This document shows positions 1 to 64,000 of a stretch of DNA of 64,000 nt, piece after piece. The stretch spans positions 51,818-115,817 of the forward strand of contig JAOAAY010000005.1 in assembly GCA_026418615.1 (NCBI GenBank), written 5' to 3'. Origin of the DNA: Candidatus Sumerlaeaceae bacterium. Lineage in GTDB: Bacteria > Sumerlaeota > Sumerlaeia > Sumerlaeales > Sumerlaeaceae. The notes under the pieces are model-generated. The model ran no database searches and had not been told where the DNA came from. It worked only from the letters and a program-made list of their open reading frames with translations. Within the stretch, counting starts at the first letter, position 1. Every line of letters starts with the position of its first letter. A program made the translations under genes and the position numbers.

Positions 1-414
1 CGCCGCACTTTCCGCTCCTTCGATGTCTCCGGCATCCCGGGCTTGGGCGGCCAGGTCGAGCAGGACACCCGTGATACGCTCGACCCATTCCGGCGAGGGC
101 TGGAGTTCGAGTTCTTCGATCGCCGCGGCCGCCGCTGCGATGAGATCCACGCCGCGAACCTTGGCCAGCAGGTCGAGCAGATTCCCGCCTTCATGACCTG
201 CACAGGTCTTAATCGTACACTTGTAGGTGTTGGATTTGACATCAATGATCAGCGAACGGAACCGTGCATCCCGGTGAATGGGGCAAAACGCTTTGACCGT
301 CTCGCCGACAACCTGAATCTTGTCGGTTGCATAGCCGATCCTGCGCAACAGTTCTGCCGCATCCACCGTTGCGTTCAGTTCGCCGAGCAGCGTTGTTGTC
401 TGTGTCAGATCCAT
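1..414 (-). CDS. CHC2-type zinc-finger protein, N-terminal part; the gene continues beyond the left window edge
   Basis: This gene is absent from the ORF track because it is edge-truncated. The reverse complement of 1..414 starts with ATG (414-412) and stays open to position 1. It reads MDLTQTTTLLGELNATVDAAELLRRIGYATDKIQVVGETVKAFCPIHRDARFRSLIIDVKSNTYKCTIKTCAGHEGGNLLDLLAKVRGVD... The pattern C-P-x-H...C-x4-C (codons at 202..285) resembles the primase-type CHC2 finger. The rest does not look like DnaG. Confidence 0.6.
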   Translation of the reverse strand, partial: MDLTQTTTLLGELNATVDAAELLRRIGYATDKIQVVGETVKAFCPIHRDARFRSLIIDVKSNTYKCTIKTCAGHEGGNLLDLLAKVRGVDLIAAAAAAIEELELQPSPEWVERITGVLLDLAAQARDAGDIEGAESAA

Positions 415-491
415 CCGCTCCGCTACGCCCAACCCTTATCCAAATTGCCCGACAGCCCCCCGCTTGCCGGACCACCCGCCTACAGAATCTG

Positions 492-3400
492 TCAGCCTTT
501 GTAAATCATAATGTTATCGAGATAAAAGACTCCTGTTGTGGCCAAGTTGTCACGAATGGACAGCGTGTTCACATAAGGTGGAATGGTGGGCAGTTTCGCC
601 TCCTTCACCACCTGTGTGCCGTCCACATAGGCAGAAACGATCCCCGCCAGCAGGTTCAGATCATACTTCACATGTCGCCAAGTGCCAAGTTCGTACGGGA
701 CTGGTTCGCCTTGAAGCCGCAGGGACGGCTGAGACTTGGAATCGAGCCGGTGAATGATGGTGTGGACCGATTGCTTGAAATCCTCGTCGCGCTCAATGTA
801 GAAGCCCAGCAAATACTTGTTCTTCTCATCGCAGCGGATGTCGAACTCGACGATGACGCGTCCCGACGCCTTGGGGAAGGCGCAAACATAGTTCGCACTT
901 CCGGAGCCGGTCTTCTTTTCAAATTTCAGGCAGGCTTTGGAGCCGGGCACGGCGGCTTCAGTGTCAACCGTAAGCGAGGCGTAATCATACTCGCCAGTCC
1001 AGTTGCGGGGCGGACGGCCGGGAGTTTCGTCGTCGAAATCCTGCTTGTAGTAAAAGCCGTCGGCGACCGGTCCCGCCGCAGCCGCTGCAGGCGCCGGCGA
1101 CTCTGCAGGCGTAGGGGGTGCAGCCGGGGGAGGCACAACCGCTGTACTCTCAAAAGCCTCGCGCGGCGCCGACGCAACAGCCGGGGGAACCGAGGGCTCC
1201 AGAGGCGTCGAGTCGGCAAGTCCCGGCACAACAGTCTCGGTAATCGAGAGTTCCGGCAATTCCAGAGCGCCCTCCGGTGGCAGACCCAAATCAATCGTCG
1301 GCGGGGCCGCCGGGATGTCCTCGACCCGCGCCTCTGGTGGTGTCACCGTCAGGGCCTCCAGATCAAGCAGCCCGGGCGGGGCCGGCGCTGCAGGCTTGCC
1401 GTGAGGCACCAAATCCTCTACGCTGGGCTCCTTGGGGGCAGCGGGCTTGGGGGGCACGACCGATTCAGGGAGCGGCGGCAAATCCAGTGCAGGAGGAGCC
1501 GACGAAGACGACGGAGCAGAGGGCGCAAGTTCCAACGCGTCGAAATTTAATGTGTCACCAACCGCGCTGACTGTCGGCGCTTTGGCACGGGCAGGCGGCG
1601 CCGGGACATCATCAAAGGCTATCACATCAGGCTCGCCCGCCGGCCGCTGCTCTATTTTCGCTTCAATCTCAGGGGTAAACACATTTTCTGCAGGCTGGGC
1701 GACCGGCTCGTCCATCGGCTGTGTATCGAGGCTGCCGAACGAGGTGCTGCCGAGCATGGATCCCCCGAAAAGCGCAGACGATGCCCCTGCCGGTGCGGTC
1801 GGCGCCGCCGGAGCGACGGCGGGCTTTTTCGCACGCCCACGGCCCGGGGACGGGGTGGCAGGAGCAGCGGCGCCCGGGGCGGCGGGCTGCTGGGCCACAC
1901 CGGGGCGTTCAGCAAGCGCACTGACTGTGGCAACCAGTTTTTGCTCCGTCCGGCGATTCTGATAGAGCATGTAGGCCAGCACGAGGAAGCCGATGACAAC
2001 TACCGCAACCACGCCGTAGATGAGGTACAAGACTGTGGGCGACAGGCCGCTGGCTGTCTGGGTTTGGCGGCGCTCCTCGATACGGCGCTGTAACTCAGCA
2101 ATCTTCGTAGCCGCCTCGGTATTACCGGCATCCAGCGACCGCAGTTGCTCGTACATGCTGAGAGCCAGCGTCAACTGACCTTCTGTCTCGTACCGCCGGG
2201 CATTTGCCAGCAGCGAAGCCTTCTGGTCTCCTGCCTGCTGCGCTGCCGGTAGTGTGGCAACACCGACTTCGCCGGCGCGAATGCGCGCCAATTGCTGCTC
2301 CTTCACGGGAATGCGCGGATCGGAGGGGTCAACGGCGCGCGCCTCTTCGAGTTTCTTGGCGGCTTCATCCCACTTGGCAGCCAGGTACAGTTTTCCGTAC
2401 TCATCGAAAATCGCAGCCATTCGAGCGGCATTCTCGCGCCGAGTTTGTTCTTTCGTCCGCGCTGCGACCACAGCCTGCCGAACTTCTGGCGACGACTCGC
2501 GCAGCAAGGTACGCAATTGGATGACTTCATCGGCCGAAGCCTGACCCACGCGTTGCGATAACTCGTAGAGGGCGAGGGCTTGTTTGAGCAAATCAGGACG
2601 AAGCGTCCTAAAGGCTTCCGGAATATCTGCTGTCGCGATCTTTTCTTGTTCCGGCGATGCGGTCTCTACCGTTTCGATGATACTGGCAACGGCGTAACCT
2701 GACCCTCTCAACTGTTGAACGAGTCGGTCGGCTTCCTGCCGGGTGGCAAACTTGCCCAACACCACTTGGAAGGCATTGTCCTGTACAAGGACTTCCGCCC
2801 CGATGAAGTCGTCTGCCACGAGCGAGTCACGAGCCTTGTCGGCGTCTTCGCGCGTGGGCAGCGAGGTGACCAGCACTCGGTAAAATTTGCCCGCCTCGGC
2901 CGTCGCGACCGACCGCACGCCACTGCGATCCGCGGCCGATTGAACGCGCTCCGGTTGGTAGCCCTTGCTATTCTTCAGATCAGCCATGCAGGCCTCGGCC
3001 TGACGCTGGTCCTCAAAATTACCCACCAGCACCATAAACCGACCGCCCACATCCGCCACTTCGACCGGGCTATAACCGTCGGCTTGCAAACTGCGCTGCA
3101 TGCCGAGGGCTACCTGCTGATCCAAACCCGACGCCACGACCACTTGGTATCGGCCGGTCGCCCCCCCAATGGCTGGTGTGGTCGGTGCGACAGCAGGCAG
3201 TTGTGCTGCTGGGACGGCAGCCACAGGCGCCGGGGCCGCCGGCGTGGGCGCCGCGCCCGCCGAGGGCGTTGCTTGAGCAACGACTGGGTTCACTGCCGAC
3301 GGCACAAAGACCGAGCGGTAGTTGTTATCTACAATCACATTGTCAAAATGAATGCTTGTGCCACTCGCGCCCAGCCCTGCGCGTCCTTTAGAAAAAGTCT

Positions 3401-4085
3401 GGTCTGTCGTCCGAATGAGACCAGCCTTGTCCAGAAAAAGCCCGATCTCGTTGCCAACAAAGATCATCCGCATCACGATGCGCGACGAAGAACCGGGCAT
3501 ATTTTCAATCGCCGGGAACCGGAAGGTTCCGCTTTCGTCCTGGCGCACGAGCGTCTCGCGCTTGCCGTCTTTGATGCGGTCAATCTTCAGGTAGCGCTTC
3601 CCACCCTCGCTAAAAGCGCCACCCTCATAATAATTCTGCGGGTCTTGCCACCGCCCGACGATCAGCGCCCCGCCCAGCGGCTCTGGGTTCCAGAAATCCG
3701 CCTGGATAAAGTAATCTGTCCAATCGGCGGCTTCCTTAGTGTTGATCAAAGCGTACGAAACGCCGCCCGGTTGCCCCTGAACATTGCCACTCACCAACTC
3801 GCTGTTCTGCAGCGTCCAGAGTGGGGGGGCCTCGTTCGCAGCCGGAGCCCAGATGCCCGGCCGAGTGCCATTGCCCCCGACAAAGGTGTCCGTGTACAGT
3901 CGCTCTGCCACAGCAGGCACTGTCACGAAGAGCAGAACCGCGGCTGCCAGCATCCGGAGTTTCAAGGACTGGATCCCCTTTTTTCCGAGTTTGTTCAGAC
4001 GGCCGTTACCCGCCGACCGCGAGTCCACGCGTCCTTGCATGATGAAATACCCGTAAGACGAAGCATGGGTCAAGTGATTAGACAT
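492..4085 (-). CDS. Large bitopic envelope protein with signal peptide, LamG/DUF1080-like beta-sandwich, SPOR-like repeats, helical TPR-like region, one TM helix, Pro/Ala-rich linker and a second beta-sandwich domain
   Basis: The ORF is 1197 aa. A hydrophobic signal-like segment (MLAAAVLLFVTVPAVA) is present, and alternative starts lie at 4040 and 3953. SPOR-like modules are visible (YQVVVASGLDQQVALGMQRSLQADGY..., FYRVLVTSLPTREDADKARDSL..., FQVVLGKFATRQEADRLVQQLRGSGY). The TM helix VLYLIYGVVAVVVIGFLVLAYMLY maps to about 1962..2040. The C-terminal 188 aa (495..1058) look like a jelly-roll domain. Confidence 0.8.
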   Translation of the reverse strand: MSNHLTHASSYGYFIMQGRVDSRSAGNGRLNKLGKKGIQSLKLRMLAAAVLLFVTVPAVAERLYTDTFVGGNGTRPGIWAPAANEAPPLWTLQNSELVSGNVQGQPGGVSYALINTKEAADWTDYFIQADFWNPEPLGGALIVGRWQDPQNYYEGGAFSEGGKRYLKIDRIKDGKRETLVRQDESGTFRFPAIENMPGSSSRIVMRMIFVGNEIGLFLDKAGLIRTTDQTFSKGRAGLGASGTSIHFDNVIVDNNYRSVFVPSAVNPVVAQATPSAGAAPTPAAPAPVAAVPAAQLPAVAPTTPAIGGATGRYQVVVASGLDQQVALGMQRSLQADGYSPVEVADVGGRFMVLVGNFEDQRQAEACMADLKNSKGYQPERVQSAADRSGVRSVATAEAGKFYRVLVTSLPTREDADKARDSLVADDFIGAEVLVQDNAFQVVLGKFATRQEADRLVQQLRGSGYAVASIIETVETASPEQEKIATADIPEAFRTLRPDLLKQALALYELSQRVGQASADEVIQLRTLLRESSPEVRQAVVAARTKEQTRRENAARMAAIFDEYGKLYLAAKWDEAAKKLEEARAVDPSDPRIPVKEQQLARIRAGEVGVATLPAAQQAGDQKASLLANARRYETEGQLTLALSMYEQLRSLDAGNTEAATKIAELQRRIEERRQTQTASGLSPTVLYLIYGVVAVVVIGFLVLAYMLYQNRRTEQKLVATVSALAERPGVAQQPAAPGAAAPATPSPGRGRAKKPAVAPAAPTAPAGASSALFGGSMLGSTSFGSLDTQPMDEPVAQPAENVFTPEIEAKIEQRPAGEPDVIAFDDVPAPPARAKAPTVSAVGDTLNFDALELAPSAPSSSSAPPALDLPPLPESVVPPKPAAPKEPSVEDLVPHGKPAAPAPPGLLDLEALTVTPPEARVEDIPAAPPTIDLGLPPEGALELPELSITETVVPGLADSTPLEPSVPPAVASAPREAFESTAVVPPPAAPPTPAESPAPAAAAAGPVADGFYYKQDFDDETPGRPPRNWTGEYDYASLTVDTEAAVPGSKACLKFEKKTGSGSANYVCAFPKASGRVIVEFDIRCDEKNKYLLGFYIERDEDFKQSVHTIIHRLDSKSQPSLRLQGEPVPYELGTWRHVKYDLNLLAGIVSAYVDGTQVVKEAKLPTIPPYVNTLSIRDNLATTGVFYLDNIMIYKG
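1059..1950 (-). repeat. Pro/Ala-rich low-complexity coding tract inside CDS 492..4085
   Basis: The translated segment between the TM helix and the C-terminal domain is dominated by P, A, S, E and V (for example APAAPTAPAG, PPLPESVVPPKPAAPKEPS, VVPPPAAPPTPAESPAPAAAAAGP). The boundaries are approximate. Confidence 0.7.
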
Positions 4086-4153
4086 GCAGTCAGCAGGATC
4101 CGGTTTGCCGATAAACTCACCCGCTCCAACAGGCCAGACGACGAGATGACCCC

Positions 4154-5002
4154 TTACGACAGCACGGCTGAAAGGTAGCCGACGACATAGTCATCGCGCA
4201 CCGGGTAAACCTCATACGAGGTTGTCAGATCCACCACACGGGCTGACCGGGCACCCTCCGCCAGGGCTACCATCATGGCGGCCCCAATGGCCCCCGCCCC
4301 GCACGCCTGATACTCGCCCGCCTCAATCCCATCGAGAAAGTCCTCCGGATTGAGTCGCTCCAGCGCCGCCGCCGCCTCGCGGCTCTGCGCCATCGCATAC
4401 TGGTGGTTTGGTCCGTGGTACAGGTCAGAACTCGCCACCAGCAGCGTTTTTCCCCCCAACCGGTGCATCGTGTCGCGCAACGCCCGCGCCACGCGCGAAA
4501 CATTATCGTAACTTTGATCAGAAATCAGTACCGGCACGAGCCGGAAATCTGTCAACACCCGCATCAAGAACGGCAACTGCACCTCCAGCGAATGCTCGCG
4601 CTCTTCGGCCGCAGGGTAGAAATGAAAAAGCGAGTCGTCGCGCAACAGTTCCTGCACAAACGCCCGATCCACCTCGACCAGCCCCAGCGGTGTCTCGAAG
4701 GAATCGCCATCAAAAACGCTTGCTCCCGCAAACCGCGCGTAATGGCTCGGCGCCACCACGATCACGCGGTCAAATCGGCGCCCTCGCAGGAGCCGGTAAG
4801 CCCGCGCCGCCGTCGGCCCGCTAAACCGATAGCCGGCATGGGGCACCACCAACGCCAGCGGCTCCGGGCCCTCGGGCGCCTGGCCTGCGGGCGCGTCCGG
4901 ACCGAGCATCTCGTCCAGCAGTGCGTCCAGCCGCCGCCGGTCTGACGGATAAAACTTGTGCTCGCCCGCGCTCACCGCCGGGCGAATCCGCTTGCCAGCC
5001 AT
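4154..5002 (-). CDS. AmmeMemoRadiSam system protein B (Memo-like)
   Basis: The ORF is 282 aa. It carries the motifs VVPHAGYRFSGPTAARAY and VASSDLYHGPN, which are characteristic of the Memo / AmmeMemoRadiSam B family. Confidence 0.85.
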   Translation of the reverse strand: MAGKRIRPAVSAGEHKFYPSDRRRLDALLDEMLGPDAPAGQAPEGPEPLALVVPHAGYRFSGPTAARAYRLLRGRRFDRVIVVAPSHYARFAGASVFDGDSFETPLGLVEVDRAFVQELLRDDSLFHFYPAAEEREHSLEVQLPFLMRVLTDFRLVPVLISDQSYDNVSRVARALRDTMHRLGGKTLLVASSDLYHGPNHQYAMAQSREAAAALERLNPEDFLDGIEAGEYQACGAGAIGAAMMVALAEGARSARVVDLTTSYEVYPVRDDYVVGYLSAVLS

Positions 5003-5135
5003 GATGCTTCACCCCCGTTTCCATCAGAAATTTATACCTGCGGGGAACACAAATGCAAGCCCCGCTGAGCCACCTGCCCGATGCTGCTTCGCGAATCCCC
5101 CCTGTGGGTCTCCCAACCCCTATCCCCCCTCTGTC

Positions 5136-5154
5136 GCCATTACGCTCTAATGGC
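5136..5154 (-). terminator. Hairpin 17 nt downstream of the VWA gene stop; weak terminator candidate
   Basis: GCCATTA (5136-5142) pairs with TAATGGC (5148-5154) across a 5-nt loop. No U-tract follows on the minus strand, so this is weak. Confidence 0.25.
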
Positions 5155-5170
5155 AGAGATGGCACCCTTA

Positions 5171-6265
5171 TCAAACTTTCTTCTTTCGGTTGCGCACATA
5201 ATCCGTCAGGATGAACGACCCCAGATTGTCCAGCGTCGCGTAGAAGGCCCGCCCCTTGTTCGCCTTGGTCAAACGATCCACGAAATCCTGCAGGTAAGGG
5301 TCTGAGGTAATCATGAATGTCGTGATGACGATGCCCTTGCGGCGACACTGCACAGCCTCGTTGATCGTCTGGTTCACGATTTTCGGATCCAGCCCAAACG
5401 GATTCTTGTAAATCCGCCCATCCTCGAAAATCGCGCTGGGCTTGCCGTCGGTGATCATGAAGATCTGCTTGTTCACCTGCCGTTTCGCTTGCAGGATCTT
5501 TTGCGCGAGGTCCAGCCCCGCCTTCGTGTTCGTGTGGAAAGGCCCGACGGTAATGTACGGCAAGTCGCGGATGGCCACCTGAGTCGCTTCATCGCCAAAG
5601 ACCGCCACATCCAGCGAATCCTTTGGGTAACGGGTCTGGATGAACTCTGCCAGCGCCATGGCCACCTTTTTCGCCGGCGTGATGCGGTCCTCGCCGTAAA
5701 GAATCATCGAGTGCGATATGTCTACGAGCATCACGGTCGCACACGACGCCGCCTGCTCTTTCTCGTACACCTCGAGGTCGGATTCCTCCATGAGGAACGA
5801 GTCGAGCCCGTGCTTGCGGACTGCGTTGTGGATCGAGCGCGTAAAATCTATATCCGCCACCGTGTCGCCGAACTGGAACGCCCGCGTCTCGGGCAGGCGG
5901 TCGCCCCCCTCCCCCGCATGCGGCAGACGGTGACCGCCCGCCGCCGAGTCGCGCTTCAGCGACGAGAACACCTCCTCAAACGCATCCGCCCGAATCTGCT
6001 GCTCGCCCTTGCCCGTCAGTTCCATCCGCGCCGTCTGCGCGTTGTCGCGCACCATCCCCTCGTCCTTCAGGAACTGCTTGAAGTCCTCGACCGTAAAGTC
6101 CTTGTCGAAAAACCCGTAGCGCCGCCCCAGATACTCCATCCATTCGAGCGCTTTTTCCACATTGCCCGCACTTTGCGTCAGCAAGTGCGTGAATAATTTC
6201 ATTAGACTGCGCAGCGTCATCCGCCGCGTCAGTGCTTCATCCCAACGGCTGTAGCGGAACCTCAT
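5171..6265 (-). CDS. VWA domain protein (CoxE-like)
   Basis: The ORF is 364 aa. A MIDAS-like motif (MLVDISHSM) is present, and the N-terminus MRFRYSRWDEAL is typical of CoxE-like VWA proteins that normally partner MoxR ATPases. Confidence 0.8.
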   Translation of the reverse strand: MRFRYSRWDEALTRRMTLRSLMKLFTHLLTQSAGNVEKALEWMEYLGRRYGFFDKDFTVEDFKQFLKDEGMVRDNAQTARMELTGKGEQQIRADAFEEVFSSLKRDSAAGGHRLPHAGEGGDRLPETRAFQFGDTVADIDFTRSIHNAVRKHGLDSFLMEESDLEVYEKEQAASCATVMLVDISHSMILYGEDRITPAKKVAMALAEFIQTRYPKDSLDVAVFGDEATQVAIRDLPYITVGPFHTNTKAGLDLAQKILQAKRQVNKQIFMITDGKPSAIFEDGRIYKNPFGLDPKIVNQTINEAVQCRRKGIVITTFMITSDPYLQDFVDRLTKANKGRAFYATLDNLGSFILTDYVRNRKKKV

Positions 6266-6597
6266 GATGCGCCCGATTACAGCGCCGACGCCATTTACTT
6301 GTCCCCCGCGAAACAGGAAAGCCGGATGACCTCACCGTCCGGCCCGCCCCGGCGCCTCCGGCTGAGTGAAAAGCACCGAGGTGGCGCGGGAACAAGTCGG
6401 AACAAAATTCACGAATTGCTCCAGCAGCCCACGAGCATGCCTTTACCGCGTCGCGATTGGCTGTTTGCGTGCCGCGGGGATTACGCCTTGGCTAATGCGA
6501 ACCTCGCCTATGCCGCGGGACGGAGCCGCTCGCAAGCCATGCAGGGGGGTATCCGGCCGCTTCCGAGGGACGCCTTCCCTGCCAATTCCGCAGCACT

Positions 6598-9500
6598 TTA
6601 GGGTCGGTCGGTCACTTTGATGACCAGTTCGTCCGAGTTGGCGCGCAACGGCGGATAGTACATGGCGTAGCCTTTGGTGGGCATGGTGTGGAAGGTGCCG
6701 GGAATTTCAGCGCGGATGTTGTAATGCACCTCGCGCTCGCCCTGAGGCAGATGGGTGAAGAAGAACGCCACCAGTTCGTCGCGCAGTTCCATGTTGCTCA
6801 CACCGCCGGAATAGGCAGTCCCGCTTTGCAGCGCGACAGGTTCCATGCCCGCAGGCTTCGGGTCCTCGAAGACGAGGTACTCGAAGTCGTTGAGCGACTT
6901 GATGCGCAGCGTCACGCGGATCTCGTCGCCGGACTGGACGCTGTCGCCGTCGCGGATGGGCTCGTAGGTGTCCACGGCCGCCACGGCGGTCGTGTCGGTG
7001 ACAGTCTTGCGCACGAGGCGCTCATACCGGCGCTCAACAAAGATCTCATGGCCAGCCCCCTTGATGCCCTCCTCCAGTGTGAAATACTCCGCAAAAACGC
7101 TGTAGAAGAGGGTCCCGTCGCCCGTCCGGGTGATTGTGACGGGGTAGCAACCCTCGGGCACGGCGTCACCCTCGAGAACAATGCGGCCGTTAAATTCCCA
7201 GAAATTCTGCGGCGTGATCTCGATGACACGGGGTTCGCCTCCACCTACAGTCACCTCGATGCGCTGGCTGGCGGCCGACTCGCGCCGGTCCTTTAAATAG
7301 GCAGTCAGTGCGAGCACGGCGAGGCCGGAATCCTTGGTGGATTTCCAGCGGGCGCCCTGCCGGTTGATGACCAACCATTTCATGGCGCGGCGCGCCATGG
7401 GATTTTGCGGGTCAATCTCCAGGCAGGCCATCAGTCCGTGGGCGGTCGCCTCGACGGCATCGTCCCACCAGTACCATGCGCCCCGCAGCCGGCCCCAGCG
7501 CGCCGTGTCGTTCTCGGGCGAAATGACGGCAAAGTTTTGCAGGTTGCGCAGCGCCACCCGCGCATCGTCGTGCCGGCCGGTCTGCCACAGCGTACGCGCC
7601 AGCAGGGCAAGACCTTGCGGTGACAGGTCATTGCGACGGGTCCACAGGTAATCCAGCGGTTTGCCCGGCACATCGCCGCCTGAGGCGCGCGACAGGACAA
7701 AGAGTTGCATGGCCAGGGTGTGAAGGTCGTTGTCGCGCCAATACAGCGAGGGCCGGTCCGAGGTCGGCTCAAACTCGTCCACAGACCTCCGAACGGCGGC
7801 AAGGCCGCGATTATACAGGTCGTCTAATCCCGCCACCCCCGCCTCGCGGGCAATGGTCAGGCCGCTCATCACATAGGCCGTCATGTAAGGGTTGGGCTCG
7901 TCCGTCTTCCACCAGCCCCAGCCTCCGTCGGGCCGCTGCATGTCGGCGAGGCGCTTGATGCCGGCCGCGGTGACATCCGCCACCTTCTTCTCGAGGAACT
8001 CGTCGCGCGGAATGTTCAATTGCGCAAACACACTGGCCACAACGGCCGCAGGCACGAACCGGCTCATGGTCTGCTCCACGCATCCGTAGGGATACTCCAC
8101 CATGTAGGGCAGCGCCTCTCGAACCGCCGAGGCCAGCGACGGGCTGAGCAACACGGTCAGGCGTGTCGAGCCGATGATTCGCTCGCGCGGCACCTCGATT
8201 TCCTGCGCGATCCTCACCGTGGCGCCGTTGCGCTCGATCGAGAGGCCAGCAGTGCTGGAATCGTCCGACGAGCCGTTCCACGCCACAAACTTGTCTATGC
8301 CATGCGGGAGAACCGGGCGCTCGAACTTGGCCGCGTCGCTTTCCTCGTCGGTGAGGGCCTCCACGGTCAGGGTCGCATCGCCCCATGTTGCGGCTTTGAC
8401 AGTCCAGTCCACCCGCTTCTCGCCGCCCGCCGGCACCGTGATCTTCTGCGGCTCGCCGGAAAACTCGAGGCCATTGGCCTTGAGTCGCACAGTGACCGCT
8501 TTCTCGCTGCCCAGATAATTATGGACATTCGCCGAGAGCGTCACCTCGTCGCGCTCGCGGAAAAAGCGCGGTGTCTCCAGCCGCACAAGCAGATTCTTCT
8601 TCACGACTGTCTCGACGGAGGCATTGCCCACCAGCGTGTCCGGAGTGATGCCGACGGCCACGGCGCGCCAAGTCGTGAGCGAGTCGGGGAACTGCACCTC
8701 CACCGTGGCGCGCCCGTCCTCCCCCGTCAAAATGGTAGGCGACCAGAACATGCTGTCCCGAAAATCACTTCGGATGACCGCCGGGGCCATCTTCGCGTCT
8801 TCCGTTGCTAGGCCGTCTCTGGTGTGGAAAGGTTGGCTTGCGGCAGCCTTGGACTCGGCCAAAGGCGCAGCCTCACCCATCTCGCGGCTCGCCGCCATGG
8901 CCATCGGTGCCGCCGGCATGGGGACCGCGCCGGCCACAAGGCCATTGGCGTAGATCATGTCCGGCGCGGCGACATCGCGCATGACTATGTCGCCACGCCC
9001 TCCCGACCGCCGGCGTGGCCGGTGCTCGCTGCCCGCGCCATGCCGGAACAACAGGTTTTGCGCTATCGGCGGGTCGAGTTCATTATACTGGCCGGGCAAG
9101 GCTTCGGAATTACCGACATTCGACACTAGCGCGCGCCGCTCGCCATAGAAGAATCGGCGGATGTCCGTGCGCGTATCGGAGGCTATGTAAAGGATGGACT
9201 GATCAAACATCGCCAACGAGAATTCGGCTTTCACCGGTTTGCCCGCGAAGTCGCGCGCCGTCACCGTGACCGCGCCCTTCTCGCCGGGCCGGTAAGTCTC
9301 TCTGTCGGGGCGCACTTCGACCGTCAGGACTTTACGCGTGGGAGGAACGATGAGTTCGTGTTCATCCATGAACACTTGGCCATCGCGCACAACCACCACA
9401 TGGATCTTGCTGTTGGGCACAAAAGCGTCCGTGACGGGGATCTTCACAAAGGTCGTCCGGTGCTCAAGGGGCAGGACGCGTTTGTCGAGATTGCCCGTTC

Positions 9501-12219
9501 CCGAGTCGATCCAGTACCAGGCGGACGCGCCGGGAAACTCGCATGTGATAAGTACGCGAGCCGTTTCGCCGACCTCATGGATCTCCTTGTCGGCGATGAT
9601 CTCCACACCTTGATACTTGATGAAGATGTCGCGTGTTTTTTCGTCGGCCACCGTAAACCACGCGCGCGCATGGCTGCGTGCGCCAAAGGGATCGTCCGCA
9701 GCAAGCAGCAGCCTCATGCGGCCGGTCACGCCCTCGGGAACGCGCCATGTGGCGGTAAGTGTTCCGCTTGCTCCTATGTCCACGCGTTCCGAGGAAACTG
9801 TTGTTACCTTTTCCTCCCCAAGGTCCGGATTCCACTCCACCTTTTCCACATAAAGAGTCGCCGAGGTTGCCACGGGGTCGCCGCTCATGTTGCTTGCGGT
9901 CAGGTCGGCTTTAACAAGGTCGCCGGCCGAATAAAGGTTTTGCTGCGGCGAGACCCGGAGTTGCAGCGCGCGGTCGCTGACCACGATAGTCTGACTGCCG
10001 TCAATGTTGCGGCGGCTCTTATCGGTGACAGTGACCTCGATCTGGAAATCGAAAGCGCGCCCCTCAGGCGGCCACCACCACCAACCGCGCCGATGAGGGG
10101 GGTACGGGTGCCCCGGCTGCTCCGGCGGAACTTCGGCATCGAACTCCAACTCGAAACGCCCCTGTGCGTCGGTGCGCCCTTGGCCGCTGGCCACGATGTC
10201 GCCAACGGAGCCGTGGCGCAGTCCCGGATCAGGCGGCGTCAGATCAAACCAGGCAAGATCCGCCGCCTTATGCCCCATCGGGCGCGGCAAAGGGAACCAA
10301 CGCTCGCGACGCCGCACCGTGTACTGGACCTCACCATCGGCCACGGGAGCGCCAAAGTAATATTTGGCTTCCACGGTTGCCCTGACTTTGCTTCCGATTC
10401 GGAACAACTTGTCCGTGGCCTTGACCGTCACCTCATATTCCGGCTTTTTATATTCTTCGACGCGGAAGGCTTCCTCGCTCATTCCGCGGCCGGAGGAAGC
10501 ATCCGTCACTCGGATGCGGTAGCGGCCGAGCGGCGGGGCAGAACCTAGTTTCATGCTGCCGCTGACGGATCCAAACTCGTTAGCGGTCACCTCTCCGCTC
10601 TCATGCACGGTCTGCCCCTGCGGGTCTTCTATGGTCACACGCAGCCGTGCGCCTGCTCCGCCTACATAGTCACCGCCTTTGCGCCCACGCACGATGGCGC
10701 GGTAATGCACCTCTTGCTCCGGCCTGTAGACGGGGCGGTCGGAATAAATATAAACCCTATATTCGTCGTCGCGTCCGCCGGCGTTCCCGAAGTGGTATCC
10801 CGTGGCGATGGCGTAGTGATCGCCATCGCGTGCAATGGCCATGTAGGCTCGGTTTTCATACGGGCTGACATCCGCCGTCGCAAAGCCGCTGTCGTCGGTC
10901 CGCAGTGTGTCAACCCGTGAAAACCGCGGTTGGCGCTGACCGCCCATGTTGACCATGGGATCCTTGGGATTGCAGGCAAAGGCTATGCTGATGCCCGGTT
11001 TGGGTCGGCCGCTTTCGGCCTCGACAGCCCACATCTCCACGCCCTCGCTGCCGCTGTTGGTGACCAGCAGGAGGTTGCTGACCAGCAGTAGCGCATAAGC
11101 GTTTGCCGACCCGGCGCGCGCCTGCACAACATAGGCGCCGGGCTTTTCCATTCTCAATGCCAACGCCGCGGTTGTCGGCTCGTGGCGATCGTTGGTCTGA
11201 AACTTTACCGTTTCGGTTTTAGCCGGCTCGCCGCGCACCCGCTTGAGGTTGAGTTTCGGCGCACGATCGGAGGCGAGCATCTGCACGGGATCGAACGGTG
11301 TAACGGTGATCACCGCCTCGGGGACATTGCGTGCAACGAGCACAATGTCCACGGTTTCACCGGGTCTGTAAGCGGATTCGATGGAAAAAAAGACCTGTTG
11401 CTCGCGGATTTGGGCGGCCATTCGCGCGGCTTCCCGGGCGGGGCGTGTGGTTGGCCATTCGCGCGCGATCCGGTCGTACTCTGCCGCCGCGGCCGGCAAG
11501 TCGTTTTGTGACATGTAGTGTAGCGCTACCTGCATGAGCGCGTTGGGAGCAGACGGTGTGCGCGGAAACTCCTTCGCGATTTGCCGCAAAGCGGCGATCC
11601 AGGCCCCGGTATCGCGGCTGCCCGTCACATAGCCGGACGCATCAGCCCGCCGCAGGTGCGCTTCAGCAATTTGCTGCTCGTTTTCGAGCAGGGGTATCAG
11701 TTTGTCGTAAAATCCAAAGACAAAGGCCCGATCCTGCTCGTTGTCAAAGTGGACGCGTCCCGCGATATCGTATGCCACCTCGCGGTAAAACTGGCGGCGT
11801 TCCGCGGCAGGAGCCTCGGTTAGGAGGCGATCGGCCCGCCGGAGGTACTCGATCATCGTCGTGCGGGCATCGCCGTCCGGCAAATAGTTTGCACGCAGGC
11901 GTACCAACTGCCAGTAGGCGCGGCCGGCCCACGCATCGGAATCGCCGTCCTTGAGCACCTGCTCGAAAATTGGCTCCGCCTCCTCATGCCGGTGCAGTTC
12001 GAGCATACACCACCCTGCCCGCAGCAGGGCTTCGCGGCGCGTGGCCGTGGTGGCCGATTCGTCAGCCCGGATTTGCTGGTATTGCTCCAGCGCCATCTGC
12101 CAGGACTGTTCGGCAAAGAGTTTGTTGGCTGATTGAAGTGTGGGAATTTGTTCGGACGCGGTTAAGATCGCCGCGGCGGCGAGGACGACCAAGGACAGCA
12201 GGACAGCAGTTCGACGCAT
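6598..12219 (-). CDS. Alpha-2-macroglobulin family protein with thioester motif and an N-terminal TPR-like extension
   Basis: The ORF is 1873 aa. The motif EYPYGCVEQTMSRF is present, with the CVEQ codons at 8071..8082. Long MG-domain-like beta repeats are visible. The signal peptide is MRRTAVLLSLVVLAAAAILTA. The first ~280 aa are helical and TPR-like. Confidence 0.9.
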   Translation of the reverse strand: MRRTAVLLSLVVLAAAAILTASEQIPTLQSANKLFAEQSWQMALEQYQQIRADESATTATRREALLRAGWCMLELHRHEEAEPIFEQVLKDGDSDAWAGRAYWQLVRLRANYLPDGDARTTMIEYLRRADRLLTEAPAAERRQFYREVAYDIAGRVHFDNEQDRAFVFGFYDKLIPLLENEQQIAEAHLRRADASGYVTGSRDTGAWIAALRQIAKEFPRTPSAPNALMQVALHYMSQNDLPAAAAEYDRIAREWPTTRPAREAARMAAQIREQQVFFSIESAYRPGETVDIVLVARNVPEAVITVTPFDPVQMLASDRAPKLNLKRVRGEPAKTETVKFQTNDRHEPTTAALALRMEKPGAYVVQARAGSANAYALLLVSNLLLVTNSGSEGVEMWAVEAESGRPKPGISIAFACNPKDPMVNMGGQRQPRFSRVDTLRTDDSGFATADVSPYENRAYMAIARDGDHYAIATGYHFGNAGGRDDEYRVYIYSDRPVYRPEQEVHYRAIVRGRKGGDYVGGAGARLRVTIEDPQGQTVHESGEVTANEFGSVSGSMKLGSAPPLGRYRIRVTDASSGRGMSEEAFRVEEYKKPEYEVTVKATDKLFRIGSKVRATVEAKYYFGAPVADGEVQYTVRRRERWFPLPRPMGHKAADLAWFDLTPPDPGLRHGSVGDIVASGQGRTDAQGRFELEFDAEVPPEQPGHPYPPHRRGWWWWPPEGRAFDFQIEVTVTDKSRRNIDGSQTIVVSDRALQLRVSPQQNLYSAGDLVKADLTASNMSGDPVATSATLYVEKVEWNPDLGEEKVTTVSSERVDIGASGTLTATWRVPEGVTGRMRLLLAADDPFGARSHARAWFTVADEKTRDIFIKYQGVEIIADKEIHEVGETARVLITCEFPGASAWYWIDSGTGNLDKRVLPLEHRTTFVKIPVTDAFVPNSKIHVVVVRDGQVFMDEHELIVPPTRKVLTVEVRPDRETYRPGEKGAVTVTARDFAGKPVKAEFSLAMFDQSILYIASDTRTDIRRFFYGERRALVSNVGNSEALPGQYNELDPPIAQNLLFRHGAGSEHRPRRRSGGRGDIVMRDVAAPDMIYANGLVAGAVPMPAAPMAMAASREMGEAAPLAESKAAASQPFHTRDGLATEDAKMAPAVIRSDFRDSMFWSPTILTGEDGRATVEVQFPDSLTTWRAVAVGITPDTLVGNASVETVVKKNLLVRLETPRFFRERDEVTLSANVHNYLGSEKAVTVRLKANGLEFSGEPQKITVPAGGEKRVDWTVKAATWGDATLTVEALTDEESDAAKFERPVLPHGIDKFVAWNGSSDDSSTAGLSIERNGATVRIAQEIEVPRERIIGSTRLTVLLSPSLASAVREALPYMVEYPYGCVEQTMSRFVPAAVVASVFAQLNIPRDEFLEKKVADVTAAGIKRLADMQRPDGGWGWWKTDEPNPYMTAYVMSGLTIAREAGVAGLDDLYNRGLAAVRRSVDEFEPTSDRPSLYWRDNDLHTLAMQLFVLSRASGGDVPGKPLDYLWTRRNDLSPQGLALLARTLWQTGRHDDARVALRNLQNFAVISPENDTARWGRLRGAWYWWDDAVEATAHGLMACLEIDPQNPMARRAMKWLVINRQGARWKSTKDSGLAVLALTAYLKDRRESAASQRIEVTVGGGEPRVIEITPQNFWEFNGRIVLEGDAVPEGCYPVTITRTGDGTLFYSVFAEYFTLEEGIKGAGHEIFVERRYERLVRKTVTDTTAVAAVDTYEPIRDGDSVQSGDEIRVTLRIKSLNDFEYLVFEDPKPAGMEPVALQSGTAYSGGVSNMELRDELVAFFFTHLPQGEREVHYNIRAEIPGTFHTMPTKGYAMYYPPLRANSDELVIKVTDRP

Positions 12220-12303
12220 GGGAATCGTCTCCGGCAGTGATGTGCTGACAGTTAGAGACTCTGCGGCTGCTGCGCATGTTTGGTCAAGCCGCGCCGCGGA
12301 CGG

Positions 12304-14028
12304 TTAAAAATTTCCGATTACCATCAGATCCAGCCAGCCGCCCTTCTGAAACTGGTAGAAGCGCCGGCTGAGGCGAACCGTCGCGCTGCACGGAATATCG
12401 TCACCGCCGCGCTCAACCCACTTTTGCCACCTCTCCGCGGGAATGAGGAGCGCAGCCGGCTGCGAAGTTCGGGCGAGCCGTTCGATCGCCGTGGAGGCCT
12501 CATTTTTCCCGAGCATGTCCACGGGACGGCCCCAGTAGAAAACGAGCGACGGCTCCTGATACCCGACGGCCATGAGATGAGTCCCGGGGGGCGCATGTTC
12601 ACGCAACCAGTCAGCCACAACCTTGGACGGCCGCAGGGGCTCGAGCGCCGGAAGGCCCCAAGGGAGGAGAACAATCCAAAGAGACAGCAAAGCCGCGGCA
12701 TTCGCAGTGAGTGCGAGTGTGGCCCGCGGTTGCCACCAAAGCCATGCAGCAACGGCACTCCCCAAAGCCACGATCAAGCCCGCGACGAATGCTGGAATCA
12801 TGGCGTCAGGGAACGGAACGGCGACCACGGCAACACACAACAGGGCTCCTGCCAGCAGCCCCACCAACGCACCCAGCACAGCACCGGTGCGCATCAGCCT
12901 CGGCCAAACACCCGCTGACACCGCAGGCCACGAGAGCGCCGCAGCGAGCGCCAGCGGCGGCACGGCCGGCAGAATATAGTGCGGCAATTTCGTCCCGGCG
13001 AGGGAAAACATGATGAATGTTGGCAAAAACCAGCACACGAGCAAACGCCGAGCAGGGCATCCGGCCCGCGCCTCGCGCCAGGCTGTCACGGCGCCCACCA
13101 GCACCGCGGGCAACCCAGCCAGCGAGGCCACCAGCAGCACCGGCAGATAATAAACGATTGGACCCCGGTGGCTTTCCTTAGCCGTGGCAGCGTGGGCCAA
13201 CGCATGGTCACGCAGGATCACGCGCAGAAACTCGCCGTCCGTTCGCAACCAAGCGAGGACGACCCAAGGCGCCGCGACAGCCAGCAACACAACCCACCCG
13301 AGCGCTGTGCGAGCCACGCGCCACGACCCGGGCACGTAACCAACGGGCGGACGCCATCGGCTCCAAAACCCTTCACACACCACGGCCAGACCGACCACCA
13401 TCAGGCCAATGTGACCTTTGGCAAGCACCGCCAAACCGAGAAGTAGCCAGAACAAGCCGTGCCGCCACCATGCAAACCCGCAGGAGCGTTGCTGCCAATG
13501 CAACGCAAAGCACGCCACAATCAGCAATAGCAGGACCGCATCTATAGTGGAAGATTTGGCCACGAGGGTCATGAGCGGGCTGAAGCCCAGGATGGCGGCA
13601 GCCACAAACGCGCAGTCGCGACGGCGCGCCATGCGCCCTCCGAGCCACGCCACAATGGCGACAGCCAGCGCCCCCGACACCGCTTGCGCGCTTCGGGCCG
13701 AAAATTCGTTGGATCCCAGAAGCCTCATCGGGACGCTCATGACCCAGTAAATGAGCGGCGGCTTGTTGTAACGGATGCTGCCGTTGAAATGCGGAATGAC
13801 GAAATCGCCGCTGCGTATCATTTCCTGCGTGGCCACAGCATAGCGCGGCTCATCCCGGTCCCATAGACTGTGCCACCCGTTGCCATACAGGTATAGTCCC
13901 AGAAAAACCATAAACACGACAGCGCATGCCGGTCCAAGGCGAGGACTTTCGGGCGCCGGAGCGGCAGTGTCGGACAGAGGCGTCATTTCGTCTGTGCCAC
14001 CAACGCCCAGCGGTGCCGCTCTTGTCAA
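12304..14028 (-). CDS. GT-C glycosyltransferase, family 39 (ArnT/PMT-like)
   Basis: The ORF is 574 aa and polytopic. The N-terminal loop WDRDEPRYAVATQEMIRSGDFVIPHFNGSIRYNKPPLIYW is typical of ArnT-like enzymes. A TTG start at 14028 overlaps the upstream stop as TTGA. An alternative ATG start is at 13986. Confidence 0.8.
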   Translation of the reverse strand: MTRAAPLGVGGTDEMTPLSDTAAPAPESPRLGPACAVVFMVFLGLYLYGNGWHSLWDRDEPRYAVATQEMIRSGDFVIPHFNGSIRYNKPPLIYWVMSVPMRLLGSNEFSARSAQAVSGALAVAIVAWLGGRMARRRDCAFVAAAILGFSPLMTLVAKSSTIDAVLLLLIVACFALHWQQRSCGFAWWRHGLFWLLLGLAVLAKGHIGLMVVGLAVVCEGFWSRWRPPVGYVPGSWRVARTALGWVVLLAVAAPWVVLAWLRTDGEFLRVILRDHALAHAATAKESHRGPIVYYLPVLLVASLAGLPAVLVGAVTAWREARAGCPARRLLVCWFLPTFIMFSLAGTKLPHYILPAVPPLALAAALSWPAVSAGVWPRLMRTGAVLGALVGLLAGALLCVAVVAVPFPDAMIPAFVAGLIVALGSAVAAWLWWQPRATLALTANAAALLSLWIVLLPWGLPALEPLRPSKVVADWLREHAPPGTHLMAVGYQEPSLVFYWGRPVDMLGKNEASTAIERLARTSQPAALLIPAERWQKWVERGGDDIPCSATVRLSRRFYQFQKGGWLDLMVIGNF

Positions 14029-14915
14029 ACTTCTCCGGCCAATTTCCGCCTGATCCCCTCTTGAAAGGGAATCGGGTCGAATCCGAGGTCGCGCCGGGCC
14101 GCAGAGATATCAAACACTTTGTCTTCCCGCATGCGCTGAACCTGATCCGGCCGCAGGGGCGGGTTGGACATGACCCGGGAAAGGATCCGGGCCGCCAGCA
14201 TAACGACACCGAGGGGCACAGGCACCAGCAAACGGCGCAAGCCCGCTTCCCGGAGGATGGTTCGCACCATATCCGCGTAACTGATTGGTTGCGGGCCGGC
14301 CAGCGTATAGTCGCGCCCGATGGTGGCCGGATTATCGAGCGCGGCCACGACAGCCGAGACGACATCCCAAGTGAACACCGGTTGCCAAAGCATCCGACCG
14401 CCGTCGGGCAGAGCATGGATAGGCCATCGGCGCAGGGACCGCACCAAATGCGTGAGGTTATTGTCCTCGTCCCCGCCGTAGATCATCGAAGGCCGCAGGA
14501 TCGTCCAATCCAAGCCCGACGCCATGACCGCCGCCTCCCCCTCGATGACCCACCGCGCGGTATGCTCCGGAAATTTCGTGAAGCGCCGCGCCGATGACAT
14601 GAAAACGACCCGCCGCACCCCTGAGGCCCGAGCCGCTGCAAGAACATGCGGTGAAAACCGGATGTGGGTCATGGCCGCGATAGCCCGACAGCCGGAAACG
14701 GCGCGCCTGAGGCAGGCTGCATCTTCGATGTCGCCGCGGACAATCTCAGCGCCACGCAACCGGGCCGGAAGGCGTTCCGGATCACGGCGCGTTAGCACGC
14801 GCACATGCTCGCCATGTTCGAGCAGGCGTGCCGTAAGCCGCTGACCCGTATGGCCGGTTGCGCCGGTGACGAGTATCATGAAAATGGTGCTTTCGAAGTC
14901 CGCGCCCGGATTCAA
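14025..14915 (-). CDS. NAD(P)-binding SDR-type protein (NmrA / NDUFA9-like)
   Basis: The Rossmann motif ILVTGATGHTGQRL is present. The more likely start is the ATG at 14879 (MILVTGATG), since 14915 is a TTG. Confidence 0.8.
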   Translation of the reverse strand: MNPGADFESTIFMILVTGATGHTGQRLTARLLEHGEHVRVLTRRDPERLPARLRGAEIVRGDIEDAACLRRAVSGCRAIAAMTHIRFSPHVLAAARASGVRRVVFMSSARRFTKFPEHTARWVIEGEAAVMASGLDWTILRPSMIYGGDEDNNLTHLVRSLRRWPIHALPDGGRMLWQPVFTWDVVSAVVAALDNPATIGRDYTLAGPQPISYADMVRTILREAGLRRLLVPVPLGVVMLAARILSRVMSNPPLRPDQVQRMREDKVFDISAARRDLGFDPIPFQEGIRRKLAGEV

Positions 14916-15152
14916 GGGCGATACGACACCATGGCGAAGGATAATTCGGCTGAGAATCCGCCAAAGATTTAGAAAAAATCAAAAGCCCCAACATTGAGGC
15001 TGACCGGCAGTACCGTGTCAGCAGGCGGTTCTTTTTGACCGGTCTAAAAGAATGACTAAACCGCATGGTTTTGACTGTACAGTCTTCAAGCCGCTTCGGA
15101 TGCGCGAAAGCGGCGGGTGTTGTGCGTACGGGGGTTGCGCTCACGCCAAGTG

Positions 15153-15177
15153 CCTGCGTCTGTGGCGCAGGTTTTTT
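15153..15177 (+). promoter_or_regulatory. Terminator-like hairpin plus T6 tract in the gltB 5' leader; possible attenuator
   Basis: CCTGCG (15153-15158) pairs with CGCAGG (15166-15171) across a 7-nt loop and is followed by TTTTTT (15172-15177). The tract ends 20 nt before the gltB ATG. The upstream gene is divergent, so this hairpin does not terminate it. Confidence 0.4.
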
Positions 15178-15197
15178 GTAGAAAAGAGGGCAGGGTA

Positions 15198-18100
15198 ATG
15201 AAGGGATCGCAGCGACCCTCGCAGCAGGGTCTCTACAGACCAGAGCATGAGCATGACGCTTGCGGCGTGGGCTTCGTGGTGGACATCAAAGGGCGGCGAA
15301 GCCATTCCACGGTGCGCGACGCCCTTCAAATTCTCGAAAATCTTCTGCACCGCGGCGCCTGCGGTTGTGATCCGTCTACGGGGGACGGAGCCGGAATCCT
15401 GACCCAAATGCCCCACGAATTTCTCGCCAAGGAATGTGCACGCCTTGGGTTTTCCCTCCCGCCGCCGGGGCAATACGGTGTCGGCATGATGTTCCTGAGT
15501 CGCGACCCGGAGGAACGCGCCGTCTCCGAGCGCGTGCTGGAGCAAATCGTTATTGAGAGCGGCGAGCAAGTGCTGGGATGGCGCGATGTGCCCGTCCAGC
15601 CCGAGACTATCGGCGAAGTGGCGCGCAGTTGCATGCCCGCCATCCGCCAGATTTTCATTCGCCGCTGCGGCCAGTTTGCTGATGACGAGGCATGGGAGCG
15701 CAAACTTTACCTGATCCGCAAATGGGCGAACAAACGGTTTAAGGAAGAGGAGATCCCGGGCCACGAGATCTACTATGCATGCAGCATGTCATCGCGGACG
15801 ATTATCTATAAGGGCATGCTGATTGCGGACCAGATTGACGCTTTCTATCCGGACCTGCGCAACCCGGACTACACCAGCGCACTGGCCCTCGTGCACTCCC
15901 GGTTTTCGACCAACACTTTCCCGTCATGGGAACTGGCCCACCCCTACCGCATGATAGCCCACAATGGCGAGATCAACACGCTGCGCGGCAATCGCAACTG
16001 GATGCGGGCGCGCGAGGCCACCATTCAGAGCCCCCTTTTCGGCCAAGACATCACCAAACTGTTCCCTCTCGTAACGGAGACCGGAAGCGATTCGGCGACC
16101 TTTGACAACGCGCTGGAATTTCTCGTGATGACAGGGCGCTCGCTTCCGCACGCCGTGATGATGATGATCCCCGAGGCTTGGACGGGCGACCCGCTCATGG
16201 ACCCCGACAAGCGCGCCTTTTACGAGTATCACGCCTGCCTCATGGAGCCGTGGGACGGCCCCGCGGCCATCGCGTTCACGGACGGCGTGCGTATCGGCTG
16301 CGTGCTGGATCGAAACGGGCTGCGGCCCGGCCGTTACTGGGTAACAGACGACGACCGGCTGATCTACGCATCCGAGACCGGCGTGCTTGATGTGCCGGTC
16401 GAGCAGGTGCGAGCGAAAGGCAAGATGCGCCCCGGACGGATGCTGTTGGTGGATACCGAGCAAGGGCGCATCATCAGCGACGAGGAGATCAAGCGCACAG
16501 TAGCGACGGCCCGACCCTACCGGCAATGGGTGGATCAAAACATCGTGGACCTTGACGCGCTACCCGATCCGCCGCCAGGGCCTGACTCGGTACCGGAAGC
16601 CATGACGGGCAACCGTCTGCTCCAGCAGCAGCAGGCTTTCGGATACACGCTCGAGGATTTGCGCATCCTGATGGCACCCATGGCAGCGACCGGTGAGGAG
16701 GCCATTGGGTCCATGGGCAATGATGCGCCGCTCGCCGTGCTAAGCGACCGCCCCCAGTTGCTGTATAACTATTTTAAGCAACTTTTCGCGCAAGTGACGA
16801 ACCCCCCCATCGACTCGATCCGCGAGGAGATGGTCATGTCCACCTGGAACTATGTGGGCGGCTGGGGCAACCTGTGCGAGGAGACGCCGCGACACTGCCG
16901 GGTGGTGCGCATCGTGCATCCCATCCTGACGAACAAGCAGTTGGAGCGACTGCGCGCCCTCGATTCAGGCGAACTACGCTCCATCACGCTGCCCATGCTT
17001 TTCGATGTGCGCGACGGCGAGACCGGTCTGAAACGCGGCATGGAACTGCTGTGTGCGCGGGGGGCGCAGGCGTGCCGCGACGGGTACAGTATCATCATCC
17101 TGTCCGACCGCGGCGTGGATGAGAACCGCGCCCCTATTCCGGCCCTGCTGGCGACCGCCGGACTGCACCACCATCTCATCCGGGTCGGGCTGCGCGGTTG
17201 CGCCGGCATTGTGGTCGAGACGGCCGAGGCGCGCGAGGTCATGCACTTCGCCCTGCTGATCGGATACGGCGCGGGCGGTATCAATCCATACCTGGCCTTT
17301 GATACGATCCGCGACATGATCGAGTCCGGCACCGTCCCGGAGGAACTGGCGCCGGCGGGTACGCTCACCGTAGAACAAGCCATCAAAAACTATGTCAAAG
17401 CCGCCGACAAAGCCCTTCTCAAGATTATCGCCAAGATGGGCATCTCGACCATTCAGAGTTACGAGGGCGCGCAGATCTTTGAGGCCATCGGCCTCAACGA
17501 GGATGTGATAGAGAAATATTTCACCAAAACGGCATCGCGCATCGGCGGCATTGGACTCAATACGATCGCCCGCGAGGTTCTGATGCGCCACAAGCAGGCG
17601 TTCCCCGAGGAACGGCTGACGCGCATCGAACTGCTCGAATGGGGCGGGCAGTACCAGTTCCGACGCGACGGCGAGTTCCACCTGTTCAATCCCGACTCGG
17701 TGTTCAAATTGCAGCACGCCTGCCGGACAGGCGACTACAAGGTTTTCCGCGAATACTCGAAACTGATCAACGACCAGAGCGAGCGGCGATGCACGCTGCG
17801 CGGCTTGTTCCGGTTCAAGAAGGGCAACCCGATCCCGCTCGACGAGGTGGAGCCCGCCGCGGAGATCGTCAAACGGTTTGCTACAGGAGCCATGAGTTTC
17901 GGGTCCATTAGCAAAGAGGCCCACGAAACGCTCGCCATCGCGATGAACCGCATTGGAGCCAAGAGCAACACGGGCGAGGGCGGCGAGGACCCGGAGCGCT
18001 ACCAGCGCGATCCGAACGGCGATTGGCGGCGCAGCGCCATCAAACAGGTGGCCAGCGGGCGCTTTGGAGTAACCACAAATTACCTTGTCAACGCGGAAGA

Positions 18101-19787
18101 ACTCCAGATTAAGATGGCGCAGGGCGCTAAACCCGGCGAGGGGGGGCAGTTGCCCGGGCACAAGGTGGACAAGGTGATCGCCCGGGTGCGGCATTCGACG
18201 CCCTATGTCGGCCTCATTTCTCCCCCGCCTCACCATGATATCTATTCGATCGAGGATCTGGCACAACTGATCTATGATCTGAAAAACGCCAATCCGCGCG
18301 CCCGCATCAGCGTCAAACTTGTGGCGGAGGTGGGCGTTGGCACGGTCGCGGCGGGCGTGGCCAAGGCTCACAGCGATGTTGTGCTCATTAGCGGCCATGA
18401 CGGCGGCACGGGTGCATCGCCCCTGACATCCATCAAGCATGCTGGCGTTCCGTGGGAACTGGGCATTGCTGAAACGCAGCAGGTTCTGGTCATGAACGAT
18501 CTGCGCGGGCGAATCGTGGTGCAATGCGACGGGCAGTTGAAGACCGGGCGTGACATCGCGGTGGCCACCCTGCTGGGAGCCGAGGAGTGGGGTTGCTCCA
18601 CGGCGCCGCTTGTCGCCATCGGATGCATCATGATGCGAAAGTGCCACCTGAACACTTGTCCCGTCGGTGTCGCAACTCAAGACCCGCGCCTGCGGGCCAA
18701 GTTCACCGGCCAGCCTGAGCATGTCATTAATTTCTTTTACTTTATGGCGGAGGAACTGCGGGAGATCATGGCCGAGTTGGGCTTCCGCACCGTGGCTGAG
18801 ATGGTGGGCCGCTCCGACATGCTCGACATGGAGCCGGCCATCGGACACTGGAAGGCTTACGGTCTCGACTTCTCGCAGATTTTCCATCGGCCGGATGTGC
18901 CGGCCACCACGGCGACGCACTGCGTACAGTCGCAAGATCACGGGCTGGAAAAGGCCCTCGACAACGAGTTGATTCGCCGGTGCCAGACGGCCATCGAGAC
19001 GCGCCAGCCCATTTCGCTCGAATATCCCATCCGGAACCTGAACCGCACCACAGGCGGCATGCTGTCAGGAGAGGCGGCAAGGCGCTGGGGCGAAGAGGGC
19101 CTGCCGCCGGGCACGATTCGCATCAAATTCAATGGATCAGCCGGCCAGTCGTTTGGGGCGTGGCTTTACAAGGGCATCACCTTCGAACTCGTTGGCGATG
19201 CCAATGATTATGTGGGAAAAGGTCTCAGCGGGGGGCGCATCGTCGTACGGCCGCCCGAAGGCGCCCGGTTTGTTCCCGAGGAAAACATCATTGTCGGCAA
19301 CACCTGCCTTTACGGAGCCACGAGCGGGGAGATGTATGTTCGCGGCCTCGCCGGCGAACGCTACGCCGTCCGCAACAGCGGCGCGAAGACCGTCGTGGAA
19401 GGCGTGGGCGACCACGGTTGCGAGTACATGACCGGAGGCGTCGCCGTGGTGTTGGGACCGACAGGACGCAATTTCTCCGCTGGAATGAGCGGAGGGATCG
19501 CGTTTGTCCTCAACGAAGACGGCATGTTCCCCAAACGATGCAATCAGGCTATGGTGGACCTCGAACCTGTCACCGATGCCAAGGACCTCCAAATCCTGCG
19601 TACCTTGGTGTCCAACCACGCGCGCCTGACGGGGAGCACCCGGGCCGCTTCCATCCTCGACCATTGGGACGAAATGCTCCCGATGTTCGTCAAGGTGATG
19701 CCCAAGGATTTCCGGCGCGCGCTGGGCCAGTTGGACGAAGAGGAGCGCGCACAAGCCGAGGCCAAGTTGTTGCCCCAGCCAGTCTGA
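15198..19787 (+). CDS. gltB: Glutamate synthase large subunit
   Basis: The Ntn-amidotransferase N-terminus [14 protein letters not shown] is present, followed by FMN/Fe-S central and C-terminal GXGXG-type domains over ~1529 aa. The ATG at 15198 is preceded by AAGAGGG. The GTG at 15117 given in the track adds a non-conserved extension. Confidence 0.95.
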
Positions 19788-19841
19788 CGGTTTCGTGATA
19801 ACGAGATTGCTCTTGACCGCCTTGAGCGGCATCCGAATAGT

Positions 19842-19866
19842 TCATACGAATTTCATTTTCGTATGA
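19842..19866. repeat. AT-rich perfect inverted repeat TCATACGAA-N7-TTCGTATGA
   Basis: The 9-bp arms are at 19842-19850 and 19858-19866 with loop TTTCATT. It lies between the gltB stop (19787) and the SD/ATG of the pseudopilin gene (GGAG 19868, ATG 19880). Confidence 0.6.
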
Positions 19867-19879
19867 CGGAGTGTTTCCA

Positions 19880-20479
19880 ATGAAGCGGTTCGGCTTTACC
19901 CTCATCGAACTTCTGATCGTGGTGGCCATCATAGCGATCCTCGCGGCGATTGCCGTGCCGAACTTTCTTGAGGCTCAGGTTCGCGCAAAGGTCTCCCGCT
20001 GCAAGGCGGACATGCGTTCCACGGTGACCGCCATTGAATCGTACGCGGTGGATAACAACAATTATCCGCTTTACGGGGTGGTGCTGCCGGGCGGCGGGAT
20101 CCAAATGCCAGCCCTTGGCGTGGCGGCCACGCATGAGTTTGCCCACCCCCACATGACGACACCCATCGCTTACATTTCCTCGCAGTTCGAGGATCCTTTC
20201 GCGACCAAGATCATCGGGCCGGAACCCGTCATCCGGTGGTACAATTATATGAATATGCCGTACCATTTCAGTTTCCCATCGCATCCGCTCCCCCAGTCCG
20301 AGCGCGACAAATTATTGGACCAGACCGGCCGGTGGCGGCTCATCGCCTGCGGTCCGGATGGCGACCGCGGCGCCGACGCCAAGTTCACCAATACGATTTA
20401 CGATCCGACCAACGGCACCGTGAGCGACGGCGATATCGTACGGACCCAGCGCAATCCGGAAAGCCAGCCGCGTCAGTGA
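19880..20479 (+). CDS. Prepilin-type N-terminal cleavage/methylation domain protein (type II pseudopilin-like)
   Basis: The N-terminus MKRFGFTLIELLIVVAIIAILAAIAVPNFLEAQ is the canonical class III signal peptide plus hydrophobic helix. The ATG at 19880 follows a GGAG. Confidence 0.85.
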   Translation: MKRFGFTLIELLIVVAIIAILAAIAVPNFLEAQVRAKVSRCKADMRSTVTAIESYAVDNNNYPLYGVVLPGGGIQMPALGVAATHEFAHPHMTTPIAYISSQFEDPFATKIIGPEPVIRWYNYMNMPYHFSFPSHPLPQSERDKLLDQTGRWRLIACGPDGDRGADAKFTNTIYDPTNGTVSDGDIVRTQRNPESQPRQ

Positions 20480-22026
20480 CCTGTTGATGCTGTCGGCGAG
20501 GTGGGTGTGTCGGCCGTGCCGGACGCGCGATAATTGGCCAGTAGCAAGGTCATCGAGTCTTGCGCGTCATTGGCCCGACTGACGGGAACCGTGAAATTAT
20601 TGGCCATAAAGGTGAATGCGATCCGGCGGCGGTCGGCGCTGGTCACATAACCGCTAAGGGCGCGAACGCGGCCGATGAACCCCGTCTTGGCCCGCGCGTT
20701 GTTCTCCGCCGGTGTCCCGCGCATGCGGCTGCGGATCGTGCCATCCACGCCGGCTACGGGCAGCGAATCCTCAAAAACTTTGGAATATTGGGAGTCGGCC
20801 ATGTGGCGCAGCAAGGCCATCGTATGGCGCGGTTCCACGAGGTTCTGCCGCGACAGCCCGGATCCATCGGCCATGCGAAATCCCGAGGCGTCCACCCCGC
20901 AGGAACTCGTGAGAAAATCGCGCACAGCAGTCTCGGCGCTCTCATAGTCGCCCCGGCCTTTGACCTTCAGGCCGATGGCCCGGGCCAGCATGTCAGCGTA
21001 AAAGTTTTGCGAGGGTTTGTTGATGATGGCCAGGATGCGCGACAGGGGCGGAGACCAGTGCGTGTGAAGCGTCACGAGGCGGGCGGGATCCGTCCGCCGC
21101 GCTTTGTCCGGCAGGGCGTCTGCATCGCGTGCACCGCCGCGAACGGCGACGCCTTGCCGCGACAACTCTTCGCGCAGCATCGTGACGGTGAAAAGGGTGC
21201 CGTCGTGAATGCTGCCCCATTGCTTCGACGGCGGCGCATCCACCGGAATAACGCCTGACAGCGTGACCTGATTGCCGTCGAGAGGCCGGGCAATTTCGAT
21301 AGTCGTCGTTGTTCCTGCGGCCACCGGAAGGGTTGTCAGGACTTCGTTGCGGAAGGTGACATAGCGGGTTGGAAGCCAGGGTTTGATGCGGGCCGGTGCA
21401 CCGGCCTTCGGTCCGGGGTAGACGACCGCATCCCAGCAATTGTCATTGATGGCCAACCCGCCGGACTCGGCAGCATACCACTCCTGATAATAGTCCAACT
21501 GCCAGGTGCCCTCGCGCGGGTCATCGGGATAAATGTCGTCAAGTCCGATGATGGCACCTGTGATGCGCCGGACGCCCGACTTGCGGATGGCCTCGGCCCA
21601 TTGGCGCAGAATGACCGTCGTGGGGGTGTCCTCGACATAGCGGCCTGACAGCGCGGGGTCACCGCCGCCAATGACGACAATATCGCCGCGCAGCGTGCCG
21701 TCGCGCGCGATCGGCCCGTTGCGGCAAATGCGAGTTTCAAACCGGTGATCCGGCCCGAACAGTTCGAGTGCGGCTGCGGTGGTAAATAATTTCATGTTGG
21801 ATGCCGGCATGAATCCCTTGGCGGCATCGCGCTCATACAAAACTCGACTGGTATCCAAGTCTGCCACAATGACACCCCATCGGGCGTTGCTCCATTGCGG
21901 CGCCTCCACGATGGCATCCATCTCCGTTTTCAGGCGCGCGTCAGCATCCTCCCCCGCCGCCGCCAGCCTCATCGCCATGCAGACCGTGACAACAACACAG
22001 GCCCACCGCCGCCACGAACCGGGCAT
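20473..22026 (-). CDS. dacB: D-alanyl-D-alanine carboxypeptidase/endopeptidase (PBP4, peptidase S13)
   Basis: The motifs PASNMKLFT (SxxK) and AKTGFIG (KTG) are present. The start at 22026 (MPGSWRRWACVVV..., a signal peptide) is preceded by GAGGAGG. The ORF-track start at 22101 is less likely. Confidence 0.85.
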   Translation of the reverse strand: MPGSWRRWACVVVTVCMAMRLAAAGEDADARLKTEMDAIVEAPQWSNARWGVIVADLDTSRVLYERDAAKGFMPASNMKLFTTAAALELFGPDHRFETRICRNGPIARDGTLRGDIVVIGGGDPALSGRYVEDTPTTVILRQWAEAIRKSGVRRITGAIIGLDDIYPDDPREGTWQLDYYQEWYAAESGGLAINDNCWDAVVYPGPKAGAPARIKPWLPTRYVTFRNEVLTTLPVAAGTTTTIEIARPLDGNQVTLSGVIPVDAPPSKQWGSIHDGTLFTVTMLREELSRQGVAVRGGARDADALPDKARRTDPARLVTLHTHWSPPLSRILAIINKPSQNFYADMLARAIGLKVKGRGDYESAETAVRDFLTSSCGVDASGFRMADGSGLSRQNLVEPRHTMALLRHMADSQYSKVFEDSLPVAGVDGTIRSRMRGTPAENNARAKTGFIGRVRALSGYVTSADRRRIAFTFMANNFTVPVSRANDAQDSMTLLLANYRASGTADTPTSPTASTGH

Positions 22027-22123
22027 CCGAAAACCTCCTCGCGATCTAGACGGAGGACTACGACGGATCAATCCGCGGCGGTCAACGGTTTGATGGAGCA
22101 CGGACAGAATGCCGCTGTCGGCG

Positions 22124-22606
22124 TTAGGGGCGCGCGATGGCGCGCCGCAGCGCCATCAGCATGCCCAGATGAACCCCGTCATGGAAAAGACTGAAGTTCA
22201 GCGCTTCGGCCGGTGAACGCAACACCACACCCGCCGAGGTTGTGTAGGGTTCGGGAAAGGCTGCGTGCATGCGCGACCCAAAGAGACGAAACACTTTTTC
22301 CGCCGTGGGAACAATCTCCGCCGTCAGTTGCCCCACCGGAGGTAAGCCGCCGGCTGACCAGTCTGTCGGCGATGTACCCTTGGCAAACCAGGCGCAATAC
22401 TCGTCCGGCAAATCCATCGCCTCGCGCATCAGACCCAGCGTCAGCAGTCGCGGCGTCACCACAAGGTGTCCTGCATGCCAGCGTGCGTTGTTTTTCCAGC
22501 CGGGAGGCACGGTATCCGTGCATTCCGCCGGAAAACTGGTGATCAGGTCGGCGATGCGCTGGCGCACCTGACAGGTTTGATCGAGCAGGGTCTGAGTGGA
22601 GATCAT
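22124..22606 (-). CDS. DinB superfamily protein
   Basis: His-containing helices are present (WHAGHLVV, FHDGVHLGMLMAL). The ATG at 22606 is preceded by GGGAG. The longer track ORF (to 22684) would overlap the upstream gene. Confidence 0.8.
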   Translation of the reverse strand: MISTQTLLDQTCQVRQRIADLITSFPAECTDTVPPGWKNNARWHAGHLVVTPRLLTLGLMREAMDLPDEYCAWFAKGTSPTDWSAGGLPPVGQLTAEIVPTAEKVFRLFGSRMHAAFPEPYTTSAGVVLRSPAEALNFSLFHDGVHLGMLMALRRAIARP

Positions 22607-22677
22607 GCGGTCGCTCCCAGTGCGAAGATGTTGGCATGTACTGCAACCGGGCGCACCGCCATGTTCAACTGCGCCGG

Positions 22678-23649
22678 CTAGCAAGCCGAAGAGGAATCTC
22701 CATCAGCGGCGGATTCTGCCCGGCGCGGCTTCGTTTTCCAACGCCGGTGGAACCAGAAATAGTTGTCAGGGAAACGCTCAATCATTTGCTCTAGCGCACG
22801 AACATGGGCCTCGGTCAGACGGCGCACCTCAGCATCGCGCTCCGCATTAGGATCTGGCAGGATCGGCGCCATGACATGCAGCCGCAATTTGCGTAGCGGT
22901 CCATCCTCGCGGACACAAAACATCGGAAGGATGGGCAGGTTGAGTTTCCACGAGAACAGCGCCGCCCCCTCGTAGGTGGAAGCCGGACGGCCAAAGAAAT
23001 CCACGAAGATGCCGCGGCGCCGCGCATCCTGATCACCCAGCACCGCCAGCCACTTACCCTGTCGCACAGCATCTACTGCGCGCTTGATCGAGGCTGTGAC
23101 AGGAAGGATGTCCACGCCCATGGACCGACGGATCGCGGTGACCTCGCGATCAATCAAGGGGTTATGCAGCAGTTTGACAAAAGCCACAAAACGCACCCCC
23201 TCGTGCAAGGCATACTGGCTGACGGCCTCCCAGTTGCCGAAGTGCGCCAGCAGGCTGATGGCCGGAGCGCCCTTGCATGCCGTGTAATGCTCGTAGCCTA
23301 CTATCGGTTCGAAGTTCCCGCCACGCAACGGTCCCAACAGATGGGGCTGAACAAACTCAAAGAAGGTCAGCAGATTGTTTTGATAGGTTCGCAGCGCGAT
23401 CTGCCGGAGTTCCTGCGGCGTTTTGCGCGACCCGAAGGCAATCTCGAGGTTCTTCTCCACCTCGCGCCTGCGCAAGCGCAAGACGGCGTAGGCCAGCCAC
23501 CCCAGCGCGTCAGCCAGACGGATCGCCCATCGCCGCGAAAGCGACCCGAGTAAAAGGGTGATCAGTCGCCACACGCCGTATTCAAGGCGGTGGACAAGCC
23601 TCACGCGCGCCGGGCGTGTGCTCTCGCGGTCGGGTAGTTCCATGGCCAA
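22678..23649 (-). CDS. Lysophospholipid/lipid A acyltransferase (LpxL/HtrB family)
   Basis: The ORF is 323 aa with an N-terminal hydrophobic anchor. It has the catalytic-region motif LLAHFGNWE and the C-terminal motif YFWFHRRWK, which is typical of lauroyl/myristoyl acyltransferases. Confidence 0.8.
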   Translation of the reverse strand: MAMELPDRESTRPARVRLVHRLEYGVWRLITLLLGSLSRRWAIRLADALGWLAYAVLRLRRREVEKNLEIAFGSRKTPQELRQIALRTYQNNLLTFFEFVQPHLLGPLRGGNFEPIVGYEHYTACKGAPAISLLAHFGNWEAVSQYALHEGVRFVAFVKLLHNPLIDREVTAIRRSMGVDILPVTASIKRAVDAVRQGKWLAVLGDQDARRRGIFVDFFGRPASTYEGAALFSWKLNLPILPMFCVREDGPLRKLRLHVMAPILPDPNAERDAEVRRLTEAHVRALEQMIERFPDNYFWFHRRWKTKPRRAESAADGDSSSAC

Positions 23650-23709
23650 GGAGCCACTACCGGCGGATCAAAAACTGCCTTCAAGCGCGAACCAACCGCG
23701 GAAGAGCCT

Positions 23710-23739
23710 TTGACACCGGTGAAATGACCGGGGTAGCAT
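23710..23739 (+). promoter_or_regulatory. Sigma70-like promoter candidate for the DUF4282 gene
   Basis: TTGACA (23710-23715) is separated by an 18-nt spacer from TAGCAT (23734-23739), 45 nt upstream of the ATG at 23784, which has a GGAGGAG SD. This is a sequence match only. Confidence 0.3.
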
Positions 23740-23783
23740 GGTTACAGGTGAGGCTCTCAATCTGACTGGCGGAGGAGCACCAA

Positions 23784-24074
23784 ATGGACACACCGAAGGG
23801 ATTCGTAGAAGCCCTGTTTGACCTGTCGTTTTCCGAGTTCATCACGACGAGACTTGTGAAAATCCTCTACATTCTCGGCATGTTTCTGGCCGGAGTCGGG
23901 GCTTTATTGACCATTCTGGGTGGCATTCGGGCCGGGGCGGCAGCAGGACTACTTGCTTTGGGTCTTGCGGTGCTGATGTTTTTCGTCATCGTCATCGCCC
24001 TGCGTGTCTGGCTGGAACTGGTCATTGTCATTTTCCGCATAGCGGAGACGCTGCGCGAGATCGCCAAGAAATAG
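23784..24074 (+). CDS. DUF4282-like small membrane protein
   Basis: The ORF is 96 aa. The motif LFDLSFSEFITTRLVKILYILGMFLAG is followed by two TM helices, which matches the DUF4282 pattern. Confidence 0.7.
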   Translation: MDTPKGFVEALFDLSFSEFITTRLVKILYILGMFLAGVGALLTILGGIRAGAAAGLLALGLAVLMFFVIVIALRVWLELVIVIFRIAETLREIAKK

Positions 24075-24167
24075 TTATTGTTGGGCGTCGGGCTTAGGCG
24101 CCGATTCGTCGTTGCAAGGGTGCCGCCTGTGCGGGTAGGCAAGCCTGTGTCAGACTCTCCACGCTGA

Positions 24168-26723
24168 ATGCTGCCCATGTCCAACGATGACCTGTTGCCG
24201 TCCGACAATGTCGGGAAGTCCGGTGTGAACGAGGCGCTGCGCGCCCTGCTTGATGTCGCGCACTTGCGACGCAACCTGACTCATGTCGAGCGCATTCCGG
24301 CCCGACCGGCACAGTATAGCGATTTTCCTGCGGGTCTTGACCCGCGCGTCGCTACGGCTTTGCGATCCCGGGGCATTGAGCGTCTTTACACCCATCAGGC
24401 ATCCGCAGTGGATGCCGTTCTGGCCGGACGCGATGTCATCGTCGTCACTCCCACCGCGTCCGGCAAGACGCTGTGTTTCAATATTCCCGTCGTCCACGAG
24501 TTGCTGCAGCGTCCGGAGGCCCGCGCCCTGTACATGTTTCCCACCAAAGCGCTGGCACAGGACCAGTACTTGGAACTGCATGAACTGACGCGCGCAGCCG
24601 GCGGCGGGATGAAGGTTTACACCTTCGACGGCGACACACCGGCCAACGCCCGCCGAGCCATACGCAATGCCGGCAACATCGTGCTCACCAATCCGGATAT
24701 GCTCCATACGGGCATTTTGCCCAATCACACGGGCTGGCTGAAACTGTTCGAGAATCTGCGGTTTGTCGTGATTGACGAAATCCACCATTATCGCGGCGTC
24801 TTTGGTTCTCATGTGGCGAATGTGCTTCGCCGGTTGGCGCGCATCTGTGAGTTCTACGGCTCGCGTCCCCAGTTTATCTGTTGTTCCGCCACCATCGCCA
24901 ATCCCGCGGAAGCGGCATGGCGGCTCACAGGTCGGGAGTTCGAACTGATCGCCGAGAGCGGCGCGCCAAGCGGCGAAAAGTACTTTTTGTTCTATAACCC
25001 GCCCGTGGTGAACGAGGAACTCGGCATCCGCCGGGGCGTCGTAAACGAGGCCCGGCGGATTGCCACCCGTTTTCTGGCCGCTGATGTTCAGACCATCGTC
25101 TTCGCCCGCAGCCGCATGCGCGTCGAAGTGTTGCTCAACTACCTGAAGAAAACGATGACCAAACTCCACCGCAGTCCGGCCCGGATTGCAGGATACCGCG
25201 GGGGCTACCTGCCCAACGAGCGACGCTTGATCGAGCAAGGCGTCAAAAGCGGCGAAATCCTTGGCGTCGTCAGCACTAACGCTCTCGAACTGGGCATCGA
25301 TATCGGGCAGTTGCGAGCGGCTATCATCGCGGGCTATCCGGGCTCGGTCGCCAGCACCTGGCAACAGGCCGGAAGAGCCGGGCGCAAAGCCGAGACGGCT
25401 GTCGTCGTGCTGATCGGAAGTTCATCCCCGCTCGACCAGTATGTCGTCACACATCCCGGGTATTTTTTCGGGCGGGCGCCCGAGTCGGCCATTGTCAACC
25501 CTGACAATGTCGCCATCCTCGCCAACCATGTCAAATGCGCCGCATTCGAACTGCCTTTCGTTGACGGCGAACCTTTTGGCGGGTTGGATCCGGAGCCAAT
25601 CCTCCAGCATCTCGCCGACGAGCATGTGCTCCACCACTCCGGCAACAAGTGGCACTGGTCCAGCGACACTTTCCCCGCCGAGCACATCTCGCTGCGCAGT
25701 GCAAGCGCGGAGAACTTTGTTGTCATCAATGTTGCGGACCGCAACAGGGTCATGGCCGAGGTGGACTATGACTCGGCGCCGTTCCTCATCCACACCGAAG
25801 CCATTTACATGCACGGTGGTGAAACCTTTTACATCGAGAACCTTGATTGGGACCGCCGCACCGCGTATGCGCGGCCCCAGCGCGTGGACTACTACACCGA
25901 CGCGCTGGCCAAGACCGACTTGCGCGTGCTGAGAACGGATTTGACGGAGTCGGCCGACGGCATCACACCCGAACCTCCCGCGCGCCACGCTCCCCGGGAG
26001 GGTGAGTTTCCCCTGCCGGCCATGCACGACGGCGCGCCGCCTGCCGCCCGCGACTTGCCGCCATCGGGCCCGGAGACGGTGCGCGAGCGCATGGAGCGCG
26101 ACACCGGTCAACTTGAGCCGCCTCCCGTGTCAAGCCTGCCAGACAACCAACTCAACCTCACCATCCCGCCCCCGCTGCTCTCGCGCAATTTTGGCGAGGT
26201 CGTCGTTTCGACCGTCATCTCCAAATACAAGAAGATACGGTTCGAGACCCATGAAAATGTTGGTTATGGCGACATCAGCGTCCCCCCGCTTGAGATGCAG
26301 ACCGAGGCCTTCTGGCTGACCCTTCGGCCTGAAACGCGGGACTGGATGGAATTAGCGCGACTCGATCTCGCGGCCGCTCTCGGCGGTGTCGCGCAACTCA
26401 TGTCCACTGTCGTCCCCCTGTTTGTGCTATGCGACCCGCGGGATGTCGCGTGCGTTCCCCTCGTGCGTTCTCCGCACGACGAATTGCCGGCGATTTATCT
26501 ATATGACAAGTACCCGGGCGGCATCGGACTGGCGCGCAAGGTTTACGATTTTCACCCGCGAATCCTGATTGCGTCGTTGGATATTCTGGCACGCTGCGGC
26601 TGCGGGGCGGGATGTCCGTCGTGCGTGGGGCCGGAGGTCGAACTCAGCGCGCGCGCCAAACTGGGCGCCCGCGTTTTGCTTGAAGCGCTGTGTCGCACCG
26701 TCCCCGCGCCGGCGAATCACTAA
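24168..26723 (+). CDS. DEAD/DEAH-box helicase with C-terminal DUF1998/MrfA zinc-binding domain (MrfA/YprA-like)
   Basis: Walker A TPTASGKT, motif II VIDEIHHY and motif III CCSAT are present, followed by a helicase C domain. The C-terminal Cys cluster is CGCGAGCPSC (26595..26624). Confidence 0.9.
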   Translation: MLPMSNDDLLPSDNVGKSGVNEALRALLDVAHLRRNLTHVERIPARPAQYSDFPAGLDPRVATALRSRGIERLYTHQASAVDAVLAGRDVIVVTPTASGKTLCFNIPVVHELLQRPEARALYMFPTKALAQDQYLELHELTRAAGGGMKVYTFDGDTPANARRAIRNAGNIVLTNPDMLHTGILPNHTGWLKLFENLRFVVIDEIHHYRGVFGSHVANVLRRLARICEFYGSRPQFICCSATIANPAEAAWRLTGREFELIAESGAPSGEKYFLFYNPPVVNEELGIRRGVVNEARRIATRFLAADVQTIVFARSRMRVEVLLNYLKKTMTKLHRSPARIAGYRGGYLPNERRLIEQGVKSGEILGVVSTNALELGIDIGQLRAAIIAGYPGSVASTWQQAGRAGRKAETAVVVLIGSSSPLDQYVVTHPGYFFGRAPESAIVNPDNVAILANHVKCAAFELPFVDGEPFGGLDPEPILQHLADEHVLHHSGNKWHWSSDTFPAEHISLRSASAENFVVINVADRNRVMAEVDYDSAPFLIHTEAIYMHGGETFYIENLDWDRRTAYARPQRVDYYTDALAKTDLRVLRTDLTESADGITPEPPARHAPREGEFPLPAMHDGAPPAARDLPPSGPETVRERMERDTGQLEPPPVSSLPDNQLNLTIPPPLLSRNFGEVVVSTVISKYKKIRFETHENVGYGDISVPPLEMQTEAFWLTLRPETRDWMELARLDLAAALGGVAQLMSTVVPLFVLCDPRDVACVPLVRSPHDELPAIYLYDKYPGGIGLARKVYDFHPRILIASLDILARCGCGAGCPSCVGPEVELSARAKLGARVLLEALCRTVPAPANH

Positions 26724-28219
26724 GGTTTCAGCGCCCGGCAGCGTTCGTCGGTTTCGGCAAGCGCGCGCTTGATAGCATCCTCGCGCGAGGTCAACTCGGC
26801 TGACAGTGTCGCCAAGCGCCGTCTCATGCCCCTGATGGAGGCCCGGACCGCTTGCGGGGCAGGCGCACCAGTGTGGGTCTTGGCCGCAGCAATTTGTTCC
26901 GGCGACCCGAGCCGCAGCGTCAATCGGCTTGCGCCTTTCTCGGCCGCGAGGCGTTTCACAATCTCGAGGTCTATCTTACCCCGGCCCTCGCTCAGGCGAA
27001 CGGCTTGGGAGACCAGGTCGTAGGCCGTGCGAAACGGGATCCCCGCATCGCGGGCCACGGCATCAGCAACATCCACCGCATCCACAAAATCGTCTGCGGC
27101 AAGCGCAGCGGCGCGGTCGCGATCCACGGCGAGACTGGCCACTACGCCCTCAAACACACGCGGGGCGGATTCGGCCTCGGCAAAGATGTCCATCACGGCG
27201 TATTTGGTCCACTGCGTATCGCGGTTATAACCAGACACGAGGCCGCGTGCGGTGGCAAACAAGGTGGCCATCAAGCCGTGGACTGCCGCCGCTTTCGCGC
27301 GCGTCACCTCGGCAAAATCCGGATTGCGCTTTTGCGGCATGATGGACGAGCCTGTGACGAAGCGGTCCGCGATCCGTACGACTCCGATCTGTGGCAGCGA
27401 CAGGATGATCAGGTCCTGCGCGAGGATGCTGAGGTGCGTCATGACAAACGAGACGGCTGCGGCTGCATCTGCCTCCGCCTCCCACCGGTTGGTCACGCAG
27501 TCGAGAGTGTTTTCCTGCACGCCGTCGAACGCCAGCAGGCGCGCCGTGAATGTGCGGTCAATCGGCCACGAGGTTCCGAAACTTGCGGCCGCGCCCAGCG
27601 GCGAAAGGTTGATGCGTCTGGCCGTTTCAAGAATACGACCGAGATCCCGCAGCAGCGCCTGCGCATGCGAGGCCAGCCAGTGCCCGACCGTCGTCACGCT
27701 GGCAGGCTGGTAGTGGGTCATGCCTGCCATGGGCGTGTCGGCGTGGGTTAGCGCGCAATCCAGCAGAGCACGCACCAAGGCATCCAGACTGGCCCCGAAC
27801 GCGAGCAGCCGGGAGCGGACAAACATTCGCATGACTGTAGCCGACTGGTCGTTTCGGCTGCGAGCGGTATGAATCAACCCCGACAGGTGGGCGCCTACCC
27901 GGCCGGCGACATAGTGCTCAATGTTTGTGTGGACATCCTCCTTGCGCGGGTCGAGTGTGAGCCGGCCCTCACCCACCTCGCGCCCGAATGCCGCCAGTGC
28001 CCGTACAAGTCGTCCCGCAGCCCGGGCTGGAATGATCCCTTGTTTTGCAAGCATCAGGACATGGGCGCGGTTCTGCCAAACATCGAATGGCACCAGCACC
28101 GCGTCGGCCATAGGGCGCGGGGCCACATCGCGTCCTGCACAATAGGCGACATTGGCGGCGTCGGGGGGCTCCGTCATGCGTCCACCCCACAATTGATGTT
28201 TTTCGTCGCGTTTGGCCAT
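26720..28219 (-). CDS. argH: Argininosuccinate lyase
   Basis: The lyase-1 signature GSSIMPQKRNPDFAE is present within overall fumarase/ASL-family architecture (499 aa). Confidence 0.93.
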   Translation of the reverse strand: MAKRDEKHQLWGGRMTEPPDAANVAYCAGRDVAPRPMADAVLVPFDVWQNRAHVLMLAKQGIIPARAAGRLVRALAAFGREVGEGRLTLDPRKEDVHTNIEHYVAGRVGAHLSGLIHTARSRNDQSATVMRMFVRSRLLAFGASLDALVRALLDCALTHADTPMAGMTHYQPASVTTVGHWLASHAQALLRDLGRILETARRINLSPLGAAASFGTSWPIDRTFTARLLAFDGVQENTLDCVTNRWEAEADAAAAVSFVMTHLSILAQDLIILSLPQIGVVRIADRFVTGSSIMPQKRNPDFAEVTRAKAAAVHGLMATLFATARGLVSGYNRDTQWTKYAVMDIFAEAESAPRVFEGVVASLAVDRDRAAALAADDFVDAVDVADAVARDAGIPFRTAYDLVSQAVRLSEGRGKIDLEIVKRLAAEKGASRLTLRLGSPEQIAAAKTHTGAPAPQAVRASIRGMRRRLATLSAELTSREDAIKRALAETDERCRALKP

Positions 28220-28232
28220 CTGCCGCTTCCTC

Positions 28233-29201
28233 TCAGACCCGCGCCCGGAAATACTCGATCACACGCCGCACAATGCCCTCGGTGTCCACCTGCGGCTTGT
28301 AGCCAATGAATCGGCGCACCTTGCGCAAATCGGGCACCCGGCGTGCGAGATCCTCGAAATCCTTGTTATAGGCTTTCTCAAACGGGACGAGAGCAATCTC
28401 GCTGTGGCTGCCGGCGGTGTCGCGCACCAGTCGCGCAAGGTCGGCAATGGAAATTTCCTGGTCGTTACCCACATTGAACACTTCACCTTCAGCACGCGGC
28501 TCGCGCATCAGACCGATTAGGGCTGTCACAACATCGCTGACATCCGCGAAGCAGCGGGTCTGCGTACCGTCGCCGTACACGGTGATGGGATCGCCGGCTA
28601 ACGCCTGCTGCACAAACCGAGGGATGACCATGCCATATTGACCAGTCTGACGGGGTCCGACGGTGTTGAAAAGCCTCGCGATTACCACGGGCAACCCCTG
28701 CTCGCGGTGATACGCCAACGCGAGGAATTCGTCTATGGCCTTCGAGCAGGCGTAACTCCAGCGCGGCCGCGAAGTGGAACCAAGCACGAGGTCGTCATCC
28801 TCGGCAAACGGGACCTTTGTGTTTTTGCCATAGATTTCGCTGGTCGAAGTCACCAAGACCTTGCGGCCCTTGCGCGCGGCCAGTTGCAGGACGATCTCCG
28901 TGCCACGGATATTCGTCTCGATCGTATGGACGGGCTTCTCGACAATCAATCTCACGCCCACGGCCGCGGCGAGGTGATACACCGTGTCCGCGCGGTCCAC
29001 CAGTTCCGCCATCAGCGGATAGTCCATGATGGACGCAATGTGGTACCGGAAGCGGGGATGCTCGCGACAGCCGTCCAAGTTTGCTATGTTGCCCGTCGAG
29101 AGGTCATCAATAACCGTGACAAAATCGCCCTGAGCCAGGAGGGCCTCGGCAAGATGCGAGCCCACAAAGCCCGCGCCGCCTGTGATTAGCACATGTGCCA
29201 T
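28233..29201 (-). CDS. NAD-dependent epimerase/dehydratase (UDP-glucuronate decarboxylase / ArnA C-terminal-like)
   Basis: The motifs ITGGAGFVGSHL, STSEIYG and YACSKAIDE (YxxxK) are present. Confidence 0.85.
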   Translation of the reverse strand: MAHVLITGGAGFVGSHLAEALLAQGDFVTVIDDLSTGNIANLDGCREHPRFRYHIASIMDYPLMAELVDRADTVYHLAAAVGVRLIVEKPVHTIETNIRGTEIVLQLAARKGRKVLVTSTSEIYGKNTKVPFAEDDDLVLGSTSRPRWSYACSKAIDEFLALAYHREQGLPVVIARLFNTVGPRQTGQYGMVIPRFVQQALAGDPITVYGDGTQTRCFADVSDVVTALIGLMREPRAEGEVFNVGNDQEISIADLARLVRDTAGSHSEIALVPFEKAYNKDFEDLARRVPDLRKVRRFIGYKPQVDTEGIVRRVIEYFRARV

Positions 29202-29249
29202 GATGAGAAGTCAGTCGGCTGTCGGTTGCGCGAGTTCAAGCCGCATTGT

Positions 29250-29588
29250 TTAACGGCGGGGCGTGAAACCGGTGCCCGAGCCGGCAAGGGTGTCCGCCGC
29301 GCGACGCGTGTTTTCCTCGATATCGAGCACGACATGGATCAACTCGGACGCCGTAAAAAACCCGAGAAAACCCAGTACCGCCTTGGTGCCCGCCCAGAGG
29401 GCCGGCAAGAGGTGAGCCTTCAGCGCCACCATCATCGTTGACTCGCCCGATGCGATCAGCAGGGCCTTCGCCGACGAGCCCAGCACCAGGTATTTCAGCG
29501 CATACCCAAGCCCCGCCACGAGCAACAAAAACGCCAGCACTTTGAGAACGAGTGCGATCAGCGGCAGCGCCGTGTAGCGCGGGTTCAT
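29250..29588 (-). CDS. Small hypothetical membrane protein
   Basis: The ORF is 112 aa with about three hydrophobic helices (LPLIALVLKVLAFLLLVAGLGYAL, ...). I recognise no family. Confidence 0.5.
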   Translation of the reverse strand: MNPRYTALPLIALVLKVLAFLLLVAGLGYALKYLVLGSSAKALLIASGESTMMVALKAHLLPALWAGTKAVLGFLGFFTASELIHVVLDIEENTRRAADTLAGSGTGFTPRR

Positions 29589-30226
29589 CCAGGGCTCCCT
29601 TCTTCATTGCTGCAACACACAGGCCATGGAGAACTGTCACACGCCCGCCATGCAACGAAAAGTGCCACGGTCAATCTTAAGAACCTGTCACTGCGGCGTA
29701 GCGCGGCGGAGTGGGCGACTGTGCTTCGTCGTATGTTGCGAGGGACTTCCACGGCGCAATCCCAAGGCACTCCTTGAAATCGCAAGCAGACGGTTCCGAC
29801 CCGGGCGTTCGCCCCCATTCTCATCGCAAGTACAGGCGTTCGCGGAGGCCAGAGCCCCCACCGTTGGGTCCCGCCGCTCGCAGCGAGTGCCCTTGACCAC
29901 GGCCCCGTCGTCCGCTGCAGACGGCCCCTACACTCCTAATCCGAGGCCGACACAGTCATGCAGAACTGCGCATCGCGCTCCACAACCATGACGAAAGCAT
30001 CAAGGTGACGGCACGACTTCTCGAAGAGAGCCTCACCGTTTGATTCCACGATGTGACGCGCCCCCTGCCCCGAACATGCCGAACAAACCGATCGTACGCC
30101 GCGCCTGAGAAGGCGAACAATGCCTTGCGCGCTCCGGAGCCCGCACCAAGGAATCAATATCTTTGGCGCTCCGTCGAGGGATCTTTGCCGCGCCTAACAG
30201 CAGCACCGTACTGAAAAGACTGGCGC

Positions 30227-31162
30227 CTACCGGAAGATCGGGACGATCTCCTCCACGGCAGCCTCCGCAGCCGCGAAATCCGGTTCAGCGGTCTCGATTT
30301 GTGCTGCGACACTCAGCGCGAGCCGAAAAAGCCGTTCGTCACCGGGCGGCAGCACTGCGGTTACGCCGGGCTGTGACAGCGCAAACCGAAGACCCGCCAG
30401 GGCCTCATCCCGCGTCGTGCAGGGCTCGTACCAGCACTTAGGGTAGTCCTCGCGTTTTGCTCTCGTGTTTGCGCTGTCCCAAGCCCCGCGTGCCATGGCT
30501 TTCAGGGCCAAGACCGCCATCCCTTTCGATGCCGCCATGCGCAGCGGCTCCTGATCAAACCGCGACTTGAAGTGGCAGGCAAGGTTAACGGGATAAAGGA
30601 TGGAATCGAAGTCAAATTTCTCCATGGCAGCCAGTGCCGCGGCCGGCGAGTGAGCCGAAAACCCCAGATACCGAACCAAGCCCTCTTCCCGCGCTGCCAC
30701 CAAAGTGTCCATCGCACCGCCCGGCGCAAAGGCGGCTTCCACATCCTTCACCACATCCGTGACAGCATGCAACTGGTAGAGATCAAAGCGGTCTGTCCGA
30801 AGCCTTTTCAGCGATTCGACGAGGTGCTCACGCGCCCCCCGGGCGTCGCGGCGTTCCGTTTTGCAGGCGAGGAACACTTTTTCCCTGTACGGTTGGAGGG
30901 CGGGGCCCAGCATCTCTTCGGCATTGCCGTAAGTCGGGGCCACATCGAAGTAATTGACGCCAGCCTCTACAGCCTCGGCCACTACCCGGGCGCTGGTCCG
31001 TGCATCGGCATTCATCACGACGATGCCGCCAAAACCGATGACCGACAGTTTTGTGTCGGTCTTTCCGTATTTCCGTTTGGGAATCACATGATGCCCCGGC
31101 TCAGTCCATAGACCGCTTTCACTCGCGAATGTGCACAGGACTGATAGCAAATGCACGGTCAA
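30227..31162 (-). CDS. Aldo/keto reductase
   Basis: The motifs NYFDVAPTYGNAEEMLG, LACKT and DLYQLHAV are present. A GTG at 31087 (MIPKRKYGKTDTKLSVIGFGG) gives a more typical N-terminus than the track start. Confidence 0.85.
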   Translation of the reverse strand: MTVHLLSVLCTFASESGLWTEPGHHVIPKRKYGKTDTKLSVIGFGGIVVMNADARTSARVVAEAVEAGVNYFDVAPTYGNAEEMLGPALQPYREKVFLACKTERRDARGAREHLVESLKRLRTDRFDLYQLHAVTDVVKDVEAAFAPGGAMDTLVAAREEGLVRYLGFSAHSPAAALAAMEKFDFDSILYPVNLACHFKSRFDQEPLRMAASKGMAVLALKAMARGAWDSANTRAKREDYPKCWYEPCTTRDEALAGLRFALSQPGVTAVLPPGDERLFRLALSVAAQIETAEPDFAAAEAAVEEIVPIFR

Positions 31163-31175
31163 TTATCGGGAGCGC

Positions 31176-34100
31176 TCATGACTCACGAGTCCCTCTGCGC
31201 TTCTCATCGAATGGATCGCCGCCCGCTCTGATCACGCGCACCTCGCGCTGCGGCACGGGAATCACCACCCCGGCCTCAGCAAACAATTCGCTGATCCGTC
31301 GCTGGATTTCGTGCCGCGTGGCCAGGGAGATGTCGAGTTTCGGAATGAAGCAGCGCATGACAAACTGCAGCGAGTTGTCACCAAAACCGTCGAGCAACGC
31401 ATGCGGAGCCGGGTCGGTCAGCACTCCCGGCGTTTCGCGGGCCGCGCGCAGCAGCAACTCGCGCACAACATCCGGATCGCTTCCGTAGGCTACTCCCACG
31501 CGGAACTCGAGCCGCGCCACACTGTCAGTGAGCGTCCAATTCACAATCTCGCCGGTAATCAAGGTCTTGTTCGGGACAATGTGTTCGCGGTTGTCCCAGT
31601 CGAGGATCGTCGTGGCGCGCATACGGATGCGGGTGACCCGTCCGGTCACATTATTGATGGTCACGACATCGCCCACGCGTACGGGACGCTCGAACAGAAG
31701 AATGAGACCGGAGACGAAATTGCCAAAGATCTCCTGCAAGCCAAACGCAAGACCAACGGTCGCCGCGGCGGCCAGCCATTGGACATCGGACCAACCCACT
31801 CCAAGAATACCGGCGCTGGCCAGGATGCCGATAAATACGATGACATATCTCGCCAACTGCGATGCTGCGTAGCGGCCGCCGGCCTGAATGGGGAGCCGTG
31901 ACAACACGGCAACCTCCAACAAGCCGGGGAGGTTGCGCGCGGCCACGAAGGTGATTCCGACGACCAGGAGCGCCAAAAGCACCGAGCCAACCGTTACGGG
32001 TACCATGCGCTCTACCACCTGGCGGCGCTCCTCGCCGGTAGCGTCACGCGTGACCTCAGTCACCTTGGCCGTATAAGTCCAGAGGCGGAACTCGGGGCGG
32101 TGGAGGTAGCCGAGGGCGGGAAGAACATCAACCCATACGAACCAGACGGACACCAAGAACACACCCGCGGTAATAAGTCGCAGCAGGCGCCGTGACTGGG
32201 TGTCGGCCACCGCCAGTTCCGTGTACAGCGTTTCACCGGCGGCCGGCGCAGCCCCCTCGGCCGCCGCGGTCACCTCGGCATGTTCGCGCGATCGCCGCTG
32301 TGCGAAATGCAGCCGCGCCACCATCAATCCGCGCGCGGCAAACCCGTGCGCAATGATCAGGATTGCGCCGAGGCCAAGAGTAATCTGAAATTTCAGAGCC
32401 AATACGGCCGCTGCGTAGTCGTAACCGGCCAGCGCCAAGGCAGCCATGACCAAGGGGGCCCCGGCGATGGCCGGGTACCAGACATATCTGAGGTGCGACA
32501 GCCAACCACCTGACTGCGCGGCGAGGAGTGAGGAAAAGATGCCTCGGGTTGGATGAAGGATCCTGAACAGAAAAATGCTGAGGGCCGCCATGGCAGCAAA
32601 AAGAGCGGCCTGCCCCACGGCATCGAGTTGTTCCCTCCGTACCGTCTCAGAACCATGCCAGCGAGCAAACTGGTACAGAAACACGGCGGGAAGATAAACC
32701 CAGAACAGGCGGGGTATTGCTGCACGGAGTTGTTGGAGGGCGGCCTCAGGCCATCCGAAATGCGCCGCCGCCAGGCCGCCGGGTGAGCAGGACAAACGCA
32801 CTGCCTCAAAACCAAAAATCACATAGGCAAGCCGACGCAGAGCCGCGCCGGCAATGTCCGCCACCTCAGGAGAGTCGGGAGCCCCGGTGATCAGCCATGC
32901 GGTCACCCCCAACAACGCGGGCCACCGCGCGGCCAGCAACAGCGTCGCGGCGAGAGCCTGCAGGGTGACGCGCGTCGGCGCCGACGCGCTCAGGCGCACG
33001 GTTTCCCCTGTTCTGGCAAGGTGTTTGCCGATGCGAGCCGGAATGGCGGCGATCAACAAAAGAGTTAGAACAACAGTCAGCAGCGCGGCAGGGCTTCTTG
33101 CCGCGTGGCGCAGTGCGCCGGTAACCACGCGCAGCAGTTCGTCCGACGAGGCCACATCCACGGCCAACTGGCCGATGCGCCCCAGTTGGGAAATCCCAAA
33201 AGGAGGAGAACTGCGGATCCACAGCACCTGCTCGTCTATGAAGCGCGCAAAAATCTCTGTTTCGGCCAGCAATTGCCGCTCGGCCGCATCAAGATCGGCC
33301 ATCACTGTGAAATAGACGGTCGTGTCGGCAATCAAACTGTCTAAGTAGTTGCGCTGTGTAGTGAGCAGTTCGCGAGCGAGGGAGGTCAATTGATCGGCGG
33401 CGGTTGTTGTCGGATCCGCGCCGGTTGCAGCCACCGTGGTTTTCACCGCGGAGTCGAGGCTGGCCAACCGGGCCCGTTTGTCCTGCAGTTCGATGAGTAA
33501 CAACTGCGACTCGGGCAGCGCGCGCTGACGCTCGTTGATGCTGCGCTTGAGGCGCACGGTGTCGGGGAGTTTGTCTCGCTGTGCACGCAGGATGACACCG
33601 ACCACCTGATTCAGGCCTGCGGCCTTGATGCGCTCTCGAGCGGCGGCGAAGTCCTGCCGGACACGCTCCAGATTCTCCCGAGCCTTCTTGTATTGTGTCT
33701 CAGCCTGCGCAATTCGCTCGGTTACGCCCTGAGGGCCTGTGCGCGCTTGCGCCAGTCGCTCGTTCTCGGCTGCGATGGCGCGCACTGCCGGGTGGGCACC
33801 AATCAGTTCCTCCGCGGCGGCGCGCGCCTCCATGGCACTCTGGGCCGCCTGACGACGGCGCAAGTCTGCAAGGAGGGTCTGCAGCGCGTCGAGTCGTGCG
33901 CTCAGGGATTCGATCTCTCGTAAAACCAAATCTCGCTGCACCGTGGGCAGATCCGCTTCGGCAATGTAGGCCGCCTGCTCCGCCTTCAGAGCGCGGTCTT
34001 TTTGCTCCGCGGCTTTCAGCCGTGCGGCTGCCGCCGTAGCCTTGGCGACGGCCAGAGACTCTTGCGGGATGCCCAACACAGCGCGCAGTTGGGACTCTGC

Positions 34101-34622
34101 CGCATTCCGTTGTTCCTGCGCCTCGGCAAGAAGGGCTGGAATCCGAGACTGGCGTTCGGCGCGACGCGATTGTTCGGCGGCCAGTTCGTCCGCGCGCTTC
34201 CGCGCAGCATCCAATGCGGCCTTCAGGGCACGCTGCGTCTGCTCCGCTTGTTGCAGTGTGGGTGTCGCCGGCAGGTCAGAGACATCCTCGACCGGTTTGG
34301 CATCGAGCCGCTGACGGGCATCCGCCAAAGCCTGCGGTGCCGCGTTGACGGCAGCCTCAAAATCATCCGCACGCTTCGACCACTCAGCGGCCTCTCGGAT
34401 GGCTTCGGCTGCTGCCCGGTACTCCGCCAAAACTTGCGTGGTTAGTCCGGCCTCAGCGAGTAACTGGGGTTCCGACTCCAAGCGCCTGATTCGCGTCTCG
34501 ATGGCTTCTGATGTCAGCGGCGGTGTGGTGCTCAAATCCGCAGGCGATGGCCGGTCCGGAGCGGCCACGGCCCCGAGCGTAACGGATAAAATCAGACCTG
34601 TGAAGATTATGCTTTTCATCAT
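31176..34622 (-). CDS. Mechanosensitive channel, MscK/KefA-like (MscS family with long periplasmic coiled-coil N-domain)
   Basis: The ORF is 1148 aa. It has a signal peptide, about 450 aa rich in A, E, Q, R and L with a coiled-coil appearance, multiple TM helices and a C-terminal MscS core (VRVGDVVTINNVTGRVTRIRMRATTILDWDNREHIVPNKTL). Confidence 0.9.
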   Translation of the reverse strand: MMKSIIFTGLILSVTLGAVAAPDRPSPADLSTTPPLTSEAIETRIRRLESEPQLLAEAGLTTQVLAEYRAAAEAIREAAEWSKRADDFEAAVNAAPQALADARQRLDAKPVEDVSDLPATPTLQQAEQTQRALKAALDAARKRADELAAEQSRRAERQSRIPALLAEAQEQRNAAESQLRAVLGIPQESLAVAKATAAAARLKAAEQKDRALKAEQAAYIAEADLPTVQRDLVLREIESLSARLDALQTLLADLRRRQAAQSAMEARAAAEELIGAHPAVRAIAAENERLAQARTGPQGVTERIAQAETQYKKARENLERVRQDFAAARERIKAAGLNQVVGVILRAQRDKLPDTVRLKRSINERQRALPESQLLLIELQDKRARLASLDSAVKTTVAATGADPTTTAADQLTSLARELLTTQRNYLDSLIADTTVYFTVMADLDAAERQLLAETEIFARFIDEQVLWIRSSPPFGISQLGRIGQLAVDVASSDELLRVVTGALRHAARSPAALLTVVLTLLLIAAIPARIGKHLARTGETVRLSASAPTRVTLQALAATLLLAARWPALLGVTAWLITGAPDSPEVADIAGAALRRLAYVIFGFEAVRLSCSPGGLAAAHFGWPEAALQQLRAAIPRLFWVYLPAVFLYQFARWHGSETVRREQLDAVGQAALFAAMAALSIFLFRILHPTRGIFSSLLAAQSGGWLSHLRYVWYPAIAGAPLVMAALALAGYDYAAAVLALKFQITLGLGAILIIAHGFAARGLMVARLHFAQRRSREHAEVTAAAEGAAPAAGETLYTELAVADTQSRRLLRLITAGVFLVSVWFVWVDVLPALGYLHRPEFRLWTYTAKVTEVTRDATGEERRQVVERMVPVTVGSVLLALLVVGITFVAARNLPGLLEVAVLSRLPIQAGGRYAASQLARYVIVFIGILASAGILGVGWSDVQWLAAAATVGLAFGLQEIFGNFVSGLILLFERPVRVGDVVTINNVTGRVTRIRMRATTILDWDNREHIVPNKTLITGEIVNWTLTDSVARLEFRVGVAYGSDPDVVRELLLRAARETPGVLTDPAPHALLDGFGDNSLQFVMRCFIPKLDISLATRHEIQRRISELFAEAGVVIPVPQREVRVIRAGGDPFDEKRRGTRES

Positions 34623-37182
34623 TGGGGGCTGTTGGCAGTCACAGCGTATTCAGTCAACGCCGACCGGTACTTTGGAATCGCTCGACTCATTACGACCGGA
34701 TGTATCGCCGCCCGCGCCGGGACGGCGGCTTTCTGCCGGCCTGTGGCTGCTGATCATTTGGCTGGCGGCGTTGCTCGTCTACCTCTGGCATCACGAGGGT
34801 CTGCTGGAAGTCCCGTTCATAGGGCCAGCCGCCCGTCCGGGCGCGTTTCAAGAAGTTTTACGAAATGCTACCGGCCCGTACCGAATCTGGTGGCAGAATA
34901 TCCCTTGGGCCGGGCTTGCATGGGCAGGCGCCTGCCTCGGTCTGTACATGACGCTTGGGTGGGCACTGCTCGGCTGTTTCGAGGTTTACCTGCCGCGTGC
35001 TGCGGCGGTGGCCTTAGCCTTTACCCTCGGCGCAGGGATGGCCGGATGGGTTTTCAGCATGATCGCCATGGTGCACCTGCTGTCGAGACCGGTCGTCCTC
35101 GGCACTTGGATTGTGATGCTGGCGGCTGCGTTTGTCGCCCGGGCGCGCTGGGGCGAACGCCCCATTCCTGACACAAATGCGGACGAGTCGCACATTCTGC
35201 ACGCCGCCCGGCGGGAAATCGCACGCATGGGCGAAAACCGGACCATTTGCGAGCCGGTCGGACCGGTCGAGCGCCTGTTATACTTCGCCATGATCGCAAT
35301 GATTGGCGTCATTAGCGCGCTCGTTTTCATTCACGGCGTCGCCTACCCCGAAACCTACTGGGATTCGCTCATCCTGTACATGGGCTATGCCCGGAAAACC
35401 TTCCTCGAGGGCGGGTTTCCGCTGAAAGTTGTGGGGCAGGTCGGGATTGGCCTTGGAGCCAATTATCCCCATCTTTACCCGAGTCTCTCCGCTCAAAACG
35501 CGGCTCTGGCCGGTTTCTGGAGCGATTCGTTTGCGCAGTTGCTGCCGCCGCTGGCGGGACTTGCATCGGTTGTGTTGTGTTATTATCTGGCGCTGGACCT
35601 CACGCGTGACCGGCTGGCCGCGGCGGCCTCGGCGCTGGCGATGCGGACGGTTCCGTACGGCCTTGCCTACAACCAGTTTGCGAGCGATTACGCCGTGGCC
35701 ATTCTGCTCACCGCAGCATTCCTGTATCTCGCATCGCGCTATGTGCGCGACGGCCTGCCGGCATACCGCAACTTGATGTTCCTGACCGCCGCGCTCGCCG
35801 CCAATGTCAACTATTTAATGTTGGTGCTGTGGCCTGTGGCCGCACTGGTAGTCTTTGCAGCGCACACGGCTTGGCCGCGTCCGGAGTCTCTGCGCGTTCC
35901 CGACAGTTCGCTACCCGACGATGACGGGGCACCACGCCCGTTCGAATTGCCGAGTTTCATGCAACGCTCTGCGCGCGAGCCGCTTGCGGTTTTGCTGCGC
36001 ACCCGGACTTTCTGGGCAGGTGTAACCGCAGCCATCATCATCGCCGCCCCGTGGTATACTCGAAACGCCCTACTAACCGGAAATCCCGTTTACGCCTTCT
36101 TTTATCAGATTTTCCCCAGCCGTCATGTGAATCCGGAAGTCATGGAGTCGGCCGTCGTCGAGTGGCGCGCCAACGGGGATGGACTCGCTTCGGTTGGCCG
36201 CACGCTGTCGGAAAAACTGGCCAACTCGTGGCTTTACTTCGTCACGGGCGCTCAGGCCTACAAACTGGCCCCAGTCTTTGTGGGGCTGGTGCTGCCGGGT
36301 TTGCTGATCTATCTGGTCGCCGCCATTTTGCACAGGCTGCGCCGCAGCCCGGGGCAACATCCCAGCGCCGAGATCCGATTCACGGCTGCTGCAACCGGCC
36401 TGTTTGCCATCCTGTGGCTCTACGCGTATGTCGTAGCCGATTATTATCTTTACCAAATCATCATCGTTTTGCCCCTCTTTGCTGTGTTCGCCGCCTGGGT
36501 GTGGCGGGTCGCCGCGCCTCCCGCACTGCGAACCGGGCGCGTCGCGCTGGCTGTTGTTGTGCTCGCTGCCGGATTCGCCCCGGGAGCCGTCATGGCGGCC
36601 ATGGGATTCAAACTGACCACGACCGGCATCCTTTGGGGTCAACCGTTTTCCCAGATCCATCTGACAGCCTTGCGCAACCCTTTTATGGATCGTAATACTT
36701 TTTACCGTCTGCGTTTCAATGGCGACATGGACATGTTTGCGCGGCTAACCCATTTGCCGCGCTCGTCGCGCATCTTGACCCACGAGAATCGTCATCTGCT
36801 GTTGGATGAGCGGCTCACCATCATTCATCTGGATGATTGGGAGATTCAAGCGGCCTACCGCAAACCCGCGGCCGAGCGCCTGCGCATCCTCGATGAGCAG
36901 GAGATTGACTACTATCTCTATGTCCCCAACGAGGACCGCCACCCCGTGAATTCGCTGCTGGGGATGGATGAGTTGATCGGGGGCGGCTGGTTCGAGGAAA
37001 TCGCCCGGTTCGAGGCCTCCGATAAGCGCAGTCGCCCGTTCCATTACCGCCACATCCCGCTTCACATGAATGTACTTTACAAGCGCACGGACAAGGACCG
37101 GCCGCCGCGCCGTTCGGTCCCTCCCCCGTCGGGCGTCCGGGTGACTCCGGCGACGGACTCACCTCCCGCGCGGCTCAAATAA
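34609..37182 (+). CDS. Polytopic membrane protein, probable GT-C fold glycosyltransferase (PMT_2/ArnT-like), with C-terminal soluble domain
   Basis: There are more than 10 hydrophobic helices, and the loop GANYPHLYPSL resembles GT-C enzymes. The 5' end is uncertain. The track start at 34345 lies inside the divergent MscK gene. The ATG at 34609 still overlaps the MscK start by 14 nt. A TTG at 34672 is an alternative start. Confidence 0.65.
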   Translation: MLFIIGGCWQSQRIQSTPTGTLESLDSLRPDVSPPAPGRRLSAGLWLLIIWLAALLVYLWHHEGLLEVPFIGPAARPGAFQEVLRNATGPYRIWWQNIPWAGLAWAGACLGLYMTLGWALLGCFEVYLPRAAAVALAFTLGAGMAGWVFSMIAMVHLLSRPVVLGTWIVMLAAAFVARARWGERPIPDTNADESHILHAARREIARMGENRTICEPVGPVERLLYFAMIAMIGVISALVFIHGVAYPETYWDSLILYMGYARKTFLEGGFPLKVVGQVGIGLGANYPHLYPSLSAQNAALAGFWSDSFAQLLPPLAGLASVVLCYYLALDLTRDRLAAAASALAMRTVPYGLAYNQFASDYAVAILLTAAFLYLASRYVRDGLPAYRNLMFLTAALAANVNYLMLVLWPVAALVVFAAHTAWPRPESLRVPDSSLPDDDGAPRPFELPSFMQRSAREPLAVLLRTRTFWAGVTAAIIIAAPWYTRNALLTGNPVYAFFYQIFPSRHVNPEVMESAVVEWRANGDGLASVGRTLSEKLANSWLYFVTGAQAYKLAPVFVGLVLPGLLIYLVAAILHRLRRSPGQHPSAEIRFTAAATGLFAILWLYAYVVADYYLYQIIIVLPLFAVFAAWVWRVAAPPALRTGRVALAVVVLAAGFAPGAVMAAMGFKLTTTGILWGQPFSQIHLTALRNPFMDRNTFYRLRFNGDMDMFARLTHLPRSSRILTHENRHLLLDERLTIIHLDDWEIQAAYRKPAAERLRILDEQEIDYYLYVPNEDRHPVNSLLGMDELIGGGWFEEIARFEASDKRSRPFHYRHIPLHMNVLYKRTDKDRPPRRSVPPPSGVRVTPATDSPPARLK

Positions 37183-37265
37183 ACCCCCGGGCTTTCAGTA
37201 GCGCGAACAGGTTCACATACTCGCCGGCTCGACAAAGATCGCGGGCCGCATACGCAAACGGAGGC

Positions 37266-38846
37266 ATGAAGCGCATGGTGCTCGATCGCCGCGCCGCTGG
37301 ATTGCTACTTCACCCCACATCCTTACCCGGTCCCTACGGCATTGGCGATGTCGGCCCAGCAGCCCATGGGTTTGTCGACTGGCTGACCGAGGCCGGGCTA
37401 TCCATCTGGCAGGTACTGCCGCTGGGCCCCACCAGTTTCGGCGATTCGCCATACCAATGTTTTTCTGCTTTTGCAGGCAACCCGCTGCTCGTCAGCCCCG
37501 ACCTGCTGGTTGCCGAGGGCCTGCTCACCCAAGAGGACATCGCCCCGCCGGCGTTTCCACTCGCCGTGGACTATGGCTGGGTCATCGTCTGGAAGACCGA
37601 CCTTCTCCGCCGCGCTCACGCCCGCTTTGCCGCGGGAGGCTTTCACTCCTTGGCTGATCGCTACGCCGCCTTCCGCAACCGTCCGGATGTGGCCTACTGG
37701 CTGGACGATTATGCCCTCTTTATGGCGTGCAAGGACGCTCACCATGGCCAGCCGTGGAATACATGGGAACCTGCCTTGCGCGCCTTCCAGCGTGATGCGG
37801 TTGAAGCCGCCCGCGCCGCCCACGCACCCAACATCGAGTATCACCGCTTTGCACAATTCCTTTTCTTCGACCAATGGGAGCGCCTGCGCGCAGCCTGCCG
37901 TGAGCGCGGCATTACGATCATCGGAGACGCACCGATTTATGTCGCCTTCGACAGCGCCGATACCTGGGCGCATCAGGACCTGTTCCTGATCGGACGCGAC
38001 GGCAACCCCACGGTGGTGGCCGGCGTGCCGCCGGACTATTTCAGCGAAACGGGTCAACTGTGGGGCAATCCCATTTATGACTGGAAACGCATGGCGCGCG
38101 ACGACTACGCGTGGTGGATGGCGCGGCTGCGCAGCACGCTCGCCCTCGTAGATGTCATTCGCCTCGATCACTTCCGCGGATTTTTCGGCTATTGGGCAGT
38201 GCCGTTCGGCGCCCCCACCGCCGAAACGGGAAAATGGGTGAAAGGTCCCGGTCAGAAATTCTTCGCGAGCATTCGCAAGCAACTCGGCGACCTCCCCATC
38301 ATCGCCGAGGATCTCGGTGACATCACGGAGGATGTCGTGGAGGGACGCAAAAAACTTGGTCTGCCCGGCATGAAGGTGCTGCAGTTCGCCTGGAGTCCAG
38401 TCGCCACCGACCCTGTTGTCACCGATCCCAACAGCGGGTTCTTGCCCTACCAACATGACCCCAACCAAGTGGTGTATACCGGCACGCACGACAACGACAC
38501 CACCTTGGGCTGGTGGCAGAACACCTCTACACCCGCCGAGCGCCTGACGATGCAGGCCTACCTCGCCACAGACGGCAGCGCCCCCCACTGGGACCTGATG
38601 CGCGCAGCCTTTGGATCGGTCGCCAACACTGCCGTGGTCCCGGTGCAAGACCTGCTGGGGCTGGGCAGCGAAGCCCGCATGAATTACCCCGGCCGCGCCG
38701 AAGGCAATTGGTGCTGGCGGCTGGCTGAAGGCCAGTTGAACCGCCAGCACGCCCAAGCCATCCGCGGCCTCGCGCTTCTCTACGGGCGCGCTGCCAATCC
38801 CCCGGAAAAGGCCGTGCCCGTGCCACCCAAAAAACCGAAGTATTGA
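37266..38846 (+). CDS. malQ: 4-alpha-glucanotransferase (amylomaltase)
   Basis: The N-terminus is RAAGLLLHPTSLPGPYGIGDVG, and the motifs IIGDAPIYVA and IRLDHFRGF (GH77) are present. GGAGG precedes the ATG. Confidence 0.93.
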   Translation: MKRMVLDRRAAGLLLHPTSLPGPYGIGDVGPAAHGFVDWLTEAGLSIWQVLPLGPTSFGDSPYQCFSAFAGNPLLVSPDLLVAEGLLTQEDIAPPAFPLAVDYGWVIVWKTDLLRRAHARFAAGGFHSLADRYAAFRNRPDVAYWLDDYALFMACKDAHHGQPWNTWEPALRAFQRDAVEAARAAHAPNIEYHRFAQFLFFDQWERLRAACRERGITIIGDAPIYVAFDSADTWAHQDLFLIGRDGNPTVVAGVPPDYFSETGQLWGNPIYDWKRMARDDYAWWMARLRSTLALVDVIRLDHFRGFFGYWAVPFGAPTAETGKWVKGPGQKFFASIRKQLGDLPIIAEDLGDITEDVVEGRKKLGLPGMKVLQFAWSPVATDPVVTDPNSGFLPYQHDPNQVVYTGTHDNDTTLGWWQNTSTPAERLTMQAYLATDGSAPHWDLMRAAFGSVANTAVVPVQDLLGLGSEARMNYPGRAEGNWCWRLAEGQLNRQHAQAIRGLALLYGRAANPPEKAVPVPPKKPKY

Positions 38847-38983
38847 CGCCCGATGCGCGATTCAGTCGCCGGATTCTCTTGCTCCTGTTCCAATGCGCCC
38901 ACAGACTGATGGGTTAGTGCTCAGTCGGGACAACTGCTTCGCTTAAGTCCTCACCATTCGTGCGTTAAGGGCGGTGGCTCAAT

Positions 38984-40762
38984 ATGAAGCAAGCAAACCG
39001 CTTGTCCGTCGCGGCATCCGTCCGTTTGTGGTTTGCAGTATGTTTGTTGCTTCTCAGTCCGCTGCAACCGGCGCAAGCCCAGCAGACGCTGGCCGATGCC
39101 GACTGGTTCGTGCGCCCAATTGCCGACGGGGTGGTGTGGCGCTACTACCTGTTCGATAATATGTTTGGCTCAAAGCAAAGCATTAGTTACCTTGAAGTAG
39201 ACCTCAAGAATCCCAATGTATCCGTGGAAACTCCATACCTTGCCGCCGCACGCCAGCGCACGAGTGTCATGGTGCCGGCGCAGTTTCCTGCTGCGGCGGG
39301 TGCCATCAACGGCACCTATTTCGACACCACCGGCAGCGGAGGCCACCGGACCTATCTCCGGGTCAACAACACGGTGATCCCACCGGGTGGAGCACTGTTC
39401 TCGCCGTGGGGATGGGACAGCGCGATTGCCAAGGACTCCTCAGGCTCGGTGTCCATTATTAAGATGCCAACCGGAGGATGGGCAGCGGAAACAACCCATC
39501 CCAACATCATGGCGTGCGGGCCGCTGCTCGTGGATGCCGGAACGATACCGACCGCCTATCTTAACAGCATCGGCAGCCATTGCACCTCGAGGCACCCGCG
39601 CAGCGCGGTGGGAGTCACGACGGACAGCCGCCTGATCATGGTAACCGTGGATGGACGCACCGACATGGCCGCCGGCATGACCTGCACGGAATTGGCCGAC
39701 ATCATGCTCCAACTTGGATGCCCGTACGCGATGAATCTCGACGGCGGCGGCTCGACAACGCTGTGGGGCCGCGGCGAGCAATATGGCGGCGTGCTCAACT
39801 TTCCGTCCGACAACTCGGTCTACGACCACCTCGGAGAGCGGGCATGCTCGAATGCCGTTGCGGTCATTGCGCCGACAACGACCCCGCTGGCTTGGGACGC
39901 GCGTCTGACAGGCAAAAGTTTTTCCGCCTTCATGGACAGCGGGACCAGTCAAACGGTGACGCTCACCTATCAGAATGCCGGCACGCAAACCTGGACGGCG
40001 ACCGCCACGAAACTGTCGGTCGCGCGGCCGGACACACGCACAAGCCCGTTGCGCGACCCCGCGACCTGGCCGGGAACCACCGAGCCTGCGGTCATGAGCC
40101 CGGCCACCGTTGCGCCCGGCCAAACTGCCTCGTTTACATTCCGATTCAAGGCTCCAGAGACAAGCACAACGCTGACCTTTGACGAACACTTCAAACTGGT
40201 GCAGTTGGGTGTCGGACGCATCGGACCGGCCGACAGCGAAGCGTGGATGCGCATCAATGTGCTGCCGCCTTATTCGGGAGCCACAACTTTCATCGTCGAG
40301 AGCCGCTTGGGCGGACAAAATATTGCTTGGTACACGGACAGCGGCATGGCGGACACCGGAACGAATTGCTCGGCGCCGGGCGTGACTCCGGGTATCGGCA
40401 GCCGTTACGGCTCGACTTACCGCAGCGTGGCCGGCGCCAAGAGCGCCACCGTCAGCCCGAACTTCCCGAGGGCGGGCAACTACAATGTTTATGTGACATG
40501 GGGAGCCGGTTCCAACCGCCGCAATCCGATCACCTACAAGGTCAACCACACCAGCGGAACCAGCGTGTTCCTCATTGACCAGACCGCGACAGCCAATGTG
40601 TGGGTCCGGCTGGGTTCGGGGCCGTTCCCGTTTGCTGCCGGCCCCGGCGGAACGGTCGTCATGTCCAACGAAAACATTGATGTCAGCGGCTCCATGTACA
40701 TCTCGGCCGTCAAGTTCGAGCATGTGCCTGATGCCGCGGTGGACGACTGGATGTTGTACTGA
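38984..40762 (+). CDS. Secreted phosphodiester glycosidase family protein (DUF2233/NAGPA-like) with Ig-like and C-terminal accessory domains
   Basis: A signal peptide is present. The core motifs are GPLLVDAG, HPRSAVGVTTDSRLIMVTVDGR and MNLDGGGSTT. The C-terminal ~280 aa form beta-rich accessory domains. Confidence 0.8.
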   Translation: MKQANRLSVAASVRLWFAVCLLLLSPLQPAQAQQTLADADWFVRPIADGVVWRYYLFDNMFGSKQSISYLEVDLKNPNVSVETPYLAAARQRTSVMVPAQFPAAAGAINGTYFDTTGSGGHRTYLRVNNTVIPPGGALFSPWGWDSAIAKDSSGSVSIIKMPTGGWAAETTHPNIMACGPLLVDAGTIPTAYLNSIGSHCTSRHPRSAVGVTTDSRLIMVTVDGRTDMAAGMTCTELADIMLQLGCPYAMNLDGGGSTTLWGRGEQYGGVLNFPSDNSVYDHLGERACSNAVAVIAPTTTPLAWDARLTGKSFSAFMDSGTSQTVTLTYQNAGTQTWTATATKLSVARPDTRTSPLRDPATWPGTTEPAVMSPATVAPGQTASFTFRFKAPETSTTLTFDEHFKLVQLGVGRIGPADSEAWMRINVLPPYSGATTFIVESRLGGQNIAWYTDSGMADTGTNCSAPGVTPGIGSRYGSTYRSVAGAKSATVSPNFPRAGNYNVYVTWGAGSNRRNPITYKVNHTSGTSVFLIDQTATANVWVRLGSGPFPFAAGPGGTVVMSNENIDVSGSMYISAVKFEHVPDAAVDDWMLY

Positions 40763-40900
40763 GACCGCCACGGATTCAGAGGGTGGGATCATGCCCGCGG
40801 TCCGATGCCGGGCGATGGCGAATTTGCACTTGGCTTTGAGCGGCCCGCCGGTCTCCGTCGTCTTGATCTGCCACTCTGGTCGGAAAAGGGGATTAAGCCC

Positions 40901-41998
40901 ATGCTTGGAAGCGATCTGTTAGCATCTCTTGCCGTTGCCCGAGGTTATCGCTCGCGGCGATGCTCCAGTTACGACCGGTCAGGGGGCAATCTCGACTGGG
41001 TGCCCATCAAAGCGCGCGAGCGTGTGGTGGTGGCCGACATTTCAGGCGCCGGCATCATTAAGCACATTTGGATGACAGTGGCTGCTTCGGACCGTCTGTG
41101 GCCGCGTCAACTGGTGCTGCGGATGTGGTGGGATGGCGAGGCGACGCCCAGCGTGGAGGTGCCCATCGGGGATTTTTTTGGCGTAGGGCACGCGCGCGTC
41201 AGCCATTTCATGTCACTGCCGCTCAACATGGTAACCGGACCCAATGCGCTGAAAGACAACCGTGCGGCCATGAACTGCTTTTTCCCCATGCCGTTCGAGC
41301 GCGGCGCGCACATCGAAATCGAGAATGAATCCGATCAAGACATCACGAGCCTTTACTACTATGTGGATTACGAGGAGCACGAGGCGCTGCCGCCGGACAT
41401 GCTGCGGTTTCACGCCCAGTGGCGGCGGGAGAATCCCACCGCCGGCTACGAAACATGGCAGATCGAGGATCCGTGGATTCACTTCCGCGACGACAAAAAC
41501 ACGACTGGCGACGGCAATTATGTGATTCTCGACGCAACAGGCCGGGGACACTATGCCGGATGCGTTGTTTCCATTAAAAATGTCATGTACAATGATGTAT
41601 GCCACACCTGGTTCGGCGAAGGCGATGACATGATTTTTGTGGACGGCGAGAAGTGGCCGCCGGCGTTGCACGGCACGGGCACCGAGGACTACTTCTGCGC
41701 CGCCTGGGGCTATCCGTCGGGCAAGTATGACGGCCCCTTTCACGGTATCTCCCTCGCCGGAAATCCCGACGACTACACCGGATGGTGGACCATGTACCGC
41801 TTTCACCTCGAAAGCCCTGTCACTTTTCGCGAATCCATCCGCGTGACAATCGAGCATGGGCACAATAACGCCCGCTACGACGACTGGTCGAGCGTCGCGT
41901 ACTGGTACCAGACCGAGCCTCACGGCCCATTCCCGGCACTGCCACCAGTATCGAAGCGCCTGCCCCGTCCCCTGCAGCACTGGGAAAAAAAGGAGTAA
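40901..41998 (+). CDS. DUF2961 / GH172 family protein
   Basis: The motifs SSYDRSGGNLDW, IKHIWMT and GTEDYF are present. The ATG at 40901 follows AAAAGGGG, and the track start at 40805 adds a non-conserved extension. Confidence 0.8.
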   Translation: MLGSDLLASLAVARGYRSRRCSSYDRSGGNLDWVPIKARERVVVADISGAGIIKHIWMTVAASDRLWPRQLVLRMWWDGEATPSVEVPIGDFFGVGHARVSHFMSLPLNMVTGPNALKDNRAAMNCFFPMPFERGAHIEIENESDQDITSLYYYVDYEEHEALPPDMLRFHAQWRRENPTAGYETWQIEDPWIHFRDDKNTTGDGNYVILDATGRGHYAGCVVSIKNVMYNDVCHTWFGEGDDMIFVDGEKWPPALHGTGTEDYFCAAWGYPSGKYDGPFHGISLAGNPDDYTGWWTMYRFHLESPVTFRESIRVTIEHGHNNARYDDWSSVAYWYQTEPHGPFPALPPVSKRLPRPLQHWEKKE

Positions 41999-42097
41999 GT
42001 GAACAGCAAAGAACTTGCGCCGGCGCGAGGCCCGTGTCATGAAACTGCGCGGTAACTGTTCCCCAAGCCTTGTCCCACACTTTTCTCGGAGGGAGCC

Positions 42098-43288
42098 ATG
42101 AGGTCTCGCCATCTCTTAGGATATGCTATAGCAGCGCTTCTGCTGTCGGGCTGTGCATCGAAGGAACCACTGGATTACCTGCCCGAGTGCGCTGCCTATT
42201 TTGGAATCAGTTCGACGAAGATGCGGGAACAGTCGGGTGCCAAGCGACTGCTCAAGGTCATGGAGGCGCTCGATCCGGCCGGTGCCGGCGGGTCTGAAAA
42301 GGTCGGACGGTTTGTTGGCGGAGTACAGAGTCTGACGGTAGGCGGCAGGCCGGCCTTTTTTGGCATAGTCACCGGGCAGCCGGGCATGAGCCAAGCCTTG
42401 ATCGAGGAAACCAAAAAATCCGGTTCCGCAACCGAGACAAAGATTGACGGCAAGCGCGCCGTCACAGTCACGGGCGGCCCGGTGATGGTGGTCCTCAACG
42501 ATGCTGCCATGCTGGTGGCGGGCAGCCAATCAGATTTCGGCACCATGCAGCAGACGGCGCGCAACAAGAATCCCCGCGCGACGGCCTCGGTCACATTCCA
42601 GAAATTTAACAGCCTCATAGGCACCCACGCAATGGTCGCTGTCCTGAACACGGAACCCCTGCTGGCGCTGGCGCGTCCCCAACTGGCCATGGTGGAAAAA
42701 CTTGATCCAAAGGGTTATGCGGCTCTCAACAAGGTTCGGACGGCTTCGATTGTCTTCGACTGGGACACAGCGCCCAAAGTGGAGGCAGTCCTCAACACCG
42801 ACACCAAAGAGGACAGCGAGGCCCTGGCAGCGCTCCTCAACAATGCCCTCATGATGGCCAAAATGCAGGCGGGCGTAGCGCAGCAGATGCCGACCTTCCT
42901 CTCCAACCTGACTGCCAAGAGTGGGGCTAACGGAGCCACCATAGCCGTGGAAATCCCCAAAGAACAGGCTGACGCCATGTTGGACAAGGCGGAGAAGGCC
43001 CTCGCCGACCTGCCAAAGGACCCCAAGCAACGCGAAGCGGCTGCGCAGCGGCTGATGATGGAACTGATGACAAGTGGTGTGTCGGGCAGCCCATCAGCCA
43101 CCGACACGCGAATGGTGCCGCCCCCGAATCCCGGTGCTGCTCCCCCGCCGTCGCGCCCGGGAGCGATGGTCCCTCAAACGGCTCCGGGGCTGACAGTGCC
43201 CGCCCAGCCCCAACAGACGCCGGCACAGCGGCCGATGACGCCGCCGGCATTTACGCCGCCGGCGGCCGCCACACCCGTCCGACAGTAA
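42098..43288 (+). CDS. Hypothetical lipoprotein with Pro-rich C-terminus
   Basis: The lipobox LLLSGC is present in MRSRHLLGYAIAALLLSGCASKE. GGAGGGA precedes the ATG. I recognise no family. Confidence 0.65.
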   Translation: MRSRHLLGYAIAALLLSGCASKEPLDYLPECAAYFGISSTKMREQSGAKRLLKVMEALDPAGAGGSEKVGRFVGGVQSLTVGGRPAFFGIVTGQPGMSQALIEETKKSGSATETKIDGKRAVTVTGGPVMVVLNDAAMLVAGSQSDFGTMQQTARNKNPRATASVTFQKFNSLIGTHAMVAVLNTEPLLALARPQLAMVEKLDPKGYAALNKVRTASIVFDWDTAPKVEAVLNTDTKEDSEALAALLNNALMMAKMQAGVAQQMPTFLSNLTAKSGANGATIAVEIPKEQADAMLDKAEKALADLPKDPKQREAAAQRLMMELMTSGVSGSPSATDTRMVPPPNPGAAPPPSRPGAMVPQTAPGLTVPAQPQQTPAQRPMTPPAFTPPAAATPVRQ

Positions 43289-43296
43289 CCCGCTGG

Positions 43297-44487
43297 CTAT
43301 ACGACCGAGACATAGATTTTGCCCGGCATCTGTTTGACAACCTGTTTCAGTTCCAGTGCGAGCAGAATAGCCGACAGCCGCGCCGGGGTCACCTGAGTTT
43401 CATCCAACCGCGACAACAGCAAATCAAAATGCTGCGGTTCATGGGCTATCAGTTGGAACACCTGCTCCTCCTCCGGCGTCAGCGGCGCCCGCGGTGAAAC
43501 GGATGGCGTCTGAGCGGACTCCCCGGTCGGTGACCCGCTTTCGGCAAACGCCTCCTCACGCAGGTAACCGCGCAGAACATGGCGCATCTCCATGAGAATA
43601 TCCTCTGGCCTCTGCACGAGTTTGGCTCCCGCCTGAATCAGGCCGTTGGTCCCCCGCGAGTTGAGGCGCGTCACATCGCCCGGCACAGCGAAAACAAAAC
43701 GGTTTTCCTCGAGAGCCTCCCGCGCTGTGATGAGCGCCCCGGATTTCTCGGCAGCCTCCACAACAAGAGTGCCGAGCGAGATGGCAGCGATGACATGGTT
43801 GCGCTCGGGAAAATTGAACCGGTCAGGCGGCGTCTGCATCGGATATTCGCTTAGCAGAGCCCCTCCGGATGCCAAAATGTCCTCGCGCAACCGTTCATGC
43901 TCGGCCGGATAACACACGGAATGACCGTTACCGAGGATCGCCAGCGTCCGCCCGCCGGCGCGCAGTGCGGCCTCATGCGCTGCGGCGTCAATGCCGCGGG
44001 CAAAACCGCTGACAATCGTCAAACCGCAGGCAGCAAGGCGTCCGGCCATCTGCTGGGTCACCCCCCGGCCGTACTGCGTCGCATGCCGCGAGCCGACAAT
44101 GGCAAGGGCATAGCGATCCGATGGAGCGAGGCGACCCCGCAAGAACAGCAAGGGCGGAGCAAAAGAGGACTGTCGCAGATTTTCCGGGTATTCGGGATCC
44201 TCCAGCGTCAGGAGCGTCACGCCGAGGCGGGCCATCTGCTCTTCCTCGGGCCCCGTTTCGACGGTTCGAGGTGCGTCCAGGATTTTTCGTGCCAAATCCT
44301 CATCAAACCCGCGCAGGGCGGAAATCTCCTTGGCCGGCGCACCGAGCACAACCTCGGGACTCTGAAAGTGGTCAATAAGCGCGTAGAACCGGACCCGCGT
44401 CATCTCGGGCAACAAACGCAGGATCAGCCACGGTCTCTTGTTTTCGGCCAAGGTCATTCGCTTCTGCCCGGCGCGGGAACCGACCAT
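43297..44487 (-). CDS. dprA: DNA-processing protein DprA (Smf)
   Basis: The Rossmann-like core carries IVSGFARGIDAAAHEAAL and a C-terminal winged-helix-like tail. An alternative start is at 44457. Confidence 0.9.
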   Translation of the reverse strand: MVGSRAGQKRMTLAENKRPWLILRLLPEMTRVRFYALIDHFQSPEVVLGAPAKEISALRGFDEDLARKILDAPRTVETGPEEEQMARLGVTLLTLEDPEYPENLRQSSFAPPLLFLRGRLAPSDRYALAIVGSRHATQYGRGVTQQMAGRLAACGLTIVSGFARGIDAAAHEAALRAGGRTLAILGNGHSVCYPAEHERLREDILASGGALLSEYPMQTPPDRFNFPERNHVIAAISLGTLVVEAAEKSGALITAREALEENRFVFAVPGDVTRLNSRGTNGLIQAGAKLVQRPEDILMEMRHVLRGYLREEAFAESGSPTGESAQTPSVSPRAPLTPEEEQVFQLIAHEPQHFDLLLSRLDETQVTPARLSAILLALELKQVVKQMPGKIYVSVV

Positions 44488-44541
44488 AGCGGCCCCGCGT
44501 GATTCAAACAGAAAAACGCCCTCATGTAGCGCATCGGGCGG

Positions 44542-45045
44542 TCAGTCGTGACGGCCGGGGCTGGCCCCGCCGCGCACCGAGCCTGAACCGCCGGGATGAC
44601 TTTTGCCGGCCGCAAAAGCCACGGCAAAATCCCGGAACTGCCGGCACAAGTCGCGCGACGCCAGTTCGGCGCGCGGGACCCACTCGTAAGCGTCATGCTC
44701 AGGCCCGATGCGGAGTTTTCCGCCGGCTGGGAAACCCTCCATGATCAAGTACGCCACGCGACGCATGGGCGCAACCGACTCGGCCCAACCGGCGACGCGC
44801 TCGAGCAGGATGGCCAGACCTGTCTCTTCCAGCACCTCGCGACGGATGGCCTCGTCAAATCCTTCCCCGGGATCAATCTTCCCGCCCGGGAAGTCCCACT
44901 TGCCCGGATTGCCACGGCTTGCGGGCGAACGCCTCAACAGCAAATACTGCCCCTGCGCGTCGCGGATGAGCACCTTCACAGACAAATCGTAGCCAAGCGG
45001 CTGGGTCTCATCGGCACCCTTCGCATCGCGTGCGTCTGTCATCAT
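44542..45045 (-). CDS. NUDIX hydrolase
   Basis: The Nudix box GGKIDPGEGFDEAIRREVLEETG is present. Confidence 0.9.
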   Translation of the reverse strand: MMTDARDAKGADETQPLGYDLSVKVLIRDAQGQYLLLRRSPASRGNPGKWDFPGGKIDPGEGFDEAIRREVLEETGLAILLERVAGWAESVAPMRRVAYLIMEGFPAGGKLRIGPEHDAYEWVPRAELASRDLCRQFRDFAVAFAAGKSHPGGSGSVRGGASPGRHD

Positions 45046-45061
45046 ATGATTTGCCCTCTGG

Positions 45062-46462
45062 TCATGCTGCCTGCTTCACATTGATATGACGGCCACAGCG
45101 TCCGCAACGCACCCGGGCACCGCAAAAACTCGGACTCAATTGAATGGAAGCGCCGCAACCGCACCGGAATGTTTCCCACGAGCCGCCGCGCCGCAAAAAC
45201 TCGAGAGGCGCCTCCTGCCGGCCCGTATCCGCGCCGGCCTGTGCCGCGACACCTGCTGCCACCGCACCCGGGATCGGATTGGGACTGCCACAACGGGGGC
45301 AGCGCACAGAGTCGCCCTCAAAGCCTTCCGGCACTCGCGCTTCCATCCCGCAGGCGCAGGGGACGCTCACATACCCCGCCAGCCGCTGGATCGCCATCCG
45401 GGTCTCGGGTCGCGACTCGATGGGCCCCTCCCCAGAGGCGGCTCGCGGCGTCACAATCGGGGCTGCTTTCAGGCTCGCACCGCCAATAAGCCCGCCGCCG
45501 CGGACAGCCCGATAGGCTGCCTCATAATCTCCAAGTCCCGCTCCGGCCATCGAACGCAGAATGCACACACGCTCAAAAGTCGGCGGGTGGGTGGAAAACA
45601 AACTGCTCGTCTCCCCGCGGGCGCCACTTAACGGATTGACGATGAACATCGGTGCGACCGCTTTGCTTACGACCAGCCTGGACGGTGTCGCGGCGATGCG
45701 CTCCAGGGCAGACGCCAGACCCTCCGGATAACGGGTGTACTGAGCCGCACAGGCATCCGCAAGAAACTCGCGTTTGCGGGAGGTGGCAAAGTAAAGGATT
45801 TGCGCGACAATCGGCCCCAAAATGGCAACGACCACCGCGACGAGCAGGATGATCAGTTGCGCCTGACCGCTGCTGCTGCCGCTGCGTGAGCGCGAGCGGC
45901 TCCCCGCCCGAAACCCTCCGTAACGGAGCATTCGCCATGTCAACTCACTCAGCATGATGATGGACCCGAGCATGACACCGGCCAGAGTCATGAAGTGGGT
46001 GTCGCGGTTTTTCAGGTGGGCGATTTCATGGGCGATCACCCCCTGCAACTCGTCGCGATTGAGGCGGTACAGCAGTCCCGAGGTGACGGCGACCGCGCTT
46101 GTCTCGGGCTTGCGGCCGATCGCGAAGGCATTGGGCGACGGGTTATCTATCAGATAAACCTTCGGCATGAATGGAAGGCCCGAGGCCAATTTCATCTCCT
46201 CGACAATGTTAAACAGCCTCGGCATGTCGTCGCGCGACAGTTCGCGCGCACCCATACCCGCCAGCAGCACTGACTCGGCTGCAGCATAGTAAATGGCCAA
46301 CTGGACAAGAAAGATGATCAGCGCCACAGCCAGCCCGATCAGCCCCGCGCCGGGACCGAAGCCGACTTCTCCCAGCGCATAACCCATCAGAGCGAGCAGC
46401 CCGCCCATGAGAGTGATCAGCAGTGCCGAGCGACGCTGATTGGCCCGGATCTGTTCCCACAT
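45062..46462 (-). CDS. M48 (HtpX-like) zinc metalloprotease with two C-terminal zinc-ribbon modules
   Basis: N-terminal TM helices and the motif HEIAHLKNRD are present. The C-terminal Cys pairs are CACG...RCPRCG and CGCG...RCGRCG. Confidence 0.85.
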   Translation of the reverse strand: MWEQIRANQRRSALLITLMGGLLALMGYALGEVGFGPGAGLIGLAVALIIFLVQLAIYYAAAESVLLAGMGARELSRDDMPRLFNIVEEMKLASGLPFMPKVYLIDNPSPNAFAIGRKPETSAVAVTSGLLYRLNRDELQGVIAHEIAHLKNRDTHFMTLAGVMLGSIIMLSELTWRMLRYGGFRAGSRSRSRSGSSSGQAQLIILLVAVVVAILGPIVAQILYFATSRKREFLADACAAQYTRYPEGLASALERIAATPSRLVVSKAVAPMFIVNPLSGARGETSSLFSTHPPTFERVCILRSMAGAGLGDYEAAYRAVRGGGLIGGASLKAAPIVTPRAASGEGPIESRPETRMAIQRLAGYVSVPCACGMEARVPEGFEGDSVRCPRCGSPNPIPGAVAAGVAAQAGADTGRQEAPLEFLRRGGSWETFRCGCGASIQLSPSFCGARVRCGRCGRHINVKQAA

Positions 46463-46501
46463 GGCCGCGCTATCCTGCCGCCATTCCCGAACCGACGCCG
46501 C

Positions 46502-47071
46502 TTACTTGAAACTCACCTTGGGAGCCTCACGGACGGCTTCCTCGCGAACTTCAAAGAATTCGCGCTTCGCGAACCTAAACATTCCCGCCACAATGTTTGC
46601 AGGGAACTGCTGAATGCGGGTGTTATAAGTCATGGTCCGGTCATTGAAAAACTGGCGGGCGAAGGCGATCTTGTTCTCCGTAGAGGTCAACTCTTCCTGA
46701 AGTGCGAGGAAGTTTTGGTTGGCCTTGAGGTCCGGATAGGCTTCGGAAACCGCAAAAAGGCTTTTCAAGGCGCCGGTCAGAAGGTTTTCTGCCTCGGCCG
46801 CTTGCGCAGGGGTTTTGGCCGCCACTGCCATGTTGCGGGCCTGAATGACTTTCTCCAGGGTTTCGCGTTCGTGAGCCGCGTAGCCCTTCACCGTCTCAAC
46901 AAGGTTTGGGATCAGGTCATGCCGCCGTTTGAGTTGCACATCAATCTGCGCCCACGAATTGTCGAGTTCATTGCGCAGCGTCACCAACGAGTTGTACACG
47001 GCGATCACATACAGCGCGGGCAGCACAAACAACACGACGATGACGATCACGCCGATTCCTACACTCGCCAT
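46502..47071 (-). CDS. LemA family protein
   Basis: The ORF is 189 aa with an N-terminal TM helix. The conserved stretch YNSLVTLRNELDNSWAQIDVQLKRRHDLIPNLVETVKGYA is present. Confidence 0.9.
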   Translation of the reverse strand: MASVGIGVIVIVVLFVLPALYVIAVYNSLVTLRNELDNSWAQIDVQLKRRHDLIPNLVETVKGYAAHERETLEKVIQARNMAVAAKTPAQAAEAENLLTGALKSLFAVSEAYPDLKANQNFLALQEELTSTENKIAFARQFFNDRTMTYNTRIQQFPANIVAGMFRFAKREFFEVREEAVREAPKVSFK

Positions 47072-47147
47072 ACCACTGCCTCCTTAAATTGAATATCAGA
47101 TCCCGCGCCCGATCAAACGCCGAACTTGCGGCCGAATGCCAGAACAA

Positions 47148-47534
47148 TTAGCACTCCGCGTTGGCGCTGTCACATGTGTGGAGACTGCGCAGCAGGCGCT
47201 CAAAGTGCCCCATATCAAACGGTTTGGCAATCACTCCGTCCATCCCCGATGCCAGGAACAATTCCCGGTCGGAGTCTCCTGCGTGCGCTGTCAGGGCCAG
47301 GATGAGAGTTCGGCATCCGACACCCTCTTGCTCGCGTATCAAGCGAGCCGCCTCGCAGCCGTCCAAGACAGGCATCTCGCAGTCCATAAGAATCAGGTCA
47401 AAGCCCTCGCGACTGGCCTTGTCCACGGCCTCCTGCCCGTTCGCAGCACATATGACTTCGTGCCCCGCCCGACGGAGCATACGCTCCACGATCAGGCGAT
47501 TGACCGGGTCGTCCTCGGCAAGTAGGATTCTCAC
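47148..47534 (-). CDS. Single-domain response regulator (receiver only)
   Basis: The motifs MRILLAEDD, LILMDCEMPVLDG and ALTAHA are present, and there is no output domain. The start overlaps the upstream gene by 4 nt. Confidence 0.9.
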   Translation of the reverse strand: MRILLAEDDPVNRLIVERMLRRAGHEVICAANGQEAVDKASREGFDLILMDCEMPVLDGCEAARLIREQEGVGCRTLILALTAHAGDSDRELFLASGMDGVIAKPFDMGHFERLLRSLHTCDSANAEC

Positions 47535-47977
47535 GCTTTCGGATCACTCGATGGGGATGACAGCGCCTCGCCGAACATCTCGTTGAGAAACGCAAGAGCC
47601 TCATTTGCACCCGACGATGGTGACGAGCGCGCTAGTAAACGATGGAACTCGCCGCGGTCGAACCACACACCATGGCCGCGCGGGCACCGGTCCACGGTCA
47701 AATCCTCCGCGTCGCCGGCTGCGGCGGGCGCACGGTGCTCCTCCATCCGCTCATCACACCGCGGGCACAACCGCTTCCCCCGAACAGACCGCGCTGACGG
47801 CCGGGTGAGAAACGCTACCCGGGGATCCTCCAGGCACACACCCGTGCGCTCCAACAAATCCTCAATCTCTCCGGCGTCGAACCATACCCCGCCGCATTGT
47901 GAGCAGGCGTCCACCTCGATCCCCTTGTATGCCAAAATCATCAGGGAGCGGTCGCACTGGGGACAAACCGGAATCAT
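47531..47977 (-). CDS. Tandem zf-TFIIB-type zinc-ribbon protein
   Basis: Two modules are present: CPQC...CSQCGGVWFDAGEIEDLL and CPRC...CPRGHGVWFDRGEFHRLL. Confidence 0.75.
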   Translation of the reverse strand: MIPVCPQCDRSLMILAYKGIEVDACSQCGGVWFDAGEIEDLLERTGVCLEDPRVAFLTRPSARSVRGKRLCPRCDERMEEHRAPAAAGDAEDLTVDRCPRGHGVWFDRGEFHRLLARSSPSSGANEALAFLNEMFGEALSSPSSDPKA

Positions 47978-48128
47978 GGCCAGCAGCCTCCGGATAATGC
48001 GATAATTGGGTCAAGAATCATTTGTCACATGAACCCCCGCCGACATTAGCGACAATAATATAGTACTTGGTTGGTACCAATGTCAGCCCGCACAAACGGG
48101 CGCATTTCGAACCGGGAGAGAATTCACG

Positions 48129-48584
48129 ATGTCGCTGTTCAACATGGCTCCGCAATATCCCGTAGAGTTGACGGAACCGATGCGCCGCGAACTGACGCAA
48201 CTCGGCGTGGAGGATCTGCGGACGCCCGACGCGGTAGATGCAGTCCTCGGTGCCAAGCAGGGCACTGTCCTTGTCGTCGTGAACTCCGTGTGTGGGTGTG
48301 CGGCAGGCAATGCTCGCCCCGGCGTCGCTCGGGCGCTACAGCACCCTGTTCTGCCCGATCGCATTGTGACCGTTTTTGCAGGCGTCGATCGCGACGCAGT
48401 CGCGCGGGCGCGCTCGTATTTCACCGGTTACCAGCCGTCCTCGCCCCAGATCGCGCTCCTCAAGGACGGAAAGGTCGTGTTCATGCTGGAGCGCTCCAAC
48501 ATCGAGGGCAACGATGCTGCCGGTGTGGCGCGCGCGCTGACCGCGGCGTTTGATCAGTACTGCTCGGCGCCGGCACAGTCCTGA
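48129..48584 (+). CDS. Bacilliredoxin BrxA/BrxB family (DUF1094, YphP/YqiW-like)
   Basis: The motif VVNSVCGCAAGNARP carries the CGC redox motif, and the length of ~150 aa fits the family. Confidence 0.85.
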   Translation: MSLFNMAPQYPVELTEPMRRELTQLGVEDLRTPDAVDAVLGAKQGTVLVVVNSVCGCAAGNARPGVARALQHPVLPDRIVTVFAGVDRDAVARARSYFTGYQPSSPQIALLKDGKVVFMLERSNIEGNDAAGVARALTAAFDQYCSAPAQS

Positions 48585-48673
48585 CGGCCCGGCAGCCCGT
48601 CTGATTCCCGCTTGCGGCTGGCGTCAGTCTCTGACTGATTCGGCGACATGAGCACGGTCAGGCGGCGTATCGT

Positions 48674-49144
48674 TTGAAACCGCCAAATTACAGTTTTCTC
48701 ATTGACGGGGTCTTGGCTGGCAGCGGGCACCCGCAACGGTGCGGCAATCTGAGCCGGGTGTTGGCCGCCTTGGCCGCTGACGGCATTGGGGCCATCGTGT
48801 CGCTGGATGAGACCGGTTTGTCGCGCGCTCACCTCCACGAACACGGCCTTCGGCATCTGCATTTGCCAGTCATTGACTTTAGCATCCCCACCCTTGAGCA
48901 GGTGCGCCAGTTTGTGCAGTTTGTGCGTGAGCAGCGTGCGCGTAACTCCGCCGTGCTAGTCCATTGCGGTGCAGGCATCGGCCGCACGGGAACCATGCTG
49001 GCGTGCTACCTCGTAGCCGAGGGTGCGGATCCGGCTGAAGCCATCCAAACGGTCCGTGCGCGACGGCCCGGCTCCATAGAGACGCCCGAGCAGGAGCAAT
49101 TCGTGCACGACTTTGCCGCCGAATGCCGCAAACAACCGGGGTAG
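48674..49144 (+). CDS. Dual-specificity / Cys-based protein phosphatase
   Basis: The P-loop VHCGAGIGRTG (CX5R) is present. The start codon at 48674 is TTG. Confidence 0.85.
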   Translation: MKPPNYSFLIDGVLAGSGHPQRCGNLSRVLAALAADGIGAIVSLDETGLSRAHLHEHGLRHLHLPVIDFSIPTLEQVRQFVQFVREQRARNSAVLVHCGAGIGRTGTMLACYLVAEGADPAEAIQTVRARRPGSIETPEQEQFVHDFAAECRKQPG

Positions 49145-49156
49145 GCCGGCCTACCC
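49139..49156. terminator. Perfect 18-nt palindrome GGGTAGGCCGGCCTACCC shared by two convergent genes; bidirectional hairpin candidate
   Basis: It contains the TAG stop of the phosphatase gene (49142-49144) and, on the other strand, the TAG stop of pilT (49151-49153). It can form a 7-bp stem with a 4-nt loop on either strand. Confidence 0.5.
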
Positions 49157-50284
49157 TTCCACGCCGCCGTATTTCTTGGCGAACTCGGCCCGGTCCGGCG
49201 AGTGGAGTATTGCGGTCTCGTAGGAGATCAATCCTCGCCGGTACAACTCGCCCAGCGAATGGTTGAAGGTGATCATTCCCTCCTCCAATCCGGTCTGCAT
49301 GGCCGAAAAAATCATGGGCACTTTGCCTTCGCGCAGGAGGTTGCGCACGGCGCGGTTGCATACGAGAATCTCGCGGGCAGCGACGCGTCCGCGCCGATCT
49401 TTTAGCGGCACGAGTTTCTGCGAGATGATGCCATGCAACGACACGGCCAGTTGGGCGCGCACCTGCGCCTGCTGATGCGGAGGGAACGAATCAATGATGC
49501 GATGAATGGTCTGCGCGGCCTCGGAGGTGTGCAGCGTCGAGAAGGTCAGGTGCCCGGTCTCCGCCAGTGTGATCGCGGCCTGCATGGTCTCCAAGTCGCG
49601 CATTTCGCCAATCAGGATGACATCAGGATCCTGCCGGAACGAATGGCGCAGGGCGGCGTGGTAGCCCGCCGTGTCGAGGTTCATCTCGCGCTGGCTGATC
49701 ATCGCGAGTTTTTCCTCGTAAACATATTCAATGGGATCTTCGATGGTGAGGATGTGGCAGCGACGGTGGCGGTTGATCTGATCCAGCATGGCAGCCAGCG
49801 TGGTGGACTTGCCGCAACCCGTCGGCCCGGTGACAAGGATCAGGCCCGCCGGCAGGCTGACAAAGTCGTAAACCACCCGAGGCAAATAGATTTCCTCCAT
49901 CGTGGGGATGCGCTCGGGAATCAGCCGGATTGAGGCGCAAACACGGCCCTGCTGCACATAGAGGTTGATCCGCATGCGCGTTACGCCCGTCAGCGAATAG
50001 GCAAAGTCCAATTCGTGGGTGCGCTCGAATCGCTCCACCTGCTGATCGGTCAGGATGGACTCGAGAAACCGGCGTAATTCATCGGCCGTGATCCAGTCCT
50101 CGCCAAGTTTGTACAACTCGCCGTCAATGCGCACCCGCGGGCTTTGCCCCGCACGAAAGTGCAGGTCACTGGCGCCCTCCTGCACGGCGGCGCGCACAAA
50201 TTCCGTGAAACGCGCCCCTAATGCGGCTCCAGCCGGCGGGGTCGGGACGGGTTGCGATTGAGCGGCTTGTTGTTCCATCGTCAA
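49151..50284 (-). CDS. pilT: Type IV pilus retraction ATPase PilT family
   Basis: Walker A VTGPTGCGKSTT is present, along with the Asp box, the His box and overall PilT-like length (377 aa). Confidence 0.9.
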   Translation of the reverse strand: MTMEQQAAQSQPVPTPPAGAALGARFTEFVRAAVQEGASDLHFRAGQSPRVRIDGELYKLGEDWITADELRRFLESILTDQQVERFERTHELDFAYSLTGVTRMRINLYVQQGRVCASIRLIPERIPTMEEIYLPRVVYDFVSLPAGLILVTGPTGCGKSTTLAAMLDQINRHRRCHILTIEDPIEYVYEEKLAMISQREMNLDTAGYHAALRHSFRQDPDVILIGEMRDLETMQAAITLAETGHLTFSTLHTSEAAQTIHRIIDSFPPHQQAQVRAQLAVSLHGIISQKLVPLKDRRGRVAAREILVCNRAVRNLLREGKVPMIFSAMQTGLEEGMITFNHSLGELYRRGLISYETAILHSPDRAEFAKKYGGVEG

Positions 50285-50331
50285 GTTTGGATACCGTTAT
50301 CGTCCCTTCTCCTCAAGCGCGAATTCGGCTG

Positions 50332-51489
50332 TCACAGAAGATACTCAATCAGGGAATCAAACCGCAGACGGCCAGCGCGACTCAGCCGAACGACAGGTCC
50401 GTTCTGTGTCAGCAGCCCCTCCTCGAGCAGCGCGCGAAACTGGGCCGCGCGGGTCTCCCGCACATCACAACCGTAACGGTCAGCAAACCAATCCATGTCC
50501 ACACCGTCCACCAGTCGCAGGGCCATTTGCAGGTTCTCCACAGCAGTCAGATGCGGGTCGGGTTGCGGTATTTCCCGCCGGAATAGACGCCCGGCGGCAA
50601 TGCTGCGTTGGTAAGCCTCGGCAGAATTCTCATTAACAAAGCGGCGCGGGAAAAGAAACGAGTGTGCTCCGGCGCCCCAACCGACATAGTTGCCCAACCG
50701 CCAATAGTTTTCGTTGTGACGCGACCTCCGGCCCGGCCGGGCAAAGTTGCTGATCTCGTAGTGCTCGAACCCCTGCGCAGTCAGGAAGTTCGCCGTTTCG
50801 TCAAAGATTTCGATTCTCCAATCCTCGTTAGGAGGCTCGATTTCGCCCGCATCCAACCTTCGTCGCATCGCCGTGCCGGCGTGATAGGTCAGTTCGTAAA
50901 CACTGATGTGATCGGCGCCCCAAGCCGCCGCCTCGCGCAGGTCCTTGCGCCACTGATCCGGAGTCTGCCCGGGCCAGCACGAAATGAGGTCAATAGCATA
51001 GGTGGCGTTGCTTGCGGCCGTTTGCCTTTGCAGCGTTTCCAGCAGCCGGCGGGAATCGTCCGCCGAATGCAGCCGTCCGGTTTGCGCAAGAAGCGCCGGT
51101 TGGAAGGTTTGCACGCCGACTGAAAAACGGTTGACTCCCGCCGCAAGGAGAGCAGCGATCTTCTCCGCGTCGGCGGTTCCCGGTTGCGTCTCGAGAGTGA
51201 TTTCGGCCAAGGCGGACAGCGCAAATTCGGCGCGCACGGCGTCGAGCAGCCGCCCAATGCCGGCGGCGCTTGCACGGCTGGGGGTGCCGCCTCCCAGAAA
51301 GACCGTTTCCACCGGCTCCGCGGGGTCCAAATCCCCCGCAGCAATCCATAGGGCCATCTCGCGGGCGACCAGTTCCAACCATGCGTCCGCACGACGCGCC
51401 GCATCGCCGGGCGATGTCACAGTGTAGAAATCGCAATAGGTGCACCGCTGCTCGCAAAACGGCACATGAATATAGATGAAATGGCCCAC
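50332..51489 (-). CDS. hemW: Radical SAM heme chaperone HemW (HemN-like, oxygen-independent coproporphyrinogen oxidase family)
   Basis: The motif YIHVPFCEQRCTYCDFY (CxxxCxxC) is present within a 385-aa ORF. Confidence 0.9.
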   Translation of the reverse strand: MGHFIYIHVPFCEQRCTYCDFYTVTSPGDAARRADAWLELVAREMALWIAAGDLDPAEPVETVFLGGGTPSRASAAGIGRLLDAVRAEFALSALAEITLETQPGTADAEKIAALLAAGVNRFSVGVQTFQPALLAQTGRLHSADDSRRLLETLQRQTAASNATYAIDLISCWPGQTPDQWRKDLREAAAWGADHISVYELTYHAGTAMRRRLDAGEIEPPNEDWRIEIFDETANFLTAQGFEHYEISNFARPGRRSRHNENYWRLGNYVGWGAGAHSFLFPRRFVNENSAEAYQRSIAAGRLFRREIPQPDPHLTAVENLQMALRLVDGVDMDWFADRYGCDVRETRAAQFRALLEEGLLTQNGPVVRLSRAGRLRFDSLIEYLL

Positions 51490-51519
51490 GGGTTTTGACG
51501 ACCCGGTCAGCGTGGCGCG

Positions 51520-51771
51520 TCAGTCTGCTTCAGGCGGCGGCACCGGCAGTTGATCTTCCGGCGTGTCCTTCCACTTTTCGCCCGTTTCCGGCAGCATTTC
51601 CGGGATGCCGTCCCGGATCGGGTACTTGTAGCCGGAATCGTCGCACACCAGCCAGCACCCTTTCACGAGCCGCAGGCGCCCCGGATCATCTCCCTTGTCC
51701 GTGTAGTGAACCGCCACCGGGCAACGCAGAATTTCCATGAGTTCGGGGCTGATGGTTGGGCTGTCGCTCAT
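51520..51771 (-). CDS. Trm112 family (UPF0434) small protein
   Basis: The ORF is 83 aa and carries LMEILRCPV...YKYPIRDGIPEML. Confidence 0.8.
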   Translation of the reverse strand: MSDSPTISPELMEILRCPVAVHYTDKGDDPGRLRLVKGCWLVCDDSGYKYPIRDGIPEMLPETGEKWKDTPEDQLPVPPPEAD

Positions 51772-51849
51772 CGCGGGCTCCCTTTGTGTCTGGGCATGAT
51801 AGACAACTTAGCAGCCGTAAAGCCGCCGCCGTCAAGCCTTGCCGCCCGT

Positions 51850-54800
51850 CTAACCCGCCAGCGCCGTCTCGCGGTCAAACTGACTGCCCTCGAACTCGTC
51901 CAGCCGCAGGCTCACGACACGGCTTACTCCGGGCTCTTCCATCGTGATCCCATAGATCGTATTGGCAAGCGCCATGGTCTGCTTGTTGTGCGTGATGATG
52001 ATGAATTGTGTCGTGCTGGTGAATTCACGCACGAGGTCCTTGAACCGCTCGATGTTCTTGTCGTCCAGAGGGGCGTCAATTTCATCGAGGATGCAAAACG
52101 GGCTCGGCTTGCGCATAAAGATGGCGAATAACAGCGCGACGGCCGTCAGCGCCCTTTCTCCGCCCGAGAGCAGGGAAATGTGCTGAGGATTCTTGCCCGG
52201 CGGCTGCGCCACAATGTCAATGCCGCTGTCGAGCACTCCGTCTTCCGAGGTAAGAATCAGGTCGGCGCGCCCGCCGCCAAACAGCCGACGGAAAACTTCG
52301 CGAAAATTCTCCCGGATTTCTGAAAAGGCCGAGGTGAACAGTTCCGTGGTCGTCCGGTCAATCTCCGCAATCGTCTCGGTCAATTGCTGCTTGGCCGCCA
52401 ACAGATCGGCCTGCTGCTTGGACAGGTACTCGTAGCGATCGCGCTCGGAGACATACTGGCTGATGGCCTCCATGTTGACCGGCCCCAGCCGCGCAATTTT
52501 CTCGCGCAACTCGTGGGCGCGGCGCATCGCCTCATCGCGGTCGGGCAGCACAGCCAGTGCCGACTCGGGCGTCAGCGACTCCAACGACTCGGCACCGATG
52601 GCGCTCCCGGCCATCTGAACCGCCTCCTCCGATGTCCCGCCTCCCTCATCCGCAGGTTCTTCGTCCAATTCTTCGATGAGAGCGGCATCGTCTGAGTTCC
52701 TGACCAGGCGCTCTCCGGCAAACACCAACTTCACAAGGTCATCCAGACTTCTATCAAAGCGTTCGCTTGCCTGCTGGTTCAGCCCTTCGCGCTGTGCACG
52801 CGCCTCCGTGCGGCGCAGATCGGCCTCGTGAAGAGAGTTCTTCGCCTCGTTGAGATCGCGCTGCACCACATGCACGCGCTCGCCCAGTTTCCGCAGGTCG
52901 AGTTGGATCGTGTCGCGGCGCTCGGTTTCCAGAGTGATTTGGCGGCCCAATTCGGCGCGGCGCTCATGCAGCCCGGCCAACCTTTCGCGCAACGACATTG
53001 CCTCCGCGGCAGCCTCCTCATCCTGACGGCGGAACTGCTCAATGTCGCCGAGACGGGCGGCACGCAGCCCGGCCAGCCTCACCTGCTCACGGCGCGCCTC
53101 GGCCAGTCGCTCGCGCGCATTGGAAAGCCGCTGCTCATCCGTTGAAATCTGGATAGCGAGGTCGTTGATCTCAGCGGCAGCCTCGGCCTCCTCCCGCCGG
53201 CGCGACAGGGCTTGCTCCTCCGCAGATTCAGCCTCGCGTTCAAGTTCCGCCACCCGCTCGGCCAAGCGACTGGCCATCTCGATGGCTTGCGCTTCCGTCT
53301 CGCGGTGGCGGGCCATTTCCGTCTCAATGGACTTGCGCCGCGCAGCCAGCGCATCGCGCGCTGCCGTCTTATCGGCAAGTTTCTGTTCGACAAACGCAAA
53401 GTCCGAACGCGATCTCGCCACCTCGACCTCTTGCGCGTTGGTCGAACGCTGTAACTTCTCGTGGCGCTCGCGCAGGCTTGCGCGCTCGTCCCGCAGCCGG
53501 TCGGTTTCCTGCTGCAGTTCCTCCTCGCACCGCGCCAAGGTTTCGAGTTGCGCCGCCAGTTCGCGGATTTCCCGCGTGCGGTGCAGAAGCGTCGAAGCCT
53601 GCACTGAACCGCCCGTCATGGCGCCGTGAGCACTTACCAAGTCACCGGCGAGGGTAACAAACCGCCCCCGGACACCGCGCCGGCGCAACTCGATTGCCTT
53701 GTCCAACGACTCGCAGATGAGCACATTGCCCAACAGATACTCGATCGCCGGTCTCAGGCGTTCCTCATAGCGAATCAGGTCAGACGCCAGCCCCACGACA
53801 CCCGGCTCGCCGACGGCTGCCCGCAGGCCATTGTCCGCTTGACGGCCTTCCACGAGATCCAGCGGAAGGAAGGTGGCTCGGCCGGCTTTCGTCTCGCGCA
53901 GCATCCGGATGGCTGCCTCGGCATCCTCTGCTGTCTCCACGATGATATCCTGGGCCTGCGAACCCAAAGCCACCTCGATGGCCGTCTCGTGCGCTGCCTC
54001 GGCCTGAATCAGTGCAGAGACGACATCCACCACGCCGTGCAAAGCGCCGTCGCGGGCCTTCAGCATCACCTCGCGAACACCGCGGTAATACCCGTCAAAA
54101 TTGGCCTGCATCTCGGCAAGAGCCTTATGGCGGCTCCGGCATTCCTGCGCTTCCCGCCGGGCACTGTCGAGGTTGGCCGCGGCTGTGGCAAACTGTTTTT
54201 CGACTGCCTCGAGCGACGCCGCTGTGGACTCCAAATCGCTGCGCAGCGCCGCCAGCACCTGCTCGGCTTCGTCGAGCGAGGACAAACGCTCGTCCCGATC
54301 GCTCGTGAGAGCCTCGATTTGTTGCTCGAGTAAAGCCAGTTCGGCCTCGCCGCGCCCGAGTTCTTCCGCCAATTTGTCCACCATGGCGCGGGCGATACGC
54401 CCCTCGTTTTCGCGTTCCAGTCGCTCACGGCCTGCGGCCGCTATGGCGTGGCGCAAGGCCGAGGTTCGGGTGGCCGCCTCGTCCGCCGTGGACTTGAGTT
54501 CATCGTAGCGCGCTTTGCGCGCCGCAAAGTCCGCCCGCAGTTGCTCCAGAGCCTCGGCTTGCGCCGTCATGTCCCTCTCGTGCTGGAGAAACCGCTCATC
54601 CGCCGCCGCGGCCTCGCCATCGAGGCGTTCCACTTCCCGGCGCAAATCTTCCTGCCTCGTCCGGCAGGTCTCCCGCCGCTGCTCGAGCAAGGCGACTCGC
54701 CCCTCGATATCGGCAATTTCGCGCTCGAGTCCGAACTGCAACGATTGGGCGTTCTCCAGCGCGGCCTGAACACCCTCCGCGGCCGCACGGTTCTCAGTCT

Positions 54801-55608
54801 CCTCCTCCTCCAAAACGGCTAGTTCCTGCTCAAAACGCTCTACCGCCGCATGCCACTCGGCGTAGTTAGCCTCAACGGAAGCGCTCGCCAGCAGCAGTTC
54901 GAAATGTCTCCTCACCAGCAGTTCCATCTCGAGCGTCTCCAATTCGGCCGATAACTTCCGATGGCGCGCCGCCTTGGAGGCTTGACGCTTCAGCCCATTG
55001 GCCGCCCGCCGAACTTCGTCAATAACGGCAGCCAATCGCTCCAAGTCCGCTTGGGTCCGCTCCAGTTTGCGCAGCGCCTCATCCTTGCGCACCTTGTATT
55101 TGGCAATGCCAGCCGCCTCGTCGAACAGGCCTCGGCGCTCGAGGGGCTTGGAATTGATGATCGCATCAACTTTGCCCTGCTCCATGACCGAGTAACTGTC
55201 CGTTCCGATACCCGTATCAAGAAACAGCGCGGTAATGTCCTTGCGACGGCACACGGCCTTATTGAGCAAATACTCGCTCTCGCCCGTGCGGAAAAGCCGA
55301 CGCATCAGGCTAACTTCTTCAAAATCAATAGGGAGCGCCCGCTTGGCATTGTCCAGAACCAACCCCACCCGCGCCATACCCGTGGCTTTCACGCTTCCGG
55401 AACCACTAAAAATGACATCGTCCATGCGCTCGCCACGCAGGCTCTTAGCGCTTGTCTCTCCCAACACCCAGCGGATGGCGTCGAAAATGTTCGATTTGCC
55501 ACATCCGTTGGGGCCGACGATCACCGTCACGCCCGGTAACAGATCAATGGTGGTCTTATGCGCAAAACTCTTAAAGCCCTGCAGTTCCAAGCGTTTGATA
55601 AACCGCAT
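51850..55608 (-). CDS. smc: Chromosome segregation protein SMC
   Basis: The N-terminus is MRFIKRLELQGFKSF. Walker A GPNGCGKSN, long coiled coils, a hinge, the signature LLSGGERALTAV and Walker B FCILDEIDAPLD are present. The ATG at 55608 is preceded by GAGGTGG. The track start at 55740 adds 44 non-conserved residues. Confidence 0.95.
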   Translation of the reverse strand: MRFIKRLELQGFKSFAHKTTIDLLPGVTVIVGPNGCGKSNIFDAIRWVLGETSAKSLRGERMDDVIFSGSGSVKATGMARVGLVLDNAKRALPIDFEEVSLMRRLFRTGESEYLLNKAVCRRKDITALFLDTGIGTDSYSVMEQGKVDAIINSKPLERRGLFDEAAGIAKYKVRKDEALRKLERTQADLERLAAVIDEVRRAANGLKRQASKAARHRKLSAELETLEMELLVRRHFELLLASASVEANYAEWHAAVERFEQELAVLEEEETENRAAAEGVQAALENAQSLQFGLEREIADIEGRVALLEQRRETCRTRQEDLRREVERLDGEAAAADERFLQHERDMTAQAEALEQLRADFAARKARYDELKSTADEAATRTSALRHAIAAAGRERLERENEGRIARAMVDKLAEELGRGEAELALLEQQIEALTSDRDERLSSLDEAEQVLAALRSDLESTAASLEAVEKQFATAAANLDSARREAQECRSRHKALAEMQANFDGYYRGVREVMLKARDGALHGVVDVVSALIQAEAAHETAIEVALGSQAQDIIVETAEDAEAAIRMLRETKAGRATFLPLDLVEGRQADNGLRAAVGEPGVVGLASDLIRYEERLRPAIEYLLGNVLICESLDKAIELRRRGVRGRFVTLAGDLVSAHGAMTGGSVQASTLLHRTREIRELAAQLETLARCEEELQQETDRLRDERASLRERHEKLQRSTNAQEVEVARSRSDFAFVEQKLADKTAARDALAARRKSIETEMARHRETEAQAIEMASRLAERVAELEREAESAEEQALSRRREEAEAAAEINDLAIQISTDEQRLSNARERLAEARREQVRLAGLRAARLGDIEQFRRQDEEAAAEAMSLRERLAGLHERRAELGRQITLETERRDTIQLDLRKLGERVHVVQRDLNEAKNSLHEADLRRTEARAQREGLNQQASERFDRSLDDLVKLVFAGERLVRNSDDAALIEELDEEPADEGGGTSEEAVQMAGSAIGAESLESLTPESALAVLPDRDEAMRRAHELREKIARLGPVNMEAISQYVSERDRYEYLSKQQADLLAAKQQLTETIAEIDRTTTELFTSAFSEIRENFREVFRRLFGGGRADLILTSEDGVLDSGIDIVAQPPGKNPQHISLLSGGERALTAVALLFAIFMRKPSPFCILDEIDAPLDDKNIERFKDLVREFTSTTQFIIITHNKQTMALANTIYGITMEEPGVSRVVSLRLDEFEGSQFDRETALAG

Positions 55609-55901
55609 TTCGACATTCCACCTCAACATGGCATCGGGGACAACAGCGCTCCAGCACGAGCGCGCTCCCAACGGAGCAACGAGTATTTGGACAAGCCCCG
55701 ATAGGTTTTGTCGCATCGCAAATGTAGGTGACGACAACAATCAACAGCAAAATGCGCCAGCGCGGCGCAAAGGTACCACATATGCAAAAAATTCGAGGCC
55801 TGACACACTGGATATGGCCGCGAGGTCAATATATGGCGTGCCCGCACGAAACGCCAAGAGGCTCACCGCAGAAACATCAACGGTTTGGCTTCCGTCCGCG
55901 G

Positions 55902-57518
55902 TTACCGACGAATCCGGTCGCCCACCCAGCGGCGAATGCGCTGCCAAAGACGACGACGCGGCTTCACTGTTCGCTTGGGATCGGATCGTAAGATATCCAA
56001 AATCCAGCGGTCGCAATTGTTGAGGAAGACCGGATTATCCCCGTAGGCCTCGATAAGCACGCGGTGGTACATGGCCTCTTCATCCGTGGCAATCCTCCAA
56101 TGCGGATAACGCCGAGCGGCCTCCGCCCCCAAACCATGGGCCCCATAGGCATCTAATAAAACCTCGGCCCGCTCAACAACTCCGGAGCCGTGACCAAAAG
56201 CAGCCTTGGGTCGCCAAAGGATTTCATCAGGCAGCAAGCCATCGCACGCCAATCGCAGCACCCATTTCTCCGTCCAGTCGGCGCCCGAGGCGTCCATATG
56301 AAATTTGGCAGAGATGGGAATGCGCATGGCCAAATCAACCAGAGCAGTGTCGAGAAAGGGAACCCGTGCCTCCAACCCGTGAGCCATGGTCATCCGATCC
56401 ACGCGCTGAAGGTTGTTGGCGTGGAGCGTTGCAGTGCAGCGGTGCAATTCGCGCCAAAGCAGATCCGTTTTCCCGGCCCGCAAATACCTTTTAAAATAAC
56501 CGTATCCGCCAAAGAGTTCGTCAGCGCCTTCGCCCACCAACACCACTTTGACATGCTCGCGCGCCAATTTTGCGGCATGCCAGGTGGGAATCGCATGCGT
56601 CACGAGTTCCGGAGCAAAGTGCTCCATCTGACGCACAACCTCGGGCATCACCGTGATCAGGTCGTCCACGGTCAGAATGCGTTCGTGGTGAATAGTCCCC
56701 AAATGCGCCGCGACCCGGCGCGCGGCTTCGAGATCCTGAGAACCCTCAAATCCGACGGAGAAAGTGTGCAATTGGGTCACATACCGCCGGGCCAGTGCCG
56801 CCACGATGCTGCTGTCCAACCCGCCCGACAGGAAAACCCCCACCGGTACATCGCTCATCAGGTGCCGCTCGACTGAGGCAGCCAGCGCTTCGCGGACTCT
56901 CCGGGCCCACTCCAGTGGATCGCGATCTTCCGGTTTATGCAGGGGAACCTTGTAAAAGGTATGGGATACACCATCGCTATCCAGCGTCGAACCGGGGGAT
57001 AGTGCCCGAATGGGGAATGAGGCGTCGGCAAGCGCCTTGAGTTCCGAGGCAAAATGCAAAACCCGCCGACCATCCCCCTTGGTCTCGAAGCCGTAGTATA
57101 AGGGTTTGATACCTAACGGGTCGCGGGCCAGCAGGAGCCGGGGCCCGGCGACCAGAGCAAACCCAAACATCCCGTCAAGGCGGGCTGTGGCAGCGTCGCC
57201 GAGGTCTTCGTGCAGATGAATGATGATTTCGCTGTCGGAGCCCGTGGCCAGCGCATGGCGCCCGGACAGTTCGCGACGGAGCGAGGGATAGTTGTAGATC
57301 TCGCCGTTGGCCACCAGGACACGCGACCGGTCCTCGCTGTAGAGCGGCTGATGGCCGTGCTCGGGATCCATGATGGCAAGGCGGCGACTGCCGATGACGC
57401 CATGGCCCGGCGACACATGCACGCCCTCGGCGTCCGGCCCGCGATGGGCGATCGTGCGCAGCATGTCGCGCACCTTGGGCTCGTCCACAGCGCCCCATTG
57501 ACCGGCTATCCCGCACAC
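55902..57518 (-). CDS. asnB: Asparagine synthase (glutamine-hydrolysing) family
   Basis: A GTG start is followed by the catalytic Cys (MCGIAG). The PP-loop FLSGGLDSSIVAAL is present. The C-terminal tail is basic. Confidence 0.88.
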   Translation of the reverse strand: MCGIAGQWGAVDEPKVRDMLRTIAHRGPDAEGVHVSPGHGVIGSRRLAIMDPEHGHQPLYSEDRSRVLVANGEIYNYPSLRRELSGRHALATGSDSEIIIHLHEDLGDAATARLDGMFGFALVAGPRLLLARDPLGIKPLYYGFETKGDGRRVLHFASELKALADASFPIRALSPGSTLDSDGVSHTFYKVPLHKPEDRDPLEWARRVREALAASVERHLMSDVPVGVFLSGGLDSSIVAALARRYVTQLHTFSVGFEGSQDLEAARRVAAHLGTIHHERILTVDDLITVMPEVVRQMEHFAPELVTHAIPTWHAAKLAREHVKVVLVGEGADELFGGYGYFKRYLRAGKTDLLWRELHRCTATLHANNLQRVDRMTMAHGLEARVPFLDTALVDLAMRIPISAKFHMDASGADWTEKWVLRLACDGLLPDEILWRPKAAFGHGSGVVERAEVLLDAYGAHGLGAEAARRYPHWRIATDEEAMYHRVLIEAYGDNPVFLNNCDRWILDILRSDPKRTVKPRRRLWQRIRRWVGDRIRR

Positions 57519-57564
57519 AACGGCGGTCTTTCCGTGCTGATTCTCATTAGAAGGCGGCTATCCG

Positions 57565-57948
57565 ATGACATTTCTTATTGCAAGTGCGGGCGGAGGACAC
57601 TCACGACTTTGGCCACCTTGCAACCCTCTGATGCGCTCGATGAGACAAACCGACTCAAGCCTTGAACCGGATCGTGCCGTCTCCCCTGCGGAGCACGACC
57701 TGAATGCGCTTGCGGATGCCATCTGCCGCCGGGGGCTTGCGGCTCCGGCCATCTTCTTCATTGAGTCGGTCAAGCCGCTGAATTTCATCGGCAGCCAAAT
57801 GCTGCATGCGCTGACGCCGCTCCTATCGCTGCTGGCCGACCCCGAGCGTATCGAAGCACTGGCCGCTGCGCTCGAGGATCGCGATACGGCGGAACGCCTC
57901 TTGCAGAAAATCGAGGAACGGGAGCAGCAGCCATCGAACCCGAACTGA
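57565..57948 (+). CDS. Small hypothetical protein, first gene of the GlmL-like operon
   Basis: The ORF is 127 aa. The ATG at 57565 is preceded by AAGGCGG, and alternative ATGs are at 57631 and 57640. The segment AAPAIFFIESVKPLNFIGSQMLHALTPLLSLL is hydrophobic/amphipathic. The TGA stop at 57946-57948 overlaps the next gene. I recognise no family. Confidence 0.5.
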   Translation: MTFLIASAGGGHSRLWPPCNPLMRSMRQTDSSLEPDRAVSPAEHDLNALADAICRRGLAAPAIFFIESVKPLNFIGSQMLHALTPLLSLLADPERIEALAAALEDRDTAERLLQKIEEREQQPSNPN

Positions 57949-59732
57949 GATCCATACTCGCAACCGACTGCGGCAGCACGACAACCAAGGCGATTCTCAT
58001 CGCCCGCGATGACAGGGGTGAGTATCGCCTCGTCGCCCGCGGCGAAGCGCCGACAACCGTTGAGGCGCCGTTCGATGATGTGACCGTCGGGGTCTGCAAC
58101 GCCGTTCGCGAGTTGGAGGAAGTCACGGGCAGAAAACTGCTCGACGAGCGCGGCCGCCTGATTCACCCGCAAAATGGCGCCACTGGCACCGACATTTATG
58201 TCTCAACATCGAGTGCGGGCGGCGGATTGCAGATGCTGGTCATGGGAGTCGTCAAATCCATGACGGCCGAAAGCGCCGAGCGCGCGGCCCTCGGAGCGGG
58301 CGCCATCGTGATGGACACGATTTGCAGCAACGACCGGCGGCTGCCCTACCAGCAAATTGCCCGCATCCGGCAATTGCGGCCCGACATGATCCTGCTCGCC
58401 GGCGGCGTTGACGGCGGGACAGTGTCGCATGTGGCGAAACTGGCCGAGTTGGTGGCCGCCGCGCGTCCCACGCCGCGCCTCGGACTGGGCTTTCGACTGC
58501 CGCTCGTCTATGCCGGCAACCGCCTCGCCATGAGCGAGGTCAACGCGATCCTCGCCGACTGTGTGGACATTCACCCCGTCGCGAATGTGCGCCCCGTGCT
58601 TGAGTCCGAAAACCTCGGTCCCGCCCGGGACGCCATTCACGACCTCTTCATGGAACATGTCATGGCGCAAGCGCCCGGTTACGACAAACTCAAGACTTGG
58701 GCCCACATTCCCATCATGCCGACTCCCGGCGCGGTAGGAAAACTCGTGGAAACCGTCGCCCGAGATCGCGGCATCTCTGTGCTGGGCGTGGACATCGGCG
58801 GCGCGACCACCGATGTGTTTTCTGTTTTTCAAGGACAGTTCAACCGCACGGTCTCGGCCAACCTTGGAATGTCCTACAGCGTGGGCAATGTGCTGACCTC
58901 GGCGGGCTTTTCGAATGTGGCACGCTGGATGACGACGAACCTGCCCGATCATGATGTCCGCAACCGGATCAAAAACAAGATCATCCGCCCGACCACGATT
59001 CCCCATCTTCTGGAGGACCTGATCATCGAGCAGGCGTTGGCGCGCGAGGCGCTGCGTCTGTCGTTGGAGCAGCACGCCGCCTTTGCCACCTCGCTCAAGG
59101 GCGTGCAGCGGCGGCGAACCATCGCCGAGGCGTTCGCCCAGTCGGGATCCGGAGAAACCTTGGTCAACATGATGGAACTCGACCTCATCATCGGCAGCGG
59201 CGGCGTCCTGAGCCATGCGCCCCGGCGCGAGCAGGCCGCGCTGATGATGATTGATGCCTTCCTGCCGCTCGGGGTGACGCAACTGGCCGTGGACAGCATT
59301 TTCATGATGCCGCATCTGGGGGTGCTCAGCGAGCGCGCCCCCGAGGCCGCCATGCAGGTTTTCTGGCGGGACTGCCTCGTGCCGCTGGGCGCGGTCGTCG
59401 CACCGGCAGGCCGGGCCCGTATCGGCCGGATCCTCCTCGAATGCACGATTCGCCGTAAAGGTGACGGCCGGCCCGAGACCGTGACCCTCACCGGCGGGAC
59501 ACTCGTGCGCGTGCCTTTGGGCGAGGGTGAGGAGGCGGAGATCACCATCAAGCCTGCCCGAGGCGTTAATGTTGGCGCGGGATCCGGCAAGCCCGTGACC
59601 CGGTCGGTCACAGGCGGGAAAGTCGGCATGATCTTTGACGGCCGCGGCCGGCCTATCCAATTTGACCCCGATCCGGTCCGCCGTCGCGCCAAACTTGCCG
59701 AATGGGCGCGCGCCATAGGAGCCATGGACTGA
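57945..59732 (+). CDS. GlmL/MutL-like ASKHA-fold ATPase (glutamate mutase L family) with C-terminal extension; non-canonical start
   Basis: The frame reads LRSILATDCGSTTTKAILIARDD..., with the phosphate-1 motif DCGSTTTK at 57966..57989. This lies upstream of the first canonical start, the GTG at 58080. The 5' end is set at CTG 57945, which overlaps the upstream stop as CTGA, and is uncertain. A second nucleotide-binding-like motif, VDIGGATTD, is also present. Confidence 0.8.
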   Translation: MRSILATDCGSTTTKAILIARDDRGEYRLVARGEAPTTVEAPFDDVTVGVCNAVRELEEVTGRKLLDERGRLIHPQNGATGTDIYVSTSSAGGGLQMLVMGVVKSMTAESAERAALGAGAIVMDTICSNDRRLPYQQIARIRQLRPDMILLAGGVDGGTVSHVAKLAELVAAARPTPRLGLGFRLPLVYAGNRLAMSEVNAILADCVDIHPVANVRPVLESENLGPARDAIHDLFMEHVMAQAPGYDKLKTWAHIPIMPTPGAVGKLVETVARDRGISVLGVDIGGATTDVFSVFQGQFNRTVSANLGMSYSVGNVLTSAGFSNVARWMTTNLPDHDVRNRIKNKIIRPTTIPHLLEDLIIEQALAREALRLSLEQHAAFATSLKGVQRRRTIAEAFAQSGSGETLVNMMELDLIIGSGGVLSHAPRREQAALMMIDAFLPLGVTQLAVDSIFMMPHLGVLSERAPEAAMQVFWRDCLVPLGAVVAPAGRARIGRILLECTIRRKGDGRPETVTLTGGTLVRVPLGEGEEAEITIKPARGVNVGAGSGKPVTRSVTGGKVGMIFDGRGRPIQFDPDPVRRRAKLAEWARAIGAMD

Positions 59733-60850
59733 TGGCCCACGCGTATACACCCGGATTGCGCGTCGCGGAGCGCGCACACATCCGTAAACGCCGGATGTTG
59801 CCCATACGCGGGAATGTGCTGGTGGCGCGCGGAGCCCGTGTCTCCGCGAAAGACATTGTCGCACGCACCGATCTGCCGGGAAATGTCCAACTGGTAAACA
59901 TCGCCCATAACCTCGGGATCGAGCCCGCCGATGTCCCGAGCAAGATGCGGGTGGAACTTCACAAACCCATCCGCAAGGGCGACCTGCTCGCGGAAAACAT
60001 CGGCTTGTTCGGGCTGTTCCGATCCAGCGTTTACGCCCCGAGCGACGGGACGATCGAATCCGTCTCCAAGGTCACGGGGCAGGCCTTATTGCGCGAGTTG
60101 CCCATACCCCTCGAAGTCACCGCTTACATCTCCGGCGAGGTCACCGAGGTGATCGAGGACGAAGGGGTGGAGATCACCACGGAGGGAACCTTCATTCAGG
60201 GCATCATCGGGATTGGGGGCGAGAAACTCGGCACGATCCATGTCCTCGCGAAATCCCCCGAGGACACCCTTCAGCCGGACGCGATTGATGAGTCATGCCG
60301 CGGCAAGGTCATCGTGGGCGGGGCACGCGCACCGCTTCAAACCTATTTGCGTGCAGCCGATATCGGGGCCGTGGGTCTTGTCCTCGGAAGTTTCGATGAC
60401 AGCGACCTTGGCAGCATCCTCGGTTACGATCTGGGCATCGCGATCACCGGCGGCGAGGATCTTACCACCACACTGATCCTCACCGAGGGTTTTGGCGAAC
60501 TAGCCATGGCACGGAAAACCTTTGATCTGCTGGGCTCGCTGCACGGGCAGGCGGCCAGCATCAACGGCGCGACACAAATCCGCGCTGGCGTCATCCGGCC
60601 GGAAATCATCGTGTCGCGCCATCAGACCGGGGAACGCGCCGAAGTCACGGCTTCCACCGAGACTGCCGTTGGCGCGCGCGTGCGCATCATCCGTCAACCG
60701 CATTTCGGCTCAATTGCCACCATCCGGGCGCTGCCGCCTGAGCCCGTGGTCATTGAATCGGGAGCCACTGTGCGCGTGATGACCGTGGAGTTGCCCGACG
60801 GCACACTCCACACCTTGCCTCGTGCGAATGTGGAGTTGATCGAGGAATGA
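59732..60850 (+). CDS. Hypothetical soluble protein with lipoyl-like barrel-sandwich-looking N-terminal region and KOW/SH3-like C-terminal segment
   Basis: The ATG at 59732 overlaps the upstream TGA as TGATG, so the track start at 59702 is unlikely. The N-terminus is MAHAYTPGLRVAERAHIRKRRMLPIRGNVLVARGARVSAKDIVA, followed by SDGTIESV. The C-terminus is GARVRIIRQPHFGSIATI. The domain calls rest on pattern only. Confidence 0.7.
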   Translation: MAHAYTPGLRVAERAHIRKRRMLPIRGNVLVARGARVSAKDIVARTDLPGNVQLVNIAHNLGIEPADVPSKMRVELHKPIRKGDLLAENIGLFGLFRSSVYAPSDGTIESVSKVTGQALLRELPIPLEVTAYISGEVTEVIEDEGVEITTEGTFIQGIIGIGGEKLGTIHVLAKSPEDTLQPDAIDESCRGKVIVGGARAPLQTYLRAADIGAVGLVLGSFDDSDLGSILGYDLGIAITGGEDLTTTLILTEGFGELAMARKTFDLLGSLHGQAASINGATQIRAGVIRPEIIVSRHQTGERAEVTASTETAVGARVRIIRQPHFGSIATIRALPPEPVVIESGATVRVMTVELPDGTLHTLPRANVELIEE

Positions 60851-61866
60851 CACGGATGACGACCTACCGACGCCGACAGCCGGCCCCAGTCAAAAGGCTC
60901 AGAGGGGCGGCATTGGCAGCCTTGCTGACCTTCCTCACCGTGCCCGCATTTGCGTCGGACAGAATTCTGACCGAAACTGTTACGCTGTTTCGGATCCCGG
61001 CTTCGTGGCTTGATGCTGCTGCCTCCACAGATGCCGACAGGATGGTCGTGAAGTTCGATGTCACTCGCCTGCCTGTCTTGATCGTCTTGGTTCTTTTTGG
61101 TTCCTTTTTCCTCATCCTTCAGATGAAAGCGCGCTCGGGCGCGCACCTGGCGCTGCGCCGTCTGCCGGGCATTGACGCCATCGAGGAGGCCATCGGCCGC
61201 GCCACAGAGATGGGGCGCCCGGTGCTCTTTATCCCGGGGCTCAATGATATTGACGACATTCAGACGCTGGCAGGCGTCAGCATCCTCAGCCATGTCGCGT
61301 ACATCGCGGCAGAGTACGACACGCCCGTGATCGTGGCCTGCCGGCGGTCTGTGGTGCTGACCATGTGCGAGGAGACCGTGCGCCAGGCCTGCCTCGCCGC
61401 AGGACGCCCGGAGGTGTTCATCCCGAACAACATGCGTTACCTGTCGGACGATCAGTTTGCGTTCACGGCAGGAGTCAACGGCATCATGCTGCGCGAAAAA
61501 CCTGCGTCGTGCATTTATCAGGGATGCTTCTACAGCGAATCGCTGATCCTGGCCGAGACTGGCTTTGTCAGCGGGGCCATTCAGGTGGCCGGAACAGCCA
61601 ATATCAGCCAGTTGCCCTTTTTTGTGGCGGCCTGCGATTACACCCTCATCGGGGAAGAGTTTTTTGCGGCGTCCGCTTATCTGTCCAAGGAGCCGTCCAT
61701 CCTTGCGAGCATCAAGGCCAGCGATTGGCTCAAGATGGTTGTTTTGCCCGTCATCCTGATCGGTGTACTACTGGCGACCTTGGCGGCCTTCGAGCCGCCG
61801 CCCAAAGACGGATCACCGCCATCGCAGCGGCAGCGCGCAGTCCAGTTGCTGAAGGAGGTCCTCTGA
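60847..61866 (+). CDS. Hypothetical membrane protein (signal/TM, TM, large soluble domain, C-terminal TM)
   Basis: The start overlaps the upstream stop as ATGA. Hydrophobic segments are AALAALLTFLTVPAFA, LPVLIVLVLFGSFFLILQM and VVLPVILIGVLLATLAAF. I recognise no family. Confidence 0.7.
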   Translation: MTRMTTYRRRQPAPVKRLRGAALAALLTFLTVPAFASDRILTETVTLFRIPASWLDAAASTDADRMVVKFDVTRLPVLIVLVLFGSFFLILQMKARSGAHLALRRLPGIDAIEEAIGRATEMGRPVLFIPGLNDIDDIQTLAGVSILSHVAYIAAEYDTPVIVACRRSVVLTMCEETVRQACLAAGRPEVFIPNNMRYLSDDQFAFTAGVNGIMLREKPASCIYQGCFYSESLILAETGFVSGAIQVAGTANISQLPFFVAACDYTLIGEEFFAASAYLSKEPSILASIKASDWLKMVVLPVILIGVLLATLAAFEPPPKDGSPPSQRQRAVQLLKEVL

Positions 61867-61869
61867 TCC

Positions 61870-62619
61870 ATGCGCACGCTCGTCCCCGTCCTGATCACCG
61901 CCTTTGTCGGCGTTTTCATGATCCTGAAGTTTTTTCTTGTCCATGACGGCGTCCGGACGGTTGCCAACGAACTCGAGCAGTGGGGTGTCGTGACGCTCGC
62001 GTTCGCGATTATTCTCGGAGTGCTCAATCTCGCCCGAATCAACTTGAAGGCTGTTCTCGAGCGCAAACGCGACTGGGGCTACAAACTGATCCTGCTCGTC
62101 TGCATGTTTGGCATGATGACGGCCGGCGGAGTGAAATGGTACCGCGACATTGATGCGGCCCGCGCCCAGAAGGCTCTCGAGGCGGCCGTGGCTGCCAACC
62201 CGGTGGCCGAGGGCGCGGCACCGCCACCAGCCGTGGTGGAAGCCCGGCGGGCCAGCGAGGTTGCCGAGCAGCGCGCCAAATTCACGGTTTTCACATTTAT
62301 TTTTGACCAAGTGTACACCCCGCTCTCGGCCACGATTTACGCTTTGCTGGCTTTCTATGTGGCCTCGGCGGCCTTCCGGTCATTCCGGGCCAAGAGCCTT
62401 CACTCGGCACTGCTATTAATCGCCGCGGTCATCGTCATGATCGGGCGCGTACCCGTCGGAAAAGTCATTTGGAGCAAGTTCCCCGTACTGCAGGACTGGA
62501 TTATGGTATGGCCCAACACAGCCGGGCAGCGGGCTATCTTGATGGGGGCGGCCATTGGGATGATTGCGACCGGCATTCGCGTGATCTTCGGCATCGAGCG
62601 GCCGTACCTGAAGGGATGA
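61870..62619 (+). CDS. Hypothetical polytopic membrane protein (~6 TM)
   Basis: The gap to the upstream gene is 3 nt. Helices include LVPVLITAFVGVFMILKFFLV, VVTLAFAIILGVLNLARI, LILLVCMFGMMTAGGV, ATIYALLAFYVASAAF, ALLLIAAVIVMIG and AILMGAAIGMIATGIRVIFG. Confidence 0.7.
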   Translation: MRTLVPVLITAFVGVFMILKFFLVHDGVRTVANELEQWGVVTLAFAIILGVLNLARINLKAVLERKRDWGYKLILLVCMFGMMTAGGVKWYRDIDAARAQKALEAAVAANPVAEGAAPPPAVVEARRASEVAEQRAKFTVFTFIFDQVYTPLSATIYALLAFYVASAAFRSFRAKSLHSALLLIAAVIVMIGRVPVGKVIWSKFPVLQDWIMVWPNTAGQRAILMGAAIGMIATGIRVIFGIERPYLKG

Positions 62620-62623
62620 TGAG

Positions 62624-63499
62624 ATGACCGCCGAGCCCAAACCGCTTCTCATCCGTTTCTTCCGCGCTTTGCTGGCCCTCGACCGCCGCTGGATTTTCCT
62701 CGCGGTTGGCGCGTTGAGCCTCATCTTCCTGACCATCAATGTCCGCCTGCCTATTCCCGTCTCCCAGCAGTCCCGGGACATGTTCAATGTTATTACCTCT
62801 CTGCCACCGGGGGCGCGTGTCCACCTCTCCATAGATTATGGTCCGAGTTCGCAGGCGGAACTGTGGCCCCAGCATGTCGTCATCCTGCGCCAGTTTTTCC
62901 GCCAGCGGGTGAAGGTGATTGCCTCGAGTCTCTGGGCCGATGGCCCCTCGATGATCGAGCGCGGCTTTCGGGAAGTGCTCGAGGAATTGAAGAAGGAGGG
63001 AATCGAGCCGAAACGCGGCGTGGATTTCGTGAATCTCGGCTACAAGGCCGGCGACCGCGTTGCGATCGCGAAAATCGCATCCTCTTTCAAAGAGACCTTC
63101 CCCGTGGATTATCAGGGCAACCGGACGGCCGATTTGCCGATCATGCAGGGGTGGGACAACTATTCGGGAATTGATTTGCTCATCACGATCGCGGTCGGCG
63201 ATCCGGGGGCCACCGAGTACATTCAGCAGGCACAAAGCCGTTACAATGTGCGCATGGTGGCGGGCGTCACGGCGGTGCTGGCACCGCAACTCTACTCCTT
63301 CTACCAGTCGAAAAACCTGCTGGGCTTCCTCGGAGGACTTGCCGGCGCGGCAGAATACGAGACTCTCGCCGGCGAACCGGGACTTGCGACCCGCGGCATG
63401 AACACACAGAGCGCCGTCCACATGCTCATCGTGCTCCTCGTTCTTGCAGGAAACGCCGCGTACTTTTACCTGCGCCTTCATGGCGAGAAGGTGAGGTAA
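62624..63499 (+). CDS. Hypothetical bitopic membrane protein (N-TM, soluble domain, C-TM); possible distant paralogue of 60847..61866
   Basis: The gap to the upstream gene is 4 nt. The TM segments are WIFLAVGALSLIFLTI and AVHMLIVLLVLAGNAAYFYL. The segment GGLAGAAEYETLAGEPGLAT resembles GEEFFAASAYLSKEPSILAS of the 60847 gene by eye. Confidence 0.7.
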   Translation: MTAEPKPLLIRFFRALLALDRRWIFLAVGALSLIFLTINVRLPIPVSQQSRDMFNVITSLPPGARVHLSIDYGPSSQAELWPQHVVILRQFFRQRVKVIASSLWADGPSMIERGFREVLEELKKEGIEPKRGVDFVNLGYKAGDRVAIAKIASSFKETFPVDYQGNRTADLPIMQGWDNYSGIDLLITIAVGDPGATEYIQQAQSRYNVRMVAGVTAVLAPQLYSFYQSKNLLGFLGGLAGAAEYETLAGEPGLATRGMNTQSAVHMLIVLLVLAGNAAYFYLRLHGEKVR

Positions 63500-63507
63500 C
63501 GAAAACC

Positions 63508-64000
63508 ATGGAAAACCTCTCCCCCTTTACCGAAGGCCTTGGCATCTGGCTCACCTGCCTGCTCACGCTGGCCGTGTTCAGTTTTCTCTACCGCGACAAT
63601 CCGATTTATAAACTGGCCGAGCATGTGTATGTCGGCGTGGCTGCCGGATATTACTTTTATCAAGCGTTTCGCGGCACTGTGTACCCCAATTTGATCCAAC
63701 ATGTGGCCGACGGCATCCAACTTTTGAACAAGGGGGATGCGGCGGGCTGGACCGCGCAGTGGCGCTGGGGAGCCCTCGTGCTGGGCCTGCTCGTCCTCTC
63801 GCGGCTGTTCCCGAAAATTTCCTGGATCTCCCGGTGGCCCATGGCTCTCGTGGTGGGTGCGTTCGCCGGTCTGAACCTGATCGGGTTTGCGCAGGCCAAC
63901 CTGATTGATCAGATCAACGGCACCTTTCTGCCACTGGGCGGATACATGACCGGCAAGGCCGAGATGATGCCTTTCCTGCCGCCCGCCGGAAAGCCCGGGG
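63508..64000 (+). CDS. Hypothetical polytopic membrane protein, 5' part; runs off the right window edge
   Basis: This gene is absent from the ORF track. The ATG at 63508 lies 8 nt after the upstream stop and is preceded by GGTGAGG. My translation reads MENLSPFTEGLGIWLTCLLTLAVFSFLYRDNPIYKLAEHVYVGVAAGYYFYQAF...WGALVLGLLVLSRLF...MALVVGAFAGLNLIGFAQ... and is open to 64000. Confidence 0.65.
   Translation, partial: MENLSPFTEGLGIWLTCLLTLAVFSFLYRDNPIYKLAEHVYVGVAAGYYFYQAFRGTVYPNLIQHVADGIQLLNKGDAAGWTAQWRWGALVLGLLVLSRLFPKISWISRWPMALVVGAFAGLNLIGFAQANLIDQINGTFLPLGGYMTGKAEMMPFLPPAGKPG

Follow-up and report, generated by a model that had tools for sequence, protein, structure and literature searches.

A conserved seven-gene operon for an unusual GlmL-like ATPase and a complex of four inner-membrane proteins in a Sumerlaeota bacterium

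We report here a genuine operon of seven genes (g1 to g7), carried by a Candidatus Sumerlaeaceae bacterium, in which the gene for an atypical ATPase of GlmL type is combined with those for a complex of four inner-membrane proteins. The operon is not one indivisible unit, and consists of two modules, with one g1-g3 module combining with one to three g4-g7 modules. None of the searchable papers mentions this system, and no database entry gives a function for it. A sequence-only reading of the same DNA had proposed an undescribed ATPase-coupled membrane complex encoded as a single seven-gene unit; an undescribed complex of that kind is indeed what fits the comparative data best, although the single unit has given way to the two modules. 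The ATPase would be physically coupled to the membrane complex, and any role in transport or in the envelope is putative.

Organization of the operon

The seven tightly packed ORFs are all on the plus strand and run from 57565 to beyond 64000, the end of the window (the whole 64,000-nucleotide stretch of DNA that was analysed). The g1/g2 junction is a CTGA (57945-57948), the g2/g3 junction is a TGATG (59730-59734), and the g3/g4 junction is an ATGA (60847-60850) in which the g3 stop overlaps the g4 start; the g4/g5, g5/g6, and g6/g7 gaps are 3, 4, and 8 nt respectively. These ORFs, junctions, and gaps all reproduce those from which a translationally coupled operon had been proposed, and no promoter-like or terminator-like sites are present within it above chance. 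The operon had also been described as having at least seven genes and continuing past the window edge. In relatives it stops after a g7 of ~215-270 residues, and we therefore conclude that it contains seven genes and no more.

The cytoplasmic module

As judged from sequence, g1, g2, and g3 form a cytoplasmic module, constant in order and single-copy, built around an ASKHA-fold ATPase with intact nucleotide-binding motifs. Its first gene is always g1 (57565-57948), coding for a small soluble protein of 127 residues whose homologues lie directly upstream of g2 in 30+ loci. The g1 conservation profile has an amphipathic core (..P.I.FLE..KPL.F.G.Q.L....P.. / LE.R...E.L...IE); no transmembrane (TM) segment is predicted, and there is no match in Pfam, NCBIfam, PADLOC, or the PDB.

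The 595-residue g2 protein (57945-59732) matches the Pfam MutL/GlmL family (PF13941) end to end (E 2e-126, residues 4-476), with Hydantoinase_A as a secondary match, and has no PDB relative that can be found by sequence. The motifs DCGSTTTK, DIGGATTD, and GSGGVLSHAP are near-invariant among 35 relatives, the phosphate-1, phosphate-2, and adenosine motifs are intact, and g2 is 62-66% identical to its counterparts in Planctomycetota, Zixibacteria, and Eisenbacteria. Although this places g2 in the same ASKHA-fold family as the GlmL/MutL proteins of B12-dependent glutamate mutase and the Or-4 protein of ornithine degradation, it scores under half of the curated equivalog cut-offs for both (231.6 bits against 475 for GlmL, and 223.6 against 600 for Or-4), falls below the glmL_fam subfamily cut-off (164.2 against 204), and carries a C-terminal extension of ~120 residues (~477-595). 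Also unlike GlmL, g2 is never beside glmS/glmE or another mutase in the loci examined, its constant partners being g1 and g3 and usually the four-protein membrane module. No B12 enzyme was found near the operon in relatives' loci, and none of the relatives has a B12 mutase just downstream. The description of g2 as an orphan GlmL-like ATPase is upheld. Public records call g2-type proteins 'glutamate mutase L' or 'methylaspartate mutase', labels that were probably transferred from the family name alone.

The translational start of g2 is peculiar in that there is no ATG, GTG, or TTG before 58080, and the conserved ASKHA phosphate-1 motif ILATDCGSTTTK begins at 57954; the true start is therefore non-canonical, and translation most likely begins at the CTG that shares letters with the g1 stop codon. 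The CTGA junction recurs in L089, a relative with 84% identity, where g2 likewise has no canonical start.

The third protein, g3 (59732-60850), is soluble and 372 residues long. Its three domains are a beta region of the barrel-sandwich-hybrid type (~11-171), a small alpha/beta domain (~192-296), and a KOW/SH3-like domain (~316-369). These are preceded by the N-terminal peptide MAHAYTPGL, which is invariant in the alignment and disordered in the AF2 model (pLDDT 86.8), and g3 is ~50% identical across phyla (alignments A2 and A4). Among 60 relatives, per-member Pfam matches are to RnfC_N (54), Biotin_lipoyl (52), NQRA_N (25), and KOW (13). A PDB profile search gives a single KOW match (E 0.05), and Foldseek comparison of the predicted structure with the PDB finds nothing specific, with domain-level matches only, to Thermotoga maritima NusG (2xhc, E 3e-5, TM 0.15) and to Spt5 KOW domains. 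A barrel-sandwich N-terminus and a KOW-like C-terminus had been anticipated for g3, and both are supported by the relatives' Pfam matches, the AF2 model, and Foldseek. The weak RnfC_N and NQRA_N matches, and the encoding of a soluble protein beside membrane subunits, recall RnfC and NqrA, the peripheral subunits of Rnf and Na+-NQR. However, no Complex1_51K, SLBB, 4Fe-4S, or NqrA C-terminal domain is detected in g3, which instead continues into the small alpha/beta and KOW-like domains, and its membrane partners have no consistent similarity to Rnf-Nqr subunits, with one of 36 g5 members giving a match (E 0.066).

The membrane module

The g4-g7 genes encode an inner-membrane module in which a DUF6754 protein (g4) and a bitopic protein (g6) are each followed by a polytopic one (g5 and g7); the g4 alpha/beta domain faces the cytoplasm, and the g6 soluble domain is predicted to face outside. 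The 339-residue g4 (60847-61866) matches DUF6754 (PF20539, E 5e-107), a Pfam family that is itself uncharacterised, and opens with a Sec-type signal peptide and a short stub on the outside. A first TM helix (~72-96) then leads into a parallel alpha/beta domain on the cytoplasmic side (~107-280), which is very highly conserved, and a second TM helix (~283-314) follows; the topology was assigned by the positive-inside rule. In most relatives a large and variable ectodomain of Fn3 repeats or a beta-propeller (Fn3 / PQQ_2 families) replaces the stub and adds to what is exposed outside, and a signal peptide-like N-terminal hydrophobic segment precedes it in 119 of 148 representatives. Homologues of g4 form more than 8000 clusters at 90% identity and 1135 at 50% identity (E<=1e-30); 50 residues are invariant among 60 sequences, and identity between phyla is ~50-60%. 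The AF2 model (pLDDT 85.3) has no specific match in the PDB, as Foldseek returns only generic Rossmann-like structures (query-normalised TM <=0.28).

The 249-residue g5 protein (61870-62619) has four or more predicted TM segments and the conserved motifs TMFALLAFFxASAAxRAFRAR and LGIERSYLG, and its gene lies behind g4 in every locus; it has no consistent Pfam match among 36 members, and no PDB match. TM and charge analysis of the 291-residue g6 protein (62624-63499) predicts an N-terminus inside with an invariant DRR motif, then TM1, a soluble domain of ~220 residues outside, a conserved GAAEYE helix, TM2 with an invariant His and Asn (alignment A5), and a basic C-terminal tail inside. The polytopic g7 protein (63508 to beyond 64000) has 164 of an estimated ~215-270 residues inside the window and contains the motifs FSFLYKDNPxYK and YFFFSxEHKG...FGAxFGYTVMxRxSLLIGR (alignment A7); a full-length homologue in locus L002 is 266 residues long and is followed by a convergent gene. 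Neither g6 nor g7 matches a Pfam or PDB family, g5, g6, and g7 have no match in NCBIfam or PADLOC, and neither g5 nor g7 shows a recognisable transporter-like fold or motif. With g4 assigned to DUF6754 and the other three unmatched, neither the membrane proteins nor g3 fall into a characterised family. The two bitopic proteins g4 and g6 had been suggested to be distant paralogues. This is not supported: the hhalign probability is 2.2%, and the soluble domain of g4 is predicted to lie inside, that of g6 outside. The polytopic g7 is not related to g5 (hhalign probability 0.3%).

The features of g2, g3, and g4 together bear on two alternative functions. In one, the proteins would form a metabolic enzyme complex bound to the membrane, and g2 would serve its catalytic subunit as an ATP-dependent GlmL-type chaperone or reactivase, repairing or loading a corrinoid or other labile cofactor on g4 or on the g3 alpha/beta domain. 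Named members of the Pfam MutL family are described as accompanying B12-dependent glutamate and ornithine mutases, the Rossmann-like domains of g4 and g3 have very many invariant polar residues, typical of active sites, and in Eisenbacteria-like and Fermentibacteria-like loci the operon is flanked by glycine-cleavage genes and lplA. We regard this as distinctly unlikely, however, as g4 has neither the B12-binding DxHxxG motif nor an invariant His, g3 and g4 have no B12-domain or mutase match in Pfam, the PDB, or Foldseek, a scan of eight related loci and of window positions 55000-64000 found no cobalamin riboswitch, g2 scores far short of the curated models for GlmL and Or-4, and the glycine-cleavage neighbourhood is lineage-restricted.

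The second alternative is a morphogenetic, cytoskeleton-like system in which the bitopic and polytopic proteins would organise g2 at the membrane as a scaffold of actin fold, positioning envelope-synthesis or surface structures through the variable g4 ectodomains. The combination of an actin-like cytoplasmic protein, outward-facing bitopic proteins, and small polytopic proteins does resemble MreB-MreC-MreD and PilM-PilN-PilO in outline, and PilN docks on PilM via a conserved N-terminal peptide, to which the invariant and disordered first residues of g3 can be compared. Nonetheless, the resemblance is by analogy only: g2 falls in the hydantoinase/GlmL branch, whose members are not known to form polymers, sequence and profile searches show no similarity of g2 to MreB, FtsA, or PilM, nor of its partners to MreC, MreD, PilN, or PilO, and each bitopic protein of the operon spans the membrane with two TM helices. 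We consider this alternative very improbable.

Linkage of the modules and a proposed machine

The g4-g5-g6-g7 order is identical in ~80 loci from at least 15 phyla, and gene order is strongly conserved between phyla; the carrier phyla are mostly uncultured. The two modules have stayed adjacent on the same strand, with g1-g3 either upstream or downstream, in Sumerlaeota, Eisenbacteria, Planctomycetota, Acidobacteriota, Riflebacteria, Coatesbacteria, Zixibacteria, Fermentibacteria, and Marinimicrobia. Among loci with full 8-kb flanks g1-g3 adjoins g4-g7 in ~60%. In some loci g4-g7 is present in two or three tandem copies beside one g1-g3 module, and because copies of one type are 64-92% identical across lineages and those of different types ~50-57%, we interpret them as ancient paralogue types.

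The modules can nonetheless be unlinked, as g4-g7 stands without g1-g3 nearby in roughly 16 of the ~41 loci whose 8-kb flanks are complete (~40%), and in a WOR-3 genome g3 is alone, beside and translationally coupled to a TMEM260-like glycosyltransferase/TPR protein. In two further loci (L057 and L068), g2 and g4 are divergently oriented. These observations are in line with a reading in which the modules are functionally independent and often mere neighbours, with g4-g7 self-sufficient, for example as a transporter (ion-driven or secondary) or as a structural complex, and g1-g3 a separate cytoplasmic enzyme or regulator. This is unlikely in our view, because same-strand adjacency recurs in at least nine phyla and in both relative orders, implying that linkage is retained or re-created after rearrangement, because the g3 stop and g4 start overlap in the window, and because the two families are comparably abundant, with at least 8000 matches each.

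We tentatively prefer a model, while stopping short of calling it probable, in which the products of all seven genes make up a single conserved machine at the membrane, built of two modules and powered by ATP through a shared energising module. The ATPase module would dock on the DUF6754 cytoplasmic domain, with the g3 N-terminal peptide and g1 as possible adaptors, and ATP binding and hydrolysis could power conformational changes relayed by the membrane subunits to the domains that face outward. In this way the machine would transport something across the inner membrane or assemble it there. Its variable ectodomains point to a target in the envelope or periplasm. One energising module could serve interchangeable membrane modules in the manner of group II ECF transporters. 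The genomic arrangement here resembles that of these transporters and of ABC importers, in that one ATPase module accompanies, linked or unlinked, one or more alternative membrane modules of ancient divergence. This is a 'works like' analogy only, as there is no ABC or other P-loop ATPase here and no EcfT-like or S-component-like protein, and the ATPase has an ASKHA fold. No ASKHA ATPase of the hydantoinase/GlmL branch is known to power a membrane machine, which counts against the model, as do the unlinked loci and the failure to recognise a transporter-like fold in g5 or g7, and the function of bona fide GlmL itself has no known experimental proof.

Organization of the operon and the start of g2

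Seven consecutive plus-strand open reading frames begin at 57565 and extend past the end of the window, and a check of the frames and their junctions bears out the layout described in the sequence-only reading. The first gene, g1 (57565-57948, +), encodes a small soluble protein and overlaps g2 (57945-59732, +), the gene for a 595-aa GlmL-like ASKHA ATPase, at CTGA (57945-57948). The g2 gene overlaps g3 (59732-60850, +), encoding a 372-aa soluble three-domain protein, at TGATG, and g3 overlaps g4 (60847-61866, +), encoding a 339-aa DUF6754 protein, at ATGA. Three further membrane protein genes, g5 (61870-62619, +), g6 (62624-63499, +) and g7 (an ORF from 63508 onward, +, cut by the window edge), follow at gaps of 3, 4 and 8 nt. 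The G+C content is even throughout the region at about 60–64%, and no promoter-like or terminator-like sites above chance expectation were found within the operon. Antisense ORFs of 553, 337 and 315 aa (58203-59864, 58949-59962 and 62534-63481, all -) overlie g2, g3 and g6; these are high-G+C shadow ORFs and not genes, and similar ones turned up as spurious clusters in related loci.

The limits of the operon can be placed at both ends. On the opposite strand upstream of g1 are genes for a 538-aa glutamine-dependent asparagine-synthase-like protein (55902-57518, -), whose start is 46 nt from g1, and for a 1296-aa SMC protein (51850-55740, -) divergent from the operon, and g1 is thus the operon's first gene. 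The g7 gene runs off the window edge; an exact-match search with g6 gave no longer contig, and an identical contig (L001) stops before the window does, so the other end was taken from relatives. The nearest named relatives in searches with g2, g3 and g4 are Candidatus Sumerlaeota (BRC1), and a second Sumerlaeota genome has the same seven genes (99, 602, 375, 343, 253, 310 and 266 aa) followed by a convergent gene, so the operon is complete at seven. The earlier description of at least seven coupled genes therefore stands for the seven, and is corrected in its extension past g7, this lineage having exactly seven as judged from that relative.

The start of g2 must be non-canonical. No ATG, GTG or TTG is available to it before 58080, and the conserved N-terminus (ILATDCGSTTTK) starts at 57954, upstream of the first canonical start; in relatives, g2 begins 0–10 residues ahead of the conserved N-terminal motif. 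An 84%-identical relative (L089, 1425-1450) has the same CTGA junction, likewise without a canonical start (57933-57956 in the window). Since no canonical codon precedes the conserved N-terminus and the relative shares the junction, the likely initiation codon of g2 is the CTG that overlaps the TGA with which g1 ends. With a canonical start missing near this N-terminus, gene callers shorten g2 to 547–572 aa in several Sumerlaeota assemblies, with loss of the ASKHA phosphate-1 motif.

Affinities of the ATPase block

The g2 protein belongs to the Pfam MutL family (PF13941, ASKHA superfamily) by score (422.8 bits, the gathering threshold being 27; E 2e-126), by full-length coverage (model positions 1–449 of 450) and by its motifs, with DCGSTTTK, DIGGATTD and GSGGVLSHAP near-invariant across 35 relatives. 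It falls below the curated cut-offs of the NCBIfam GlmL equivalog (NF040745, 231.6 bits against 475), Or-4 (NF040744, 223.6 against 600) and glmL_fam (TIGR01319, 164.2 against 204.05), and it extends about 120 residues beyond the MutL domain at its C-terminus. Unlike GlmL, which is normally encoded with a B12 mutase, g2 has no genes for B12-dependent mutase S/E subunits near it in the window region or the related loci, its actual neighbors in both being g1, g3 and the membrane genes. It thus does not qualify as GlmL proper, whether by score, length or context. Nor does a mutase, whose presence just downstream would have counted against the sequence-only reading, follow the operon in the second Sumerlaeota genome, in Planctomycetota or in the other loci where it was sought. 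A link to B12 was considered and rejected, with no mutase, riboswitch or B12-binding motif found; the riboswitch search covered 55000-64000 of the window and eight related loci. Searching g2 by sequence and profile against the PDB gave no match.

These data bear on one alternative for the operon as a whole, in which a membrane enzyme is served by a GlmL-type chaperone. Membership of g2 in the MutL family is what such a model would build on, and the low scores of g2 against the curated GlmL and Or-4 models are what it would have to accommodate; we regard it as distinctly unlikely.

Homologues in Planctomycetota, Zixibacteria, Eisenbacteria and Schekmanbacteria are 62–66% identical to g2, and their records are named "glutamate mutase L" or "methylaspartate mutase". 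Relatives of about 600 aa (P0390-P0508) carry mutase names, although no mutase was seen next to any of them and none passes the curated models for GlmL. The mutase names on g2-type proteins, amounting to thousands of entries, are probably a systematic over-annotation, and such wrong labels could distort metabolic reconstructions of the carrier lineages.

The g3 protein is about 50% identical between phyla. That of the window has no Pfam match of its own, and 54 of 60 relatives match RnfC_N weakly (best E 4.9e-8), with further weak matches to Biotin_lipoyl, NQRA_N and KOW. An AF2 model (pLDDT 86.8) has an invariant yet disordered N-terminal peptide, a beta-rich barrel-sandwich N-domain, a small alpha/beta domain and a KOW/SH3-like domain. 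Foldseek against the PDB returned generic or domain-level matches only (TMq ≤0.28), and the PDB sequence and profile search gave only a marginal KOW match. The putative likeness to RnfC/NqrA, seen as weak matches in relatives, is confined to the barrel-sandwich domain: Pfam finds no Complex1_51K/SLBB/Fe-S or NqrA C-terminal domains in g3 or its relatives, and partners of the RnfD/E/A or NqrB-E type are missing, g5 and g7 lying outside the Rnf-Nqr family. We also note that two WOR-3 genomes (L086 6825-11125, L087 6712-11012) have a lone g3 homologue without g2, overlapping at its start with the end of the gene for a 1058-aa TMEM260-like (GT-C glycosyltransferase)/TPR protein, and that in L084, from Planctomycetota, the operon is closely preceded by PMT_2 and GT2 genes.

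The membrane proteins

The sequence-only reading recognized no characterized family for g3 and the membrane proteins, and this is upheld, g4 belonging to the uncharacterized family DUF6754; among all seven proteins, g2 and g4 alone fall in described families, the latter a DUF. The g4 score against DUF6754 (PF20539) is 357.3 bits with a threshold of 27. Pfam assigns this family no function, and a literature search for DUF6754 returned no paper naming it. There are 50 invariant g4 positions among 60 sequences, and in an AF2 model (pLDDT 85.3) two TM helices enclose a parallel alpha/beta domain. Foldseek of this model against the PDB gave no specific neighbor, only generic matches (TMq ≤0.28), and the PDB sequence and profile search gave none. 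The alpha/beta domain is predicted to be cytoplasmic because of a signal peptide and basic residues after TM1.

Relatives of g4 are mostly longer. Among 148 sequences retrieved of the best 150 representatives at 50% identity the median length is 503 aa, and 119 of the 148 have a hydrophobic leader at the start. In the longer forms the added N-terminal part includes either Fn3 repeats or a beta-propeller like that of BamB, so the window g4 is a minimal form. Individual DUF6754 proteins have long ectodomains of these Fn3-repeat or BamB-like types (P0257, P0292, P0296) or a fused N-terminal VanZ-like membrane domain (P0066), and many of the ectodomains open with a recurring V.D.P.DDG.G motif.

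The g6 protein is bitopic and consists, in order, of a DRR motif, TM1, a domain of about 220 aa, TM2, in which a His and an Asn are invariant, and a basic tail. The positive-inside rule predicts that the soluble domain of g6 faces outwards. Both g5 and g7 are polytopic. Searches of g1, g5, g6 and g7 against Pfam, NCBIfam, PADLOC and the PDB gave no family, the PDB sequence and profile searches with g5, g6 and g7 gave nothing, and a per-member Pfam scan of 36 relatives in the g5, g6 and g7 alignments gave scattered single-member noise only. The two bitopic proteins g4 and g6 had been taken for distant paralogues, which is not supported, as hhalign gives a probability of 2.2% and their soluble domains are predicted to be on opposite sides of the membrane. 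Paralogy of g5 and g7 likewise found no support (hhalign probability 0.3%).

Distribution, modularity and possible function

With one genome scanned per species, DUF6754 relatives occur in at least 592 species. Carriers include, among others, Sumerlaeota, Eisenbacteria, Zixibacteria, Planctomycetota, Ignavibacteria, Calditrichota, WOR-3, Cloacimonadota, Fermentibacteria, Riflebacteria, Coatesbacteria, Stahlbacteria, Marinimicrobia and Acidobacteriota; as a cultured carrier the search pointed to the Singulisphaera sp. GP187 species cluster. Clustering at 90% identity gives over 8000 protein clusters apiece for g2, g3 and g4, and at 50% identity DUF6754 has 1135. Conservation between phyla is at the level of core cellular machinery, and the function is therefore probably important. 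The carrier phyla are dominant in sediments, soils and anaerobic digesters and are largely uncultured. Anti-phage defense was considered and rejected, since none of the seven proteins has a PADLOC-DB match at E≤0.01 and the 50–65% cross-phylum identity also argues against it.

Across the retrieved loci the order g4-g5-g6-g7 is invariant and g1-g2-g3 form a second block of fixed order and single copy, confirming the expectation that gene order is conserved across phyla. In many phyla the g1-g3 block immediately precedes g4-g7, and in seven loci (L015, L018, L021, L036, L040, L041 and L075) it comes immediately after g7. The single seven-gene system proposed earlier is thus sustained in its linkage and conserved order, and is better described as two modules. 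It is unlikely that these are independent: about 16 of some 41 loci with full flanks have no g1-g3 within 8 kb, but linkage that is conserved whichever block comes first is the usual mark of a single functional system in comparative genomics, as are stop codons that overlap with starts and a similar degree of conservation. The g4-g7 block is present in two tandem copies in L008, L009, L011, L035, L085 and L088, and in three in L012, L014, L055 and L081. Copies of one type are 64–92% identical between Ignavibacteria and Zixibacteria, whereas different types are only about 50–57% identical; the copies are thus old, sub-functionalized paralogues sharing one ATPase block.

In organization, g1-g7 resemble ECF transporters, MreBCD and PilMNO, by analogy and not by homology. 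ABC and ECF transporters have an ATPase of the ABC (P-loop) type and characteristic transmembrane domains, and none of the seven proteins has an ABC_tran or related match. An actin-like morphogenetic scaffold would be in keeping with the resemblance to MreBCD and PilMNO; we consider it very unlikely.

The best fit is a machine in the inner membrane, driven or gated by ATP through a shared energizing module, which would act on a target in the envelope or periplasm, and which we favor tentatively, at a little short of an even chance. It draws on the intact ATPase motifs of g2, the highly conserved domain of a membrane subunit predicted to be cytoplasmic, the predicted outward-facing domains (variable on g4, conserved on g6), and the ratio of one ATPase module to many membrane modules. 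A fuller version is possible but doubtful. It proposes an undescribed and ancient class of machine in which a GlmL-like ASKHA, rather than P-loop, ATPase energizes a trans-membrane complex of four subunits and a single ATPase module serves up to three paralogous membrane modules; this would be part of the vertically inherited core of many cells in the FCB group, the PVC group and the Acidobacteriota, acting on the envelope or periplasm through variable Fn3/beta-propeller DUF6754 ectodomains. P-loop or P-type ATPases serve in most of the ATP-driven membrane machines known, and if an actin-fold, GlmL-like ATPase does power or control a widespread machine, this would represent a new kind of energy coupling. 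As far as the searched libraries show, the system is undescribed, and it is abundant and deeply conserved; literature searches on family names (DUF6754, PF13941, and GlmL with ASKHA) returned nothing relevant. The proposal of an undescribed ATPase-coupled membrane complex has thus come through the comparisons with known families, gene order and downstream mutases, and no description of it was found, while the machine itself is something that we infer.

Clustering of recurrent neighbors yielded gcvTHP, lplA, a TonB-dependent receptor, an NTP-transferase and ExbB, all lineage-restricted and none universal. In L005, L006, L019, L023, L029, L071, L085 and L088 the operon is between gcvT-gcvH-gcvP1-gcvP2 and lplA, a setting of Eisenbacteria-like and Fermentibacteria-like loci, often with a TonB-dependent receptor downstream; this may be functional or mere lineage synteny. 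A protein of about 150 aa, with a counterpart missing from the window, is encoded just upstream of g1 in nine Eisenbacteria-like and Phycisphaerae loci (L005 3771-4295, L006 3850-4320, L017, L023, L041, L069, L078, L079 and L080), and combines a hydrophobic hairpin of two helices with a conserved soluble tail.
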